This document shows, piece after piece, positions 1 through 64,000 of a DNA stretch of 64,000 bases. Below the pieces are notes generated by a model, which ran no database searches, was not told the origin of the DNA, and saw only the letters and a list, made by a program, of their open reading frames with translations. This DNA comes from Candidatus Culexmicrobium cathedralense (GTDB taxonomy: Archaea > Thermoproteota > Methanomethylicia > Culexarchaeales > Culexmicrobiaceae), in NCBI GenBank assembly GCA_025061115.1, contig JANZKC010000002.1, forward strand, positions 160,001 through 224,000, read 5' to 3'. The position numbers were made by a program, and so were the translations under genes. Position 1 is the first letter of the stretch. Each line of letters opens with the position of its first letter.

Positions 1-1
1 A

Positions 2-232
2 AAAGCGAAGTTATGTGAAATCTGCGCACATAGCGTTGAAGACTATGTAGCAGCTATTGCCATTGTTATGGAATCCCACATTGCAATTCACGCTTGGCCA
101 AAGCATAGCTATGCGACAGTAGATGTATATACTTGTGGAGATACGGATGCCGAAGCTGCATTCGACTACATAATAGAAAAATTGAAGCCTGAGAAATATA
201 CAAAATACAAGGTGGATAGATCTAATAGCTAG
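2..232 (+). CDS. speD: Pyruvoyl-dependent S-adenosylmethionine/arginine decarboxylase proenzyme, 5'-truncated by window edge
   Basis: Not in ORF track. Frame from nt 2 reads ...AIAIVMESHIAIHAWPKHSYATVDVYTCGD...VDRSNS*, containing the E|SH self-cleavage and DVYTCG motifs. Confidence 0.85.
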   Translation, partial: KAKLCEICAHSVEDYVAAIAIVMESHIAIHAWPKHSYATVDVYTCGDTDAEAAFDYIIEKLKPEKYTKYKVDRSNS

Positions 233-255
233 CACAGCGTATTGGAGGATGATCC

Positions 256-771
256 GTGGAAGGGAAGGTATATAAGTGCGTGTACTGTGGCAAGGAAGGG
301 CCGAGCGAAATCTGCGAAAAATGCTTAAGCGAAAGAAATGCTGAACGACTAAAGAGGGAGACACTATTTAAAGTAGATGGCTTAATGCCACTCAACATTT
401 TCAGAAAGTTTCTATTAATTGCAATTGCAAGAAATCTGCCGTCCATAATAAATGAGTACTTCAGCAGTAAAAACCTTTTCCCTGAAATTGAAGGAAGAAT
501 TAAAATTCACGCATTAAGAAGGGAAATTATAGGAAGTTTCGAAATTAAAAGCGGAGAAATCGTTGATATAATTAGAGCTGAGAAAATTGAGAAAATCACA
601 TACAAGAGCAGAAGTAAACTCACCAATCTGAAGTGGAGATCTATACATAGAGATAAGGGGGAAGTTAGAGGGGTAGCTACTGCATGGACGCTCAAAAACT
701 TACTGGTCGCTGGAGCTAACTTAAACGCATTCACAATTAGGCCATTGATAATATCAAATAAGAAAGTTTAG
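256..771 (+). CDS. Hypothetical protein with N-terminal Zn-finger (CVYC...CEKC)
   Basis: 171-aa ORF with GGAGG upstream and two CxxC pairs. Confidence 0.65.
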   Translation: MEGKVYKCVYCGKEGPSEICEKCLSERNAERLKRETLFKVDGLMPLNIFRKFLLIAIARNLPSIINEYFSSKNLFPEIEGRIKIHALRREIIGSFEIKSGEIVDIIRAEKIEKITYKSRSKLTNLKWRSIHRDKGEVRGVATAWTLKNLLVAGANLNAFTIRPLIISNKKV

Positions 772-2258
772 CTGAATATTAGCGAAAGCAGGTCAGTTAT
801 GGGCTTCGGGTAGATTCCCAGAAGAACTGTTATGAAGGCTAGTATGAACATTGGAATAGTGACAGTTAAAGGTGCTTCATGAACGCCATTTAAGTGCTCT
901 GGCAGTGGTCCAAAGAATATCCTTCTAATGGCCCAAAGGGCATATCCTGCAGTTAATACTGATCCAATTAATGCTAGAGCAGTGAGAATTATGCGCGTCA
1001 TGTCCTGAACTTCAACTGCACCCGCATATGCGCCAGTGAATATTAGCCATTCACTTTGAAAGCCATTCAGAGGAGGAGTGCCAGCAATACCTAAGAAACC
1101 TATCATTGCACATAAAGCCGTTAATGGCATTTTGCCAGCTAATCCGCCAAGCTTGCTTATACTACGTATACCGTGTGTTTGCAACATAATTGCCCCAGCC
1201 ATCATGAATAGAATCGCTTTGCAGGTGCCGTGACTTACATAGTGGAACATCGAACCTGCAATTCCCTGCGGATAGCTACTTGCAATTCCAAATAAGAGAT
1301 AGCCCATTTGAGATATGCTTGAATATGCTAATAGCCTTTTAATGTCATCTTGAGCTAAAGCCATCAAGCCGCCATAAACCATTGTAATCAGAGCTAAAAT
1401 GCTGAAGGCCAATGAAAACTGCTCAAAAACTTCTGGGAAAATCAGGTAAGCTAATCTTACAAGCGCATAGCCTCCCAAACCAATCATTGCTGGCGAAAGT
1501 AGAGCGCTGATAGGAGTTGGAGCTTCAGCGTGCGCATCAGGAAGCCACGTGTGAAGCGGCACAATAGCCATTTTGACAGCAAAGCCGAGAAACATTGCAA
1601 ATATGATCCACCTAACAAAGCCTACCTGTAACAGCTCACCTCTAGTTAAATTCATTATCGCCAACACGTCGAAAGTGCCAAAAGCAGCGTAGATAGCCAG
1701 TATTCCTGCTAAAAGCGAAAGCGCTCCAATGTGCGTGTAAATAAAGTACTTAAAAGCTATCTTCTCTCGCTCTCCATAGCCCCAAATGTTTATCATAGCC
1801 CATGAAGGTATCAACATCAACTCCCAGAAGAAGTAGAACTGTATTAGATTTGCAGATAAAGCAGTTCCAAGCATTCCGACAGCATATAGCAGAAACAGTG
1901 CATAGTAGGCTCCATGCTCCTTACTAGTCTCCCCAATCTTATGCTCCATATAAGGCATCGAGAATATCGAGACAACGGTGCACAAGATTGCTACAGTCAA
2001 AGCAATTGGAGTGCTCAGCCCATCAGCAAGCAAGGTGAAATTTAAGCCAGCTGAGGGAGCTAACGGCCATACTCCAAGCACTGCGCCGCTCGACGCAACA
2101 TAGCTTGTCAAGTATATTGTTATAAGCGATGTGTAAGCTAATGGTATGAAGGCAACCCAGCCTGTTTTCCAATTAAGCCATCTACTTGCAATGTAAGCTA
2201 TAGGCACGAATATTAGCGGCACAATAATGATTTGTAAAAGCAAATCTTCAATAGCCAC
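768..2258 (-). CDS. nuoM: NuoM-like proton-translocating antiporter subunit
   Basis: FFWELML, PLHTWLPDAHAEAPTPIS and KRLLAYSSISQMG motifs; GTG at 2258 follows GGAGGG. Confidence 0.88.
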   Translation of the reverse strand: MAIEDLLLQIIIVPLIFVPIAYIASRWLNWKTGWVAFIPLAYTSLITIYLTSYVASSGAVLGVWPLAPSAGLNFTLLADGLSTPIALTVAILCTVVSIFSMPYMEHKIGETSKEHGAYYALFLLYAVGMLGTALSANLIQFYFFWELMLIPSWAMINIWGYGEREKIAFKYFIYTHIGALSLLAGILAIYAAFGTFDVLAIMNLTRGELLQVGFVRWIIFAMFLGFAVKMAIVPLHTWLPDAHAEAPTPISALLSPAMIGLGGYALVRLAYLIFPEVFEQFSLAFSILALITMVYGGLMALAQDDIKRLLAYSSISQMGYLLFGIASSYPQGIAGSMFHYVSHGTCKAILFMMAGAIMLQTHGIRSISKLGGLAGKMPLTALCAMIGFLGIAGTPPLNGFQSEWLIFTGAYAGAVEVQDMTRIILTALALIGSVLTAGYALWAIRRIFFGPLPEHLNGVHEAPLTVTIPMFILAFITVLLGIYPKPITDLLSLIFS

Positions 2259-2339
2259 GTGCCACCCTCCCACGCTGTAGGCACAACTATTGCATATGGC
2301 TGTCTATACCATTCATATAAAACATTTATGCTAGAACTA

Positions 2340-3806
2340 TTAATCGTCTGAAGGTTCATTCACGTGATTCGCCCTCAAGATTCGGGGAACTACATCGCTT
2401 AACACTCGGTCCACCTCAAGCTTAACTTTATCATATAATTTATCCGAAATTACGCCCTTCTCAAGAGCTCTATCAAGCTTATCCTCATCTAGCACAACAA
2501 CCTTTCCACTATTAAATACACATACGTCAACTTCAAGGTCGATGTACCTAATATTTCTCGGATAAAGCTCAACTGGAGTGTTGATGTTGATGTAAGCGCC
2601 CTTAAATTCACCCTTACTGGAATAGTACTTCGTCTCCACGTGCCAACTACCTACGCTGGCGTCAGTAATGGCATAGTCTCCAGGTTGCTTCTCAACTTCA
2701 AGGCCATCGTAGAAGCCACGGCCATAAATGTTTCTCCTAAGCCTTATGCGCCCGGAATCCACATTAATAAGCTCAACCACAGCTCTTCCAAGATTAATTT
2801 CCTTCCCACTTAATTTAACATGACAAATTCCAATCACATCGCCTTCGCAAGGCAAATTCATTTGAAAAATCTGCTCAAAAGAGCACAAAACGCTTTCTTC
2901 AGCATACCCCCTCCTCAATAAGTTTTCAGCCATGTCAACTGACATCGACAAATCAGCGCTAAAGGCTTTATAGTAATGATGACCTGGAATCGTCGGCGTA
3001 ACTTGCCTTCTTATTTCGTCTAAAATCCTCTTCGACTCATATGGGAACTCAATGTTGAGAAGCACTTGCCCCTCAAGAAGTAAAGATGGAGCATTCGATT
3101 TCGCCATTACCTCAATTAAATTGTGCCACCTTTCAAGAAGGAAGTCAACTTCCCTCTTAAGCTCCTCTTCAGAGGCTGTTGCAGCAGCAGTTCTCCAAAC
3201 TATGCCCCAGCCTTCGGGCTTCACCTTTAAACCATAGTTTATCAGACATTCTCTGACTTCCTTATCTTTAATTCTCCTACTAACTTTCACGCGGTTCTCG
3301 GGAATGAGAATTGCATACTTACCTGCAATTTTAATTTTATCCGAGAGAACAGGGCATTTGCTGCCCAAATTAGTTCTTTCAACTTGAACTAAAACTTCCT
3401 TCACTCCCTCACTAAGAGGCTTTGAAGGATATAGTATGCCAATAACATCCTCGTCAATTTGAATAAATGCAGCTTCACCGGACCTATCCAAGTGCTTTAC
3501 CAGCCCCTTATATATTCCTCCAACTTGGGGCTTCCATTTCCGCACAATTACGTCCAGAAGCCTACTTTGGAGTGAAGATGCCAAGCGACTCCATGCATTA
3601 GTTGCGCACAGCGCATAAACTCCCTGCTTGTCACTCCTATCGAATATGTCAATGTCAATTGGCTTTAACGTCTCATGCCCGCCGAAATTAAACCTCTCTT
3701 CAATCACTGCTGAAGGCTGAACTATTTCATAGCCTTCATCGATAAGCAGCTTCGTCAGTGCTGTCGAGTAAATTCCTCGCACCCTCACTTTGAACATCTC
3801 ACGCAC
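2340..3806 (-). CDS. fau-1: RNase E/G-like AU-binding ribonuclease FAU-1 (DUF402 C-terminus)
   Basis: VRVRGIYSTALT N-terminus, TIPGHH, and YININTPVE...RYIDLEVDV. Confidence 0.88.
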   Translation of the reverse strand: MREMFKVRVRGIYSTALTKLLIDEGYEIVQPSAVIEERFNFGGHETLKPIDIDIFDRSDKQGVYALCATNAWSRLASSLQSRLLDVIVRKWKPQVGGIYKGLVKHLDRSGEAAFIQIDEDVIGILYPSKPLSEGVKEVLVQVERTNLGSKCPVLSDKIKIAGKYAILIPENRVKVSRRIKDKEVRECLINYGLKVKPEGWGIVWRTAAATASEEELKREVDFLLERWHNLIEVMAKSNAPSLLLEGQVLLNIEFPYESKRILDEIRRQVTPTIPGHHYYKAFSADLSMSVDMAENLLRRGYAEESVLCSFEQIFQMNLPCEGDVIGICHVKLSGKEINLGRAVVELINVDSGRIRLRRNIYGRGFYDGLEVEKQPGDYAITDASVGSWHVETKYYSSKGEFKGAYININTPVELYPRNIRYIDLEVDVCVFNSGKVVVLDEDKLDRALEKGVISDKLYDKVKLEVDRVLSDVVPRILRANHVNEPSDD

Positions 3807-3808
3807 CT

Positions 3809-4846
3809 TTAAAGCTTTACAATTTCAAAAATTTTTCCAATACTTTTAACTTTGAAATCAACACCTAAAATTTTCTCGCAAAGCTTAATGTTCGTTGAAA
3901 TGTGCTCCGTAATCGACCTAACCAAGTAAGATGATGAGCCTTTTGCTAGAGCTGCATACATTACGAGCATGTCTCCCAAATGAATATCCACTGTTGCATT
4001 TGAATGCAACTCATCGAGTAATTTCCTAGCAGCTTCTCTACCTACTATCTCGCTTAACTTACCTAGTGCACCAATTGCATCAGCTCCAATTTTTGATTTA
4101 CATAAAGAGTCAGCCCATAAAGCAATTGAACTTCCCTTTTGAAGCTCATTGGAAAAGTCATATATGACTTCGATCTCCACATTTTCGAAGCCAGCTTCTC
4201 TAAGAAGCTTAGTTGCTGCACTCGCCTGCCTCTCAGCAACTTTCCTCTCCTTAAGGTAAGTGCAAACCGACACGCCTGAAACCGCTTCAATTTCGCCTCT
4301 CTCAGTGAAATTCATGGAGTTTAACTTCCCAGTTGGATTTACCTTTAATACCGCCTCTCCCATCCCCTTTGGGTAATATCCATACCGTTTCACTTCAATA
4401 TCAGCTTGCAACCCCAGCCAACTTAAAACTGGAAGAAGAACATGCTTCAAGTAGTTTATTGTAGGTGACATATGAACGTCAGTTCCACCATTAATCACGT
4501 GAATTTCAACAGGTCTATCAGCAAAAGCGCATATGGGCAGCACTGCCAGGAACAGCATTGGAATGCTGCCTGCACTGCCAATTTCCACCTTGTAATAACC
4601 TCCCCTAATTCTATCGGGCTTAAAATGAAGCTCGCATGAACCAACTGAAGCCCCTTCAACAACTGCATTACATAGATTGGCAGCGGTTAAAACTGATTTT
4701 AAGTGCTGAAGCCTCAATCCAGGAGGCTTACGCTTAGCCCTTATATTGAATATCCTAAGTTCCTCACCTAAAATGGCTGCTGAGCACACTGCCAATCTTA
4801 AAACAGTTCCACTTCCAGTGCCAAAAGAACCATCTACAATGAGCAT
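3809..4846 (-). CDS. rtcA: RNA 3'-terminal phosphate cyclase
   Basis: NIRAKRKPPGLRLQH, GGTDV, GYYPKG.G and VDIHLGD motifs. Confidence 0.93.
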   Translation of the reverse strand: MLIVDGSFGTGSGTVLRLAVCSAAILGEELRIFNIRAKRKPPGLRLQHLKSVLTAANLCNAVVEGASVGSCELHFKPDRIRGGYYKVEIGSAGSIPMLFLAVLPICAFADRPVEIHVINGGTDVHMSPTINYLKHVLLPVLSWLGLQADIEVKRYGYYPKGMGEAVLKVNPTGKLNSMNFTERGEIEAVSGVSVCTYLKERKVAERQASAATKLLREAGFENVEIEVIYDFSNELQKGSSIALWADSLCKSKIGADAIGALGKLSEIVGREAARKLLDELHSNATVDIHLGDMLVMYAALAKGSSSYLVRSITEHISTNIKLCEKILGVDFKVKSIGKIFEIVKL

Positions 4847-4892
4847 TTAATTCACGCTTTTATTTTAAGGGGAAGCAGGGATAAGAACTTAC

Positions 4893-5690
4893 TCATGACT
4901 CTAGGCTGTCGACGTCTATGCGTTCATCAACTCCATGTGCGAGCTTTGAAAGTTCGCTGAAATCAAGCTCAGGGCTGAATGGCGCAAAACCATAGACAAC
5001 AGCGCCTCATTGAAGCTTTTGAGCATTTGAACGATTCAATTGAAACTCCCCGAATATCAAAGCAATTCTCGGAAAGTTTAGAGTATACTTTTCATCTTGG
5101 CCAGACAGTAACCTGAAATCAACAGCGACTTCGCATTCACTTGGAATAACGTTCACTTTACCTCCTCCACGAACAACAGTTACTGCAATAGTCATTCCAG
5201 TTAAAGCCTTGAGAAAAGCTACTAGTGATGGCCCATTCCTTTCAATTCGAGAGAACAGCAAACCACCAATACGTGATAAGAGAAACCTTGAAAGGATCAT
5301 ATCTTTAAAGCCGAACTTTAATGATAGTAGCTTGTCAAGCATTCTCCTTAACGGCTTCGAGGTACACTTTTGGTGGCTTAAAACGGCATAATTTCATTAT
5401 TGCCTCAGCCATACTTAAAATAGCATTCTCAGAAGCATATGGCATAGAAGCGTGGCCAGCTTTATCCTTGAAACTTCAACTTAACATGAAAAGCACCCTC
5501 TTCACTTACATCGACCAGGTAAAAAAAATCCCACCGATTTTAATTGAAGCGCCGCCTCCCTCATTTATTACGTAGTTGGCTTTAACCTTTTCAGACATGT
5601 TCTTAACTATCCAGCCTAGCCTGCGTCCCCCGCCCATCTCCTCATCAGCTGTCGACGCATAGATTAGCGTGTACTTAGGCTTAACGAAAA
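4893..5690 (-). pseudogene. Fragmented M20/M25/M40 metallopeptidase remnant
   Basis: Pieces in different frames: ASTADEEMGG, YVINEGGG, GHASMP, GGKVNVIP...DFRLL, AHGVDERI; several stops and frameshifts, N-terminus missing. Confidence 0.8.
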
Positions 5691-5764
5691 TAAGCTAAAA
5701 TTCATTTGGATAAAAGCAAAAGCCAAGCGTGAAAATTTTAAGGAATGCCTCAACAAACATAAAT

Positions 5765-5820
5765 GGCTGTGAAGAGCTCAGGCGACACCGATAGATGAGG
5801 ATTAGCAGGTAGCCTGAGCC
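5765..5820 (+). ncRNA. Box C/D methylation-guide sRNA module
   Basis: C GTGAAGA 5769-75, 12-nt guide, D' CCGA 5788-91, C' ATGAGGA 5795-801, 12-nt guide, D CTGA 5814-17, terminal GGC/GCC stem. Confidence 0.7.
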
Positions 5821-5894
5821 CGCCCCGCCTCTCGCAGGCTGGTGAGAAAGCGCGTGCATTCAATGACCCAGCTACGGTCGGCGGGGCGACATAG
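5821..5894 (+). ncRNA. H/ACA pseudouridylation-guide hairpin
   Basis: 9-bp basal stem CGCCCCGCC/GGCGGGGCG, internal pocket, upper stem GCTGG/CCAGC with K-turn-like TGA/AATGA, ACA at 5889-91 directly after the stem. Confidence 0.75.
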
Positions 5895-5977
5895 CAAATA
5901 TTCATCACAAAATTAAAAATAAGCAATTCTAAGTGAAAATATAAGGCAAACTAAGTAATATTAAAAATGCTTTGAAG

Positions 5978-8062
5978 CTAAAGTCCAAACGAAAATAGTA
6001 GCCATGCAACCAGTAAGAACCCAATTGCTATTCCAACCATGTTGTATGATAGAATTCCAGTTTGAATTCTCCTAAAGGCGCTTGAAAAGGCAGATACTCC
6101 TCTTGCTAGAGCATAGTTTGCGCCATCAACAACTTTAACCTCGAAGTTCTTGTATGCTGACTTGCTAAAGTCTATCAGCGAGTAAACGAGAACCTTATAG
6201 TAGGTTGGATTTATGTACCACCTATTCCACAGGAAAGTGTATAGTGGCTTCAATCCAGACTTCTCCACAAACTCCTTAGGATCAACTTTCCTTGAAATGT
6301 ACATTATATACCCTGGAATTCCGCCTAAAACTAGCATTACAGCAGTAATGGCAGTAGTAATTAGTTGTGAAGGAGTGCCTCCAGCCTCTGCATTCGCACT
6401 TACAGCCGAGAACAATGCTTGATACGAGTGATGCGCATGAAGTGGAGCAGCTAGAAATTCATGTAGGCTGTGCTCAAAGAATGGACCTATAAGTCCTATT
6501 CCAACTGTAGCAGCGGCTAGAATTGCATATGCAACCCACATGACTGGAGGGGCTTCATGGATGCGGTGGCCTTCCTCCTCAAGCTCCTTCAAGTGATGGC
6601 TTTTCTCACCTAAGAAGGTTACACCGATCATCCTTATGCTGTAGAAGAAGGTCATAGCTGCAGTTATCGCTGCAACCGCTAGAAGCGCGTAGTTCCCTGA
6701 CTTAAGGCATGCACCGAAAATAGCTTCCTTGCTCCAAAAGCCGCTAAGTGGAGGTATTCCTGAGAGTGAGAGAGCTCCAATAAGCATGCAGGCAAACGTT
6801 ATTGGCATTTCCCTCCTTATACCTCCCATTTCGAACATGTCAGTTGTCTCGCAGGCGTGAAGAACTGCACCTGCAGCCATGAAGAGCAGTGCCTTGAATA
6901 TTGCGTGGCTCATCAAGTGAAATAGGCCAGCCACATATCCATCTGCAGCATACTCACCTGCCAATCCTCCAACGCCAAGTGCAAGCATCATGTACCCTAT
7001 TTGAGACACAGTTGAATATGCCAAGACTTTCTTGAGCTCCCTAGCAACCATTGCTTGAGAAGCTGCGAGAAAAGCTGTGAAGGCACCTATCCAGGCAACC
7101 ACGTTGAAGAACTGATTTTGAGCTGCAATTATCAAACTTTTAGCGGCAGCATCAAGCGCACTTTGATAGGCGAGCCTAAAGCTCTCAGTGAAAATTGGAA
7201 ATGCTCTCGCAGTTAAGTAAACGCCTGCCTTTACCATCGTAGCTGCATGTATGAGGGCTGAAACAGATGTTGGACCGGCCATTGCCTCCGGAAGCCATTC
7301 GTGGAGTGGGAATTGAGCAGACTTGCCTATTGGGCCTCCAAAGAAGAATAGGGCAACTGGAATAATCAGCCCAAACTTTGCAAGCTCTACAATCCACTCA
7401 TAGTGGTGCTGAAGCTCAAGGAAGTTGAAAGTACCTGCTTGAGTGAATATTATGAAGGCAGAGATCATCAGTGCTACATCTCCAGCCCTTGTCATTATGA
7501 AAGCCTTCATACCAGCATGTGAAGGCGGAACATCTCCAACCCACCTTTTGCGCTCATCGTGATACCAGAACCCTATAAGCTGATAGCTGCACAGCCCAAC
7601 GCCTTCCCAGCCAAATAGCATTTGAAGAATGTTATCCGACATCACTAGAAGAAGCATGTTTCCAATGAAGAAGTTCATGAAGAACCAGTAGCGCGTTAGC
7701 CCCTCCTCGCCATGCATGTAGCCCAAGCTGTACACCATTATTAGAAATGAAATCCAGGCAACCACATTAGCCATGAATATGCTCAAAGGATCAACTAAAA
7801 CGCCAGCGTCAACTTCAACTCCAAGAATCTTAATCCAAGGAACCCTCCAATCCGCTGGTAATGGTACGCTACCGACCCCTGGAATTTCAAAACTCCCAGA
7901 CAAGCCATATGGAATTAGCATTGCAGCCATGACTGCAGCCAAAAATGAAACTAGAACTGCAAAGTAATCTCGCGCTTTCTCGCCAAATTTAGCTATTATG
8001 GGCGTTGCTACAGCACCAACTAGAGGTATGACCCAGCACAACCAAGCGGCGTAAGGATACAT
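5978..8062 (-). CDS. nuoL: NuoL-like antiporter subunit
   Basis: GWEGVG, KSAQFPLHEWLPEAMAGPTSVSALIHAATMVKAG and SHAIFKALLF; probable ATG at 8062 (track ORF over-extends to 8341). Confidence 0.92.
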   Translation of the reverse strand: MYPYAAWLCWVIPLVGAVATPIIAKFGEKARDYFAVLVSFLAAVMAAMLIPYGLSGSFEIPGVGSVPLPADWRVPWIKILGVEVDAGVLVDPLSIFMANVVAWISFLIMVYSLGYMHGEEGLTRYWFFMNFFIGNMLLLVMSDNILQMLFGWEGVGLCSYQLIGFWYHDERKRWVGDVPPSHAGMKAFIMTRAGDVALMISAFIIFTQAGTFNFLELQHHYEWIVELAKFGLIIPVALFFFGGPIGKSAQFPLHEWLPEAMAGPTSVSALIHAATMVKAGVYLTARAFPIFTESFRLAYQSALDAAAKSLIIAAQNQFFNVVAWIGAFTAFLAASQAMVARELKKVLAYSTVSQIGYMMLALGVGGLAGEYAADGYVAGLFHLMSHAIFKALLFMAAGAVLHACETTDMFEMGGIRREMPITFACMLIGALSLSGIPPLSGFWSKEAIFGACLKSGNYALLAVAAITAAMTFFYSIRMIGVTFLGEKSHHLKELEEEGHRIHEAPPVMWVAYAILAAATVGIGLIGPFFEHSLHEFLAAPLHAHHSYQALFSAVSANAEAGGTPSQLITTAITAVMLVLGGIPGYIMYISRKVDPKEFVEKSGLKPLYTFLWNRWYINPTYYKVLVYSLIDFSKSAYKNFEVKVVDGANYALARGVSAFSSAFRRIQTGILSYNMVGIAIGFLLVAWLLFSFGL

Positions 8063-8279
8063 GGTAACACCACCAGCCATCACAATAAGAGCACTAATTC
8101 GTAATGTAACGGATTCTGTAAAATATAAAAAAGTAACGATTAAAATCCTGCCCCTAGAGCGCCTAACTAATTTACAATATGCCAAAATAGTTTGATATGG
8201 AAGGCGATCTTCAAAAGTTATATAAAGTGTCCAATAAAAAAACACTTTGCCTAAGTGAAGCAGCAGCGGAGGGGGCGTA

Positions 8280-9881
8280 GTGTTAAAGTCTGAACAAATG
8301 TTCAAGGTGAGAATACTGATTCCCAATGAATACTTGGACAAGACGCTAATAGCACTAGGGGAAGCCGAAGTACTTCACCTATCCGACATAGCAGAAGACG
8401 AGGAATTAAAAGAGGTAATCACGCCAGCAGAACTCTCAGAAGCATACTACAAGTATGCAGGCATCATAGCTAGAATCGAGGAGCTGGCATCAAATTTAAA
8501 TTTAAACTTGAAAGTAACTTCCAAAATCAACAAGGAGTACAGCATAAGCGAAATTGAAGAAAAACTGGGTAAACTGGAAGAGGAAGTCAATGACATCAGA
8601 TTCGCCATATCAAAGCTCGAAGAGAAGGGAGAACTGGAGAACTTAGAAAAGCTTAGAGGCAAATTAAGGGAGATTGCTGACGAAGCGAAAAGTAAACTGC
8701 CACTATGGCTTGGAGTAGCTTGGAGATATAGAAAGCTGGAAGAAGCAAAGTCAAAGCTAGGCAAATGCGGCAAGTCCTTCCACGTCATATATGGATGGAT
8801 ACCTAAAAGGAACTATCAAAAGCTGATGAAAATTCTCGAAGATGCAACCGAAAACAAATTCATCATGGGAGTATCGGAGCCAAGCCACCACGACCACCCG
8901 CCAACGCTCATTGAGCATAAGGGCATTTTAACCTCCTTCGGAGCTCTAACAAGGGCAATTGGAGTACCATCATATGGGGAAATAGACCCGACGCCAATAA
9001 TGGTGTTAACATTCCCATTAATATTCGGATCCATGTTCGGAGATGTAGGTCACGGAGCAATAATAGTTCTCGCAGCAATAGCCGCCCTATACTACAAGAG
9101 AAAAGGAGTAGAAGTTGGAGAGACATTGAACTACATTGTTCAAGGCTCACCGCTCCTATTACTATGTGGAATTTCAAGCATAATCTTCGGAATGCTCTAC
9201 GGAGAATTCTTTGGAAGTGAAGAATGGTTCGAAGCGCTATTCAAACCAATTCTACATTTAGTTGGTAAGGAGCATGGCCCAATATGGTTCAGCCCATATC
9301 ACGAGCCAATGTACCTCCTCAAAATCTGCATATTCATAGCCATAATACACATGATTTCTGGCCTACTACTAGACTTCATAAACAAGATTTCTGAAAAAGA
9401 GTATAAACACGCGATCGCAGGGCCAGGCACATGGCTCTGGCTATACGCAGGCGGAGCATACCTATTCATAACCTACGGGTCAAGGATATTCGAAGTAATC
9501 TTCGACCCTCAAATAATAGTTCCATACGTAGCCGTGCCACTAATAGTAATGATAATATTTCGAACCATAACCGAAGGTCCTTCCGAAGGATTCGGCTCAG
9601 CACTAGAATCCTTCTTATCCTCAATATCAAACACGGTGTCCTACAGCCGAATTCTAGCCCTAAACATGGCCCACACAATATTCGCAAAATTGCCATTCAA
9701 CTTCACAGCTTCACCAATAGCATTCATAGGTTCCTTCATCGCATTCAACGCGATAATATTAACACTTGAAGCACTACTTTCGATGATGCATACACTAAGG
9801 CTTCACTGGGTTGAATGGTTCTTGAAGTTCTACAGCGGAGAAGGATATGAATTTAAGCCATTCACATTAATCTCATTGTAA
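8280..9881 (+). CDS. atpI: A/V-type ATP synthase subunit I (a)
   Basis: PSYGEIDPT, MFGDVGHG, SNTVSYSRILAL and HTLRLHWVEWF motifs. Confidence 0.92.
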   Translation: MLKSEQMFKVRILIPNEYLDKTLIALGEAEVLHLSDIAEDEELKEVITPAELSEAYYKYAGIIARIEELASNLNLNLKVTSKINKEYSISEIEEKLGKLEEEVNDIRFAISKLEEKGELENLEKLRGKLREIADEAKSKLPLWLGVAWRYRKLEEAKSKLGKCGKSFHVIYGWIPKRNYQKLMKILEDATENKFIMGVSEPSHHDHPPTLIEHKGILTSFGALTRAIGVPSYGEIDPTPIMVLTFPLIFGSMFGDVGHGAIIVLAAIAALYYKRKGVEVGETLNYIVQGSPLLLLCGISSIIFGMLYGEFFGSEEWFEALFKPILHLVGKEHGPIWFSPYHEPMYLLKICIFIAIIHMISGLLLDFINKISEKEYKHAIAGPGTWLWLYAGGAYLFITYGSRIFEVIFDPQIIVPYVAVPLIVMIIFRTITEGPSEGFGSALESFLSSISNTVSYSRILALNMAHTIFAKLPFNFTASPIAFIGSFIAFNAIILTLEALLSMMHTLRLHWVEWFLKFYSGEGYEFKPFTLISL

Positions 9882-9895
9882 TAAATCCAATCAAA

Positions 9896-10102
9896 CTATT
9901 TTTCAAATTCAAGCTTCTTTGCCACCCTAAATATGTAGTACCAAGTAACTGCAGTTCCAAATAGCGCCCCCAAAAGTGCACCTAAAACTTCATGCCCAAA
10001 ATTCCTTCCAACATAGTATCCAAGAAAAGTGAATATCACGATGTCAAAAGCAATTCCAAAGAGCTTAAACCATGTAGCGAAGGGTTTATCACTTAAAGCC
10101 AC
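9896..10102 (-). CDS. Small 2-TM protein resembling the AtpZ/ATPase-gene-1 family
   Basis: 68 aa, GYYVG..FG...GALLGALFG pattern, located among ATPase genes. Confidence 0.55.
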   Translation of the reverse strand: MALSDKPFATWFKLFGIAFDIVIFTFLGYYVGRNFGHEVLGALLGALFGTAVTWYYIFRVAKKLEFEK

Positions 10103-10190
10103 ACTTAATCACCAAACTTAACCTAGCTCACCAGCAAAATAATTTTATTTACTCAACAAAAGTTATATGGAGCTTAAGGTGGGGTAATTA

Positions 10191-10418
10191 TTGCACCGCA
10201 GCGAAGCCAACAAAAGCATAATGAAAGTGTTAATCATTGGACTAATACTTCCCGCATGCGTTCTTGTAGGCATGTTTGGAGGATGGATCATTGGCAAAAA
10301 CTTCGGCACAATCGGCAAATTCGCTCTAGCTCTAGTCGGCGGAATAGGAGGATTAATTTTGGGATCATTAATATTAGTTAAGCTCCTACTGAGGAGGGAA
10401 ACGCAGATTGAGAGCTAG
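10191..10418 (+). CDS. Small 2-TM Gly-rich protein (AtpZ-like)
   Basis: 75 aa, GMFGGWIIG..FG pattern, overlaps the atpC start. Confidence 0.55.
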   Translation: MHRSEANKSIMKVLIIGLILPACVLVGMFGGWIIGKNFGTIGKFALALVGGIGGLILGSLILVKLLLRRETQIES

Positions 10419-11439
10419 CAAATATGCTTATTCGATAGCGAGAGTAAGAGCAATGAAATCATTCATGCTAACCAAGGAAGACTATGAAGATTTACTTAAG
10501 GCCAAAGACCTAAACGAGGCATTCAAGAAATTGGCTGAAACTATCTACGCACCATACTTTAAGGAGGCAAGGGAAGCAACTTGGATTGAAATTGAAAAGA
10601 AACTCATGAAAGCACTCAGCGACATATACGAAAAAGTAATTGAAATGGCACCGGAAAAAGCTAAAGACATTCTAAGCTTAATTGAGAAGAAACTAGAAAT
10701 TGAAACCTTAAAGCAGCTTATAAGAGGATGCATAAGTAAGCTTCCAATCGAAGAAGCAATGAAGTTCATTTTCCCAATAGGAGAATACAGCACGGAATTC
10801 TGCAGGGAATTTCTAAGAAAGGATTTAAATGAAGCAATAGAATTAATTAAGGATGAAGAAATTAAGGAAATAATTAAGCAAAAAATCCCTGAATATGAAA
10901 AACTAAACATAACAACCCCAATCGAAGTAGCGCTGGACAAGCACATACTAAGCAAATTACTAAGACAAGCAAGAAAACTTCCAAAGTTAGATAAAAAGCA
11001 TTGCGAGCATCTGGTAGGAATTGAGATAGACATGACTAACATTACGACCATTGTAAGAGGGAAAGCCATGAAGTTAAGTGTCAAAGAAATAAAGGACATG
11101 CTGATACCGGAAAGCTATAAGCTTGACAGAGAAATCATAGCTGCAATAGGAGTTGAAGACCCATTTGAAGCTTATAGACTTTTGGTTTCAGGCTATTACA
11201 TAGGGAAGCTACCCCCGAAAGTGAATAGCGTCGAAGAGGTTGAATGGGCAGTTAAAAAGGCAATCATCAACGAGAGCAGAAGAGTATATATCACTTACCC
11301 ATTTCACGCAGGACTACTTTATGCATTTATGAATTTGAAGTACTACGAAGTTAGGGATGTAAGGGTAATCCTAATGGGCAAGCATTTAGGCGTTGAGGAG
11401 CAAATCATAAGAAAACACTTGTTATTTGCATACAAATAA
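10408..11439 (+). CDS. atpC: A/V-type ATP synthase subunit C
   Basis: YAYSIARVRAM N-terminus, EIDMTNI..I.RGK and K.YEVRDVR. Confidence 0.88.
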   Translation: MRASKYAYSIARVRAMKSFMLTKEDYEDLLKAKDLNEAFKKLAETIYAPYFKEAREATWIEIEKKLMKALSDIYEKVIEMAPEKAKDILSLIEKKLEIETLKQLIRGCISKLPIEEAMKFIFPIGEYSTEFCREFLRKDLNEAIELIKDEEIKEIIKQKIPEYEKLNITTPIEVALDKHILSKLLRQARKLPKLDKKHCEHLVGIEIDMTNITTIVRGKAMKLSVKEIKDMLIPESYKLDREIIAAIGVEDPFEAYRLLVSGYYIGKLPPKVNSVEEVEWAVKKAIINESRRVYITYPFHAGLLYAFMNLKYYEVRDVRVILMGKHLGVEEQIIRKHLLFAYK

Positions 11440-11500
11440 TAAAGCGAAAGACTTAAAAAATCATGTAATCGTCTATGGTGAGAGGAGGAGGGTTAAGTTA

Positions 11501-11833
11501 ATGCGGGTTTTAAAGCCTGCCATAGCTATTATGGCTATTCTGGGAGCAGCATTAGCTTCAGCAACCTACGCAATGGCAAGTGGTCAAAGCTTCTTTGGAG
11601 TAACCGAAGAAAAAGGCGGAGCAGGAGATATGGCATATCTAGCAGCCATACTACCAATTGTATTAAATGGAGTTGCAGCTGCAATGGCAATGGGTACTGT
11701 AAGCAGTGCAGCTATAGGTGCAATGGCTGAAAAACCTGAAATATTCAGCAAAACGGTAATCTACATCGTATTCATCGAAGCAATCGCAATATACGGGCTA
11801 ATAGTATCATTCATGATACTAATGAAGATCTAG
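11501..11833 (+). CDS. atpK: A-type ATP synthase subunit K (c), single hairpin with N-terminal leader
   Basis: AEKPE loop and FIEAIAIYG ion-binding Glu; ATG 11501 follows GGAGG; no Na+-type ES/T motif, so H+ coupling is inferred. Confidence 0.9.
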   Translation: MRVLKPAIAIMAILGAALASATYAMASGQSFFGVTEEKGGAGDMAYLAAILPIVLNGVAAAMAMGTVSSAAIGAMAEKPEIFSKTVIYIVFIEAIAIYGLIVSFMILMKI

Positions 11834-12048
11834 CATGCACTACACAACTTTATTACATTATCATCTACGCTGCTGCAACTTTTAATAGTTAAAACCAACA
11901 GTTTTATTAATCATTAACCATGGAAATAACACGTCACCCGAAAGCGTCACCAAGAATGCCTCACGCATTTATCTTCGTTCTTACCTAACTTATTAAGAAG
12001 ATTGAGCGTTCATCAGCACTCCGCAAGTAATTATTTTATCCAGAGGAG

Positions 12049-12984
12049 ATGGAAGTGGTTAGATGTAGCAAATGCAGTAAGAGAGCAACCATATCATTAA
12101 GACATCCAAAACTAAACTTATGCGCCGAACACTTCAAGGAGTACTTTGAAAACCGCTTAACTAAAACCATAAAGAGATACAAAATGATCAAAAAGGGAGA
12201 AAGCATTCTAGTCGCAATTTCCGGAGGTAAAGATAGCATTGCATTGCTCCATGCTCTTTGCAATGCGCTTGGCGACAAGGTTGAAATTAAAGCAATCCAC
12301 ATAAACCTCGGAATCAAACAATATTCCAGCAAATGCTTGAGAATCTCAAGAGATTTCCTCAAGAAACTCGACATAGAGCACTATATTATAGACTTGAAAA
12401 GGGAGTATGGATTCACAGTAGATGAAGCAGTAAGTAAGCTTCAATTCAAAAGAGCTCCATGCTCAATTTGCGGACTAATCAAAAGAAGAGTTCTCAACGA
12501 CTATGCACTAAAACTGAAAGTCGATAAGTTAGCCACCGGCCATACGCTAGATGATGAAGCAACATTCATCTTAACAAACTATGCCAGCGGAAACCTAGAC
12601 CTACTCTTGAGAAGCGGGCCGGCAATCCCAACCAAATACGGAATTTTAATTTCAAGAATTAAGCCACTCTATGAAATATCTGAACTTGAAACCACACTTT
12701 ACTGCATGATTAACAATTTAAGTTACGTTGAAGAGGAATGCCCATACTCAAAAGAAGCACCAACAATCTCATTGAAACAGATGATCAATCAAATTGAAAA
12801 CATCAGACTTGGATTCAAAATATCACTAATAAGAACTTACAACCGCATGATTAAGCCTGCAATAAGCTCATTTTACGCGCAACTTGAAGAAGAACCGAAA
12901 TTTTGTAGGGATTGTGGGTATCCTACGAATGCAGATTACTGCGCATTCTGCAGATTGAAGAGAAAAATTATTAGAAAAAGCTAG
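12049..12984 (+). CDS. ttuA: tRNA 2-thiolation protein (TtuA/Ncs6/TtcA family)
   Basis: N- and C-terminal Zn fingers, PP-loop SGGKDS, CSIC, TGHTLDD and CPY. Confidence 0.88.
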   Translation: MEVVRCSKCSKRATISLRHPKLNLCAEHFKEYFENRLTKTIKRYKMIKKGESILVAISGGKDSIALLHALCNALGDKVEIKAIHINLGIKQYSSKCLRISRDFLKKLDIEHYIIDLKREYGFTVDEAVSKLQFKRAPCSICGLIKRRVLNDYALKLKVDKLATGHTLDDEATFILTNYASGNLDLLLRSGPAIPTKYGILISRIKPLYEISELETTLYCMINNLSYVEEECPYSKEAPTISLKQMINQIENIRLGFKISLIRTYNRMIKPAISSFYAQLEEEPKFCRDCGYPTNADYCAFCRLKRKIIRKS

Positions 12985-12993
12985 AATTCAACT

Positions 12994-14511
12994 TTAGGCT
13001 GGCTTCGCAAAGATTAGGATGATATATTTCATTTTTGCCATTGCTGCTGCTGAAGCCGCCTCAGCCATCTTGTATATTGGCTCAGGCCAAATTCCAAATA
13101 GTATGCAGATGAACGCCATTATCACTAAAGGCACTAAGATCGATATTGACGCCTCACTGGCTGCAGCAGCTTTGCCCTTCGGCTCCCTCAGCATTAGAAG
13201 CTGAATCAGCCTCAAGTAATATACAACTGATAACCCGCTATTAAGCAAGCCAATCACTGTCAGCAAGTATGCTTTAGCTTCAATTGCAGCAGCGAAAATC
13301 ACATACTTGCTTACGAAGCCATTAAGGAACGGTACACCGCAAAGGGACAACAGTGCAATTGCAAATGTCATTGCTGTAATAGGCATTTTCCTACCAACTC
13401 CAATTAACTCGTCGATATTCCTAGTTCCAGTTACGTGAATAAATGCCCCTGCACAGAGGAATGCAAGCCCCTTCATAATTGCATGGTTGAAAACGTGGAG
13501 GAGAGCTCCAGTCAAACCATATTCCGTTCCAAGAGACATTGCAAGCAATATGTATCCGATGTGGCTAATGCTCGAATATGCTAATAGCCTTTTGATGTCC
13601 TTCTGCAGCAGAGCCATGACGTTGCCGACGGTCATCGTCAAAACTGAAAGAACTGCAAGCATCGAACTGAAATCAACTATGTTTGGAGCAAAAAACAAGT
13701 ATAACGTACGAACTAAGCCATATATTCCAGTCTTAATAACAACTCCTGAAAGCATTGCACTTATTGGGCTTGGCGCAGCTGGATGCGCATCTGGAAGCCA
13801 GAAGTGGAATGGAACTGCAGCAGCTTTAACTCCAAAGCCAGCAACAAGCAGTGCAACAGCTAAGAAAAGTACTGGTGAAGGCGTCGACTTCAATAATGAA
13901 AATGCTATGTGAGCAAAGCTTAGCGAGCCCGTTAACCCATAGAGTAGAGACATAGAGAATAGAACCATTGACGTTCCTGCAGCACTCATAACCAGGTACT
14001 TAAAGCCAGCTTCAATCGGCTCCCACAAGTGCTTTCTAAAGCCAACTAAGCAGTAGGAGGCAATGCTCATCAATTCCCAGAAAATGTAGAATGTCATGAA
14101 GTCTCCAGCGTATGCAAGACCAACCATCCCAGCAACCATTAGTAAAAGCAGAGTGTAGTAGGAGTCCAGTCCAGTGTCGTGACTCATATAATCTATTGAA
14201 TGAATTGAAGCTAAAAGACCAACCACAATGAATACTATTGAAGCGAAAAGCCCAAGCCAATCTACTGCTAGAAAACCTGCTATTGGAGGCTCAGCGTTAG
14301 GATAAGGTGTAAAAATTACTATGCCCTGCTCAGCTACAGGCCCCATGACCCTAAATACAGATAGCAGTGCCAATGCAAATCCAAGCGTAGCCCAAATACT
14401 TTCAGCATTCCTTAATCGTAGACTTCTTAGAATTCTGCTGAGAAATGGCGTTACTCCTGCGAAGAACGTCAGTATAAGTATGGGTAGGATTACGGCCATC
14501 ATACCTACCAC
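12994..14511 (-). CDS. nuoN: NuoN/MrpD-like antiporter subunit
   Basis: FWELMS, EAGFKY, PFHFWLPDAHPAAP and KRLLAYSSI; follows nuoK. Confidence 0.85.
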   Translation of the reverse strand: MVGMMAVILPILILTFFAGVTPFLSRILRSLRLRNAESIWATLGFALALLSVFRVMGPVAEQGIVIFTPYPNAEPPIAGFLAVDWLGLFASIVFIVVGLLASIHSIDYMSHDTGLDSYYTLLLLMVAGMVGLAYAGDFMTFYIFWELMSIASYCLVGFRKHLWEPIEAGFKYLVMSAAGTSMVLFSMSLLYGLTGSLSFAHIAFSLLKSTPSPVLFLAVALLVAGFGVKAAAVPFHFWLPDAHPAAPSPISAMLSGVVIKTGIYGLVRTLYLFFAPNIVDFSSMLAVLSVLTMTVGNVMALLQKDIKRLLAYSSISHIGYILLAMSLGTEYGLTGALLHVFNHAIMKGLAFLCAGAFIHVTGTRNIDELIGVGRKMPITAMTFAIALLSLCGVPFLNGFVSKYVIFAAAIEAKAYLLTVIGLLNSGLSVVYYLRLIQLLMLREPKGKAAAASEASISILVPLVIMAFICILFGIWPEPIYKMAEAASAAAMAKMKYIILIFAKPA

Positions 14512-14822
14512 CTCAACTTCTTAAGCTTTGTAACGTCAAGAGTTCTATAATGCCTATAAGCGTTGATCACAAATGCAAGTGCAACACCGATCACGCATGC
14601 CTCAACCGAAATTGCGATTATAGCGAACAACTGCCCCAGTGGATCAACTAAGCCAAATGCCCTATTTGCTGCGAAATTTACGAAGTTTAAGGTCGCAGAG
14701 CTCAGCAGTATTTCAAGTGACATAATCAATCGAATCATGTTGCGCTTAACCATTAAGCCATACAGGCCAACTGCTAGAAGAACTGCGGACGTAGCTATGA
14801 AGGTGTATAATCCAGTTGTCAT
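14505..14822 (-). CDS. nuoK: NuoK/MrpC-like subunit
   Basis: KRNMIRLIMSLE and C-terminal TLDVTKLKKLRW. Confidence 0.88.
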   Translation of the reverse strand: MTTGLYTFIATSAVLLAVGLYGLMVKRNMIRLIMSLEILLSSATLNFVNFAANRAFGLVDPLGQLFAIIAISVEACVIGVALAFVINAYRHYRTLDVTKLKKLRW

Positions 14823-15100
14823 TTCTCTTCAACCTCCTCCCGAAGAAGAGCCATAACTCCAACTGCAGCCGTAAATAGCACTAATACCTGCGCGATTACA
14901 TCAACGCTTCTCACAGCCCAAAAGAGGCGGCCAATGGCCTCTCCAATCTTATAAAATCCAATCTCTACGCTGACAAGCCATGCTGCTTCTTCAGCGTAAG
15001 CAAACATGCCTATTTGAGCAAAACCGGAAGTCAACATGTTCGCAAGTAGGAAGGCAATTGCTATTGCAGCAATAGCGCCTATAACCTCATTAACCTTCAT
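14819..15100 (-). CDS. NuoJ C-terminal-half-like membrane subunit
   Basis: IG..FW..RS.DV...Q..VLF pattern, located between the nuoJ N-half and nuoK with overlapping stop/start. Confidence 0.65.
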   Translation of the reverse strand: MKVNEVIGAIAAIAIAFLLANMLTSGFAQIGMFAYAEEAAWLVSVEIGFYKIGEAIGRLFWAVRSVDVIAQVLVLFTAAVGVMALLREEVEEK

Positions 15101-15354
15101 GGAAGTTCAACCTCCTCCTTTCTAGTCAACATTACGGCCACTAAGAATAGGACGGTCACTGCTCCGGCTAGGATCGCCAACTGAAATACGGCGACGTATG
15201 GAGCGCTGAGAAAGTAGAAGGCTGCTGCAATAGCGACGCTAAATCCACATAGGGACAGTATTGCATAGGTGATGTTTCTGATCTCAAGAGCTAAAACTGC
15301 AAACACTGCGATCAAGACGGCTAAAAGCAGCGAAATTACTGCGCCTAGGTCCAA
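15097..15354 (-). CDS. nuoJ: NuoJ N-terminal half
   Basis: LSAPYVAVFQLAILAGAVTVLFL..VML. Confidence 0.82.
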   Translation of the reverse strand: MDLGAVISLLLAVLIAVFAVLALEIRNITYAILSLCGFSVAIAAAFYFLSAPYVAVFQLAILAGAVTVLFLVAVMLTRKEEVELP

Positions 15355-15514
15355 GCTTTTGCCCCCAATTTATAGTGTAAGCTTAAGGCGTTTAGGATGT
15401 TTCCTTTAATAGTTTAAAAGCTTTTCCAGTTCACTTGCAGTCAACAGCTAAATAAGAGTAAAAGGATAAAAGTTCAGTAAGTTACTTATCATTGATAAAT
15501 GGAGAGGTTAGCTG

Positions 15515-16192
15515 TTGCTTGAAAACTTAGAAGATTGGTTAATACAAATAGTCGTTGAACACGGCTACTTAGGTGCATTCCTAGTTTCATTGCTTGGAAA
15601 TCTCATACCATTCATACCCATTCCATACCTAGTCGCAATATTCTTCATGGCAGCGTACTTGCCAGTAAACCCAGTTCTACTTGGATTTGTAAGTGGAATT
15701 GGAGGAGCAGTTGGCAAGGCAATTATTTACATTTTTAGTTTCGGCAGTGGAAAGCTAATGGGGGAAGAGCATGAATATAGAATAGCAAGGTTAAGGCAGC
15801 TACTGGACAAGTACGGTTGGCTTGCCGTCTTCATATTAACGGTTACGCCCTCTCCGGATGACATAGTCATCATCCCACTTGGCCTCATAAGGTATAGCTT
15901 CTCAAAATTCATAGCTGCATGCGCGATTGGAAAAATAATTTTAAGCATATTCATAGCAGTTTTCGGAAGGACATTCATAAGCGCTGCGGAGATTTGGCTT
16001 GGAGGAAGCATTTACGGAGCAATTGCATCAATAATATTCCTCATCGTCATCACAGCAGCGCTCTTAAAAATTGACTGGATAATAGTCACGGACATAGTCG
16101 ACCAGGAGGGTTGGAGAGGGATTATTAGGAGATTGAGAAGTGGGCAGTGGAGAGACTTCCTGGTTAAAAAGAAAAGCGGGAACTCTAGGTAA
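15515..16192 (+). CDS. VTT/DedA (SNARE-associated) membrane protein
   Basis: GYLGAFL...PFIPIPY and TPSPDDIV.IPLGL. Confidence 0.85.
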   Translation: MLENLEDWLIQIVVEHGYLGAFLVSLLGNLIPFIPIPYLVAIFFMAAYLPVNPVLLGFVSGIGGAVGKAIIYIFSFGSGKLMGEEHEYRIARLRQLLDKYGWLAVFILTVTPSPDDIVIIPLGLIRYSFSKFIAACAIGKIILSIFIAVFGRTFISAAEIWLGGSIYGAIASIIFLIVITAALLKIDWIIVTDIVDQEGWRGIIRRLRSGQWRDFLVKKKSGNSR

Positions 16193-17474
16193 TGAACTCT
16201 CCTAAACTTAGCTGAGATTCCTCCTCAAATAAAACAATCTTTCCATACACACCATCATAGCCAGGAATGACCTTCAAGCCACCTCTTCTCAACCTACCTA
16301 TAGCCTCAGCAAGCCGATTTGATGATATGGTGGCGATGTCCCTTAAAGGCGCTTCAATTAAAACGCAGTATTCCGAGCCGAAATGCGATATGAGATTAAG
16401 ATACTCCCTCCAAACAGAGCCGGAGTAAAGCCTCCTCACGTTGCGGGGGTTTACGCCCAATATTGAAGCTATTATTTCCTGAAGTGGAAGAAGCTTGATA
16501 AATGGAACTGCATTAGGAGGCTTGTATCCGTGGGGCCTATCAGCTAATTCCTCAACCCTATCCTCAACGCCCTTAGTAAGCTTTCTACCACAAACTGGAC
16601 ATCTATAACCTAGCTTAGCTGCTTCTTCAGGGGAGAGAGGCCCAACACCGCACTTTCTATGGCCAGAAAAGTGGTATTTACCATACTTTGGCTCCACCTC
16701 AATCGTCATTATGAAGCGCTTAGGATCCTTAGACTTTATTGCCGAAATTACTTCTCTGTAGCTCAAGCGCTTCAAATCGAAAACGCAAGCCTCCCTCCCC
16801 AATCTAAAAGGCCAAGGAGAATGCGCATCCGAAAAGCTCACCAAAGCATATTTATCCAAATTACTTACTCTCCAATTCATTGAGGGATCGCTGCTCAAGC
16901 CCGTTTCAATAGCATAAATGTTCTTTGTCTGATCTTCATAGCAGTCCTCCACCCTATCAACACCACTAAAAGCTCCAAAAATGCTCCACCAGGGAGTCCA
17001 TGCATGAGCTGGAAATACGAAATTGTCATCATCTAGTTCCATCACGAGCTCAACCAGCTCAGCCGGCTTCATATTAAAAGTAGGCCGGCCATCGGAAGCC
17101 ACATTACCATAAAATGAGAGCATGTCCGAAAGTTGCTCAGCAACCTCCAAGTTAGGCATTAAAATAACGTGATGAACACGTCTAACTTTACCTTCAAATT
17201 CAAATATCGTTCCCACCTCAGTTTGAGCTATAAAATAAACTTCACCTTCTCCTAAACCCCTAAGAGTATACAATCCATCAGCTGAAGACTCTTCTAAAGT
17301 CATTTTCAGCTCCCTAATCCAAGATGGATGAAGAGCATCTCCAGTTCCAACTAAATTTAACCCCTTGATCTTGGCGAACTGCGCAATTTCTGGAATAACC
17401 ATGTCTTTACTCGTTGCAGCACTATAATGCGAATGTATGTGAAGATCAGCATATACCCGCATGTAAGTCTCCAT
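16185..17474 (-). CDS. endoQ: Endonuclease Q family PHP-domain nuclease
   Basis: ADLHIHSHYS, PAHAWTPW, ETGLSSD, SDAHS, GKYH.SGHRKC, CPVCG and GYDGVYG. Confidence 0.88.
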   Translation of the reverse strand: METYMRVYADLHIHSHYSAATSKDMVIPEIAQFAKIKGLNLVGTGDALHPSWIRELKMTLEESSADGLYTLRGLGEGEVYFIAQTEVGTIFEFEGKVRRVHHVILMPNLEVAEQLSDMLSFYGNVASDGRPTFNMKPAELVELVMELDDDNFVFPAHAWTPWWSIFGAFSGVDRVEDCYEDQTKNIYAIETGLSSDPSMNWRVSNLDKYALVSFSDAHSPWPFRLGREACVFDLKRLSYREVISAIKSKDPKRFIMTIEVEPKYGKYHFSGHRKCGVGPLSPEEAAKLGYRCPVCGRKLTKGVEDRVEELADRPHGYKPPNAVPFIKLLPLQEIIASILGVNPRNVRRLYSGSVWREYLNLISHFGSEYCVLIEAPLRDIATISSNRLAEAIGRLRRGGLKVIPGYDGVYGKIVLFEEESQLSLGEFIT

Positions 17475-17556
17475 GAAACCTACTTTAAAGAGGTATTTAA
17501 CGATAATTGCGCAAAACGCTAATCATAAATAATTAAAAAGTGGTGCGAATACAAAA

Positions 17557-17910
17557 CTACTTTTCAGGTTCTAGAGCCTCTTTCAATACTAGCTCGCTCT
17601 TATCGTATGTTGCCAGCTCATAGAACTTAGTCAATTTAATTGCATTTCTCGGACAAATTCTCTCGCAAACTGCACAGAATATACACCTATCTAAATAGAA
17701 TACTGGGCGCCTCTTCCCATCAGAGAAGGTTACCATCTCTATTGCCTTCGCAGGACAGTCTCTTGCACAAAGGCCGCATCCAACACATAATTTTGGATCA
17801 AAGTGATGCTTCCCCCTGTACCGCTCGGATGGCTCTAGCCGTTCAAACGGGTACTTAAGTGTCGCAGGCCTTTTCGGAAAATTCCTCCATATCTCCCTAA
17901 TCATGGCCAT
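17557..17910 (-). CDS. nuoI: NuoI-like 2x[4Fe-4S] subunit
   Basis: Two CxxCxxCxxxCP motifs; ATLKYP...RYRG. Confidence 0.9.
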   Translation of the reverse strand: MAMIREIWRNFPKRPATLKYPFERLEPSERYRGKHHFDPKLCVGCGLCARDCPAKAIEMVTFSDGKRRPVFYLDRCIFCAVCERICPRNAIKLTKFYELATYDKSELVLKEALEPEK

Positions 17911-17911
17911 A

Positions 17912-18868
17912 CTAAACCACCACCAATAACAAGATCTTCGTCATTAAGAGCTGAAGCATGGAGAGAGGCAGCAAATACTTCCATGCACCTCTAACCATTT
18001 GATCGATTCTTAGCCTCGCAAATAGAGCCCTCAACATGGCGCTTACAATAACAATCGCAATCGACTTAATTAAGAACCAAACTATTGGCGGGAGAACTGG
18101 CCCACTGCCACCTCCGAGAAATATTGCAGTTGCCAATGCAGCACCAAGAACCAAACGTATGTCTGCCGACAACCTCAAGAAAGCTAATTTCTTCCCAGAA
18201 AATTCTGTAAGCCACCCAGCCACTATTTCGCTCTCAGCCTCAGGAATGTCAAAGGGAACCCTCTCAAGCTCAGCTTGAAGAGCTATTAAATACACTGCGA
18301 AACCTAGAGGCTGAAGTAATGCGAATGGCAGAAACTGGCGCTCAGCTATCACTGTAATGCTAAGTGAGCCAGCAGCCATGGCGGCTGAAGCAACCGAAAT
18401 GAACATTGGAATTTCAAATCCAAGAAGCTGTAGAGCAGCTCTTTCAGCACCAATAGTGCTGAACCTATTAGTCGAAGCTAAACCGGCAATAAAGGCTGTT
18501 ATGGTGAAGAAAGTTGTTAATGCAACTACCAAAACCAAGTCACCCTCAAATGGCGGCAGCACTGGGTAACCAGTTATTGGAATGTAAAGTGATGCGAGAG
18601 TGGGAATGGTCACTGCAAATAGGGGAACAGCATTGAACAGCAATTTATCAGCCCAAGTTGGAACAATGTCCTCCTTAGCCATTAGCTTCAAGAAGTCCGC
18701 AAGCGGCTGCAGAAAGCCTCGTGGACCAGCATACAGAGGGCCGATTCTGTTTTGAAAGCGCGCTACTGCCTTTCTATCAATCCACTCATAAACTAAACCA
18801 AGTAGAGTTATAAACGCCAAGCCAGGGAAGACTACGATCTTAAATATAGCTATGAGAGGCTCGATCAC
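17912..18868 (-). CDS. nuoH: NuoH/HycD-like membrane subunit
   Basis: RFQNRIGP, QPLADFLKL..KE, RVPFDIPEAESEIVAGW and ARLRIDQ. Confidence 0.92.
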   Translation of the reverse strand: MIEPLIAIFKIVVFPGLAFITLLGLVYEWIDRKAVARFQNRIGPLYAGPRGFLQPLADFLKLMAKEDIVPTWADKLLFNAVPLFAVTIPTLASLYIPITGYPVLPPFEGDLVLVVALTTFFTITAFIAGLASTNRFSTIGAERAALQLLGFEIPMFISVASAAMAAGSLSITVIAERQFLPFALLQPLGFAVYLIALQAELERVPFDIPEAESEIVAGWLTEFSGKKLAFLRLSADIRLVLGAALATAIFLGGGSGPVLPPIVWFLIKSIAIVIVSAMLRALFARLRIDQMVRGAWKYLLPLSMLQLLMTKILLLVVV

Positions 18869-20058
18869 CGCCTCCTCCCTCCATTCTTCTCATTCCATTT
18901 TAAACTATACCTTTTAAGCTCATCATACGTCCACACCCACTTCTTTCCAGTGTTGATGTCAACGAAAAGTAGTCGCTCTGTGCAGCAGTAGCATGGGTCG
19001 ATGCTTGCAATGATGGCGGGAATATCAGCAATATAATAGCCCTTCAGCATTTCGCATAGCGCTGGAATGTTAGCTAAAGTTGGAGTTCTCGCCTTAAATC
19101 GATAGGGCTTCTCCTTGCCATCAGACTTGCAGTAATGCATTAATTCGCCCCTTGGCGCCTCGACCCTATTAACAGCTTCACCTGGAGGCGGGGCGCGTGG
19201 AAGTCTAAGCTTAATAGGTCCACTCGGCATCTTATCCAAGCATTGCCTCACAATTTCAATGGACTCAAGCGTCTCATCAGCCCTCACTAGGGCTCTCGCA
19301 TAAACGTCGCAGTAGGGGTATGTAATTAAGTTAAACGGAACTTCTCCATAGGAGCAATAGGGCTCATCGAATCGAACATCAGTTTTAAGGTCTGAAGCTC
19401 TAGCAACCGGCCCTACAGCGCATAGATCCCTCGCTCTAGACTTGTTCAGCACACCTACATTCTCAGTTCGAGCCCTAATAGTAGGCTCGTTCTCCAAAAC
19501 TTGCTTGTAAAACTTAGTTCTCTCCTCTAGGAAATCCATTGCCCGCCTTATGGTGCCTTCCATATGTGGAGGTATGTCGTAAGCAACTCCTCCAATTATT
19601 ATCGCTGAAGTCGTAACTCTATTTCCAGTGATCATCTCAACGACATCCATAACTCGCTCCCTATCTCTCCACACGTACATGAAGTATGACCAGAACCCTA
19701 GCTCCATACCTAAAATTCCAATCCAAAGTAGGTGGCTGTGAATCCTGTTAAGCTCATTTATTATAGTTCTAATATACTGTGCTCTAGGCGGAGCTTCAAC
19801 CCCATAAAGCTCCTCAACAGTTAGAGCATAGCAAGTTGTGTGAGGAGTATTGCATATTCCACATATCCTCTCTACTAGAAACGTACCTTGATTCCAGCTC
19901 CTAAGCTCCATACCCTTTTCGATGCCCCTATGAACATTTCCAAGGCGCGGCTTAACGTCAACAACGACCTCGCCGTCAAGCTCAAATGTGAAGTGAAAGG
20001 CTTCCTTAATTGCAGGGTGCTGAGGACCTATCGGAAGCTTATATGTTGGCAACTTCAC
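18865..20058 (-). CDS. Group 4 [NiFe]-hydrogenase large subunit (NuoD homolog)
   Basis: Both Ni-ligand motifs are intact: ERICGICNTPH and DPCYCCTER; also GPQHP, HRGIEK and EAPRGE. Confidence 0.88.
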   Translation of the reverse strand: MKLPTYKLPIGPQHPAIKEAFHFTFELDGEVVVDVKPRLGNVHRGIEKGMELRSWNQGTFLVERICGICNTPHTTCYALTVEELYGVEAPPRAQYIRTIINELNRIHSHLLWIGILGMELGFWSYFMYVWRDRERVMDVVEMITGNRVTTSAIIIGGVAYDIPPHMEGTIRRAMDFLEERTKFYKQVLENEPTIRARTENVGVLNKSRARDLCAVGPVARASDLKTDVRFDEPYCSYGEVPFNLITYPYCDVYARALVRADETLESIEIVRQCLDKMPSGPIKLRLPRAPPPGEAVNRVEAPRGELMHYCKSDGKEKPYRFKARTPTLANIPALCEMLKGYYIADIPAIIASIDPCYCCTERLLFVDINTGKKWVWTYDELKRYSLKWNEKNGGRRR

Positions 20059-20525
20059 ACCTCCTTAACCTTCCAATCCTTTCTAAGCGGATACTCGCCT
20101 TCAGGCCAATCATCCGGCAGAAGAAGCCTCTCCAAATTCGGATGTCCCTCAAATTTTACGCCTAAAAGGTCGAAAACCTCCCTCTCGTACAATGTGGCGC
20201 CAGGAATTAAGTCAACTATTGATTCGATAACTGGATTGTCCTTCGGAACCCGAGTCCTAACATTTAAAAGCCAGCTCCTATTGTCCGGCGACAAGTGGTA
20301 AATTAGCTCTATATCCTCTCCAAGATCAACACCAGTTATCGTAACTATGTGCTTTACATCGAAGTTATCCCTGAGAAACTTGATAACATCCCTATGAGCC
20401 CCAGCCGGCACCTCGACATTAACCCTTCTCGCTCGGACTACTTCAACTTTCGTTATCTTATCTCCTAAGTGCCTCTTCAGCTCATCTATAATCATGCTTT
20501 CCCTCGAAGTCAACATCGAATTCAC
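20055..20525 (-). CDS. nuoC: NuoC-like subunit
   Basis: YEREVFDLLGVKFEGHP...YPLRKDW. Confidence 0.9.
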   Translation of the reverse strand: MNSMLTSRESMIIDELKRHLGDKITKVEVVRARRVNVEVPAGAHRDVIKFLRDNFDVKHIVTITGVDLGEDIELIYHLSPDNRSWLLNVRTRVPKDNPVIESIVDLIPGATLYEREVFDLLGVKFEGHPNLERLLLPDDWPEGEYPLRKDWKVKEV

Positions 20526-20956
20526 CCCGACCCCTTCAACTTAGCAAGAAGCTTAGCAACTCCATGAATTACTGCCTCAGGCCTAACTGGACATCCAGGA
20601 ATGTAAACGTCGACTGGAATAACCTTATCTATGCCGCCTAAAACGTTGTAGCAGCCCCAATAAACGCCACCAGAACAAGCGCAAGTACCTGCAGCTATAA
20701 CAAACTTGGGATGTGGCATTTGCTCATAAATCCTCTTAAGCCTAGGAGCAATATGCCTTGAAACAGCTCCAGTAACCACCAGGACGTCAGCGTGCCTCGG
20801 GCTACCCTTAAGTAGAATGCCGAATCGCTCAACATCAAATCTTGGAGTTAATGCAGCTATAACCTCGATGTCGCAGGCATTGCAGGCTCCAGTGCACATG
20901 TAGAGGATCCAGGGGCTTTTAATTCGAGACCAGCGTATGATCCCCAAGCACATCAC
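20522..20956 (-). CDS. nuoB: NuoB-like hydrogenase small subunit
   Basis: GACNACDIE, SPRHAD, GTCACSGG and PGCP. Confidence 0.9.
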   Translation of the reverse strand: MMCLGIIRWSRIKSPWILYMCTGACNACDIEVIAALTPRFDVERFGILLKGSPRHADVLVVTGAVSRHIAPRLKRIYEQMPHPKFVIAAGTCACSGGVYWGCYNVLGGIDKVIPVDVYIPGCPVRPEAVIHGVAKLLAKLKGSG

Positions 20957-21273
20957 CTCTTAGGAACTACGAATAGGGCTGCCAATAGCGTCGCAAGGTA
21001 TAGAACGAATGGAATTAGCGGCGCATTCGCTGCAATTGCTAGGATAAATGCAGCTACATCGAAAATCACAAAGTACAAGGCAAATCGATACAGCTGAATA
21101 CTAAGTTGAATATATTCGGCGGGGAAGTCCTCGCCACAAGCATACGGCGCCAACTCGCCAGGAGTATGCTCATGCTTTGGCGCCATCAAGTTGCCTGACA
21201 AGTACATTACTAGGTAAATCACCAAAATTATAATGAAAGCTATCGGAGCAGCTAGTATAAGGTTCTCCCACAA
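20953..21273 (-). CDS. nuoA: NuoA-like subunit
   Basis: PYACGE loop and YFVIFD; first gene of the block. Confidence 0.8.
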   Translation of the reverse strand: MWENLILAAPIAFIIILVIYLVMYLSGNLMAPKHEHTPGELAPYACGEDFPAEYIQLSIQLYRFALYFVIFDVAAFILAIAANAPLIPFVLYLATLLAALFVVPKR

Positions 21274-21386
21274 GGCCCCTTCACCACTCTTGCGAAAAAC
21301 GATTTAGTTAAAGAGTAACTTATAAGTTTTGGGATAAAATACCATTACAAAGTTCGTTCAGGCAACATGTTAGTGAGAGGGATACT

Positions 21387-22829
21387 ATGAGCAGCCCCTC
21401 TAGAGAAAGGTGGAGCTCCAACTTCAGTGAATGGTATAGGGAAGTCCTAGACGGCGCCGAACTCTACGACTACAGGTACCCCCTAAAAGGCTGCGGAGTT
21501 TGGAGGCCCTACGGCTTCAAGCTTAGACGCAATGTCTTGAAAATCCTACGGAGCCTACTAGATTCAACTGGACATGAAGAAATTCTACTTCCACTACTCA
21601 TTCCAGAAACACTTCTAGCTAAGGAAGCTGCGCACGTGCGCGGATTTGAAGGTCAAGTGTACTGGGTTACGAGAGGAGGATTCGACGAGCTCGATGTCAA
21701 ACTAGCCTTGAGGCCAACTAGCGAAACAGCTCTAGCTCCCATGCTCAAACTATGGGTTAAAGCGCACACGGACCTACCGCTAAAAATCTACCAAGTAGTA
21801 AGCGTCTTTAGATACGAAACAAAAGCAACACGCCCACTCATTAGAGTTAGAGAGATAACGACGTTTAAGGAGGCGCATACGGCGCACGCATCACTTGAAG
21901 ACGCTGAAAGACAAGTAAAAGAGGCGGTTGAAATTTATAGTAAGTTCTTCGATCAGCTTGGAGTACCCTACGCAATAAGCGTGAGGCCCGAATGGGACAA
22001 GTTCGCTGGAGCAATATATACCATAGCATTCGACACGATCATGCCGGATGGGAGAGTAATGCAAATTGGAACAGTACATAACTTAGGCCAAAACTTTTCC
22101 AAGGCATTTGAAATAGAATTCCTCAAGCCAGACGGCACCCACGATTACGTGTGGCAGACATGCTATGGAATTTCAGAGAGGGTAATTGCAGCACTCATAT
22201 CAGTTCATGGAGATGATAGGGGGCTAATACTGCCTCCAAATGTAGCTCCAATCCAGATAGTGATCATACCAATACCATACAAGGGAGTTGAAGAGGTTGT
22301 CGACAAAATGTGCAGAAAAGTCTACAGCATGCTGAGCAAAGCGGGATTCAGAGTAAAGTATGATGATAGAGAGGGAATAACTCCAGGAAGCAAATTCTAT
22401 GACTGGGAGCTCAGAGGTGTCCCCCTACGAGTTGAAATTGGGCCAAAAGACGTTGAAGAAGAAACAATTACGATTTCAAGAAGAGACACGCTGGAAAGAA
22501 CCAAGTGCAAAGTCGACGATGCAGTGAGGATCCTAAACCAGCTCATGAAGGACATTCAAGATAAGCTTAAGAAGAGAGCTTGGAATTGGTTTAAAAGCAA
22601 GATCTCCAGAGCCAGTAGCTTAGAAGAAGTAAAAGCCATGCTTGGAGATAGAAAGGGAATAATTGAAATCACTTGGTGCGGTAAAGAAGAGTGCGGATTA
22701 AAGGCAGGCGAAGAAGCAGACGCAAGAGTTTTAGGGGAAGCAATAGATCTAAGCGAGAAAGTAAGCGGCAAATGCGTAGTATGCGGAGAGAAAGCAACTA
22801 AAATACTAAGACTAGCGAAAGCATATTAA
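21387..22829 (+). CDS. proS: Prolyl-tRNA synthetase (archaeal type)
   Basis: [28 protein letters not shown] and C-terminal AKAY. Confidence 0.97.
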
Positions 22830-23758
22830 GCCAAGCTTACTCGCTCAGCCCTATCTAACAAGTAGGACGCCCTCTCCTCAACCTCACCTCTAAAACCTAG
22901 GTTTGATGAACCAATCGACTCAACTACGAAAGAGGCAGAAGCCCCGCCAAAAGCCAAGGACCTCAAAACATCCTCGGACTCCAAATAGCTAGCCAAGAAA
23001 GCCCCGATAAATGCATCTCCACAGCCAGTTGGATCAACAGTTTTAACTGGAAAAGATGGAATACGCCAAATACCATCTGAAAATGCTGCAATAGCTCCAT
23101 CACCCCCAAGAGTGATGACAACAATTTCAACTCCAACCTTCCTCAGGATGCGTATAGCCTCAAGCAAGTCTACGGAATTCAATGCGGAGAGAAGCTCTCT
23201 ATGAGAAGCCTTAATTATATGAAAATCCTCAAGCAGGTTAAGGTCATATGGCCAAAAGCTAAGCTCAACCGATCCATCCCGACTAAATGTTCTAATGAAA
23301 CCCTGCAAATCTATTGCACGAATGCAGTCCACATCTAAAAGCTTAAGCAAAGTTGACTTGGGAACCTCCCCACAAATTGGAGCCACTAAAATGGATTTAC
23401 AACGAAAACCATCAGGGATATCCTTCACATATATTGGCTCGCACTTAGAAATCAGGCGCATCCTCCTACTCCAGTCACTTAAATACTCAATCTCAAACTT
23501 CGTCGTCGGAGATCCACACCTCCTAATGTGATCAGTTGCTATTGAAGCCCTAGAAAATCGAAGCAAAAATTCATCTCTAAAGTCAAAGCCTACCTTCGAA
23601 ATAACGGAAACACTCACGCCAAGCAACTTCGCTGAAAATCCAGCGTAGGTTGGCGGTCCACCCAAGCAAGTCTCACAGCGCCCACTTGGAACAGAAATTC
23701 TGTCAATTGATATGTGCCCTATTACAGTTAAGTCACAATTCTTGCCCATTGAATTCAC
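22826..23758 (-). CDS. PfkB-family carbohydrate/nucleoside kinase
   Basis: N-terminal GG motif and DPTGCGDAF. Confidence 0.88.
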
Positions 23759-23829
23759 CCTCGCTCAATAAGCAGGAATAGCAACACTAATATTTATGAT
23801 TGAACTGCTATGAAAAAGGAGGCTGAAAA

Positions 23830-24117
23830 TTGCCGAAGAAGAGAAAGTCGAGGGGAAGAGCAAAGGGAAGTAAAGGTAAAGAGGATAAGGTTCAATGCGA
23901 TGCGTGCGGAGCATGGGTACCAAGAAGTAAAGCAAAGAGAATAACTAGGTGGGTATCCCCAGTAGATCCCCAGCTAGCAAAAGAACTGGAGAAAAAGGGC
24001 GCAATCATCCAAAAATATCCAGTGACAAAGTATTATTGCGTCTCATGCGCAATATTCAGAGGAATAGTCAAAATTAGATCTAGAGAGGAAAGGAAGAAGA
24101 GGCAGCCTTTAAGGTGA
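23830..24117 (+). CDS. rps26e: 30S ribosomal protein eS26
   Basis: MPKKRKSRGR...CDACG.VPRSKA...YCVSCAI...VKIRS. Confidence 0.96.
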   Translation: MPKKRKSRGRAKGSKGKEDKVQCDACGAWVPRSKAKRITRWVSPVDPQLAKELEKKGAIIQKYPVTKYYCVSCAIFRGIVKIRSREERKKRQPLR

Positions 24118-24741
24118 AAAATTAACCATTCTATCCAATTCCTCATGAAGAATAGTTATACAATGACTTGCAAGATAACTTAGAGGACCTAAACTCACTC
24201 TACCAGCTCCAATTGAATCGAGAAATCTCTCCGACCCAGCATCCAAGCCTAAATGGTCACCTAAAATGAAGGCATGCGAACTTTTAAAATCAAATTTAAG
24301 CCTTTCAATAGGAATTCCCCTCTCATGAAGGTAAAGTAACTTAACGCCGCTACTCACTAAATTTAGAATCAACCTTCTGAAATCACCCTTATCAATCCTA
24401 AAAGCAGGATTATTGGGATGCAGCCCCTCACCCATTGCCAATAAATCCCTAATAATCGAAGCAACTTCAACCTCACTTTCAGGAAGACCCCTCAAAAGGG
24501 AGCCATGAACACTCAAAACCTTGCCCGGAGAGGGAGGACCTTCAAGAACAGCATAAAAATCCACATAATTCCTAATCAAACCATCAACTCTAAAAGCACT
24601 TAAAATACACCTGCAAACAACATCTAATCTACCGCTCGTTCCAGCCACATTTCTCAAGAGAAAGTTGGGCGAAGTAATGGCTGTAGATGCCTTCAATACG
24701 AAGATGCGCTTCAAAGTCGATCTCCCCTCAAGCAAGTCCAA
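24109..24741 (-). CDS. trmY: tRNA (pseudouridine54-N1)-methyltransferase (SPOUT)
   Basis: GRLDVVCRC, LHERG, FILGDHLG and VSLGP..YLASHCI. Confidence 0.85.
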   Translation of the reverse strand: MDLLEGRSTLKRIFVLKASTAITSPNFLLRNVAGTSGRLDVVCRCILSAFRVDGLIRNYVDFYAVLEGPPSPGKVLSVHGSLLRGLPESEVEVASIIRDLLAMGEGLHPNNPAFRIDKGDFRRLILNLVSSGVKLLYLHERGIPIERLKFDFKSSHAFILGDHLGLDAGSERFLDSIGAGRVSLGPLSYLASHCITILHEELDRMVNFSP

Positions 24742-25295
24742 GCTTTAAAAGCTCGAATTCCAACGGTAATATGAGCCAAAATTGCTATTAGAATTACAGC
24801 CCAATTTACAGCGTTGAAAAGCAGTCCAAGAGTTATAATAATGAGCCTTTCAGCCCTCTCAGCAAGCCCAATGCCCGCCATTTTAACTCCCAAAGATTCA
24901 CCTCTAGCCCGAGCATAGCTCACAAGTAGCGACCCAGTAATAGCAGCTAACCCCCAAACAAGCTGACACAAAGATGCATATATAACCGAAGATAAAACCA
25001 CCACATCAGAATACCTGTCAAGCAAAGAGTCTAGAAAGCCGCCGAACCTAGTTACTCTCCCAGTCACCCTGGCGATCGCACCATCTAAAACGTCCATAAA
25101 GCCAGATATGAAAACAAATACAGCAGCAAATGCAAGTCTCCCCCTAACAACCAGAAAGGCAGACAACAAAGCAGCTAAAAAGCCAAGAGCTGAAGTAGCA
25201 TTCGGCGTCAATCCAACCCTAGCTGCCGCCAACGCTACTGGCTCAATAAATCGCCTAACTAAGCGCCTCAATTTCTCCAGCAAGCCAGCCACCAA
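24711..25295 (-). CDS. pgsA: CDP-alcohol phosphatidyltransferase, likely archaetidylinositol-phosphate synthase
   Basis: TPN, D.LDG..AR...G.FLDS.LDRYSD, SYARAR.E and ERAER. Confidence 0.88.
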   Translation of the reverse strand: MVAGLLEKLRRLVRRFIEPVALAAARVGLTPNATSALGFLAALLSAFLVVRGRLAFAAVFVFISGFMDVLDGAIARVTGRVTRFGGFLDSLLDRYSDVVVLSSVIYASLCQLVWGLAAITGSLLVSYARARGESLGVKMAGIGLAERAERLIIITLGLLFNAVNWAVILIAILAHITVGIRAFKAWTCLRGDRL

Positions 25296-25385
25296 CTTAA
25301 AATATCCATTTAAGCTATAAACAATGTTATTGTAGCTAGGTTAATTAGCGTCCAAACGCTAAAGTCAATCCAAGGAGGAGCCCAC

Positions 25386-26990
25386 GTGACCAGGATTAAA
25401 CCGTTTAGGCACTGGGTAGATATAGTAGTTGAAGACCTACTCTCAATGAAAGTAGATAAGCACATAGTTAATGGAGGAATGGCTGCCTCAGGCCCAATAC
25501 ACATAGGCAAAACTAGAGGAGAACTCTTCATCCAAGCAGCAGTTGCAAGAGGACTAAAGAAGCGCGGAGCCGACGTAGAACACATGCTAGTAGTATACAC
25601 TCAAGACCCATTAAAAGCCAAGCCGCCCCTAACAACTCCTGAATTCACCAGGAAGTGGAAGGGAATTAGAATACTCGACGTCCCATGCCCCGAAGGATGC
25701 TGCTCAAATTGGGTTGAACATTGGATGAAGCCATTTTACGAAGTATTAGACGACTTTGGAATTGAAAACTTGAAAGTAGTGGAGACAAGCGAGCTCTACA
25801 AGGATAGAAGAATGGTTAATGCAGTAAAGCTAATCATAGAAAAAAGGAATAAGGCAAGAGAGGTTCTAAGCAGGTTTAAAGGTGCAAAGTACCCCGAAGA
25901 CTGGATACCATTCAAACCCCTATGCCCAAACTGCCACAACATCTCTACAACAAAGGCCATTTCAGTCGACCTTGAAGCAGAAAAAGTCGAATTCACATGC
26001 CCAAGATGTGGAGTAAAGGGTAAGGTTGACTTAACGCAAGGAAAGCTGGAGTGGAGGCTTGAATGGGCAGCACTATGGAAAGTGCTAAACGTAACATTCG
26101 AGCCATACGGAAAAGACCACGCAGTAGCTGGCGGAAGCAGAGATAGCTGCGCAGCCATTGCAAAGGAAGTGCTAGGAATCCAGCCCCCAAAAGGACTGGC
26201 CTACGAGTGGGTTTACGTTAATGGAAAAGCTATGTCAAGCTCGGGCGGAATCTCATTCGACTTTAATGAATGGCCCAAAATAGCTAAACCCCAAGTTCTA
26301 AAGTACTGGTACTACTCCGCCAAGCCAATGACCCACCTTGACTTCAGCCCCCTAAAAGTGCCACAACTATCAGACGAATACGATAAAGCAGAAAGAGTGT
26401 ACTTCGGAATTGAAAAGGTTAAGGAGCCCAAAATAGAAGAAAACATGAAAAGAAGCTATGAGATAGCAAACAATGAAAAGCCACCCAAGGAAATGCCAAT
26501 ACAGATACCCTACAAATTCGCAGTTATGCTGGCACAAATAATTCCAGAGAAAGAGGGATTCGGATGGAGAGCAGCTGAAAAACTAATTAAAACAGGGCAT
26601 CTTCACGAAACTCCAAGTGAAGGCGAGATAAAACAAATAGAAAGCATTCTAAGAAGAGCAGGCTACTGGGCTCGAAAGTATGCGCCGCCGCACCTAAGAA
26701 TAACAATATTGGAGAAGCTTCCCCAAGAAATTGTTAACAAGCTAAGTGAGAAAGAAAAGGAATTCCTAAGAATACTTGGCGAAAAAATCAGTGAAAGAAC
26801 GTGGATGCCAGATGAGCTGGAAGCTGAAATATACAGACTAGCCAGAGAAGTCGTTGGTATAGGGTCTAAGAGGGCATTCAAAGCAGCATATAGGGTGTTG
26901 CTAGGCAGGGAAAGCGGGCCTAGACTAGCCCCATTCATCTTAACGCTAGATGAAAAGTTCGTAATCAAAAGATTTACTGAGCTTTCCTAA
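25386..26990 (+). CDS. lysS: Class I lysyl-tRNA synthetase
   Basis: SGPIHIG, EPYGKDH, MSSSGG and SGPRL. Confidence 0.95.
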   Translation: MTRIKPFRHWVDIVVEDLLSMKVDKHIVNGGMAASGPIHIGKTRGELFIQAAVARGLKKRGADVEHMLVVYTQDPLKAKPPLTTPEFTRKWKGIRILDVPCPEGCCSNWVEHWMKPFYEVLDDFGIENLKVVETSELYKDRRMVNAVKLIIEKRNKAREVLSRFKGAKYPEDWIPFKPLCPNCHNISTTKAISVDLEAEKVEFTCPRCGVKGKVDLTQGKLEWRLEWAALWKVLNVTFEPYGKDHAVAGGSRDSCAAIAKEVLGIQPPKGLAYEWVYVNGKAMSSSGGISFDFNEWPKIAKPQVLKYWYYSAKPMTHLDFSPLKVPQLSDEYDKAERVYFGIEKVKEPKIEENMKRSYEIANNEKPPKEMPIQIPYKFAVMLAQIIPEKEGFGWRAAEKLIKTGHLHETPSEGEIKQIESILRRAGYWARKYAPPHLRITILEKLPQEIVNKLSEKEKEFLRILGEKISERTWMPDELEAEIYRLAREVVGIGSKRAFKAAYRVLLGRESGPRLAPFILTLDEKFVIKRFTELS

Positions 26991-27859
26991 TTCTTACCTG
27001 CGCGCAACTCCTCAACCGCTCTTTTCATCATCAAAGCATCATCCTCAAGCAAAGGAGACTCGGAAATAATGGTAAAGCGGTAGTCGTTTTCAACTATCAA
27101 TTCAGCCAGCGGATTAAAGTCTGGTCCATGCTCCAAAGATTCAAGCGGAAAATGAGATAGCTCACCTCCGGAGCCAAATGAAACTTTAGTGAAGTGCACG
27201 TGAAGCTCATCCACCACCTTTCCTCCGAGCCTCCGCTCTATCTCCATCAAAATTCTGGAGTAATCCTCTTTAGAAGTAATTGCACCTTGACCTCTAGCGT
27301 GAATGTGAGCCCAATCAACCGTTGGAACAACGTGATCTAAAGACTCGCAAATAGTTAAAATTTCATCAAGATCACCTAGCTGCTTAACCTTCCCAGTAGT
27401 TTCAGGGCTCAAATAAACCCCCTCCAGAAGCCCTTCACTCTTCGCACGCTCAATCACCTCACTTAGAGATTTAATGCAGAGCTGAAGAGCCTCGTCTTTA
27501 CCCAGCTTTCCATAATAACCTGGATGAAAAACAACAATCAATGCACCCATCCAATTAGCAGCTCTTAAAGCGCTCAGTAAGCGCTCCTTACTTGAATTCA
27601 AAATCGAATCGTCAGTCGAGCACAAATTTATGTAGTATGGAGCATGAAGTGAAAGCTCAACATCGAATTCCCTAGCATTTTCACCCAGCCGCTCAGCCTT
27701 CTCCCTACTAATTTTAACGCCCCTAACAGCCTGATACTCATATGCATCCAGCCCAATTTCCCTTAAAAATTTAGGAACATTCTCCGGCTTACCTTTAAAC
27801 TTAATAGGCTTGCCTGCAGGTCCAAACCTCAACCTACAGTCCCTATTCAAAGCAAGCAC
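26987..27859 (-). CDS. nfo: Endonuclease IV-like AP endonuclease (TIM barrel)
   Basis: FGPAG, SLHAPYYINL, FHPG, ETTGK, DWAHIHAR and ISESP. Confidence 0.88.
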   Translation of the reverse strand: MLALNRDCRLRFGPAGKPIKFKGKPENVPKFLREIGLDAYEYQAVRGVKISREKAERLGENAREFDVELSLHAPYYINLCSTDDSILNSSKERLLSALRAANWMGALIVVFHPGYYGKLGKDEALQLCIKSLSEVIERAKSEGLLEGVYLSPETTGKVKQLGDLDEILTICESLDHVVPTVDWAHIHARGQGAITSKEDYSRILMEIERRLGGKVVDELHVHFTKVSFGSGGELSHFPLESLEHGPDFNPLAELIVENDYRFTIISESPLLEDDALMMKRAVEELRAGKN

Positions 27860-27891
27860 ACTCCCAACATTGAGAACAAAATATTTCCAAT

Positions 27892-28581
27892 CTATGATTC
27901 AGTATAAACCGGACATTTAACTCTAACTAGAACGCCATGCTCATCAACTACTATAGCGTAAAACTCTTTGGGAGGGACACTGCAGGGAAAGCTTATTCTC
28001 ACAATTCCGCGATCAAGGCAAACATCAGATGAATTCAATTTCACCCAAAAGTCGTCATATAGTACGAAGACCTCGCAACCAGCAACTTTCACCCCAAAGC
28101 CATTAACTAGCACTTCAAGTAAAGCGGTGAAGGATCCATTAATCCAAGCTGCACGCGTCACGTTAACTTGCAGAACATAACTAAATACGCGAACAACCTT
28201 AAATTCATCACATTCAATTTCAAATTTAAAATTAGCTTGAGTAATTGAGAAACTGCAATTCCACGAGAAGCCTAATCCACCCCTCCAATTGAAATGAACA
28301 TTATACCCCATCCTGGCAAGTTGATCCACAAAATTCTGAAACTCAATTAGCCTACCAATAATTATCGAAGCATCCCCAAATCTAGAAGAAGAGGATAACG
28401 AGAATTTAACTAACCTCCTCAATTCCAAATTTAAGTTCTCAATATATGAGGGCTCGCCTACTTTCACATTCTTGATGGTCAAAGGCTGAATTGCCACTAC
28501 GCAAGTTATTAAAACTAAAAGGCTGAGAACAAGCGAAGCAATAGCATAAGCTTGAGCTCTAATCATGGCTCTCGCCAACAC
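27892..28581 (-). CDS. Putative minor pilin/secreted protein
   Basis: RA|Q followed by a hydrophobic stretch (class III-like signal); last of four overlapping ORFs. Confidence 0.5.
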   Translation of the reverse strand: MLARAMIRAQAYAIASLVLSLLVLITCVVAIQPLTIKNVKVGEPSYIENLNLELRRLVKFSLSSSSRFGDASIIIGRLIEFQNFVDQLARMGYNVHFNWRGGLGFSWNCSFSITQANFKFEIECDEFKVVRVFSYVLQVNVTRAAWINGSFTALLEVLVNGFGVKVAGCEVFVLYDDFWVKLNSSDVCLDRGIVRISFPCSVPPKEFYAIVVDEHGVLVRVKCPVYTES

Positions 28582-28960
28582 GAACTCTCAATGCATAAAA
28601 ATTGCCGCTGGAGGGTAAAAACAACGCATAATAGACCTCACAAAGATGATTGCCACAATCACCGCCATGATAAACAACCGTGAAATCTTTGTCATAAACA
28701 GTCAGCTCAACTTCACAGCTGGGTAATATGCATTTTAAAGTCCCAAGCAAAACCTGCCAATCACCCCTACTCGCAATGGAAGTTAATACTCCAAGCTCAT
28801 CAAGCTTGAAAAGAGCGGATGAAATAGCCCTCCTATATTCCTCAACCATCAAGTTCTCCCTAGGAAAAGCTGAATATACGGCAAGAGATGCCGCGGATGC
28901 CACTAAAACGACTAGCAGAGATGTCAGTGCCTCTAAACTATGTAATTGCCCCCTATCCAC
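28559..28960 (-). CDS. Putative minor pilin, class III signal peptide
   Basis: MDRG|QLHSLEAL followed by a hydrophobic helix. Confidence 0.62.
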   Translation of the reverse strand: MDRGQLHSLEALTSLLVVLVASAASLAVYSAFPRENLMVEEYRRAISSALFKLDELGVLTSIASRGDWQVLLGTLKCILPSCEVELTVYDKDFTVVYHGGDCGNHLCEVYYALFLPSSGNFYALRVRVGESHD

Positions 28961-29456
28961 TCCTCACCCTCTCCACTGAGACTCTTAAAACAAATAATTC
29001 ACCGCTAATCGAAACCACCCTACTTGCAGTGAAAGCCTCCCTTAAATTAGCATCACCCAATTTAAAGGCGAGATCACTTGAATCTCTAAAGAGAGGCTCC
29101 AGAGATATCTGAACTTTAAAGCGACTGTCTGAAACCCCCAATAGCCTCAATAAGTTTGAGCTGGAAAGTCGAGGTAAAGCTCTAACTTTAATTGGCGACA
29201 GAGTATAAGGCGAAGAGCAATTTGGTAAAGCAAGTCCAACCAATTCAACGCTGCTCACATTATTCTCCCAGCTAATTGGAACTCCAGGATGCAGGCAAAG
29301 CTGCTCAATTACATGCAAAGCAGCGCTCTGCTCGTCAATTTCATTCAAAAAGAGATTAGTGTAGGTGGAAACATTCACTGAAACCATGAATGAAAGAATT
29401 AAAGCTAAAAATAAAATCATGAATGCGGAGAGAACATCAAAATCAGCACTCATCAC
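28953..29456 (-). CDS. Putative pilus accessory protein
   Basis: N-terminal TM helix and PG.P..WE...GLA pattern seen in archaeal T4P accessory genes. Confidence 0.5.
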   Translation of the reverse strand: MMSADFDVLSAFMILFLALILSFMVSVNVSTYTNLFLNEIDEQSAALHVIEQLCLHPGVPISWENNVSSVELVGLALPNCSSPYTLSPIKVRALPRLSSSNLLRLLGVSDSRFKVQISLEPLFRDSSDLAFKLGDANLREAFTASRVVSISGELFVLRVSVERVRSG

Positions 29457-29457
29457 C

Positions 29458-29874
29458 TCACCCGCCCCTCAAGAGTAAATGAAGCGAGAAGCCTTCACGA
29501 ACCATGATAACGACAATTCGACTTGAAGTGCTCAAAACTTCACCACTAGCATCCGAAATAAACTCGGGAAGAATAAATGAAGATGTAACAAATGGGGAAT
29601 GCACAGTTAAGGCAGGAGCCTCCCCCTCACGCGCATCAACTCTAATCAAATAAGGCGAATTGCCAGCATACTTCGGGACAGTAATTTCAGCCCTGGCATA
29701 GCGGAAACCTTCACTTCTCATGGCGATTAAGCACATCCTATGAATTAAAACTCCAATTCTAGTACACGTGGACTCAACCACGTGACGCGCGATACACTCT
29801 TCAACTTTTAAGGACAAGTCTAAAGCCATACGACCTACAGTTGCAACTGAGATTAACGACATCAATAAAGCCAT
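29458..29874 (-). CDS. Putative pilus accessory protein
   Basis: Hydrophobic N-terminus and P.Y.G..Y.I pattern; start uncertain. Confidence 0.45.
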   Translation of the reverse strand: MALLMSLISVATVGRMALDLSLKVEECIARHVVESTCTRIGVLIHRMCLIAMRSEGFRYARAEITVPKYAGNSPYLIRVDAREGEAPALTVHSPFVTSSFILPEFISDASGEVLSTSSRIVVIMVREGFSLHLLLRGG

Positions 29875-29937
29875 AGCATAAAATACGGATCTAAAGGAAG
29901 CCCACCATGAATCTTCTACAAAAAATATTTAAAGCTA

Positions 29938-30120
29938 TTAGCGTGGAGAAGCAAACTCCTTACCGCACCTAGGGCACTTGACGTAGCCACACGAACCCGT
30001 AGTGGCTGATGGGCAACCGGAACAGGCAAATGCTCTTGCATATGATAAGTCAAATACGAAGCCGCAGTATGGGCAAGTTATCCTGCGACCGCCACCAAAC
30101 TTAAATTTCAACCCAACCAC
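29938..30120 (-). CDS. Small Zn-ribbon protein
   Basis: CPYCG...CSGC...C...CPRCG in 60 aa. Confidence 0.7.
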   Translation of the reverse strand: MVGLKFKFGGGRRITCPYCGFVFDLSYARAFACSGCPSATTGSCGYVKCPRCGKEFASPR

Positions 30121-30203
30121 CGAGATTGAGATACGGGAAAAGTATATTTATCCCTAACCTTCCCATATAACTCTAGTTTAAATAAAGGAAAAAGCGTGAA
30201 AAC

Positions 30204-30854
30204 TTGAAGTCCAACAAGATCGAAATTCCAGGATTCAGCGAAATATATGGTTCAATTCCAGCTGGAAGCGTAATTCTACTTCTTGGAGAGCCAGGGTCCG
30301 GAAACGACATATTCGCAATCCAAGCACTCTACAATTACGCTTTAAAAAATGGGAACGTAGCATACCTAAGTGCAGATAACCACCCAAACGACGTAATCGA
30401 CGAAATGCACGCATATGGATGGAAATTCGAAAAGGTTAAGGCTACGTGGAAGTTCATAGATGCATACTCATCATCAAACATAAAAGAGAAAATAGGAAAA
30501 CTAATATCCTACGCCAAGGAAGGCTATTGGACAGCAATAGACACCATTACCAAGCTATGGGAAACACTAAACATAACCGAAATAGTGAAGATAATCAGGG
30601 AACTAAGAGGAGCAGCTAGGAAAGGCAATGGCATCCACTTTCTGATAGCCATGAAAGGAGAAGTCGACATCAAGGACGAACGAACCATTAAGCGAGTAGC
30701 AGACGGGCTAATAGAATTAACACCCTTAACAGAAGAAAACATAGGCATAATTAGAATACTAAAAATGCGAAGAAAAGCAGGCACGTGGATAACAATACCA
30801 TACCGCATAACTAAAAGAGGAATCGAAATTGAAACTGCAATGCGCATCGTTTAG
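30204..30854 (+). CDS. Single-domain KaiC/RAD55-like protein with degenerate Walker A
   Basis: GEPGSGND, FIDAYS, ADGLIEL, ILKMR and YRITKRGIEI. Confidence 0.8.
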   Translation: MKSNKIEIPGFSEIYGSIPAGSVILLLGEPGSGNDIFAIQALYNYALKNGNVAYLSADNHPNDVIDEMHAYGWKFEKVKATWKFIDAYSSSNIKEKIGKLISYAKEGYWTAIDTITKLWETLNITEIVKIIRELRGAARKGNGIHFLIAMKGEVDIKDERTIKRVADGLIELTPLTEENIGIIRILKMRRKAGTWITIPYRITKRGIEIETAMRIV

Positions 30855-30952
30855 AACTAAGGTGAAAAACTAAAAACATTAAACTAAAAAATAAGAAACG
30901 ATATATAATGATAAGATAAGTAAAACAATGAGAAAGCAGGTTGTGAACAGCC

Positions 30953-31375
30953 ATGATTCGAAACAGTAAAAGAAAGGGAATCTCACCAGTCATAGCAGTA
31001 CTACTACTTATAGTCATAGCAGTAGCTGCATCAGTCATCACCTACTCATGGATAACATGGTTCCTAACAGTGCAACAGCAACAGGCAGCAAGCATGATAA
31101 GAATCGAAGAAGTCGACCTAAGCGAATTACACTCAAACGAGCCAAAAATTAAGATATATGTAAGGAACATTGGAACAGTGAAAGTAACCATAGATGCCGT
31201 ATACATAAATGCTACAATACACCTGTTGACCAGCGAAGTTACAATAAATCCAGGAGAACTTGAGGAAATAACTGTGCCAATATCTGGATCGAATCTTAAA
31301 AGCGGCCATGCAATAACAATCAAAGTGGCTACAAAGGCAGGGACATTTGCCACTTATAAAGTAATCGTGCCATGA
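30953..31375 (+). CDS. Archaeal type IV pilin
   Basis: Class III signal RKG|ISPVIAVLLLIVIAVAA; YVRNIG...IDAVYIN. Confidence 0.9.
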   Translation: MIRNSKRKGISPVIAVLLLIVIAVAASVITYSWITWFLTVQQQQAASMIRIEEVDLSELHSNEPKIKIYVRNIGTVKVTIDAVYINATIHLLTSEVTINPGELEEITVPISGSNLKSGHAITIKVATKAGTFATYKVIVP

Positions 31376-31431
31376 AATTTCAGGATAAATGCGATTTAAC
31401 ACCTTGACCACTGAATTGACCTGCAGGAAGA

Positions 31432-32253
31432 GTGAATAAAATGAATATCGAAATGATAGACCAGCTGAGAGTAGTAATTGCCATTATATCTCTCATCTAC
31501 GCTTCTTGGAAGGATTGGAAAACAAGAGAAATTCCGGACTTCATCTGGGTTATAATGTCGATAGCCGGGGCAGCTTTTTTAGCTGTTGAAATTGCATTAA
31601 CCATCGCAATAATTGAGAAATTAAAAATGCTTCTCTTAATGGTGGCATTTTCCATAATCTTCGCATTTGCCATCGGACTACTATTATTTTACTTAGACTT
31701 TTTCGGCGGAGCTGACTCCAAAGCCCTCATGGCGCTAAGCATCCTAATGCCACTATCGCCCAAACTAGAGTTGAATATGGTTGGAAACCACCCATTCATA
31801 CCGGTAGCAGTATTCAACAACTCAGTTATCATGGCATCCCTAATGTCCATAGTAATGGTAATTAGAAATTTAATCGAAAAAGCAAGTGGAGAAGAATTGT
31901 TCAAAGGGCTAGAAAGCGAAAACTCATGGAAAAAAATCTTGGCAATGATAACTGGATACAAAATTCCAGCAACCAAGCTAAAAGAGAAGCAGTTCACCTA
32001 TCCAATTGAAGAAATCGAGAAGATCAACGGGAAAGTAATTAGAAAACTTAAAATTAGAGTTGGAGCTTCAGCCGGAGAGGAAAACTTGATGAGAATTTTA
32101 GAAATGGTGGAAAAAGGCGAAATTAAGGATAAAATATGGGTTACCCCGGCCTTACCAATGATGATATTCATAACAGTAGGGTTAATAATTGCGTTAATAA
32201 TAGGCGACATCGCGTTCGTTATCGCATTAGCTCTACGTCAAGCGATCCATTAG
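31432..32253 (+). CDS. pibD: Prepilin peptidase (FlaK/PibD, A24)
   Basis: ASWKDWKTREIPD, FGGADSKAL and IWVTPALP. Confidence 0.9.
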   Translation: MNKMNIEMIDQLRVVIAIISLIYASWKDWKTREIPDFIWVIMSIAGAAFLAVEIALTIAIIEKLKMLLLMVAFSIIFAFAIGLLLFYLDFFGGADSKALMALSILMPLSPKLELNMVGNHPFIPVAVFNNSVIMASLMSIVMVIRNLIEKASGEELFKGLESENSWKKILAMITGYKIPATKLKEKQFTYPIEEIEKINGKVIRKLKIRVGASAGEENLMRILEMVEKGEIKDKIWVTPALPMMIFITVGLIIALIIGDIAFVIALALRQAIH

Positions 32254-32304
32254 TTAGAGTTAATAGCGCATATAAGCACATAAAATAGTGAGGATGAAAG
32301 AGTA

Positions 32305-32736
32305 ATGGCTAGAAAAAATCACGGAGTAACACCAATACTCTCAGATTTACTGCTAGCAGCAATAGTAGTAGCAGCTTTCGCAATAGTATACACGGCAGCA
32401 AGCGACATCACAACGCAAATGTTCAACTACTTCTTAGGAGCATTCGACAGGATTCAAGAAGACCTGATAATTGAGGAGGCATACGTAAAGGCAGGGAATT
32501 CTACAGCTACGTTATACGTTAGAAACATTGGAGGAGTAACCTCGAAGATAGTAGCAGTATACTGCAACGACACACTTATTCAAGTTCTTAGCGGTTCGAA
32601 AACATTGAAGGAGGGAGAGCTGTCAATTCTAGTTGTAAAACTACCTAACTCCCCATCTCCATATGCAATTCAACAAATAACAATAGCTACTCTGCTAGGA
32701 AACAAGTTGAAATTTAGATTAATTGCAACTCCATGA
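32305..32736 (+). CDS. Type IV pilin
   Basis: RKNHG|VTPILSDLLL; YVRNIG. Confidence 0.8.
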   Translation: MARKNHGVTPILSDLLLAAIVVAAFAIVYTAASDITTQMFNYFLGAFDRIQEDLIIEEAYVKAGNSTATLYVRNIGGVTSKIVAVYCNDTLIQVLSGSKTLKEGELSILVVKLPNSPSPYAIQQITIATLLGNKLKFRLIATP

Positions 32737-32745
32737 GGTGGAAAA

Positions 32746-33150
32746 ATGATTAGAAATAAGGGATCATCAACAGTGATGGGAGCACTTCTATTCGTAATTG
32801 TAGCTACTTCAATAGCATTATTCACATTCTCTATAACACTAGAATACCAAAAAAGATGGAAGGATTACTTGAAACGCCAAGAATTAAAGCTCAGCGAAAA
32901 AATCGAAATAACAAACGTTGAAAATGTAGGTTTAGACACTCACATTACAGTAAGAAACTTGGGAGGAGAAGCTGCAAAAATAGTAGCCATATACATCAAT
33001 CACAAGTTGGTAAAAACGCTCCAAGACTTCTACATACCAGCAGGAGGCGATAGAGTAATAATTCTAAGAAATTTCAACATCAAGCAAAACGACTACATTA
33101 AAATTACAACAGACAGAGGAAACTTCGCAACATACCATGTACCTAGTTAA
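32746..33150 (+). CDS. Type IV pilin
   Basis: NKG|SSTVMGALL; VRNLG...IVAIYIN...TDRGN. Confidence 0.8.
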   Translation: MIRNKGSSTVMGALLFVIVATSIALFTFSITLEYQKRWKDYLKRQELKLSEKIEITNVENVGLDTHITVRNLGGEAAKIVAIYINHKLVKTLQDFYIPAGGDRVIILRNFNIKQNDYIKITTDRGNFATYHVPS

Positions 33151-33238
33151 CTTGTGAAGAGCAGCCTCAACAATTCAACAGTAGAGCCAGATATAAATGA
33201 GCAAAATAAAGTAATGAAAGTGATATTAACTTATATTA

Positions 33239-34759
33239 ATGGAGAGAGGAGGATTGAGCAAAGAGCATACTCATGCCTATGTAAAAATTTACGCAGTAAA
33301 TCCCCCTCACGCTTATGTAGGAATATTTATCGATCCTCTCACCAATCAATATAGATATGACGTTATTGAGCCCAGGTTATTTCCAAATGAAAGAAAGCTG
33401 TTAAACCAATTGAAAGAACTTTTACTTGATGAATTAGATATTAGGTTAGAGGACGTCGAAAAAGAAGGTGAAGCTGAAACATATTTGAAAAATAAAATTG
33501 CAGAAGTAGTAAACAAATACAAAATAAAAATTTCAGAAGAAACGCTAGGCAAAATAATGTACTACATTGTCAGGAACTTCATCGGATACGGAAAAATCGA
33601 CGTCATGATGAGAGACCCACTAATTGAAGACATAAGCTGCGATGGACCCAAACTTCCAGTATTCGTTTGGCATAGAGAGTATGAATCAATACCAACAAAC
33701 GTCATATTCGAAACGCCTGAAGAGTTAGACTCCTTTGTCGTAAGGCTAGCCTATAGAGCTGGCAAGCACGTCTCAGTAGCGCAGCCAATCATAGACGGAG
33801 CACTGCCAGATGGAAGTAGAGTTCAAATCACTTATGGAAGAGAAGTCTCGCTTAAAGGCTCATCATTCACAATTAGGAAGTTCAGAGTAGACCCCCTAAC
33901 CATAGTCGATTTAATAAGGCTCAATACATTAACAGCCGAAATGGCAGCCTACTTTTGGTTTGCAATCGAAAATAGAGCTTCAATACTAATAGCAGGAGGA
34001 GTAGCTGCAGGCAAAACAACCCTGCTAAATGCATTGGCAATCTTCATTCCACCAGAATTCAAAATTGTTAGCATTGAAGAAACGCCTGAAATAAACTTAC
34101 CCCACAAAAATTGGCTTCAAATGGTTACAAGGCCGGGCTTCGGAACAGTAGAAACCAGCGTCACACTCTTCGACCTACTTAAAGCTGCGGTTAGGCAGAG
34201 GCCAGATTACATAATAGTAGGCGAAATAAGAGGCGAGGAAGCATACACGTTGTTCCAAGCAATAGCAACTGGACACTTATGCCTATCAACAATCCATGCA
34301 GATTCAGTGGCATCAGTAATTCGAAGACTGGAGTCAGAGCCAATGAACATTCCGAGAACCCTCATTCCGGCAATGGACATAATAGCCGTCATGGGCAAGC
34401 TCAGAATAGCAAACCTACCAGCAAGAAGAGTTCTAACAGTATCAGAAATCGTAGGCTTAGACAGAAATAGGGAGGTGCTGACCAATGAGACGTACAAGTG
34501 GAACCCCAAAGCAGATACATTCCAATACATGGGGAGAAGCTACCTCGTAGAGAAAATAATGAGAAGGAAAGCGTACGCCTATGAAGAAGTTCAAGAAGAG
34601 CTTAGGCGAAGAAAAGTAATTCTGGAGTGGATGGTGAAAATGAACATTCGAAAATACACTGAAGTCGCAAATATAGTGAGAGACTACTATGCAGATCCAG
34701 AAAGACTCTACAGAAGAGCGGTAATATCAATGAGGAGAGGAATCTCACTTGAAACTTAA
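33239..34759 (+). CDS. Type IV pilus assembly ATPase (FlaI/TadA family)
   Basis: IEDISCDG, GGVAAGKTT, SIEET.E, RQRPDYIIVGEIRG and TGH. Confidence 0.93.
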   Translation: MERGGLSKEHTHAYVKIYAVNPPHAYVGIFIDPLTNQYRYDVIEPRLFPNERKLLNQLKELLLDELDIRLEDVEKEGEAETYLKNKIAEVVNKYKIKISEETLGKIMYYIVRNFIGYGKIDVMMRDPLIEDISCDGPKLPVFVWHREYESIPTNVIFETPEELDSFVVRLAYRAGKHVSVAQPIIDGALPDGSRVQITYGREVSLKGSSFTIRKFRVDPLTIVDLIRLNTLTAEMAAYFWFAIENRASILIAGGVAAGKTTLLNALAIFIPPEFKIVSIEETPEINLPHKNWLQMVTRPGFGTVETSVTLFDLLKAAVRQRPDYIIVGEIRGEEAYTLFQAIATGHLCLSTIHADSVASVIRRLESEPMNIPRTLIPAMDIIAVMGKLRIANLPARRVLTVSEIVGLDRNREVLTNETYKWNPKADTFQYMGRSYLVEKIMRRKAYAYEEVQEELRRRKVILEWMVKMNIRKYTEVANIVRDYYADPERLYRRAVISMRRGISLET

Positions 34760-35627
34760 CCGGATATACGTTATTGCATTTAAGTTGTTGGGAGATAGAA
34801 TCGATCCAGCACTTTCCCACTTCGAAGACTTAAGAAAAATGCTTAAAAGCGCAAATATCAAGGTGAGCTTCAAAGCCTACGTCTGCACAATGATAATTTC
34901 ATCAACAATCGCCTATGCAATAGCGCAGCCAGTTACCCTAGCACTAACATACATGTTAATAAAGGACGTAAACCTATCCATTTTAATCAGCCTTGGACTT
35001 TCACTAATGATTGGATTTACAGTCTTCTGGGCGTTCTACCTATACCCATACTACCAAGCTGGAAATAGAAGAAGAGCCATTGACAGCGCAATGCCATACG
35101 CTGTAAGTTACATGGCAGTACTTTCAATGGTAGGAATGCCCCTGCCCGAAATATTCAAGTCGCTGGCTAAGGTCCAAGCACCTAAGGAAGTCTCAGATGA
35201 AGCAAGAGACATAGTCAGAGACATAGAATTATTTGGATACGACATACTAACTGCAATTGAAAAAGCTGCTCAAAAAACGCCTTCAACGTACCTTGCAGAA
35301 GTCCTCAGAGGAATAGCTGCAATAACAAGGATAGGCGGAAACTTGAGGAGATATCTACTCGACGAAGCGAAGAGGTTCATTAACATTAGAAGGACAATTA
35401 TTAGGAAAATCAACTCCACACTCCTATCCATAGCCGAAATATACATCGTTGTCTCGATGGTCATGCCAATGCTCTTCATCGTACTATCAGCCATAATGGC
35501 GCTCCTAGGAGGCCAAGTGTTTAACTTAGGAGCAAACATAGTGGCCCTCATAATAACCTACGTGTTTATCCCATCCATCTTCCTCTCATTCCTAGTAATA
35601 GTAGATGCGTTCACGCCGGAGGATTAA
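34749..35627 (+). CDS. T4P membrane platform protein (TadC/FlaJ-like)
   Basis: T2SSF-type helices; G.DILTAI...TPS. Confidence 0.88.
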   Translation: MKLNRIYVIAFKLLGDRIDPALSHFEDLRKMLKSANIKVSFKAYVCTMIISSTIAYAIAQPVTLALTYMLIKDVNLSILISLGLSLMIGFTVFWAFYLYPYYQAGNRRRAIDSAMPYAVSYMAVLSMVGMPLPEIFKSLAKVQAPKEVSDEARDIVRDIELFGYDILTAIEKAAQKTPSTYLAEVLRGIAAITRIGGNLRRYLLDEAKRFINIRRTIIRKINSTLLSIAEIYIVVSMVMPMLFIVLSAIMALLGGQVFNLGANIVALIITYVFIPSIFLSFLVIVDAFTPED

Positions 35628-35629
35628 AG

Positions 35630-36469
35630 GTGAGAAAAATAACGAAGAGGGAGAAAATACTCGTTTCAGCAACATCGGCAACCATAGGAATGGCAGTAAT
35701 AGTAATTGCAGTCATGATGTTGGGAAGCAATGTCGTAGCAAGGGACAACATGATATTTGGCGGACTAACAATAGCATTCTCACTTCCAGCGGCAATAGAC
35801 TACATCGAGTATAGATGGAAAAAATCCGTTGAAGAAAAGTTTCCAGACTTCCTAAGGGAAATGGCTGAAAGGCTGAGAAGCGGAATGTCATTTTATAAGG
35901 CTCTTGAAGCAGCAGCAAAGAGAGATTACGGTCCATTAACTGAAGAACTTAAAATCTTGATCTATCAAATATCATGGGGAGCAAAGCCTGAAGAAGCATT
36001 CCAAGCATTCGCAAAAAGAATTGGAACTCCACTAGCGCGTAGAGTAAGCATACTTCTACTAGAAGTAGGAAAAATGGGCGCTAAAACAGCAATGGTACTC
36101 GAAACAATCGGCGACTTCCTAAGATCAATACAACTCATAGAGAAGGAGAAAACCGCGGAGCTGCGCATACACATGCTCACCATATACACAGCCTTCCTCA
36201 CATTCATGATAATCTCAGCAATACTTGTAACGAAGTTCTTTTACCCCCTATACTTCAGCATCGCCGAATATGCAGGGGCACTCAAACCACTAATGACTCC
36301 AATCGAGGCTAGGCAACTCCTACTACACATGCTCTCAATAGAAGCAATCACCAGCGGCTTAATGGCTGGAAAAATATCTGAAAAAAGGATTTCGGCAGGA
36401 TTAAAGCATGCGATTATACTTCTAGCCATAAGCCTAATAATATACAACTACCTAGTTAAGCCGATTTAG
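35630..36469 (+). CDS. Second T4P platform protein (TadB/C-like)
   Basis: FPDFLR...SGM...DYGPLT and SGLMAGKI...GLKH. Confidence 0.88.
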   Translation: MRKITKREKILVSATSATIGMAVIVIAVMMLGSNVVARDNMIFGGLTIAFSLPAAIDYIEYRWKKSVEEKFPDFLREMAERLRSGMSFYKALEAAAKRDYGPLTEELKILIYQISWGAKPEEAFQAFAKRIGTPLARRVSILLLEVGKMGAKTAMVLETIGDFLRSIQLIEKEKTAELRIHMLTIYTAFLTFMIISAILVTKFFYPLYFSIAEYAGALKPLMTPIEARQLLLHMLSIEAITSGLMAGKISEKRISAGLKHAIILLAISLIIYNYLVKPI

Positions 36470-37466
36470 ACTTCAATTCTTCAAGCACAGCTTTAAGCTT
36501 AGACTTCAACTTCTCCTCAGCCTCATCAATGTTGGGAGCTTCAATCAAAGTTATCCCATAAAATTCAACCAGCCGCTTAGCTTCACTAGACACCTTAGGA
36601 ACTCCAATTATAATAGACTTAAAAGGTTTGGTATCATACGCTTTAGTGAATACCGCTGCAACATGCCTTTCATCAACCTCATCAGCCAGAACCAGGTCTA
36701 TAGCGATAAACTTCTCCTCAGAATCCACAACTTTAATCGCAACCAAGTCGAATGAGTGAAGAATACCAGTAGCACCTTGAAGCGACATCTTTATGTGAGC
36801 CTCAAAGCCCATCTCCTCAGCCACAAGCTTTAATCTAATTAAATCTCCAACCTTTCTTTTAAGCTCCTTCTTAACCTTATCGCTTATCGAATAAACGAAA
36901 ACATCCCGGTAAACGGCATCTTTAAACGTAAAATGAGAACCGCACTTAACACATTCGTGCTCAACAACAGGATTATCAAAAGACCTGCCACAAGATCTAC
37001 ACTCGCACCAAACACCTACTACGCGGTAGTCTTGACTTGCATCTTCAAGCTTAACATTGCATCCAGGGCATACAAGCTCGCCATTTCTCCTAAAACTCTC
37101 TTCATTATCAATGGTACCGCACTTGAAATGCTCTATGATCCTGTGCTTAACAATCGACCTACTACCACAGTAGGGACATAAATATCTGGTTCGAACGCAA
37201 CCAGAGTTGCAAGAGGGACAAAGCAAAATTTTATCATAAAACTCCTTAACCAGCAGCTCCATTGACGCAATATCATCAAGTAATTCAACGGCAGTTTCAG
37301 AGTCAACCCCAAAAAATTCCTCGACCTCCCTAAATCTAATGTTAAACTCATTATCAAGCGATGGAACGATCCTTCCAGACCCCTTCTTACTTAACATTTC
37401 AGCCAGAAAATCGTAAGCTTTCCTTAATAGAGCGTCTTTAGGTTTGTCCATTGAAGCCACTTGCAA
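36456..37466 (-). CDS. wHTH + multi-Zn-ribbon (TackOD1-like) + Mrr-like REase-fold protein
   Basis: CPSC, CPYC, EHFKCG, CPGC, CRSC and CVKC; C-terminal GATGILHSFD...A.....YGITLIE. Confidence 0.68.
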   Translation of the reverse strand: MQVASMDKPKDALLRKAYDFLAEMLSKKGSGRIVPSLDNEFNIRFREVEEFFGVDSETAVELLDDIASMELLVKEFYDKILLCPSCNSGCVRTRYLCPYCGSRSIVKHRIIEHFKCGTIDNEESFRRNGELVCPGCNVKLEDASQDYRVVGVWCECRSCGRSFDNPVVEHECVKCGSHFTFKDAVYRDVFVYSISDKVKKELKRKVGDLIRLKLVAEEMGFEAHIKMSLQGATGILHSFDLVAIKVVDSEEKFIAIDLVLADEVDERHVAAVFTKAYDTKPFKSIIIGVPKVSSEAKRLVEFYGITLIEAPNIDEAEEKLKSKLKAVLEELKSKSA

Positions 37467-37540
37467 GCAACCCCAAATGACGTTGTACTCTAAAGATATA
37501 AAAGCTTTATAAAATTATAAGCTTCACAAAGCTTAAAAAT

Positions 37541-38044
37541 TTAGCTGAAAAGCTTACTTAACCACAAAACTTTGAATGGTAAGCCAAGCCCCTTATAGGC
37601 TAATGAAACAAGCCTTAAAACCTCGGCCAACTCCATGTCAGCATAATAGTGCAGATGCCCCAAACAGCAACAATCAGACGAGCCGAATCTCCTATAAGTC
37701 ATAACTCCTTCAACATTGGATAATATTCTGGAGACCTCACATTCAAATCGCCGATCACTGGAAGCTGCAATAACAGCTACAACCTCAAACTCATGTCGCG
37801 TCAGCAGGTAATCGATGTGCCACCTCAACCTCTTAATCTTCGAAACGTGCCTTTTAACTCGACTATACAAGCTCATCTTGGACGGGCCAAGCGCAGATCC
37901 AGTGTACGAGTAAATACCTCTGCGAAAAGCCACTCGCCCAAGACTGCCAACAATTACCTCAACATCGGTATTAAGAGTAAATATTAACGTGTAAGTTCCC
38001 CTACCCAGCTCCTTCAATCGATCAACATTCAATTCAACCGCCAA
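37541..38044 (-). CDS. GIY-YIG/Uri-superfamily nuclease (DUF123)
   Basis: GTY.L, Y.YTGSA, RWHIDYL and FGSSDCCC.GHL. Confidence 0.85.
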   Translation of the reverse strand: MAVELNVDRLKELGRGTYTLIFTLNTDVEVIVGSLGRVAFRRGIYSYTGSALGPSKMSLYSRVKRHVSKIKRLRWHIDYLLTRHEFEVVAVIAASSDRRFECEVSRILSNVEGVMTYRRFGSSDCCCLGHLHYYADMELAEVLRLVSLAYKGLGLPFKVLWLSKLFS

Positions 38045-38084
38045 TTGCAGTAAAAATAAAAGAGTATAAAAAGACTAGGAGTAT

Positions 38085-38153
38085 TGGCTGTGAAGAAGAA
38101 CTCGGGAACCGAGCTGAACGTGAAAAGCTGTGAAGAAAATAGTTGCTGAGCCA
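38085..38153 (+). ncRNA. Box C/D sRNA
   Basis: TGGC/GCCA stem, C GTGAAGA 38090, D' CCGA 38109, C' GTGAAGA 38130, D CTGA 38146. Confidence 0.6.
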
Positions 38154-38223
38154 GCAGCGCAGCTATGAGCAAGGGTCAAAGCTCTGAATAATGACGAAGC
38201 CGCTACTAGGTGAGCTGCGCTGC
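38154..38223 (+). ncRNA. Box C/D sRNA
   Basis: Perfect 10-bp terminal stem GCAGCGCAGC/GCTGCGCTGC, C ATGAGCA, D' CTGA, C' ATGACGA, D GTGA, two 12-nt guides. Confidence 0.7.
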
Positions 38224-38447
38224 TATCTAACTTTCTCCTTCGGCGAGCTCCAAAGAAGCCTTGTGGGAGCGCTTTTAATTATCTCATAAACTTGGCTCCA
38301 CGTCAAACCATACTTCCTCGCCAGCTCATCCATTGAAATCGTGTAGTGAGCCCACTCATACACTATCATGTGCTTGACCTCATCGGAAATGCCCTCAACA
38401 TCAACTTTTTCAGGAGCTCTTCTCCGCCTACTGCTCAATTGCATCAC
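38223..38447 (-). CDS. Small HTH protein
   Basis: SMDELARKYGLTWSQVYEII. Confidence 0.6.
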   Translation of the reverse strand: MMQLSSRRRRAPEKVDVEGISDEVKHMIVYEWAHYTISMDELARKYGLTWSQVYEIIKSAPTRLLWSSPKEKVR

Positions 38448-38502
38448 CGATGGAGACGCTGAATAAGAGATAAATATGTATTTCGCTAAAAATTTTCAAG
38501 CC

Positions 38503-38613
38503 ATGAAGTGCCCTAAGTGCGGAGCTAAACTAACCAAAAGCTGCAGAAAAAGAGGAAAAACAAAGCTTATAAGATATCTTCCATGCTCTAACTGCGGATT
38601 TTCATTCAAGTAG
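38503..38613 (+). CDS. 36-aa CPxCG zinc-finger microprotein
   Basis: Below ORF-track cutoff: MKCPKCGAKLTKSCRKRGKTKLIRYLPCSNCGFSFK*. Confidence 0.5.
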   Translation: MKCPKCGAKLTKSCRKRGKTKLIRYLPCSNCGFSFK

Positions 38614-38621
38614 CTAAGCTC

Positions 38622-38903
38622 CTACCTTCCAATCACTTCACCAGTAGCAAAGCTAGGTTTAACTGACGTTATCTTAATCGTCACCTTTTCACCAGGCTTA
38701 ACGTCTGGAACGAAAATTACATAGCCTTGAACTCTAGCAACACCTTCGCCGCGCCTACTTAGCCCCTCAATTTCAACAGCAATTTCATCGCCAACAGACA
38801 CAGGCTTTGGAAGAAGATATGCTGGCTTTATCCTTCGTCTACCACCTTTACGCGGCCTCTTCTGAGCCACAACATCATCCCCAAAGCATATTGTGGCGAA
38901 CAT
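38622..38903 (-). CDS. Single TRAM-domain RNA-binding protein
   Basis: PVSVGD...IEGLSRRGEGVARVQGYVIFVP. Confidence 0.9.
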   Translation of the reverse strand: MFATICFGDDVVAQKRPRKGGRRRIKPAYLLPKPVSVGDEIAVEIEGLSRRGEGVARVQGYVIFVPDVKPGEKVTIKITSVKPSFATGEVIGR

Positions 38904-39024
38904 GCACTAAGCCATATTTAAGAATTTCGAAACACACAGAAATGATAAAATATGAACGAGACACAACTCTTAAATAATACCAAATAAGGGTAGATAAACG
39001 CGTATTAATTGGAGGTTAAACGTT

Positions 39025-39333
39025 ATGGCTAAGCCAATAACAATAATAATGGTTACAGCTGATTGGGAGAAAGCAAGCGATTACATTAGAAAAGCATGCA
39101 AAAAGGCCGCTGAAGACCTAAAGATAAACCTCGAGGAGAAAAAGGAGGACTATGAGTTCCTCGATAAGTACGGCGTTAAAAACGAGTTTGGAGGGCTGGA
39201 CATACCACAAGTATTCATAAAGTACGATGATGGAGAAATCAAGTACGTGATGTCTAGAGTGCCACTAACGGCTCAAGGAACACCAGATGTGGAAGCCGCA
39301 GTAGAGATCATCAAAAAGGCAGTTGGAGGTTAA
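39025..39333 (+). CDS. Conserved crenarchaeal-type hypothetical protein (possible thioredoxin-like fold)
   Basis: EDYEFL.KYG..EFGG.DIPQVF; GGAGG RBS. Confidence 0.6.
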   Translation: MAKPITIIMVTADWEKASDYIRKACKKAAEDLKINLEEKKEDYEFLDKYGVKNEFGGLDIPQVFIKYDDGEIKYVMSRVPLTAQGTPDVEAAVEIIKKAVGG

Positions 39334-39338
39334 ACTCG

Positions 39339-39770
39339 TTGGCCGAGGAAAGCGTACTAATAATAACATCAGAAAAAGGTAAAGCTTCTGTTGAAGAGGA
39401 GGTTAAAGGTAAGCTACATGAAGTAGTTAGGAAAGCAGCTCGAAAAGCTCTTGAGCTTTGGGATTTAACAAAATCAGACTTCATAATAATTAGGGATAAA
39501 TATCCAGTAGAATTAAAGCTACCGATAACTAAAGAGGAATATGAAATCTACTCCAAATACAATTTGAGAAGAGCTGGACCTAGAGTAGCTACATTCGACC
39601 TTCCAGTATACATCATATCATACGACAACGAATGGATACACGAAAACTACAAGGATTACAGAGTTCTAGTTGTAGTTCCGAAAGTTGATGAAAAGATTAC
39701 GGAAGAATTAATCAATTGGGCTGCAGAAATAACGCTCGAAGAAGCCGAATTCGAAGAAGAGAATTACTAG
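39339..39770 (+). CDS. Conserved archaeal protein (DUF2286-like)
   Basis: W...SDFIII...P.Y.ISYDNEW. Confidence 0.55.
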   Translation: MAEESVLIITSEKGKASVEEEVKGKLHEVVRKAARKALELWDLTKSDFIIIRDKYPVELKLPITKEEYEIYSKYNLRRAGPRVATFDLPVYIISYDNEWIHENYKDYRVLVVVPKVDEKITEELINWAAEITLEEAEFEEENY

Positions 39771-40141
39771 CCAAAAATCCACCAACGCCTTTTCTTCTTG
39801 CCCTCCTTAGCTTTAGCCCTCTTCTTAGCTTCCTTGATGGCCCTCTCCTTTTCCTTTTGAATTTCAACAAGCTCTTCAATCCTTTTAATTAGCGCCTCGA
39901 CGGCGTCCCTATCGTGAAACAGAGCTACAAGGTCATCGACGACCGGATGTTGAATATAAGCTTTGACGAAAGGCAGTACGTAGACTATTGAAAGCTCAGC
40001 TCCAACCCAAGTTAATGGTTTAATTGTCTCCAGGAACATGATGGCAGGAGTTTCGAGGCCCCTCTTGACAATTTCATTGGCAATTTTTTCTATAAGCTCC
40101 TTCTTCCTTTCTGGAGTAATCTCAAGCGTTGGAGGGAACAT
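39767..40141 (-). CDS. Conserved hypothetical protein
   Basis: IVKRGLETPAIMFLE.KPL and a basic tail. Confidence 0.6.
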   Translation of the reverse strand: MFPPTLEITPERKKELIEKIANEIVKRGLETPAIMFLETIKPLTWVGAELSIVYVLPFVKAYIQHPVVDDLVALFHDRDAVEALIKRIEELVEIQKEKERAIKEAKKRAKAKEGKKKRRWWIFG

Positions 40142-40197
40142 TCATGCTCACCGCTTCAATTAAAGTAATGGTAGTAGGTGCATTTATTTCTTGTTAT

Positions 40198-41085
40198 TTA
40201 CATGTGAGATAATAAGCCCCTTGCTTTTGAATCCACCATGCGCCTATATTCAGCTATCAGCTTCGGATATTTCTCAACCATACTTACATTTTCCTCCAAG
40301 CACTTCAAATACGCCTGCTCAGCTCCCGGAGCTAGCTTAGCAATTTCCTCATAAAGCTTCCTGCCAATTTCACTGGCTTTCTGGCACCTGGGCGTGCAAG
40401 GGAAGAAGTTACTTGAAAAATACACGTAAACATCCGGCTTATCTCCAACTCTCCTCAACTCCTTAATTTGACGGGAAGCCCTCTCCTCAACATAAACTCC
40501 CGAGCCTCTCTCTTCAGCGTACCTCTTAACGCAACAATCTGGATACCCAAGCAGCCTTCCAAGCTCAGAAACATATGTAGCTGAAAGCTCCTCAGGATAG
40601 ACTAGAAGCGACGGAGGCAAGCCAAGAGGCTTAACTTGAAGAATAGCCTTTCTAATCTCACGCCTAGTTGAAAAAAGCTTCTTCAACTCCTTCCCAACCT
40701 TAGATTCGCGATAGATGTAAACTTCATAAATGCTGGGTCTAACCTCCTCAAGAATCATCTTCAAGCCCAAAGTTTTAGCCCAACTCTCATGAGCTTTGAA
40801 AACGTCGGACTCCAAGACGATCTCCTTGAAAAGCCTCTTAATCTTGTTCCGCAGCCTCAGAATTAGCTGGCTCCTCAAATAAAGATCCCTGGTCTTCATC
40901 AACAAGGATAAGTCCTCAGCGCACCTCTCATCAATAATTCTCCCAAACTTGCTTCCATCAGGAAGCTCGGCTGGAAGAGTAAAGAAGGAACACGGCCGAA
41001 CGCCTAAGTAAACTGAAAGGTAATCCTCAAATTTAACTCTAGGCAAAATGCGGGATTCATTAATGAAATCGCCGATCAAACCCAA
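40198..41085 (-). CDS. Hypothetical protein (DUF483-like GYPxCC motif)
   Basis: GRLLGYPDCC and FFPC...C. Confidence 0.55.
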   Translation of the reverse strand: MGLIGDFINESRILPRVKFEDYLSVYLGVRPCSFFTLPAELPDGSKFGRIIDERCAEDLSLLMKTRDLYLRSQLILRLRNKIKRLFKEIVLESDVFKAHESWAKTLGLKMILEEVRPSIYEVYIYRESKVGKELKKLFSTRREIRKAILQVKPLGLPPSLLVYPEELSATYVSELGRLLGYPDCCVKRYAEERGSGVYVEERASRQIKELRRVGDKPDVYVYFSSNFFPCTPRCQKASEIGRKLYEEIAKLAPGAEQAYLKCLEENVSMVEKYPKLIAEYRRMVDSKARGLLSHM

Positions 41086-41169
41086 TCAAATCACCTTCAC
41101 GTACAGACAATCAAATTAAATAAGCGTGCGACTAATAAATAAGGCTTAAGGGCAGAGGCAAGAGGGAGC

Positions 41170-41538
41170 ATGATGAAAGCACGCATGCCAACATTTGAAG
41201 AATATCTAGCTGGAGCCATGCTGAGCAACGCTCCAGCTTGGATAACGATTGCAACAGCCTCATACCTATACGAGATAGCGCTAATTAGCGAGGAAATAGC
41301 TGCAATCCTTATAGTTGGAGCATACTCCATCGGAGGAATGATAGGCGCATACCTTGTCTGCAAACGAGCATATAGAGATAAGATTAAAACCGGAATTGAA
41401 GTTGGGCTCGCAGCACTCATACTAAACATCATATTCACAGCACTGTTTTTAGGAGCCCCACCGGCAATACCTCCACTTGCAGGATTAATCATTGGAGGAG
41501 CAGTAGGCGGAATAATAGCAGAGAGAAAATCCTCCTAA
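41170..41538 (+). CDS. Small membrane protein
   Basis: Four Gly/Ala-rich hydrophobic segments. Confidence 0.55.
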   Translation: MMKARMPTFEEYLAGAMLSNAPAWITIATASYLYEIALISEEIAAILIVGAYSIGGMIGAYLVCKRAYRDKIKTGIEVGLAALILNIIFTALFLGAPPAIPPLAGLIIGGAVGGIIAERKSS

Positions 41539-41560
41539 AGAAGCAGGTCAGCACTAACCG

Positions 41561-44203
41561 CTACTTCCTCCTCAAAAAGAAATCCAAGCTAGTTACGCCT
41601 AGAATTTCATCGAAATTAACTCCAATAGCTTCCAACACTTGCCTAAACGTCGTCTCCATATGTCCCAAATACTTAGTAACGTCAATCTCATCAATCCTAG
41701 CAAGCTGGACAGGCTTAACTCCAAGCTCACCTTTAACTTTAACGTAGGATATAATGTCGCCAGCTCCAAGCTTCTTACCATACCGCTCAAGCAGCTGAGC
41801 AGCTTTAACATGCTGCGGAGTAGTCTTAACATAAAGGCTAAGAGGCTTAGAAAGCTTAACCCTAAAAGCAAGCTCGTCAAGAGATAGTCTCCGCTCCCTA
41901 AGCTTTCTATAGCAATTCTGGGCAATAGCCCTGATCTTCTCCTTAGCTTTTTCAAAGTCCTCCTCGGATTTAACTTCACTTAAAACTTTGACAACCTCTA
42001 TAAAGGCAACTTTAAGGAATTCAGGGGTATTCCTCTTCTTTCCAACCAATCCCTTAATGTCGACGGAGCCATCATTAAAAACTCCAAGGTAATTCTTTTT
42101 GAGCCCCGAAAAGGTCACGTACCTATAGACCTTATCAACGTCCAAGTCAATTTTAAACTCCGACTTAGCCCACTTCATCAGATCCTCAATTTGCTTAGGC
42201 GAGGGCTTATAAAGGAAAATGCTGTCCGTATCACCATAAAGAACTTCAACTCCAAGCTCTTTAGCCTTCTCAATAGCCTTAGAAATAACAAACCTACCTA
42301 GAGCAGTAGTGCTTTCGGCAACTGGAGGACAATAGAGCGGAAAAGCCTCATTACCCATAACGCCATAACTAGCATTCAAAATAACCTTCAAGCCCTGCTG
42401 GACAACCGAGTACCAGCTTCTTATAGCGGGATCCAAAGACTTGTCCTTAGACTTAGGCTTAAACCAGTAAACCCTAATGTGGCGAAGCATTCCAATTAAA
42501 GTTGAAGACAACCCTAAGCGCTTCATGCAAACCCAGTGGGGCAGGCCGGGAATTCTATTGGACTTACACTCCTTATGTGGACAATTAATAGTCTCGTAGG
42601 ACAAATTCCACCTATAAAGAACTGAGGGATAAAGACTTGCAAAGTCAAGCACGGTAACGTTAAAGTAAACTCCAGGCCTAGGCTCAATTACAATCGCACC
42701 TAAATACTTCTTACCCTTAATCAGAGCCCTAGTAACGGCTCCACCCTTAACAGCCAAAATATCCTCCCTAGCAGGAATCAAATAGTTTCTCTTCCTATGC
42801 TCATAATAAAGCATGTTTTTAATCCAGCCTGAAACACCCTGACGAGTAACATCTTCCATGGAAAGCTTTGAAATCCTCATCAATAGAATAATCAGCTTCA
42901 AAACCAAGTCGTCATCAAAAGTGGTTAGGGAGAGCGTGATAAAAGCATCTCTAAAGCAATATGACGCAAGCTCATAATAGGATAGCTCCCCAATAAGGCG
43001 ATCTATCGGAATTTTACTTATGCCGAGAAGAGCTGAAGCAATGGCATCCAAGGTGGCATCCTTGTACTTATTGCTAAAAGCATAAACTTGAACAGACCTA
43101 TTAGCAAAAAACCTGTAAAGGTCGATGTGCACGCCAGTAACCACATGCGAAGACTGCCTACTCAAAACTATTGGAACTTCCCTACTTGGAATGCCAAGCT
43201 TCGACGCCCTACGCTTCAAGTACCTCAAATCAAACTTATCGCCATTAAATGTTAAGATAATAGGGTAGAACGCCATCAGCCTAAACGACTCCAAAAGCAA
43301 ACTCTTCTCATCATCAAAGAACACTAGCTCAACATCGCTGGGCAAACTGCTAGGCTTACCGCCAAACTCTAAATCACTCCTCCTAAGCAAAAACACCTTC
43401 TTAAGTCCAGTGGAAGAAGCAAAGGCAATACATATTACTGGGTACTCAGCCTCGGAGGGTTCTGGAATCTTATCCGGCTCAGGCGTATAAACCTCAATGT
43501 CTATAGCTAGCCTAGGAATATCGGGAGCAGGACAGAGAAATAGGGGAAGCCACTCATTCAGCATTTCAATGACTTCATCAGGCTCACCCTCGAAGTGCTT
43601 CAAAACTTCACGCTTAACCTCCTCGGGAACATCATAATGAACGAGCTTCAAGCTTCCATCATCAATTCTATAAAATAGACCTGGAATGAGCTGCCTATCA
43701 TAAATATAGCAGTTATGATATCTTATTCTGGCCTCCCATGCCTTAGGAAGCAGATCCCTAATGCTCTTATGGCCGCCGCCAATTGAAAGCGGGTCCTCAG
43801 CAATGATTTTAGACATCTTGACAATCCTACCGCTCAGAGGATCATACTTCTCAACCACTTCAACACGCCTAAAACCTGGATGCGTAACCACGGGAAGCCT
43901 CTTAACTTTCTCAGGAGGTAAGTCTGAAAGGCAATATGGCTTATGCCCAGTATTATCATACCAAAAGTAAATCTTGTTATTCTCAGGATCATAAAGCTTG
44001 CAGAGAGCCTTACCCTTAGAGCCATCAAATAAAACTGAAAGTAAAATGCAAGGTCCAGTTTTAGTTGGCTGCTCAACTTCAAATGGAATAGCCTCTACAA
44101 CTTCAAGCTCAGCTTCACCAACTTCCTCAACTTCTTCATCTTCAAATTCCAAATTAAGCTTGGACGACCTACGCCGACCTCTACTCATAAGCCTCTCCAC
44201 CAC
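41561..44203 (-). CDS. polB1: Family B DNA polymerase, B1 type
   Basis: DIEV, FNG..FD, DFASLYPS, K...NASYG and YGDTDS; N-terminal DNTGHKPYCL is typical of B1. Confidence 0.95.
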   Translation of the reverse strand: MVERLMSRGRRRSSKLNLEFEDEEVEEVGEAELEVVEAIPFEVEQPTKTGPCILLSVLFDGSKGKALCKLYDPENNKIYFWYDNTGHKPYCLSDLPPEKVKRLPVVTHPGFRRVEVVEKYDPLSGRIVKMSKIIAEDPLSIGGGHKSIRDLLPKAWEARIRYHNCYIYDRQLIPGLFYRIDDGSLKLVHYDVPEEVKREVLKHFEGEPDEVIEMLNEWLPLFLCPAPDIPRLAIDIEVYTPEPDKIPEPSEAEYPVICIAFASSTGLKKVFLLRRSDLEFGGKPSSLPSDVELVFFDDEKSLLLESFRLMAFYPIILTFNGDKFDLRYLKRRASKLGIPSREVPIVLSRQSSHVVTGVHIDLYRFFANRSVQVYAFSNKYKDATLDAIASALLGISKIPIDRLIGELSYYELASYCFRDAFITLSLTTFDDDLVLKLIILLMRISKLSMEDVTRQGVSGWIKNMLYYEHRKRNYLIPAREDILAVKGGAVTRALIKGKKYLGAIVIEPRPGVYFNVTVLDFASLYPSVLYRWNLSYETINCPHKECKSNRIPGLPHWVCMKRLGLSSTLIGMLRHIRVYWFKPKSKDKSLDPAIRSWYSVVQQGLKVILNASYGVMGNEAFPLYCPPVAESTTALGRFVISKAIEKAKELGVEVLYGDTDSIFLYKPSPKQIEDLMKWAKSEFKIDLDVDKVYRYVTFSGLKKNYLGVFNDGSVDIKGLVGKKRNTPEFLKVAFIEVVKVLSEVKSEEDFEKAKEKIRAIAQNCYRKLRERRLSLDELAFRVKLSKPLSLYVKTTPQHVKAAQLLERYGKKLGAGDIISYVKVKGELGVKPVQLARIDEIDVTKYLGHMETTFRQVLEAIGVNFDEILGVTSLDFFLRRK

Positions 44204-44409
44204 TTCTCAAACATCTTCTCCTTCTTGATAGCCTTCTTAAACAGCTTGTAATGCTTCTCGCAAAAATAGATGCGCCTAGCCCTCCTATCCTTAACAGTTA
44301 AATTCAGCTTAGATAAAGCTCTAAGAGCTTCCGAGGCAGAAACCGACCTAACAGCAGCTTCATTACATCCACTAACACTGCACAATTGACCCTTCTTAAC
44401 CCTCCCCAA
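44185..44409 (-). CDS. Small Zn-binding protein overlapping the polB1 start
   Basis: MGRVKKGQLCSVSGC...RS...YFCEKHYK; probable TTG start at 44409. Confidence 0.7.
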   Translation of the reverse strand: MGRVKKGQLCSVSGCNEAAVRSVSASEALRALSKLNLTVKDRRARRIYFCEKHYKLFKKAIKKEKMFEKWWRGL

Positions 44410-44504
44410 AGCCCTCGCCCAAATATCAAATAGAACACCCAACTATTAAAGTAATTCCAGAAAGCAAAACTACAATTATTAAGTAAGCTTGCTAAAGATA
44501 AGCT

Positions 44505-44581
<77 letters not shown>

Positions 44582-44651
44582 CCACCATCAATTTCATGGC
44601 AATTCATGAACATGAACATCAGATATAAGCATCAAGTATGATATTCAATTA

Positions 44652-45220
44652 ATGGGTTTCAAGTTGGACCCCGAGTTAATAGACATATTTAAGCTATCAC
44701 AGAATGTCAGACACAGAATTCTAATCTATGTTCTTAAGAAGGGGATTTCGTCAACTATGTTAGGCTTTTCATCAAACTACATTAATAGAGTTAAGCGCGG
44801 CGTACTTAGAGTTAGTGACAATTTAGTTAAAGCCTGCCTCAAGCATATAACTCTTGAGGAATACATCCAATTGACAGGAGATAAGCTAGAAACAGCTGAC
44901 GCAGGCACCGTCATTAGAGTTCTAAAATCAGCGCTACATAGTAATTGATTTAGTTGTTAAAGAAGCCGATGAAGAAGTTAGGTTGGCTTCTAGGCAGTAT
45001 AGAGTTACTGAAGACGATATTTAAAAATTTGAGAGAATTTTAGCCCAAAAAGCTAAGTCAACCGCTAAAGCTCACAGAATCTACCTTCATAGAGCTCTCA
45101 ACTCATTAAACTTTACATTAACCCCCGACAAACTAAGCGACTACATCCTAGAGCTAATTGAGAGTAGCGGTAAAGGAGCAGCCAGACATACAGCCAAATC
45201 TCTAAAACTCCTCATCCAGC
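44652..45220 (+). pseudogene. N-terminal remnant of a tRNA-adjacent HTH-integrase
   Basis: HTH-like ORF continues after a frameshift as IDLVVKE...YRVTEDDI*KFERIL...ARHTAKSLKLLI (TAA at 45022); no catalytic domain. Confidence 0.6.
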
Positions 45221-45314
45221 CAAATACAAAATCCAACTGCATTCCTCGAATTAACTATATTATTAACTAAAACTTATGAACAACACATTCTGAGAAAGAA
45301 AAATTGTTTATAAA

Positions 45315-46646
45315 TTAATATTCTTTAGGTGAAGAATCACTGTAGAGCATTACATTAAAGGATATTTCAGCAGGAATATCAGTGAAAAGAGTCTTCATAT
45401 AGTGCTTCACAAGCATGGGTTCATAGCCTCCTTGTTTATTGGGATCCAGCAACCCTATTGACGAAGGCTCAACTGTAAAGGTAGCATAAGTCATGCTATT
45501 TACTACTTCATGTTTAACTTCCGCAATGCCATCACCTGGATCTGTCTGGTCAAACCATTTAAAGTATGTACCTGATGGAGATGAGTAGCTTACTTCAACT
45601 AGAAGTGTTGGCTTTTGCCCACTAGTACCAGCTGTGACAGAATACGTTATGGTGCTTAATGGTCCACCTACATTCTTGGGGCCCCAATCCCATAAAACTT
45701 GTCCTTCGAAATAACGAGTTTTCCAATCAGTTCTAGTTATAAACACTCCAGGTGGGCGAGAAATACCGAACGGACTATATCCCTTAGCTGAATGAATTAC
45801 ATATGCGTAAAAGAACTTATAGACTGTGCCATCAGTTGCGGTTTGACTACCATAATAATATTCCGCTTTAACCCACATTTCACCAGCAAGCTCACCCAGC
45901 CATCCCCTAGCCTCCGCATTTTTCCAACCAATATACCCCAGAAAATCAAAGCCTTCCATTCTAGTTATGCTATTAGTTGAGAATGCCTTTTTATTCGGTG
46001 TACTTTGAAACAGCATCATACAATCAGCAATGTCGCTGACTAATAGATGGACATTCTCAACCAAAATTATACCATAGGGATTATAAGAGAAGGCAATAAT
46101 TGACGATTTAAAAAGTCTAGAATCAATCTTCAATCCTTCATAGCGCTTGTCTGAAACTCTCTGTTCAGGATCTACAAGGAATATTTTAGGCTTATAATTC
46201 AGTTTACCTAAAGCCTTAAGCCATAGTTCATAACATAGACTAGCATACTCTACATTATTGCCAGTAATTATTATCATTTGAAAACGACCACTCTTATTTA
46301 ATATACTCGATAACAAGCCACTCAACTCATCAATTCTATCCATCACAACAATATCGTTAACATGAGAGACAACAAATAATGGCATACCTGCTCTAACTCT
46401 TCCAGATAACTCTGAGATATTATTAACCACAGCAACCTTTGAACCAATAGCTTGTTCAAGACCTCTAATGTCAATTACAGCACTAGCAGTACCCCCCATT
46501 ATGAAAACATCACCCACAATATTCCTTGAGACTCCCTCCCCTATGGCCGTATTACTAGGAAGCAAAATAACATAGAAAAGCAGGATTATAGGGAATGTCA
46601 ACAACAGCAATTTCCTTTTTGATATACTTCTTTTAAAGCTCATCAA
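45315..46646 (-). CDS. Secreted/surface protein with beta-rich C-terminal domain
   Basis: Basic plus hydrophobic N-terminal signal; 443 aa; AT-rich. Confidence 0.7.
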   Translation of the reverse strand: MMSFKRSISKRKLLLLTFPIILLFYVILLPSNTAIGEGVSRNIVGDVFIMGGTASAVIDIRGLEQAIGSKVAVVNNISELSGRVRAGMPLFVVSHVNDIVVMDRIDELSGLLSSILNKSGRFQMIIITGNNVEYASLCYELWLKALGKLNYKPKIFLVDPEQRVSDKRYEGLKIDSRLFKSSIIAFSYNPYGIILVENVHLLVSDIADCMMLFQSTPNKKAFSTNSITRMEGFDFLGYIGWKNAEARGWLGELAGEMWVKAEYYYGSQTATDGTVYKFFYAYVIHSAKGYSPFGISRPPGVFITRTDWKTRYFEGQVLWDWGPKNVGGPLSTITYSVTAGTSGQKPTLLVEVSYSSPSGTYFKWFDQTDPGDGIAEVKHEVVNSMTYATFTVEPSSIGLLDPNKQGGYEPMLVKHYMKTLFTDIPAEISFNVMLYSDSSPKEY

Positions 46647-46815
46647 ATTTCACCTATTTTTATTTTAAAGTATATCAAATATTTAAATTCTAATCTAAAA
46701 TACATAAGTAGTACGAATGATGTCTTCTCAAAACATCCTAGAATGTTATGAAGTTAGTTAGGAAATAATCAATCTAAAAGGCCATTTACATAGATTAAGA
46801 AACCTATATATTGTT

Positions 46816-47022
46816 TTGTATTATGTTGAAACATACTATTTTATGGTGAATTTATTGGTTGATGTTAGTTTTGGAGTTAGGGTTAGCGTTTCAATTGATG
46901 AGGAGCTACTGGAGTGGGCTAAAAAACAGGTTGAGACCAGGAAATTTCGAAGTGTAAGTCACGTAGTTGAGTATGCTTTAATGCTTCTTAAAAAGCTGAG
47001 GAGAAATAATACTAAAATTTAG
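46816..47022 (+). CDS. Ribbon-helix-helix (CopG-like) regulator
   Basis: RVSVSIDEELLEW...FRSVSHVVEYAL; start uncertain. Confidence 0.7.
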   Translation: MYYVETYYFMVNLLVDVSFGVRVSVSIDEELLEWAKKQVETRKFRSVSHVVEYALMLLKKLRRNNTKI

Positions 47023-47107
47023 TTTTCATGAAGTTAGATTTGTGTAGAAAAGAGTTAATATACAAAACTTTAATTTAATTTAGTAGGGAAAAGCCGTTAA
47101 ATTGCAG

Positions 47108-47471
47108 ATGAGAAAAATGCCCAACAATTCTATTGAAAACATTATGAAAGAGTACTCTGAAGCTCTTGTCACGTTTTTGAAACATTTGGCAAGATCATTA
47201 CAATGATCGGTAAGCTTGAGAAGAAAACTGGAAAAATATTGAAGAGATGATGAAGGAGTTTTTAAGGCCTGAAACTCTAGTGGAGCTTTCCAAAAAGGTT
47301 CCTCCAGAGATATTTGGAGAGATGATGTCTTTAATGCTTGAAGTAGCAACTATGAAGTCCAAGGATATTGCTAAACTTACTCCTGAAGAAAAGATAAAGC
47401 TTGGACGTAAATTCCTCAATTTAGCAGAACGATTGAAAAAACTGTTCAAAGAGCTCGAGGAAATTAAATAA
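47108..47471 (+). pseudogene. Frameshifted helical hypothetical protein
   Basis: Reads MRKMPNN...ALVTF / ETFGKIITMIGKLEKKTGK / NIEEMMKEFL... across two shifts at T and A homopolymer runs. Confidence 0.5.
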
Positions 47472-47481
47472 GCATAATTAG

Positions 47482-47970
47482 GTGAGAATCTTGCGATCCA
47501 TACAGTTGTCAGAGCGTATCTTTGAAAATACTTATGATCTAATAAGTAAGTCCATAAACTCGGCGCTGACGGATTTATCCAATAAATCACTCATCAATTT
47601 ACAGCAACTCCTAAATCCACTTGAAACAATAATTGATAATTGCTCTCTAAATTGGCTTAGGTTGTTTAGTATTTTAAAAATGGATGTCGAAAGAGTAGTA
47701 AATTATATGGCGCAAAAACAAATAGATCCGAATGCGTTTTTTGACTACTTGATAAATGCTTTCGAACTGCTAGTAAGCAGAAACATCCAAGTTGTATACA
47801 TTCACGTTGATCTCTCTGAAGATGAAGAAGACATTGATTGGAAGGTGATTGATGTAACGATCAAAGTGAAAAGTGAAGATTACGACTCGCTTCTAAGTAT
47901 TTGGATTGAGTTGGCGAGGATGAAGCCTAGAGCGTGGAAGAATGTTTACGTAGGGGTTGAACCCCTTTGA
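47482..47970 (+). CDS. Putative antitoxin partner of the HEPN gene
   Basis: Acidic C-terminal half and 4-nt overlap with HEPN; alternative ATG at 47680. Confidence 0.45.
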   Translation: MRILRSIQLSERIFENTYDLISKSINSALTDLSNKSLINLQQLLNPLETIIDNCSLNWLRLFSILKMDVERVVNYMAQKQIDPNAFFDYLINAFELLVSRNIQVVYIHVDLSEDEEDIDWKVIDVTIKVKSEDYDSLLSIWIELARMKPRAWKNVYVGVEPL

Positions 47971-48389
47971 GTATAGGTTTAGAGGTTGCTGATGATTTTC
48001 TCCTCTTCGCTATAGAAATTAAAGATCAACTAGAAGCTCGCCAAGCTGGGAAATATAAAATTACGTTGACTCAAGGAGTTTTGAGGACTTGCATCAGCAG
48101 AGCATATTATGCAGCTTTTCTATATGCTAGATGTGTAACCGATTTAGAACGGTATAGGCGTCCAATCGGAATTAGAAGTGCTTCAATACATAATAAGGTA
48201 ATAGACCGACTTAAAGAGATGGACATACCAGTTGCCGACATGCTTTATAATCTTAAGAAAGCGAGAGGGAAAGCAGACTATAATATTCGCTCGACAATAA
48301 ATCCTAACAAAGTAATTTAGGCAGTAAAGGTTGCTCTAAAGATAATAGATTACCTTAAAAGAGCTTTCCCAAACAAATTACAGTCATAA
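47967..48389 (+). pseudogene. HEPN-domain protein with premature TAG at 48318-20
   Basis: SRAYYAAF, H..VI and R..ADY motifs; frame stays open 22 codons past the TAG, encoding the expected terminal helix. Confidence 0.65.
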
Positions 48390-48550
48390 TTAATTTGATC
48401 ATCAATAGAATTATTATTCGATCTTGTTCAGCTTCATGTTGAGCTGATCATTAATTGAGGTCATTAAGTCTAGTGGTTTTTGTACTTGTAGGCTAAAAAA
48501 GGGGTTTTATTGGAAAATTGTGTGGTTGTGTTTTACCAGGTGTAGTTGAT

Positions 48551-49080
48551 CTATTTTTCTTTTAGTTCTTTGATGATCCTGCACATTTCTTCTATTTCTC
48601 TTTCTCTCTTTTCTATTTCTTCTTCTAGGCGTTTTTCTAGTTCTCTTACTTTTCTTCTTCTTCTGTAAATATGGTTAGAGCGGGGCTGCCTTCCTATACT
48701 CTTCGACTAGCCTTTCTATGAGGATTGGGTGTTCTAGGTCTTCTATGCCTGCTAGGAAGTAGACTTGATGTATGCCTGCCTTGTGCCCCATCCACGCTTC
48801 TACTACCCATGGATCTACTCCGCTGAGTTTGCACCACGTTGAGAAGTACTTTCTCAAGACGTGAAATCTGCACATGTGCCATTTTCGGTGCTTCATGTTT
48901 TTGCCTACTCTTCGCAGCAGCCTCCTCCACATTGTTCTTAGTGTGTGAGGATCTAGCCTTCTACAGCTCCTGTTTACTATTAAGTGGGATTCATCGGTTA
49001 GTTGCTCTCCTTTCTGCATTCTCTCCTTCAAGTACATTAACGTGAATTTGAGGGCTTCACTTGTGCAGAAAGCAGATATT
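48551..49080 (-). pseudogene. Tyrosine recombinase catalytic-domain remnant
   Basis: HVLRKYF, WMGH and VY motifs; a frameshift precedes the coiled-coil tail LTIFTEEEEKVRELEKRLEEE...; N-terminus missing. Confidence 0.82.
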
Positions 49081-49115
49081 CCACCGATCAACATTACTTC
49101 ATAGTTGAGAAATAA

Positions 49116-50126
49116 ATGAGCCACCTACTAATTACTCTTCCAGGGCTTGAGCAAATAGTCGCACAAGAAGTTAAGAGAAAGGGAGGCATTATTGTCAATT
49201 CAGCCAGAGGCAGAGTACTTGCCTCAAAATTGGTCAGCACAAATCTTAGAACTATAGAGTCAATTGCAGAAGTACTCGTACACTGCAAGATATCAGATAC
49301 AAGTAGGAAAAGTTTGAGGCACTTAATTCGAGAACTACTACGCTCAAGCGAAAAAGTTAGAAATGCCATACCAAGCTCAGCAAAAATAACTGTGAAAAGC
49401 GCAGTCTATTCTAAACCTAAGCCAATAGACTATAAAACTCTAGAAATTATCGCAGCAAGAGAACTAGCTAGAGTATACGAAGTCAAATTGTCGCCAAAAC
49501 ATGGGGGCCTAACTTTAAGAGTTGAAATTTTGAATGAGGAGTTGGTAATAGGGAAGGTGCTAAAATCAAATCTTCATAGAAGAAAATACACTAAGTTTAA
49601 ACACCCAGCAATGATAAATCCGCTAATCGCAGCTGCAACTGCTTACTTAGCAAAATTAAGTAAAAAAGACTTGATATTAGATCCATTTTGCGGATCCGGA
49701 ACTATACCGATTGAAGTCGCTCTCACATTAAATTGTGAAGCACAAGGCTCAGACATCAATTCAAGATACGTTAAAGGCGCATTAAAAAACGCGAAGGAAG
49801 CAAATGCAACGGCTCAAGTTAACTTCTTCACATCAGCCATATCGAAATTAGGAGTAAAAAGAAGGTACACGACAATCATAACAGACCCTCCTAGAGGAAT
49901 GAGACTTCAAGTTGAAGATTTAAGTTCCATCTACAGAGAACTCGCCATGGCAGCGAGGAATGCGCTGGTTGACAGCGGTAAATTGATAGTTGCAGTTTTA
50001 CGAGAAGCAAGGAAAATTTCTTCTCGAAAACTAGGTGAGGTGGGCTTCAAGCTCATTAAAGAACTCAGCATACTTCAAGGAGGAGTAAACGTGTACATTC
50101 AATATTTTGAGAAAGAAAGTAAATAG
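49116..50126 (+). CDS. trm14: THUMP-domain tRNA guanine-N2 methyltransferase (Trm14/TrmN-like)
   Basis: PGLE, LHRRKY...HPA, DPFCGSGTIPIE and TDPP. Confidence 0.78.
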   Translation: MSHLLITLPGLEQIVAQEVKRKGGIIVNSARGRVLASKLVSTNLRTIESIAEVLVHCKISDTSRKSLRHLIRELLRSSEKVRNAIPSSAKITVKSAVYSKPKPIDYKTLEIIAARELARVYEVKLSPKHGGLTLRVEILNEELVIGKVLKSNLHRRKYTKFKHPAMINPLIAAATAYLAKLSKKDLILDPFCGSGTIPIEVALTLNCEAQGSDINSRYVKGALKNAKEANATAQVNFFTSAISKLGVKRRYTTIITDPPRGMRLQVEDLSSIYRELAMAARNALVDSGKLIVAVLREARKISSRKLGEVGFKLIKELSILQGGVNVYIQYFEKESK

Positions 50127-50141
50127 CAAACACTACTAGAA

Positions 50142-52094
50142 TTACATTCTGGTCGGCGCTTCAATCCCCATTAGATTGAGCGCGTTCCTAAGCGTTACCC
50201 TAACAGCATTAACTAGTTGAAGTCTAGCGTTTCTGAGCTCCTCAGGCTCTGCCTTCAAAACTGGAACTGCATCATAGAATGCATTGAAGGTAAGCGCAAG
50301 CGAGTTTGTAAAGTCTGGTAGAAGCTCAACTTTAAGGCTGTCTGCAGCTTCAGCAACTACTTCAGGGAACTTTGAAACTTGAAGAATTAAGCTCTTCTCC
50401 AACTTGTGGGTAAGAAGCTTTGCATCGTAATTCTCAGGCAACCCATCAACCTTCGCGAGTATGTTGCATGCTCTAGCGTGAGCATATTGAATAAAGGGAG
50501 CGCTGTTCTGATCAAAGTTTAAAACTCTATCCCAAGTAAACGTCATTCTCTTCGAAGGAGAAATGCAAAGCAGTGCGTATCGAACCGCTCCAACGCCAAC
50601 TGCCACACTTATCCTGGAAATCTGCTCTTCACTCAAGTTTGAAGAGCGTTTCACAACTTCAGCTCTAGCTCTCTCAACCGCTTCATCAATTATCTTGTCA
50701 AACTCAACATATCTACCTCGCCTGCTTGACATTTTAAAGCCTGGAAGTCTAACTAGCTCATAGGCGTAGTGCACGAAGTTTAACGCTAGATCTCGCCTAC
50801 CCAGAACCGCTAGTGCAATTCTAAGCTGAAGCTGCGGCAGAGTCTGCTCAGCACCAATAACGTGAATAACCTTATCTGCATGCTCAAACTGCCATAGAGT
50901 ATAAGCAATATCCCTCGTCGTGTACAAGGTTCTACCGTCAGACCTGACTAGAGTTAATTTGGGAAACTCGTAAAGGTCGCTGACTCCAAGCTCCTTTTTT
51001 AAATTGAGCGCATTGGCAGCTTGCTCAGCATCGAAAATTAAGGCTCCACCGTCGACCTTCACGAAGGGAGTAGCCTTGAGCTTATCCAGCACTTCCTTCA
51101 CCCTGCTACTCCAAACGATGTCGCTCTCCCAATCCCAGCTGTCATGCTTGATATTTGCCCTTTCTAAAGTCTCTTTGAAACCTTCAATGCACAAGTTACA
51201 TAGCTCTCTAACAAGCTTAGTGACTCGCTCATCACCCATTTCGTATAGCAAGTCTAGCCTGGCAATAGACTCGGGGGGATTTGGATCGGAGTTTATCTCC
51301 TCAAGAAGCTTGTCAAATAGATCTGGATTCCTATCACGCAATTCCTTGGAAACAGACGCCCAGTCGCTTAGCTCTCCCAAAATTTTCGCTCGCTCATCTT
51401 CAAATCCCTCGCCAAGCTCATCAATTTCCTTAAGCCTCTTCTTCAGCCTCCAGATCTCGACGATGCAGCTAGTCATAGCGTAGATTAATCCTATAAAGCG
51501 GTCAGGCTTACCCTCAGGCTTAATCCTGCCGAGCTTATCATACCCGTAAGCGGCTATAGAAACTTGCAAGCCTACGTCATCAATATAGAAGTGAGTTTTA
51601 ACATCATGGCCTCTAGCCTTCAGCAGCCTTGCTAAAGTATCTCCTAGAACCGCGTTTCTAGCTGCACCAATATGAAGAGGATGAATAGGATTAGCGCTCG
51701 TGTGCTCAACAATAATTCTAAGCGGCTTATCGACTTTTAAATGACCATAATTCTCGTCAAGATCCACGACAGCTTTAAAAGTTTCACAAGCCAATTCAGG
51801 ATAGCTCACGTAAAAATTCACGTAACCAGCACCGGCAACTTCAACTTTATCAATAAACCTCATATTTAAAGGTCTAATAATCTCAACAATTTTCTCAGCC
51901 AAAACCCTAGGAGGAAAGCCAGCTTGCTTAGCAACAGTAAAGGAAGGAAAAGCCAATTCAGCTCCAATCACAGGCGGAGGTACTTCAAGAATTACATCAA
52001 CATTCGATATTCCTAGCTGCGAAAAGGCGTAATTTATAGCTTCAACGCACTGCTGCCTAAAAGCTCCAAATGGATTGCCCTTAACCGTACTCAC
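50142..52094 (-). CDS. argS: Arginyl-tRNA synthetase
   Basis: EHTSANPIHPLHIG..RN, KMSSRRG, QYAHAR and terminal RM. Confidence 0.97.
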   Translation of the reverse strand: MSTVKGNPFGAFRQQCVEAINYAFSQLGISNVDVILEVPPPVIGAELAFPSFTVAKQAGFPPRVLAEKIVEIIRPLNMRFIDKVEVAGAGYVNFYVSYPELACETFKAVVDLDENYGHLKVDKPLRIIVEHTSANPIHPLHIGAARNAVLGDTLARLLKARGHDVKTHFYIDDVGLQVSIAAYGYDKLGRIKPEGKPDRFIGLIYAMTSCIVEIWRLKKRLKEIDELGEGFEDERAKILGELSDWASVSKELRDRNPDLFDKLLEEINSDPNPPESIARLDLLYEMGDERVTKLVRELCNLCIEGFKETLERANIKHDSWDWESDIVWSSRVKEVLDKLKATPFVKVDGGALIFDAEQAANALNLKKELGVSDLYEFPKLTLVRSDGRTLYTTRDIAYTLWQFEHADKVIHVIGAEQTLPQLQLRIALAVLGRRDLALNFVHYAYELVRLPGFKMSSRRGRYVEFDKIIDEAVERARAEVVKRSSNLSEEQISRISVAVGVGAVRYALLCISPSKRMTFTWDRVLNFDQNSAPFIQYAHARACNILAKVDGLPENYDAKLLTHKLEKSLILQVSKFPEVVAEAADSLKVELLPDFTNSLALTFNAFYDAVPVLKAEPEELRNARLQLVNAVRVTLRNALNLMGIEAPTRM

Positions 52095-52231
52095 CAAATT
52101 ACCACCACGCAATTGCAGACGCATAATTTAATGCTCAACCTAAGAATTCCATCACAAACTAGCTATTAAATACTACCACCAAAATGGAAACCATAAATTT
52201 GACGCAAAAAATACAAAATAAAAAGAAAACG

Positions 52232-53281
52232 TTAAGTTTCTTTCTTTTCTTTAACTTCAAGCCTACACTCGTAAATCACGTCACCGTCGACTACTCTGAA
52301 AATCCTGACAAAATCGCTTTCAATTTTCATCAAAATAGGCTTCCCAATACCCTCGGCAATCTTCCTAAGATCCTCCAAATCTTCAAGCTCGAAAACCACA
52401 CTACCACCTTCAGAGAAGCTCTTAACTTTAACTAAATAATCCTCCAAGGGCTTTACCAGATCCTTCCAAACATCCTTTTTGCCTTCACCAGCTCTGAAAA
52501 AGTTGAAGTATATCGACGGAGCCAATCCCGCCAAACTTAAACCTAACAATGCATAAAATCCGTAAAGCTTATTCTTAACATCTTCATGAACGATCACTTG
52601 GCTCCTTGTGACAGAGTCAGATTTTTGATGATTTAAGCCGTCAATGCTAATCATCGAGCCTTCAACTCCACCGTACTTAATAGTTATAGTTAATTGTGGA
52701 GAGAAAGATGATTCAATAAATCCAACAACGTCATTTGAAGCTAGAACATGAATGTTCGGAGTCAAAGTTAAAGTATAACTGCTCGCATAAGCTCCAGTCT
52801 CGTCTTCAATACGTTTAATCAATGAAAAGATATCCCCAAGATTCAAAGTTAAATTAAAATTAAAAGAAGCATCATTTCCATAAAGCTTCATTGAACCCTT
52901 AGCAGGACCGGGTAAATCCTTAACCCAACCGCTAGGCGAACTTAAACTAAAGTTAACATTGTAATTTACAACTATTGTGGATGGAGTGTCAATGAGGAAG
53001 CGATATGTAAAATCAATGACTATTCTCTTCACGAGCTTCAAATAAAGTGTACCTTCACCTGGACCGAGCACAGTAGTGTTGTAGAGAACATTGGGATGAA
53101 TAAAAGCTAAGTAACTATACCTACCAAAATTCGCATAATTGCATAAAGACACCTGCTTACTCTCCACCACAGGAATTTGATAGGTAAAGTATAGCATAAC
53201 AATTGAAAACAATGTTAAAAACGTGAATAACACCAAGAAAAGCCTTGTCTTTCGCAAAAAATTATGTTTAAACATCATCAC
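52232..53281 (-). CDS. DUF5305-like membrane-anchored protein of SipW loci
   Basis: N-terminal TM, beta-rich exterior, second TM, and C-terminal LEDL..IA...GKPI....DGDVIY. Confidence 0.62.
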   Translation of the reverse strand: MMMFKHNFLRKTRLFLVLFTFLTLFSIVMLYFTYQIPVVESKQVSLCNYANFGRYSYLAFIHPNVLYNTTVLGPGEGTLYLKLVKRIVIDFTYRFLIDTPSTIVVNYNVNFSLSSPSGWVKDLPGPAKGSMKLYGNDASFNFNLTLNLGDIFSLIKRIEDETGAYASSYTLTLTPNIHVLASNDVVGFIESSFSPQLTITIKYGGVEGSMISIDGLNHQKSDSVTRSQVIVHEDVKNKLYGFYALLGLSLAGLAPSIYFNFFRAGEGKKDVWKDLVKPLEDYLVKVKSFSEGGSVVFELEDLEDLRKIAEGIGKPILMKIESDFVRIFRVVDGDVIYECRLEVKEKKET

Positions 53282-53353
53282 ACCAGATTTACCATTTAAT
53301 TACGTTTCTTTTCAAGTTGGATAAATACTTTTCTGAAAATCGCTATTTACAAG

Positions 53354-53983
53354 TTATGGAGAAAACGCCACATTGTCAATCACATGAATAGTAAAATGTA
53401 GAGATATGTCCTCTAAACCATTATCGCTCGTAGAATTAAAGCTTACTTTTATCCAAACAATAACCTTCTGGCTCGGGTCGAAGAATATAGGCGGTGCCAC
53501 AGCGTCGTTAAAAGGAAGATCATCAGCCTCAACATGCCCCCAAACTACTTTGAAATCACCCCTGTCAAATGGACCATAAAAGTAAATCTCAGTCTCAAGA
53601 TAATCCTGTAATTCACTTTGATTTTCAAAAACCACGTGAATAGCTTTAATTTTAGCTGGCAAAGTACCATCATTACAAACAACTAGTCCAATCCAAGCAT
53701 ACCAACCGGAACATACGTTTTCACACATTACTTTTAAAGTGTAAGGATCAATTAGCACCATTTGGTCATCCTCTATTGGCGCAACTCTTCTAAACTCTTT
53801 GGGAACCACAGCCTTGTATGAACCTATCTTCACATAGAAGTGACCCATTTTTATCTTACCAGATATCTGTAAAATTTCATTCCAATGACTGTACGCAAAC
53901 CCGCTTATAACCAGTACAATTAAAAGGATGCTGAAGACAAATGATAACTCAAAACTTAGATTATTATGCTTTTTCACTCTCAC
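53354..53983 (-). CDS. SipW-signal (TasA/AbpA-like) fibre protein 3
   Basis: AYS|HWNEILQISGKIKMG; V.NDGTLP. Confidence 0.68.
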   Translation of the reverse strand: MRVKKHNNLSFELSFVFSILLIVLVISGFAYSHWNEILQISGKIKMGHFYVKIGSYKAVVPKEFRRVAPIEDDQMVLIDPYTLKVMCENVCSGWYAWIGLVVCNDGTLPAKIKAIHVVFENQSELQDYLETEIYFYGPFDRGDFKVVWGHVEADDLPFNDAVAPPIFFDPSQKVIVWIKVSFNSTSDNGLEDISLHFTIHVIDNVAFSP

Positions 53984-53986
53984 TAC

Positions 53987-54247
53987 CTAAGTCACCTCCC
54001 CTATTTTTCTAACTGGAAGCAAAACAATTCTTGAGAACATAAAATTCGAAAGCTCAAAAAGACCAATTAAGATTGAGAAAAGATTACTCCAAAAGATCAC
54101 TAGAAGCGTATTGACAGTGATGAAGAGCTGGTCAATATTCGAATTACAAAGAATAATGTTGCTCATAGCTTGAAATGGTTGTGCAGGACCGATGAGTGGA
54201 AAATCATCTACGCAACCTTTCATGCGCACAACTCTATACATAGTCAT
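53987..54247 (-). CDS. Small hydrophobic protein
   Basis: GAGGTGA RBS; fills the operon gap exactly. Confidence 0.45.
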   Translation of the reverse strand: MTMYRVVRMKGCVDDFPLIGPAQPFQAMSNIILCNSNIDQLFITVNTLLVIFWSNLFSILIGLFELSNFMFSRIVLLPVRKIGEVT

Positions 54248-54285
54248 CTCGCCTTCACCTCAAAATTTAATTTTTATCACATCTT

Positions 54286-55545
54286 TCATCTCCATCTACC
54301 AAATTTCCTCCTTTTCATAAAATAATTATAAATAAAGTATGAAAAGACAAATGAAACAGAAATTATAAAACTTATAAGATTAATTTGATTATAGTAAATG
54401 AAGCTGAAAATCGAAAATACTATGATTTTCATATAAATTGAAATCCACCCTAATTTGGGTATAATAAGTAGGAGCTTGCCTTTAATTTGACTTGAATAAA
54501 CGGGATCGTAATCAATAGCGTTGTTGGCATCGCCCTTAGTTACGAAATATCCTTGTTTTATAGCCACAACCCTATGAAGTACAGCGCCTTCGCGGCCCAT
54601 ATATTGAATTATATCACCTAACTGAATCTTGTTAGGTGGGACTTTAACTAGAATGGCTATGTCTCCAACGTTTAATGTTGGTTGCATGCTACCGCTCATG
54701 ACAACTGATGGGAATACGCTCAATAATCCTGTGCTAAACCAAACTGCTAAAACAAATATTAAAATAGGCGCTAAGGCCTTGGCTGGGCTCTCCTTCTTTT
54801 TCCAACCCCTAAAAACATCAATTTTCAATCCAGCGCTTCTAAGCACCTCCCTTGGAGTAGCATAATTTATTGCTACAAGGCTTATCGTTGGAGAAACGAC
54901 ACCTAATAGTGATTTTAAGCTCCAAGGAAGGTCTGGCAATACAGGGGAAAACCACTGGAAAACTGAAAGAGGCATTACGTAGGCTATTGAAGCTATTGGA
55001 CCAGCAAGCAGTGCAAGATACGAAGCTAATAAGTTCTGAGCCAAAGCTGGAAGGAAATCAGAGCCTAAGAATTCAACAAAGAGTAGAGGCTTAACATTAG
55101 ATAATGGCATCCTCAACAAAGCTAAAACTGGGCTGTGAAGAAGCGACATAAGCATAAGTGAAAGGAGAGGTTTACGCCTACCCAAATTCCTTAAAATATG
55201 CGCCCTCGAAAATTCAACTCCAAAAACCGATGAAAGCACCATAATTGAGTTGAGTATAAGCATTCTAGGCGCAAATGAAACTGGACTCCTACCAAATTTA
55301 GTGATAAGACCAGCATCAACAAGAAGAGCTATCTGAAAAATTGCTGCAAGAAAGGCAGCCAAATAAACAATTCTCCACTTAGAATCTAATCCTCCAAGTA
55401 AATTATTAGCGAAAATCGAAATTACAGCAACACCCACCCAACACAAGGAAGGTACTAAGTATGCTAACAAGCCAGCGGGCATATAAAAATATAAGAGCAA
55501 CTTAACTGATAAAAGAGAAATTAATACCAAGATCGTTTTATTCAT
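54286..55545 (-). CDS. sipW: SipW/Sec11-type signal peptidase I with extended multi-TM N-terminal domain
   Basis: VMSGSMQPTLNVGD, VLHRVV and TKGDANN..D (Ser-His type). Confidence 0.88.
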   Translation of the reverse strand: MNKTILVLISLLSVKLLLYFYMPAGLLAYLVPSLCWVGVAVISIFANNLLGGLDSKWRIVYLAAFLAAIFQIALLVDAGLITKFGRSPVSFAPRMLILNSIMVLSSVFGVEFSRAHILRNLGRRKPLLSLMLMSLLHSPVLALLRMPLSNVKPLLFVEFLGSDFLPALAQNLLASYLALLAGPIASIAYVMPLSVFQWFSPVLPDLPWSLKSLLGVVSPTISLVAINYATPREVLRSAGLKIDVFRGWKKKESPAKALAPILIFVLAVWFSTGLLSVFPSVVMSGSMQPTLNVGDIAILVKVPPNKIQLGDIIQYMGREGAVLHRVVAIKQGYFVTKGDANNAIDYDPVYSSQIKGKLLLIIPKLGWISIYMKIIVFSIFSFIYYNQINLISFIISVSFVFSYFIYNYFMKRRKFGRWR

Positions 55546-55622
55546 TCACATCACCATTATGTTATGATATAAATAAAAAATAGGAAATTATTTAACAATT
55601 AATTATTTCAGCAATAATTTCA

Positions 55623-56315
55623 TTAACCCTTGTTCCATTGAATGCCAATAATTTCAACTGTCAGGACATACGTGTGACACTCTTCTGCCTCTTGCTTAAA
55701 TTCCAAGTCAATTTCAGCCTTATGCGTTCTACATGGATCTATCTGATAAGGTACGCTATCCGTGACTTCCAAGTTTATCACTTCAATGTCGCAGGCGTCA
55801 ACAACACCATTGCCATTAACATCTTCATAAATACTGCCTATGTAATCTCCATCAGGGTCATACCACAATAAGTCGTAGATCTTATGGCCAGTAGCATTCC
55901 TCTTCTCGCCAGTAATGTTATAGCCAATCACTTTAATTGGAATTGTACCAATGTTATGTAGCTTGAAGACTATGCCCACAACGTATTGTGGATATGCATT
56001 ATCAATAACTATTATGAGCTTCTTATAACCTTCTTTTCCAGTGTGTGGATCCGTTATATTTTCAGCAAAGTAAGCAGTGCAATTTCCAACATCTTTACCA
56101 AGATATTCACCAGCTGTTTTTTGCGTGTGATCCTCGTTCCAGTGATACTCATTACAGCTGGGCGGTTCAGCGTAGTCAAATGATAATGTCAAGCTACCCA
56201 TGTTTATAGTGCCTTCAATAGTTACTACATCACTCCAATGAGCATAAACAGCTCCAAGCAGAGATAAGAGTACAACTATTGATAGGGAAAGCAAGCTTGT
56301 TTTACGAGTATTCAT
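55623..56315 (-). CDS. SipW-signal (TasA/AbpA-like) fibre protein 2
   Basis: VYA|HWSDVVTIEGTINMG; NAYP, HNIGTIP and QWN. Confidence 0.75.
   Translation of the reverse strand: MNTRKTSLLSLSIVVLLSLLGAVYAHWSDVVTIEGTINMGSLTLSFDYAEPPSCNEYHWNEDHTQKTAGEYLGKDVGNCTAYFAENITDPHTGKEGYKKLIIVIDNAYPQYVVGIVFKLHNIGTIPIKVIGYNITGEKRNATGHKIYDLLWYDPDGDYIGSIYEDVNGNGVVDACDIEVINLEVTDSVPYQIDPCRTHKAEIDLEFKQEAEECHTYVLTVEIIGIQWNKG
56209..56267. repeat. 59-bp direct repeat, copy 1
   Basis: 58/59 identical to 56910-56968. Confidence 0.95.
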
Positions 56316-56332
56316 ATCTAATCAACCCCTAC

Positions 56333-57016
56333 CTATGCCTTATTCCACTGTACAAACTCAAATGTAACTGAGAATGTGTAAGTATGACACTCCTCAGCCG
56401 TCTGCTTAAAGTCTACATCAATGCAAACCAGGTAGCAGTTACAAGGTTCAAGTTGACCATCTTCAGGAACATAAGCAACAACTCTAACATTCATTATATC
56501 GCCTGCTGGATCTACTAGTGCACCCTCCCAAATCCACGCTTTTAATGTTGTGTTGTAATACCAAAGATCCTGCCTCCAAGTGAGGTTTTCACCATCCGTT
56601 ACGTCGTAGCCAGTTAAGTTCGCTTTAGTATACGTAGCAGGTATGGTTCCAGCATTCTTCAACATAAATTCGATATGTACATCCCACTGCGGGTATGCAT
56701 TTGCCATTAGAATTGTCATCTTCTTAGCTACGGTTTCAGGCGGATCATGATGAACGCTAGTTTCAAAGTCGCTTAAAGTAATCGTAGCATTTGCAACCCA
56801 CGTCTTATTTGCTGGCGGAAGGAATTCCGCTTCCGGAACACCATTGATAGTTTCATAGTGAGTAACCGAGTTGTTTAAAATGCCTACTATAAGCTCACCC
56901 ATATGCACTGTGCCTTCAATAGTTACTACATCACTCCAATGAGCATAAACAACTCCAAGCAGAGATAAAATAACTATCAGCAGTCCAAAAGTGCCTATCA
57001 AACTCTTACTTTTCAT
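56333..57016 (-). CDS. SipW-signal (TasA/AbpA-like) fibre protein 1
   Basis: VYA|HWSDVVTIEGTVHMG; NAYP, KNAGTIP and QWN. Confidence 0.75.
   Translation of the reverse strand: MKSKSLIGTFGLLIVILSLLGVVYAHWSDVVTIEGTVHMGELIVGILNNSVTHYETINGVPEAEFLPPANKTWVANATITLSDFETSVHHDPPETVAKKMTILMANAYPQWDVHIEFMLKNAGTIPATYTKANLTGYDVTDGENLTWRQDLWYYNTTLKAWIWEGALVDPAGDIMNVRVVAYVPEDGQLEPCNCYLVCIDVDFKQTAEECHTYTFSVTFEFVQWNKA
56910..56968. repeat. 59-bp direct repeat, copy 2
   Basis: 58/59 identical to 56209-56267. Confidence 0.95.
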
Positions 57017-57156
57017 TTACTGATCACCTCTTAATTTTCGGGCTATCATCGCCTAGATTAAGCTTTAAAACTAAGCTTTAAACTCTAGGCTTTAACGGGG
57101 GCTCCCAATAGTCCCCCGGCTTTACAGCAGCATATACTATGGATCTCGTTTAACGC

Positions 57157-57198
57157 TTTAAATTGCCGATTCAAATGGTCTGGAAATGAGCCATTTGG
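57157..57198 (-). promoter_or_regulatory. Candidate operator (two CCAWWTGG-like boxes, 20-bp period) plus TATA box of the fibre operon
   Basis: TCAAATGG 57171-78, CCATTTGG 57191-98 and TTTAAA 57157-62. Confidence 0.5.
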
Positions 57199-57221
57199 CT
57201 TTAAACGATGCGAAATACAAA

Positions 57222-57545
57222 TTACATTAACAAACGCTTTAAGCTTTCAAAATCCTTTTTAAGCCTATATTTCCTCATATTTTTATCTATAGAAATATAT
57301 TCTATTACACCAACATTTATTAGATTTTGAAGAATTTTTGACATTTTCGAGTAGGGCACCCCAACTCGCCGAGCAATTTCTCTTAACGTCACTTCTTCAT
57401 TTTTGCAAAGCTCAGCAATTGTCCTAAATGATAAATCCTCTTTAAACATGCTTTTAGCAAGTTCCAAGAGAAGCAATGTATGCAAGTCAACCTCCTGAAT
57501 TTTGATTTCACTAGCATTACTTTTTAGCCTAATATTTCGTCTCAA
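57222..57545 (-). CDS. Winged-HTH (ArsR-like) regulator
   Basis: TLREIARRVGV.YS...L..L...GVIEY. Confidence 0.78.
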   Translation of the reverse strand: MRRNIRLKSNASEIKIQEVDLHTLLLLELAKSMFKEDLSFRTIAELCKNEEVTLREIARRVGVPYSKMSKILQNLINVGVIEYISIDKNMRKYRLKKDFESLKRLLM

Positions 57546-57595
57546 GGCTTATCAAGCTTAAAATAATAATATCTCCCTATGCTTTACTTTGCGCT

Positions 57596-57623
57596 CCATT
57601 TGGACTAAAATTAAACCAAATGG
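57596..57623 (-). promoter_or_regulatory. Second copy of the candidate operator
   Basis: CCATTTGG 57596-603 and CCAAATGG 57616-23, same 20-bp period. Confidence 0.5.
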
Positions 57624-57639
57624 CATAAAAATAAGGGTT

Positions 57640-57966
57640 TTAGGTTAGGATGTCTTTTAATTGCTCGTACTTTTTGGAAAGCTTGTAAATCCTAATTCTT
57701 GGACTTGCATAGAAATATTCTACAACTCCCTTCTCAACCAAGAGATCAAGATGCCTAGATAAATTTGAATGCGATATGCCTACTTTTCTCGCCAATTCTC
57801 TCAAACTTGCACCTTCAATTTTGCATAATTCACGTACGATTTTAAATCTCACATTATCCCGATATGTCCGCTTTAAAAACTCAACAATTACTCGATTTTC
57901 TTTCTCCATTTTAATGTAATCTCTTCTATCGATTTTAAAATGTTTATCATCATAAGTACTATTCAA
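57640..57966 (-). CDS. Winged-HTH (ArsR-like) regulator, paralog of its neighbour
   Basis: SLRELARKVGISHSNLSRHL..L..KGVVEY. Confidence 0.82.
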   Translation of the reverse strand: MNSTYDDKHFKIDRRDYIKMEKENRVIVEFLKRTYRDNVRFKIVRELCKIEGASLRELARKVGISHSNLSRHLDLLVEKGVVEYFYASPRIRIYKLSKKYEQLKDILT

Positions 57967-58156
57967 TGAAATATCCTCCGACTTTAAAACATTAGTTAAT
58001 TACCAAAACGCACTATTATTTTTTGTGCATTTCAAAAGAATAAGCATAATAAAAATTTTCACTACTAACAACTATTTTCTAAATGCTTTTCAGAAAATTA
58101 ATTCTTCTCATGATTTTAATCGACCATGTAAAGGATAATTTTTATGTCAAAATGCT

Positions 58157-58261
58157 TGGCGGGCCCGCGGGGACTTGAACCCCGGACCTTCGGCTCCGCA
58201 GGCCGATTCGAGGTGAAGCTTAAAAGCTTCACTCGCTCTGTCCAAGCTGAGCTACGGGCCC
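58157..58261 (-). tRNA. tRNA-Arg(GCG) with a 27-nt non-canonical intron (58207-58233)
   Basis: Removing 58207-58233 gives a cloverleaf nearly identical to tRNA-Arg(CCG), with anticodon arm TCGGC-CT-GCG-GA-GCCGA and encoded CCA. Confidence 0.92.
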
Positions 58262-58305
58262 AACTACTTTGGTTGTTAATCTTAAGTATAAAGATATGGT
58301 TTTAA

Positions 58306-59178
58306 TCACATAACGTATATTCCCATTTCTCTAGCTATCCTTCTTAATCTTTCCACTCTTTTTTCTACTGGGGGGTGGGTTGAGAATAATTCCTCTATCG
58401 TTCCTCGCTTGAGCGGATTTATTATCCAAAGGTGGCTTATTGCTGGATTTGATTTCACTGTTAGTCCGACTCTTTTGGCTTGGCTTATTTTTATGAGGGC
58501 GCTTGCGAGGTCTAGTGGTTTTCTTGTTATTTTTGCTCCTAATTCATCTGCTAAGTATTCCCTTCCTCTTGATATTGCAAATTGTACGATTAAAGCTGCT
58601 ATTGGAGCTAATATTGCTGCTAATATGAGGGCGATTGCAGATTCTGATCTTCTTCTGTCTTCTCCTGCTCCGAGGTAAAGTCCCCATCTTCCAACATATG
58701 CAAGGTAGCTTATTGCTCCAGCTATCGTAGCGGCTATAGTCGATATTAGGACATCTCTATTTTTAATGTGTGCTACTTCGTGTCCGATTACAGCTTCAAC
58801 TTCATCTTCGTCTAGAAGCGTAAGTAAACCTTTAGTTACTGCTACGACGCTTTTTCCCGGCCCCCTGCCTGTTGCAAAGGCGTTTGGAGCTGTCGAATCT
58901 ATAATTGCCACTTTCGGCTTCGGTATGTTGGCGAGATTTGCTACCCTTTCAACTATTCGGTGCAGCTTTGGATGCTCCTTAGGGGATACTAGTTTTGCTC
59001 CAGTCATCATGAGAACTATTCTATCCGAATAGAAGTATGTTAGGAAGTTCATTAAACCAGCCATGAACAGCGAAATTTCTATTGCTCCAATTGGATTTCC
59101 GAAGTATGAGCCTATCGCATAGCCGGTGAGAATTAAAATTGAAGTGAGTATTGCAAGGAGGAAGGTTACTTTTAGCAA
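58306..59178 (-). CDS. htpX: Zinc metalloprotease HtpX
   Basis: PNAFATG, HEVAH, SRGREYLAD and FSTHPP. Confidence 0.95.
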   Translation of the reverse strand: MLKVTFLLAILTSILILTGYAIGSYFGNPIGAIEISLFMAGLMNFLTYFYSDRIVLMMTGAKLVSPKEHPKLHRIVERVANLANIPKPKVAIIDSTAPNAFATGRGPGKSVVAVTKGLLTLLDEDEVEAVIGHEVAHIKNRDVLISTIAATIAGAISYLAYVGRWGLYLGAGEDRRRSESAIALILAAILAPIAALIVQFAISRGREYLADELGAKITRKPLDLASALIKISQAKRVGLTVKSNPAISHLWIINPLKRGTIEELFSTHPPVEKRVERLRRIAREMGIYVM

Positions 59179-59223
59179 GGTTTAGGTCACCTAACTTGAG
59201 AAGAAATATTTGAGTTTAAAAAC

Positions 59224-61025
<1,802 letters not shown>

Positions 61026-61091
61026 CTAAATCACCACCAATTAATTTAACTTGCAGCCTTTTAAGATTATTTACAGCAATAAATATTAATT

Positions 61092-62891
61092 CTACTTCTT
61101 CTTTTTGGGGACATAGTAGTAGTATTCGCCAATTGCCTTTTGATGCCTGTCCAGCCAGGAGTTTGGCTTATTAACTCTAGGCCTACCAGTCTGAGGATCT
61201 CTCCTAAAAGTTACACCCACATCCTTAAGGAAAACGTTCATCCCCTTCCTAAGCCCAACTGGCCTTGCAGCTCGCCCCTCAACTCCAGGCTCCCCCGAAA
61301 ATACCATCAAGCTATTCGCAATCAAGCTTTGCACAATCAAGTCATGCTCAACGACAAAAGCAGCGGCCGCCCTACCCTCAACAATCCTCTTAATAATTCT
61401 GGCAACTGCAATTCTCTGCTCAACATCGAGATAAGCGCTGGGCTCGTCTAGCAAGTATATGTTCGCATCCATCGACAAGCAAGTTGCAATTGCAACTCTT
61501 TGAAGCTCACCTCCACTTAGCTCGGAAACGCTTCTGTCAAGCAGCTCTTGGAGGCCTAGCGGCTCTATTATTTCAGCCTTAAACCATGACGAGCCGTAAT
61601 TCTCGCCAGCAGCCTTCCTAAGGAGGGCTTCAACGCTACCTCTATAGGTTGGAGTCAAGTATTGAGGTTTATAGCTTATCTTCAAGCCGTATGCAGGAGC
61701 AAAACCTTCATCAGGCTCAATAATTCCTCCAATCAACTTGACGAACGTGGTTTTTCCGATTCCATTCGGACCTAAAATGCCGACGACCTCTCCAACGTGA
61801 ATTTCACCTGAATCAACCTTAAGCGTGAAATCTCCAAGCCTCTTAACCATACCGCCCCACTTCAAAAGTACGCTTTCAGGCCTCCACTCAATTTGACTTG
61901 GAGCTACATCAAATCTAACGGGCTCACGCCTAAACATGACATTTTCATCGGGCAAATATCCGTCAAGGTAAATGTTGATTCCAACGCGGACGCCGTGAAC
62001 TCTCGAAACAATGCCGTAAGCTCCCGGCTTACCGTAAAAAATGCAGACTTGATCTGAAATGTAATCTAAAACCGCTAAGTCGTGCTCAACAACTATGACG
62101 TACTTACCATCACCTGCGAGAGACCTAATAACTTTAGCTACTCGCATACGCTGATACACGTCTAAGTAGCTTGAAGGCTCGTCGAACAGGTAGACATCAG
62201 CATCCCTAGAAGCCACCGCTGCGACAGCAACTCGCTGAAGCTCACCTCCGCTTAGCACGGAAATGTCCCTACTCCAAATAGCATCGAGCTCAAGCAACCT
62301 TCTAAGCTCACTTATCACGCCACGCTCATCAACTTTCCTTAAAAGCTCTCCAACAACACCCTTGACAACCCGCGGGATTTTATCCACATACTGCGGCTTA
62401 TGAAATATCCTAAGTCGCCCACGTGAAAGCTTTTGAAAGTAATTTTGAAGCTCAGAGCCTCGATAATACCTTATCACTTCATCCCAACTTGGAGGTGAGT
62501 CATGCCTCCCTAAATTTGGCTTGATCTCTCCAGCCAAGATTTTTAATGCAGTGGTCTTTCCAACAGCATTTGGACCTATAAGCCCTAAAACTATGCCAGG
62601 CTTAGGTAGGGGGAGCCTGTAAAGCTTAAATGCATTGGGACCATACCTGTGAGAACACTCCTCCTCAAGCTCATCAGGCAAATTAACAATCTTAATTGCT
62701 TTAAATGGACATTTCCTAACGCAAATCCCGCAGCCCGAGCATAAAAGCTCAGCTATTACTGGCTTGCCAGTGGTCTCATCAAAAGTAACAGTTTGATCCC
62801 CACTCCTAACTCTAGGGCAAAAGCGATAACACTCCCTATTACAGTCCTTAGGCTTACAGCGATCCAAATCCAATATCGCAATTCTAACCAA
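61092..62891 (-). CDS. rli: Ribosome recycling ATPase ABCE1/RLI
   Basis: N-terminal Fe-S Cys cluster and two ABC domains with LSGGELQR; probable TTG start at 62891. Confidence 0.96.
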   Translation of the reverse strand: MVRIAILDLDRCKPKDCNRECYRFCPRVRSGDQTVTFDETTGKPVIAELLCSGCGICVRKCPFKAIKIVNLPDELEEECSHRYGPNAFKLYRLPLPKPGIVLGLIGPNAVGKTTALKILAGEIKPNLGRHDSPPSWDEVIRYYRGSELQNYFQKLSRGRLRIFHKPQYVDKIPRVVKGVVGELLRKVDERGVISELRRLLELDAIWSRDISVLSGGELQRVAVAAVASRDADVYLFDEPSSYLDVYQRMRVAKVIRSLAGDGKYVIVVEHDLAVLDYISDQVCIFYGKPGAYGIVSRVHGVRVGINIYLDGYLPDENVMFRREPVRFDVAPSQIEWRPESVLLKWGGMVKRLGDFTLKVDSGEIHVGEVVGILGPNGIGKTTFVKLIGGIIEPDEGFAPAYGLKISYKPQYLTPTYRGSVEALLRKAAGENYGSSWFKAEIIEPLGLQELLDRSVSELSGGELQRVAIATCLSMDANIYLLDEPSAYLDVEQRIAVARIIKRIVEGRAAAAFVVEHDLIVQSLIANSLMVFSGEPGVEGRAARPVGLRKGMNVFLKDVGVTFRRDPQTGRPRVNKPNSWLDRHQKAIGEYYYYVPKKKK

Positions 62892-62947
62892 CAGGCTCCC
62901 CCCAGCCACCAGCTCCGTAAAAGATATGTTGAGCAATGCAATTTAAC

Positions 62948-63022
62948 TTGTGGGAGATGATGTCAAGGCGACGGCGAGCACATAGATGGATGGCTGGTGC
63001 TGTGGACACTGATCCCCCACAA
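62948..63022 (+). ncRNA. Possible atypical box C/D-like sRNA
   Basis: TTGTGGG/CCCACAA terminal stem, ATGATG near the 5' end and CTGA near the 3' end; internal boxes unclear. Confidence 0.4.
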
Positions 63023-63063
63023 ACAATATAAAAGTAAGTAGTTAATTGCGCTTGAAATCGCCA

Positions 63064-63351
63064 TCAGCCAGGCTCACTTTCACTCTCAGTTTCAGCATAC
63101 GTTTCTAGGAAAAGCCTATAGTAATCCTCCATGAGCTCCTGCTCTTCCTTGGACTTCTTAATCATCCTCATTTCAGCTTCACCAACAACAGCCATTTTCC
63201 TGCGCTTGCCCTCTTCAACCGCATACGTTACTTTATATGAATTTGAGTTCTTAAGCTTCTTAATGAAACCACAGCTCCTACAAACTAGAACTGTCTCGCC
63301 ATCACGCCTTTCAGGCACAAGCATTCTACCGCATTTTTCACAGAATTCCAA
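63064..63351 (-). CDS. TFS/RpoM paralog with N-terminal Zn ribbon only
   Basis: EFCEKCG..L.P...CRSCG then an acidic tail; no second ribbon; TTG start after GGAGG. Confidence 0.75.
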   Translation of the reverse strand: MEFCEKCGRMLVPERRDGETVLVCRSCGFIKKLKNSNSYKVTYAVEEGKRRKMAVVGEAEMRMIKKSKEEQELMEDYYRLFLETYAETESESEPG

Positions 63352-63500
63352 ACCATACGCCTCCAATATACCGGGAAGGTAGATCCGTAACACACTACCG
63401 CTTTAGAGTCTGAAAGCACCCCTAAATATTTAAAGTTAACGTTAAGTGAGTTAGAACCCTTTATTTAAGGGGCTTACACAATATATTTTGGGAGAAAAGC

Positions 63501-64000
63501 ATGTCCGGAATCCCACTAGTATTCCCATTTTCAGCAATAGTTGATCAGGAGAAAATGAAGCTCGCGTTACTGCTCAACGCCATCAACCCAAGAATTGGAG
63601 GAGTCCTAATTAGAGGAGCCAAAGGAACTGGTAAAAGCACAGCAGTAAGAGCACTAGCAGACCTGCTACCAGAAATCGAAGTCGTCAAGGGATGCCCATT
63701 CAACTGCAATCCAAGAGACCCAACAAACATGTGCGAGATCTGCAGGGAAAAATACGAGGCAGGAGAGGAATTGCCAGTTGAAAGAAGGAAAATGCGAATA
63801 ATAACACTGCCAATAGGAGCAACTGAAGATAGAGTTGTGGGAACGCTTGACATCACTAGAGCCATCAGAGAAGGAGTAAAGGCATTAGAGCCAGGCCTGC
63901 TAGCCGAAGCAAATCAAAACATTCTGTACGTCGACGAAATAAATCTACTTCCAGACCACATTGTAGACGACATTTTAGATGCAGCAGCATCGGGCTGGAA
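63501..64000 (+). CDS. Mg-chelatase ChlI/ChlD-like AAA+ ATPase, 3'-truncated by window edge
   Basis: [27 protein letters not shown] and LYVDEINLL. Confidence 0.9.

Follow-up and report, generated by a model that had tools for sequence, protein, structure and literature searches.

Organization of the locus

The region between positions 52232 and 57966 of the window (the whole stretch of 64,000 nucleotides that was analyzed) contains eight co-oriented ORFs, all on the minus strand, seven of which are credible genes. They encode two small winged-helix (wHTH) proteins, three secreted paralogs for which the labels PilA, PilB and PilC were coined in this analysis, a signal peptidase and a DUF5305 membrane protein. 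From upstream to downstream the features are:

58160..58261, minus strand: intron-bearing tRNA (Rfam RF00005, 43.9 bits), boundary marker outside the system
57640..57966, minus strand: wHTH regulator 1, 108 aa, ArsR/MarR-like small winged-helix protein (HTH_24, 3.9e-10)
57222..57545, minus strand: wHTH regulator 2, 107 aa, paralogous to the preceding protein (TrmB, 1.2e-8)
57023..57118, minus strand: putative promoter/operator with 5' leader, preceding the first subunit gene (blocks conserved in genome G003)
56333..57016, minus strand: PilA, predicted fibre subunit, 227 aa (signal peptide 1-25, predicted mature N-terminus HWSDVVTIEGT)
55623..56315, minus strand: PilB, predicted fibre subunit, 230 aa (signal peptide 1-25, predicted mature N-terminus HWSDVVTIEGT)
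56196..56267, minus strand: gene-conversion tract, 72 nt of PilB covering the signal-peptide end and the donor strand (direct repeat D1)
54286..55545, minus strand: dedicated signal peptidase I, 419 aa (TIGR02228, 4.3e-24, 85.2 bits, cut-off 51.85)
53987..54247, minus strand: 86-aa ORF in a 300-nt spacer, probably not a gene (no family match)
53354..53983, minus strand: PilC, divergent third subunit, 209 aa (signal peptide 1-32, predicted mature N-terminus HWNEILQISGK)
52232..53281, minus strand: DUF5305 membrane protein, 349 aa (PF17231, 2.9e-10, 40.4 bits, cut-off 29)

A previous reading, made from the sequence only, had counted eight genes here. Position and orientation of all ORFs were confirmed, but the smallest one is probably spurious. 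This 86-aa ORF matched no Pfam or NCBIfam model and, by tblastn, none of 17 related loci (8 + 9). Furthermore, in two relatives of the same family, G003 and G004, the gene of the third pilin directly adjoins or overlaps that of the peptidase, which leaves no room for the ORF and thus suggests that it is not a gene. The intron-bearing tRNA is situated 193 nt upstream of the cassette. It was missed by ARAGORN in default mode because of its intron; folded by hand, it reads as tRNA-Arg(GCG) with an intron of approximately 27 nt after position 26. ARAGORN -i gave Ala(AGC) instead, but G3:C70 is present in the acceptor stem.

The two regulators were confirmed to be paralogs (39% identity over 76 aa, E 1e-19). 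Regulator 1 additionally matched HTH_20 (2e-9) and HTH_5 (1.8e-8), regulator 2 HTH_24 (9.9e-7), and both have orthologs in G003, with 78% identity and in the same position for regulator 1 and with 49% identity for regulator 2. Upstream of the first subunit gene, a G+C-rich inverted repeat (57096-57118; CGGGGG, 11 nt, CCCCCG) is immediately followed by the TATA-like sequence TTAAAGC (57089-57095), while a second conserved leader block (57023-57053) ends in the ribosome-binding-like site GAGGTGAT. In a comparison of two sequences, the hairpin and the second block were nearly identical in G003, which belongs to a sister genus; the remaining spacer has diverged. TTAAAGC occurs in six minus-strand copies within 57062-57242 and 45 times on both strands of the whole window, against 22 expected matches. 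The conserved blocks suggest that 57023-57118 may serve as promoter/operator.

Features of the secreted proteins

PilA and PilB share 41% identity, and their predicted mature forms are acidic (pI 4.51 with 13.4% D+E and pI 4.56 with 16.1% D+E, respectively), as is that of PilC (pI 4.89, 13.6% D+E). PilC exhibits only 21% identity to PilB; judged by profile-profile comparison with the PilA/PilB family (hhalign, 98.9% probability, E 3.9e-17, 187 columns), it is a true paralog, as had been supposed. Orthologs of PilC with 25-34% identity were found in seven further sequences, which came from related loci and from the protein database; in all of them, as in PilC, the strand becomes more basic beyond position 4. 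The word-indexed database contained one non-self match only.

The motifs previously quoted for the three proteins are real: Y24, H26, W27, I33, G35, M39, G40 as well as N121, G123, T124 and P126, i.e., 11 named positions, are invariant among them. All three signal peptides end with (A/V)-Y-(A/S) and lack a twin arginine. At the mature N-terminus, Trp in position 2 is accompanied by Asp or Glu in position 4, W2 and D4 being present in 20 out of 20 PilA/PilB proteins of 10 genomes. PilA matched the family profile with an E-value of 4.4e-65. The signal-peptide model TIGR04088 (cognate_SipW) recognized PilB (20.0 bits, cut-off 19) but not PilA (16.9 bits).

A PilB segment of 72 nt (56196-56267) is 92% identical to 56897-56968 of PilA. 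In blocks of 15 codons, third-codon-position identity between the two genes amounted to 0.93 in this tract versus 0.20-0.60 in the other 13 blocks. As the donor strands of PilA and PilB are practically identical, the two proteins are probably able to enter one fibre; gene conversion of the strands lends indirect support to a possibly heteropolymeric assembly. PilB also harbors a dockerin-like loop, DVNGNGVVDACD, at residues 165-176 (weak match to Dockerin_1, E 0.011), which in the PilB clade reads D-x-N-x-N-G-x-x-D.

The signal peptidase

The Ser-His signal peptidase recognized by the sequence-only reading was verified by TIGR02228 and by residues Ser286, His324, Asp339 and Asp345, none of which varies among the 16 homologs compared. 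According to an AF2 model (pLDDT 80.8, 11 long helices), the protein is composed of an eight-helix CPBP/Rce1-like N-domain (residues 1 to approximately 245), a TM anchor (254-272), a Sec11/archaeal-type catalytic domain (277-362) and two C-terminal helices. The catalytic domain matched human SEC11 (7p2q; Foldseek E 3.5e-4). A second, short SPase is encoded elsewhere in the genome, outside the window (G000:C2:97723-98070).

The polytopic N-terminal domain of approximately 250 residues had not been mentioned before. Residues 1-244 resembled S. aureus SpdC (6u0o; Z 13.0, 217/248 residues aligned, rmsd 4.5) and Rce1 (4cad; Z 11.3, 211/251 residues aligned, rmsd 4.2), the next-best membrane protein reaching only Z 6.0, and an Atlas structure search revealed Rce1-like clusters with TM 0.64-0.65. 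The similarity to these CPBP/Abi proteins concerns the eight-helix fold. PF02517 matched the domain in none of 16 homologs, which also share no invariant histidine in it, and E111 and R114 alone resemble the first CPBP motif. Without a PF02517 match and an invariant histidine, the domain is probably not a protease.

Relationship of the subunits to AbpX

A family profile built from PilB, PilA and 45 homologs matched AbpX of Pyrodictium abyssi (PDB 9sj2, E 3.1e-8; 9rhp, 2.1e-7) with the N-terminal strands aligned, and the single PilB sequence matched 9sj2 at E 3.2e-4. TasA and AbpA, the models to which the system had first been likened, were absent from the five PDB matches of the profile at E<=10, AbpA likewise from the single-sequence searches. 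At the sequence level, AbpX, rather than TasA or AbpA, is therefore the nearest characterised relative. Diagnostic features described for AbpX are an aromatic residue at mature position 2, an acidic one at position 4, a low pI and approximately 15% D+E (bioRxiv 10.64898/2026.01.04.697558); PilA, PilB and PilC display HWSD, HWSD and HWNE, respectively, and acidic pI values of 4.5-4.9. According to the same source, transcription factors, DUF5305 and a minor subunit accompany a polytopic SPase I in archaeal abpX loci, and the gene set of the cassette agrees with this. Thus, the locus type, previously thought to be uncharacterised, is known from this preprint of January 2026, and the cassette is a new archaeal example rather than a new system. 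The host is here termed Bathyarchaeia-like, a name absent from the main text of the preprint.

In AbpX, the calcium ligands on the groove side are D18, D46, D48 and E52; these align to T43, T92, K94 and K98, the two lysines being nearly invariant in the PilA/PilB family. Because the ligands are replaced by Thr/Thr/Lys/Lys, the calcium-triggered step of AbpX may not apply.

Modelling of strand complementation

The AF2 monomer of PilB reached a pLDDT of 87.4, with lower values (64-67) for residues 21-40. Foldseek revealed no match at E<=1e-3 in fold libraries, where AbpX itself did not turn up. By VIA-align the best scores belonged to generic beta-sandwiches (ApaG, Z 6.0), and neither the Saci_0406 thread (Z 5.0) nor the TasA fibre (Z 4.7) nor CanA (Z 4.1) stood out. 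For the trimer model, the median score of three runs was 0.68, versus 0.00 for the best control, a pass that the predictor may owe to having memorised solved fibres of TasA or AbpX; in calibration, the mark was reached by 20 of 30 solved pairs and one of 23 single chains. Residues 26-42 of one copy contacted residues 97-110 and 210-226 of the next, with at least 13% of the contacts in agreement between runs and a partner pLDDT of at least 79. The N-terminal strand, which is amphipathic, docked confidently into the neighbour in two of three trimer runs; a score of 0.00 was obtained in one of the three. Hence, the strand complementation proposed earlier was supported by modelling.

The subunits might instead be secreted, SipW-type-processed beta-sandwiches that do not polymerise, such as surface/S-layer-associated binding or camelysin-like proteins, whose conserved N-terminus only allows the dedicated peptidase to recognize them. 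The run scoring 0.00 and the dockerin-like loop of PilB are in line with this explanation, as are the fold searches, which gave generic sandwiches, carbohydrate-binding modules and adhesin domains, and Pfam Peptidase_M73 (camelysin/TasA), which touches only residues 12-47 and 18-52 of the subunits and remains under its cut-off. Nevertheless, it is highly improbable, since the family profile matches a protein whose donor-strand fibres were shown by cryo-EM, the locus type matches fibre loci, and an amphipathic strand of lower pLDDT in the monomer docks into the neighbour in two trimer runs. Very probably, the product of the cassette is an extracellular fibre of the AbpX type, a member of the TasA superfamily whose subunits are joined by donor-strand complementation. 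The sequence and model data thereby support the earlier notion of a non-type-IV fibre system with a dedicated peptidase and three paralogs sharing a conserved N-terminal strand.

Anchored pilus or released lattice

The DUF5305 assignment was confirmed by PF17231. The protein possesses an N-terminal TM segment and a large ectodomain, and its gene adjoins the peptidase and subunit genes in six of eight genome loci. It had been regarded as a membrane anchor, which would fit an adhesive pilus of the chaperone-usher/Tafi kind, fixed to the cell and with a differentiated tip (PilC as tip or adaptor), rather than a released matrix lattice. Besides the topology of the DUF5305 protein, PilC as a conserved third class with its more basic strand speaks for such a pilus, and a published scheme of Tafi includes a tip, an adaptor and an anchor (PMC11821415). 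However, none of the three subunits contains a C-terminal TM segment, the N-terminus of the DUF5305 protein lacks a W-x-D/E strand, and neither a tip protein nor a membrane anchor was recognizable among the ORFs and subunit sequences of the locus. Related loci contain additional, larger subunit-like genes that are absent here (e.g., a 308-aa protein in L002), and AbpX of P. abyssi is described as forming a lattice, not anchored pili (bioRxiv 10.64898/2026.01.04.697558). Moreover, DUF5305 is reported to be fused to or duplicated with signal peptidases, and is therefore read in the literature as a peptidase accessory and not as a fibre anchor (bioRxiv 10.64898/2026.01.04.697558; PMC11821415). 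An anchored pilus is thus rather unlikely. The DUF5305 protein is a putative accessory of the signal peptidase, and PilC is a candidate minor subunit.

Distribution and origin of the cassette

In G003 the entire seven-gene order is kept, and in all eight related genome loci a PilA-like, a PilB-like and a peptidase gene are neighbours. The block had been described as AT-rich and located at a tRNA. While the tRNA is real, the GC difference is modest (0.370 versus 0.418 for the window) and mostly due to the two regulator genes (GC 0.32). Both features could nonetheless point to a horizontally acquired island integrated at the 3' end of the tRNA, as could the patchy distribution (14 of 62 genomes of the class), a close homolog with identical gene order in a MAG labelled Dehalococcoidia, and the situation in G003, where the cassette lies on the opposite side of a methyltransferase-ArgRS pair with the tRNA directly after ArgRS. 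On the other hand, no tRNA-derived direct repeat was found bounding the block, which itself contains no integrase; the sole integrase fragment (48675-49124) belongs to a separate AT-rich stretch beginning at a tRNA-Arg(CCG) (44505-44581). The presence of the cassette in three of four other genomes of the family fits vertical inheritance with local rearrangement, and acquisition as an island is very unlikely.

Comparison with known systems

The cassette resembles abpX loci, which encode AbpX of P. abyssi and its archaeal and bacterial homologs, in profile-level subunit homology, in an SPase I of the Sec11/archaeal type that has about ten TM helices, in DUF5305, a minor paralog and transcription factors. 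It differs from them by two co-linear main subunits with a gene-converted donor strand, the dockerin-like loop of the PilB clade, the replaced calcium ligands and the lack of a recognizable tip protein.

With tapA-sipW-tasA of B. subtilis it has in common a secreted strand-donating beta-sandwich subunit and a Ser-His signal peptidase in the operon (PMC9245690), and DUF5305, present here, is not part of the Bacillus operon according to bioRxiv 10.64898/2026.01.04.697558. PilB reaches the cognate_SipW model, but PF12389 covers only the N-terminus, under its cut-off, no TapA-like gene was recognized in the locus, and the peptidase scored 48.1 bits with the SipW equivalog model NF046067 (cut-off 190). 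SipW is not known to possess an eight-helix N-domain.

Tafi of haloarchaea comprise TafA/TafE subunits, the peptidase TafD, TafG (DUF5305) and the regulator TafB (PMC11821415, PMC12337348) and thus share with the cassette subunit paralogs, a dedicated S26 peptidase, DUF5305 and a regulator in one cluster. Unlike PilA, PilB and PilC, the Tafi subunits use Tat signal peptides (PMC11821415, PMC12337348), and TafD, as described, has an Ig-like domain at its C-terminus and four TM helices, but no N-terminal CPBP-like domain (PMC11821415). PDB sequence searches with the subunits gave no match to Tafi subunits. Pyrobaculum calidifontis AbpA/AbpB likewise represent an archaeal TasA-superfamily donor-strand fibre with a wHTH gene in the operon, which, as described, has a TapA-like AbpB and no dedicated peptidase (PMC9245690); neither is true here.

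Proposed mode of action

The two wHTH proteins may control the promoter upstream of the first subunit gene. PilA, PilB and PilC, each made as a pre-protein with an N-terminal signal peptide, would be exported through Sec and cut by the Ser-His-Asp signal peptidase directly before H-W-(S/N)-(D/E). For Tafi, processing of the major subunit by the peptidase of the locus has been proven genetically, as deletion of tafD in Haloarcula left TafA unprocessed and abolished the fibres (PMC11821415). The peptidase is probably partnered by the DUF5305 protein and by its own fused, histidine-less CAAX-protease-like membrane domain. According to the model, cleavage would release an amphipathic N-terminal strand of about 17 residues, which would complete the beta-sandwich of the following subunit by slotting in between its strand 97-110 and its C-terminal strand 210-226. 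PilA and PilB would probably enter one fibre together, with PilC as a divergent minor subunit. By analogy with AbpX, TasA and Tafi, repeated insertion would give rise to acidic matrix or adhesive fibres.

Gene content of the locus

Eight co-oriented ORFs, as had been stated by the sequence-only reading, lie on the minus strand; one of them we do not regard as a gene. The subunit genes (labelled PilA, PilB and PilC here), the peptidase gene and the neighboring tRNA are located as follows:

56333-57016 (-), PilA, secreted subunit
55623-56315 (-), PilB, secreted subunit
54286-55545 (-), signal peptidase I (TIGR02228)
53354-53983 (-), PilC, secreted subunit
58160-58261 (-), intron-bearing tRNA (Rfam, 43.9 bits)

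Most of the proposed gene set was recovered by family searches. The two wHTH paralogs (107-108 aa) matched HTH_24 (3.9e-10) and TrmB (1.2e-8) and share 39% identity over 76 aa (E 1e-19), the peptidase passes the archaeal signal peptidase I model TIGR02228 (4.3e-24), and the product of the last gene, described as DUF5305-like, passes PF17231 (2.9e-10, 40.4 bits versus a cut-off of 29). Each of the three secreted proteins has an N-terminal signal peptide followed by H-W-(S/N)-(D/E), and the motifs said to be common to them are borne out by the residues Y24, H26, W27, I33, G35, M39, G40, N121, G123, T124 and P126, which are invariant in PilA, PilB and PilC. The description of the block as AT-rich holds only mildly, the GC content being 0.370 versus 0.418 in the window, with 0.32 in the regulators and 0.39-0.41 in the subunit genes. 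The supposed small hydrophobic gene had to be abandoned: this 86-aa ORF, situated in a 300-nt spacer, gave no family match and no tblastn match among 17 related loci, and in two genomes of the same family the PilC gene adjoins or overlaps that of the peptidase, leaving no room for it. Judged by these comparisons, it is probably not a gene.

The tRNA next to the locus was confirmed by Rfam and missed by ARAGORN in its default mode. It contains a non-canonical intron; by hand it was read as Arg(GCG) with an intron of approximately 27 nt between positions 26 and 27, whereas ARAGORN -i proposes Ala(AGC) together with an unusual additional arm. The acceptor stem shows G3:C70, not G3:U70. In the related genome G003, which belongs to the same family, the counterpart of this tRNA is located directly 3′ of the ArgRS gene.

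Family membership of the subunits

A search of PDB sequences with PilB alone gave a match to AbpX of Pyrodictium abyssi (3.2e-4), a fiber protein whose structure was determined by cryo-EM. With a profile of 47 sequences (PilB, PilA and 45 homologs), the AbpX entries 9sj2 (E 3.1e-8) and 9rhp (2.1e-7) were the only two of five matches at E<=10 that fell below E 0.1, while TasA, AbpA, CanA and the thread proteins were absent from these five. The mature N-termini align in the profile, AbpX QWSETLSLSATISTGSL with HWSDVVTIEGT.EMGSL of the family. PilC alone retrieved chance-level matches from the PDB sequences and no AbpX, but joined the PilA/PilB family by hhalign (98.9%, E 3.9e-17, 187 columns). 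The relatives of PilC were taken from the loci, since a word-indexed homolog search had yielded two proteins among 76 candidates, one of which was PilC itself. Detectable homology to AbpX thus argues for membership of the locus subunits in the AbpX clade of the TasA superfamily.

The predicted mature proteins start with HWSD (PilA), HWSD (PilB) and HWNE (PilC) after AYA, AYA and AYS, respectively. Their pI values are 4.51, 4.56 and 4.89 and their Asp+Glu contents 13.4%, 16.1% and 13.6%, in line with the pI of about 4 and the approximately 15% Asp+Glu given in the main text of a preprint on AbpX and the abpX loci (bioRxiv 10.64898/2026.01.04.697558), though slightly less acidic than AbpX. An x-W-x-D start was found in all 20 PilA/PilB proteins from ten genomes. 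Position 1 is occupied by His in 11 of them and by Ala in nine, so that the conserved unit is W2 and D4 rather than HW.

Other fiber systems are less similar. PF12389 (Peptidase_M73, camelysin/TasA), which represents the Bacillus TasA/SipW/TapA system, gave 18.8 and 13.5 bits and did not reach its cut-off of 22.5; these matches cover residues 12-47 and 18-52 only, and PilC had no match at all. The Tat-fimbriae (Tafi) of haloarchaea possess twin-arginine signal peptides, whereas the N-termini found here (MKSKSLIG..., MNTRKTSLL... and (V)RVKKHNNLS...) lack the RR motif.

Of 854 word-sharing candidates, 223 proteins match the subunit family at E<=1e-3; those carrying a name stem from Bathyarchaeia or Bathyarchaeota. 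Cluster representatives numbered 2602, 698 and 73 at E<=1e-3, 1e-10 and 1e-30, respectively, showing that the family is large in metagenomes.

Fold and strand assembly

The AlphaFold2 model of PilB (pLDDT 87.4) consists of a signal-peptide helix (residues 3-26), a donor-strand stretch of lower confidence and, beginning at residue 44, an all-beta sandwich. Foldseek retrieved nothing from the PDB at E<=1e-3, and VIA-align, applied to a wide set and to the Foldseek shortlist, disclosed generic sandwiches only, the best being ApaG (Z 6.0). The Saci_0406 thread 7pnb (Z 5.0, 137 aligned, rmsd 7.0), the TasA fiber 8aur (Z 4.7, 126 aligned, rmsd 3.9, 19% identity) and CanA (Z 4.1) all lay within this background. 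AbpX chains did not appear in these fold libraries, AbpA and Tafi chains were likewise absent from the matches listed, and the outcome of the fold search speaks neither for nor against a TasA/AbpX fold.

Multimer modelling of N-terminal strand complementation, which had been proposed as a check, gave a positive result. A trimer of mature PilB scored 0.68 as the median of three runs (0.00, 0.68 and 0.70), whereas none of three controls scored above 0.00. In the calibration, the mark was reached by 20 of 30 solved pairs and one of 23 single chains. Contact agreement of the runs was at least 13% and the partner pLDDT at least 79. In the model, residues 26-42 run parallel to residues 97-110 and antiparallel to residues 210-226 of the next copy. 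The modelled geometry is that of donor-strand complementation, possibly reflecting a memory of the solved TasA or AbpX fibers.

PilA and PilB are 41% identical overall, yet 92% identical in a 72-nt tract that spans the last part of the signal peptide together with the donor strand. Identity at third codon positions amounts to 0.93 within this tract versus 0.20-0.60 in other blocks, which points to gene conversion between the two genes. In ten genomes, the donor strands of PilA and PilB resemble each other more within a genome (mean similarity 0.74) than they resemble their orthologs (0.60 and 0.54), whereas the cores behave in the reverse way (0.36 within a genome versus 0.48 and 0.61). None of 20,000 re-pairings reached the observed strand likeness, a test that overstates independence because the genomes are related. 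The likeness of the strand sequences is in keeping with two subunits that have to be accepted by one and the same groove or peptidase.

Calcium sites

We also compared the calcium ligands of AbpX with the corresponding residues of the family, covering D18, D46, D48, E52 and E4; further acidic residues of the family (D47, D89 and E95) lie nearby. In the HMM alignment, all four ligands on the groove side are replaced (D18 by T43, D46 by T92 with low posterior, D48 by K94 and E52 by K98), and the strand residue alone is retained (E4 as Asp29). Both lysines are nearly invariant across the subunit family. According to the main text of the preprint, calcium coordination among AbpX homologs is frequent, not universal, and the missing ligands therefore do not exclude membership in the AbpX clade. 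Within the modelled trimer, pairing of the strand occurs beside K98 (98 with 31). Together with the lysine substitutions and the retained Asp29, this means that Asp and Lys may be in direct contact instead of being bridged by calcium. A D-V-N-G-N-G-x-V-D loop of the PilB clade, which bears weak similarity to dockerin (Pfam E 0.011; PDB dockerin E 0.38), is a candidate calcium site in another part of the subunit.

The signal peptidase

The catalytic domain of the 419-aa peptidase is nearest to human SEC11 (7p2q; Foldseek E 3.5e-4, 26% identity), and Ser286, His324, Asp339 and Asp345 are invariant in all 16 homologs. The equivalog model of Bacillus SipW (NF046067) gave 48.1 bits and did not reach its cut-off of 190, in contrast to TIGR02228, which is passed. 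In the AF2 model (pLDDT 80.8), eight helices precede residue 230, followed by an anchor (254-272), a beta domain (277-362) and two C-terminal helices; the hydrophobic segments of the sequence agree with these helices. This layout matches the 'ten TM' signal peptidase I that the main text of the preprint describes for abpX loci. A homolog in G005, a genome of the same order, contains an in-frame TAA (C12:4281-5432) and may be broken there.

Residues 1-244 were compared with 48,161 representative PDB chains. The best scores were obtained with SpdC of S. aureus (Z 13.0, 217/248 aligned, rmsd 4.5) and the CAAX protease Rce1 (Z 11.3, 211/251 aligned, rmsd 4.2), the next membrane proteins reaching only Z 6.0 and 5.7, and a protein-atlas structure search also returned Rce1-like clusters among its matches. 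An active second protease in this domain was considered and rejected: PF02517 was detected in none of the 16 homologs, their N-domain columns contain no invariant histidine, and the catalytic motifs of CPBP were not found. The N-domain thus has a CPBP fold and is probably not a protease. CAAX, Rce1 and CPBP are not mentioned in the main text of the preprint, and a literature search joining 'signal peptidase I', 'CAAX' and 'TasA' retrieved unrelated papers only. Since a second, short signal peptidase is encoded in the source genome away from the locus (G000:C2:97723-98070), the locus enzyme is an extra, dedicated copy.

Regulators and the region upstream of PilA

Two blocks of the spacer upstream of PilA are near-identical in G003, in contrast to its diverged remainder. 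The first is a G+C-rich inverted repeat with TTAAAGC behind it; the second, 30 nt long, has GAGGTGAT as its end. TTAAAGC occurs six times within 181 nt upstream of PilA. Based on only two sequences, that of the window and that of G003, the conserved blocks are candidates for a promoter and an operator of the two regulators. When sought in all 25 loci, they were detected only in those of the source genome itself and G003. The PilA leader also carries a 13-nt tandem duplication with TTTAAAGCTTA (57062-57081), which is absent from G003.

By tblastn, the two regulators were found in none of the eight loci of the species-genome set and in one of nine loci of a second set. A Pfam scan of upstream ORFs, which covered five of seven more distant loci (L001, L002, L004, L007 and L008), revealed a small wHTH gene upstream of the first subunit gene in each of the five (HTH_45 in four, Penicillinase_R in one). 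Thus, the association with a regulator recurs, but with a different family, which looks like non-orthologous replacement.

Conservation and mobility of the locus

The synteny check supported a conserved gene set. PilA-like, PilB-like and polytopic peptidase genes are adjacent in all eight loci from species genomes; a PilC-like gene follows in six and DUF5305 in six, one contig ending inside the peptidase. G003 possesses all seven genes in the same order; its two regulators are 78% and 49% identical to those of the window. Within the class, the distribution is patchy: a subunit match at E<=1e-5 was found in 14 of 62 genomes (9/35 high-quality ones) and a full-length peptidase in nine of 30 relatives.

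The cassette of G003 resides on the other side of a methyltransferase-ArgRS pair, and ArgRS there directly precedes the tRNA and HtpX. The cassette, or its neighbors, has moved as a block. Neither an att-like repeat of the tRNA at the far border nor an integrase within the cassette block was found. An integrase fragment at 48675-49124 was assigned to another AT-rich stretch (GC 0.31-0.36), which begins at a tRNA-Arg(CCG) gene (44505-44581 (+)) and has no counterpart in G003. The fragment, the C-terminal part of a tyrosine recombinase (PF00589, 8.5e-10, profile positions 76-158 of 172), forms its end, and the stretch 44505-49124 resembles an element that has integrated, or what remains of one.

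The same gene order was encountered in L001 (DAOUDP010000021.1, 7205-11904), a locus of a MAG labelled Dehalococcoidia, whose PilB homolog is 62% identical. Either the locus was transferred between domains, as suggested for AbpX in the main text of the preprint, or the contig is archaeal and was mis-binned.

The locus itself contains only three subunit-like genes, all of 209-230 aa, and the tip protein predicted for abpX loci was not recognizable among its genes. Extra subunit-like genes 3′ of the peptidase, lacking in the window, occur in three related loci (L002, 10673-11599; L007, 7591-8199; L008, 10093-10746). The one in L002 encodes a 308-aa protein that is extended at its C-terminus by a long helical region and may be a tip protein.

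Discussion

This type of system is already in print. As described in the main text of the preprint, archaeal abpX loci comprise major and minor AbpX-like subunits, a ten-TM signal peptidase I, DUF5305 and occasional transcription factors, and the gene set studied here matches them. Literature searches for a link between Bathyarchaeia (or Bathyarchaeota) and TasA yielded nothing relevant; the supplements of the preprint (Table S3, Data S1, Figs S7, S14-S16), which lie outside this search, may list the clade.

The signal peptides, catalytic residues, paralogy and conservation of the locus form the sequence basis of the mechanism we propose. The locus peptidase would cut before His26, by analogy with TafD of Haloarcula, whose deletion left TafA unprocessed according to an excerpt of PMC11821415. 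DUF5305 may act as an accessory of the peptidase, as the main text of the preprint and the same excerpt suggest. The N-terminal strand would then insert into the next subunit, as supported by the trimer model. The wHTH pair presumably regulates the locus, and the fiber may function in matrix formation or adhesion.

A more far-reaching reading would combine cleavage-coupled assembly on a pseudo-protease platform with an Asp-Lys clamp and a conversion-driven mixed fiber; taken as a whole, we consider it improbable. The histidine-less, CAAX-protease-like domain would hold the membrane-embedded signal peptide of the pre-subunit, and, because the donor strand starts one residue past the scissile bond, the cut itself would free the strand into the next groove. 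A salt bridge between Asp of the strand and Lys of the groove would replace the calcium clamp of AbpX in the Bathyarchaeia clade, calcium being relocated to the dockerin-like surface loop, which would govern bundling. Finally, gene conversion would keep the donor strands of the two subunits identical, so that both could co-polymerize into a mixed fiber.

Bathyarchaeia are abundant, uncultured archaea of sediments and vents. Their cell surfaces and biofilms are almost entirely uncharacterized. The locus offers a concrete, expressible candidate for a matrix fiber of this group. The exchange of calcium ligands for lysines provides a way to test the polymerization trigger in fibers of the TasA superfamily, and the two subunits with their putatively gene-converted common strand a way to test mixed fibers. 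Likewise, the CAAX-protease-like domain on the peptidase makes it possible to test what this domain does.
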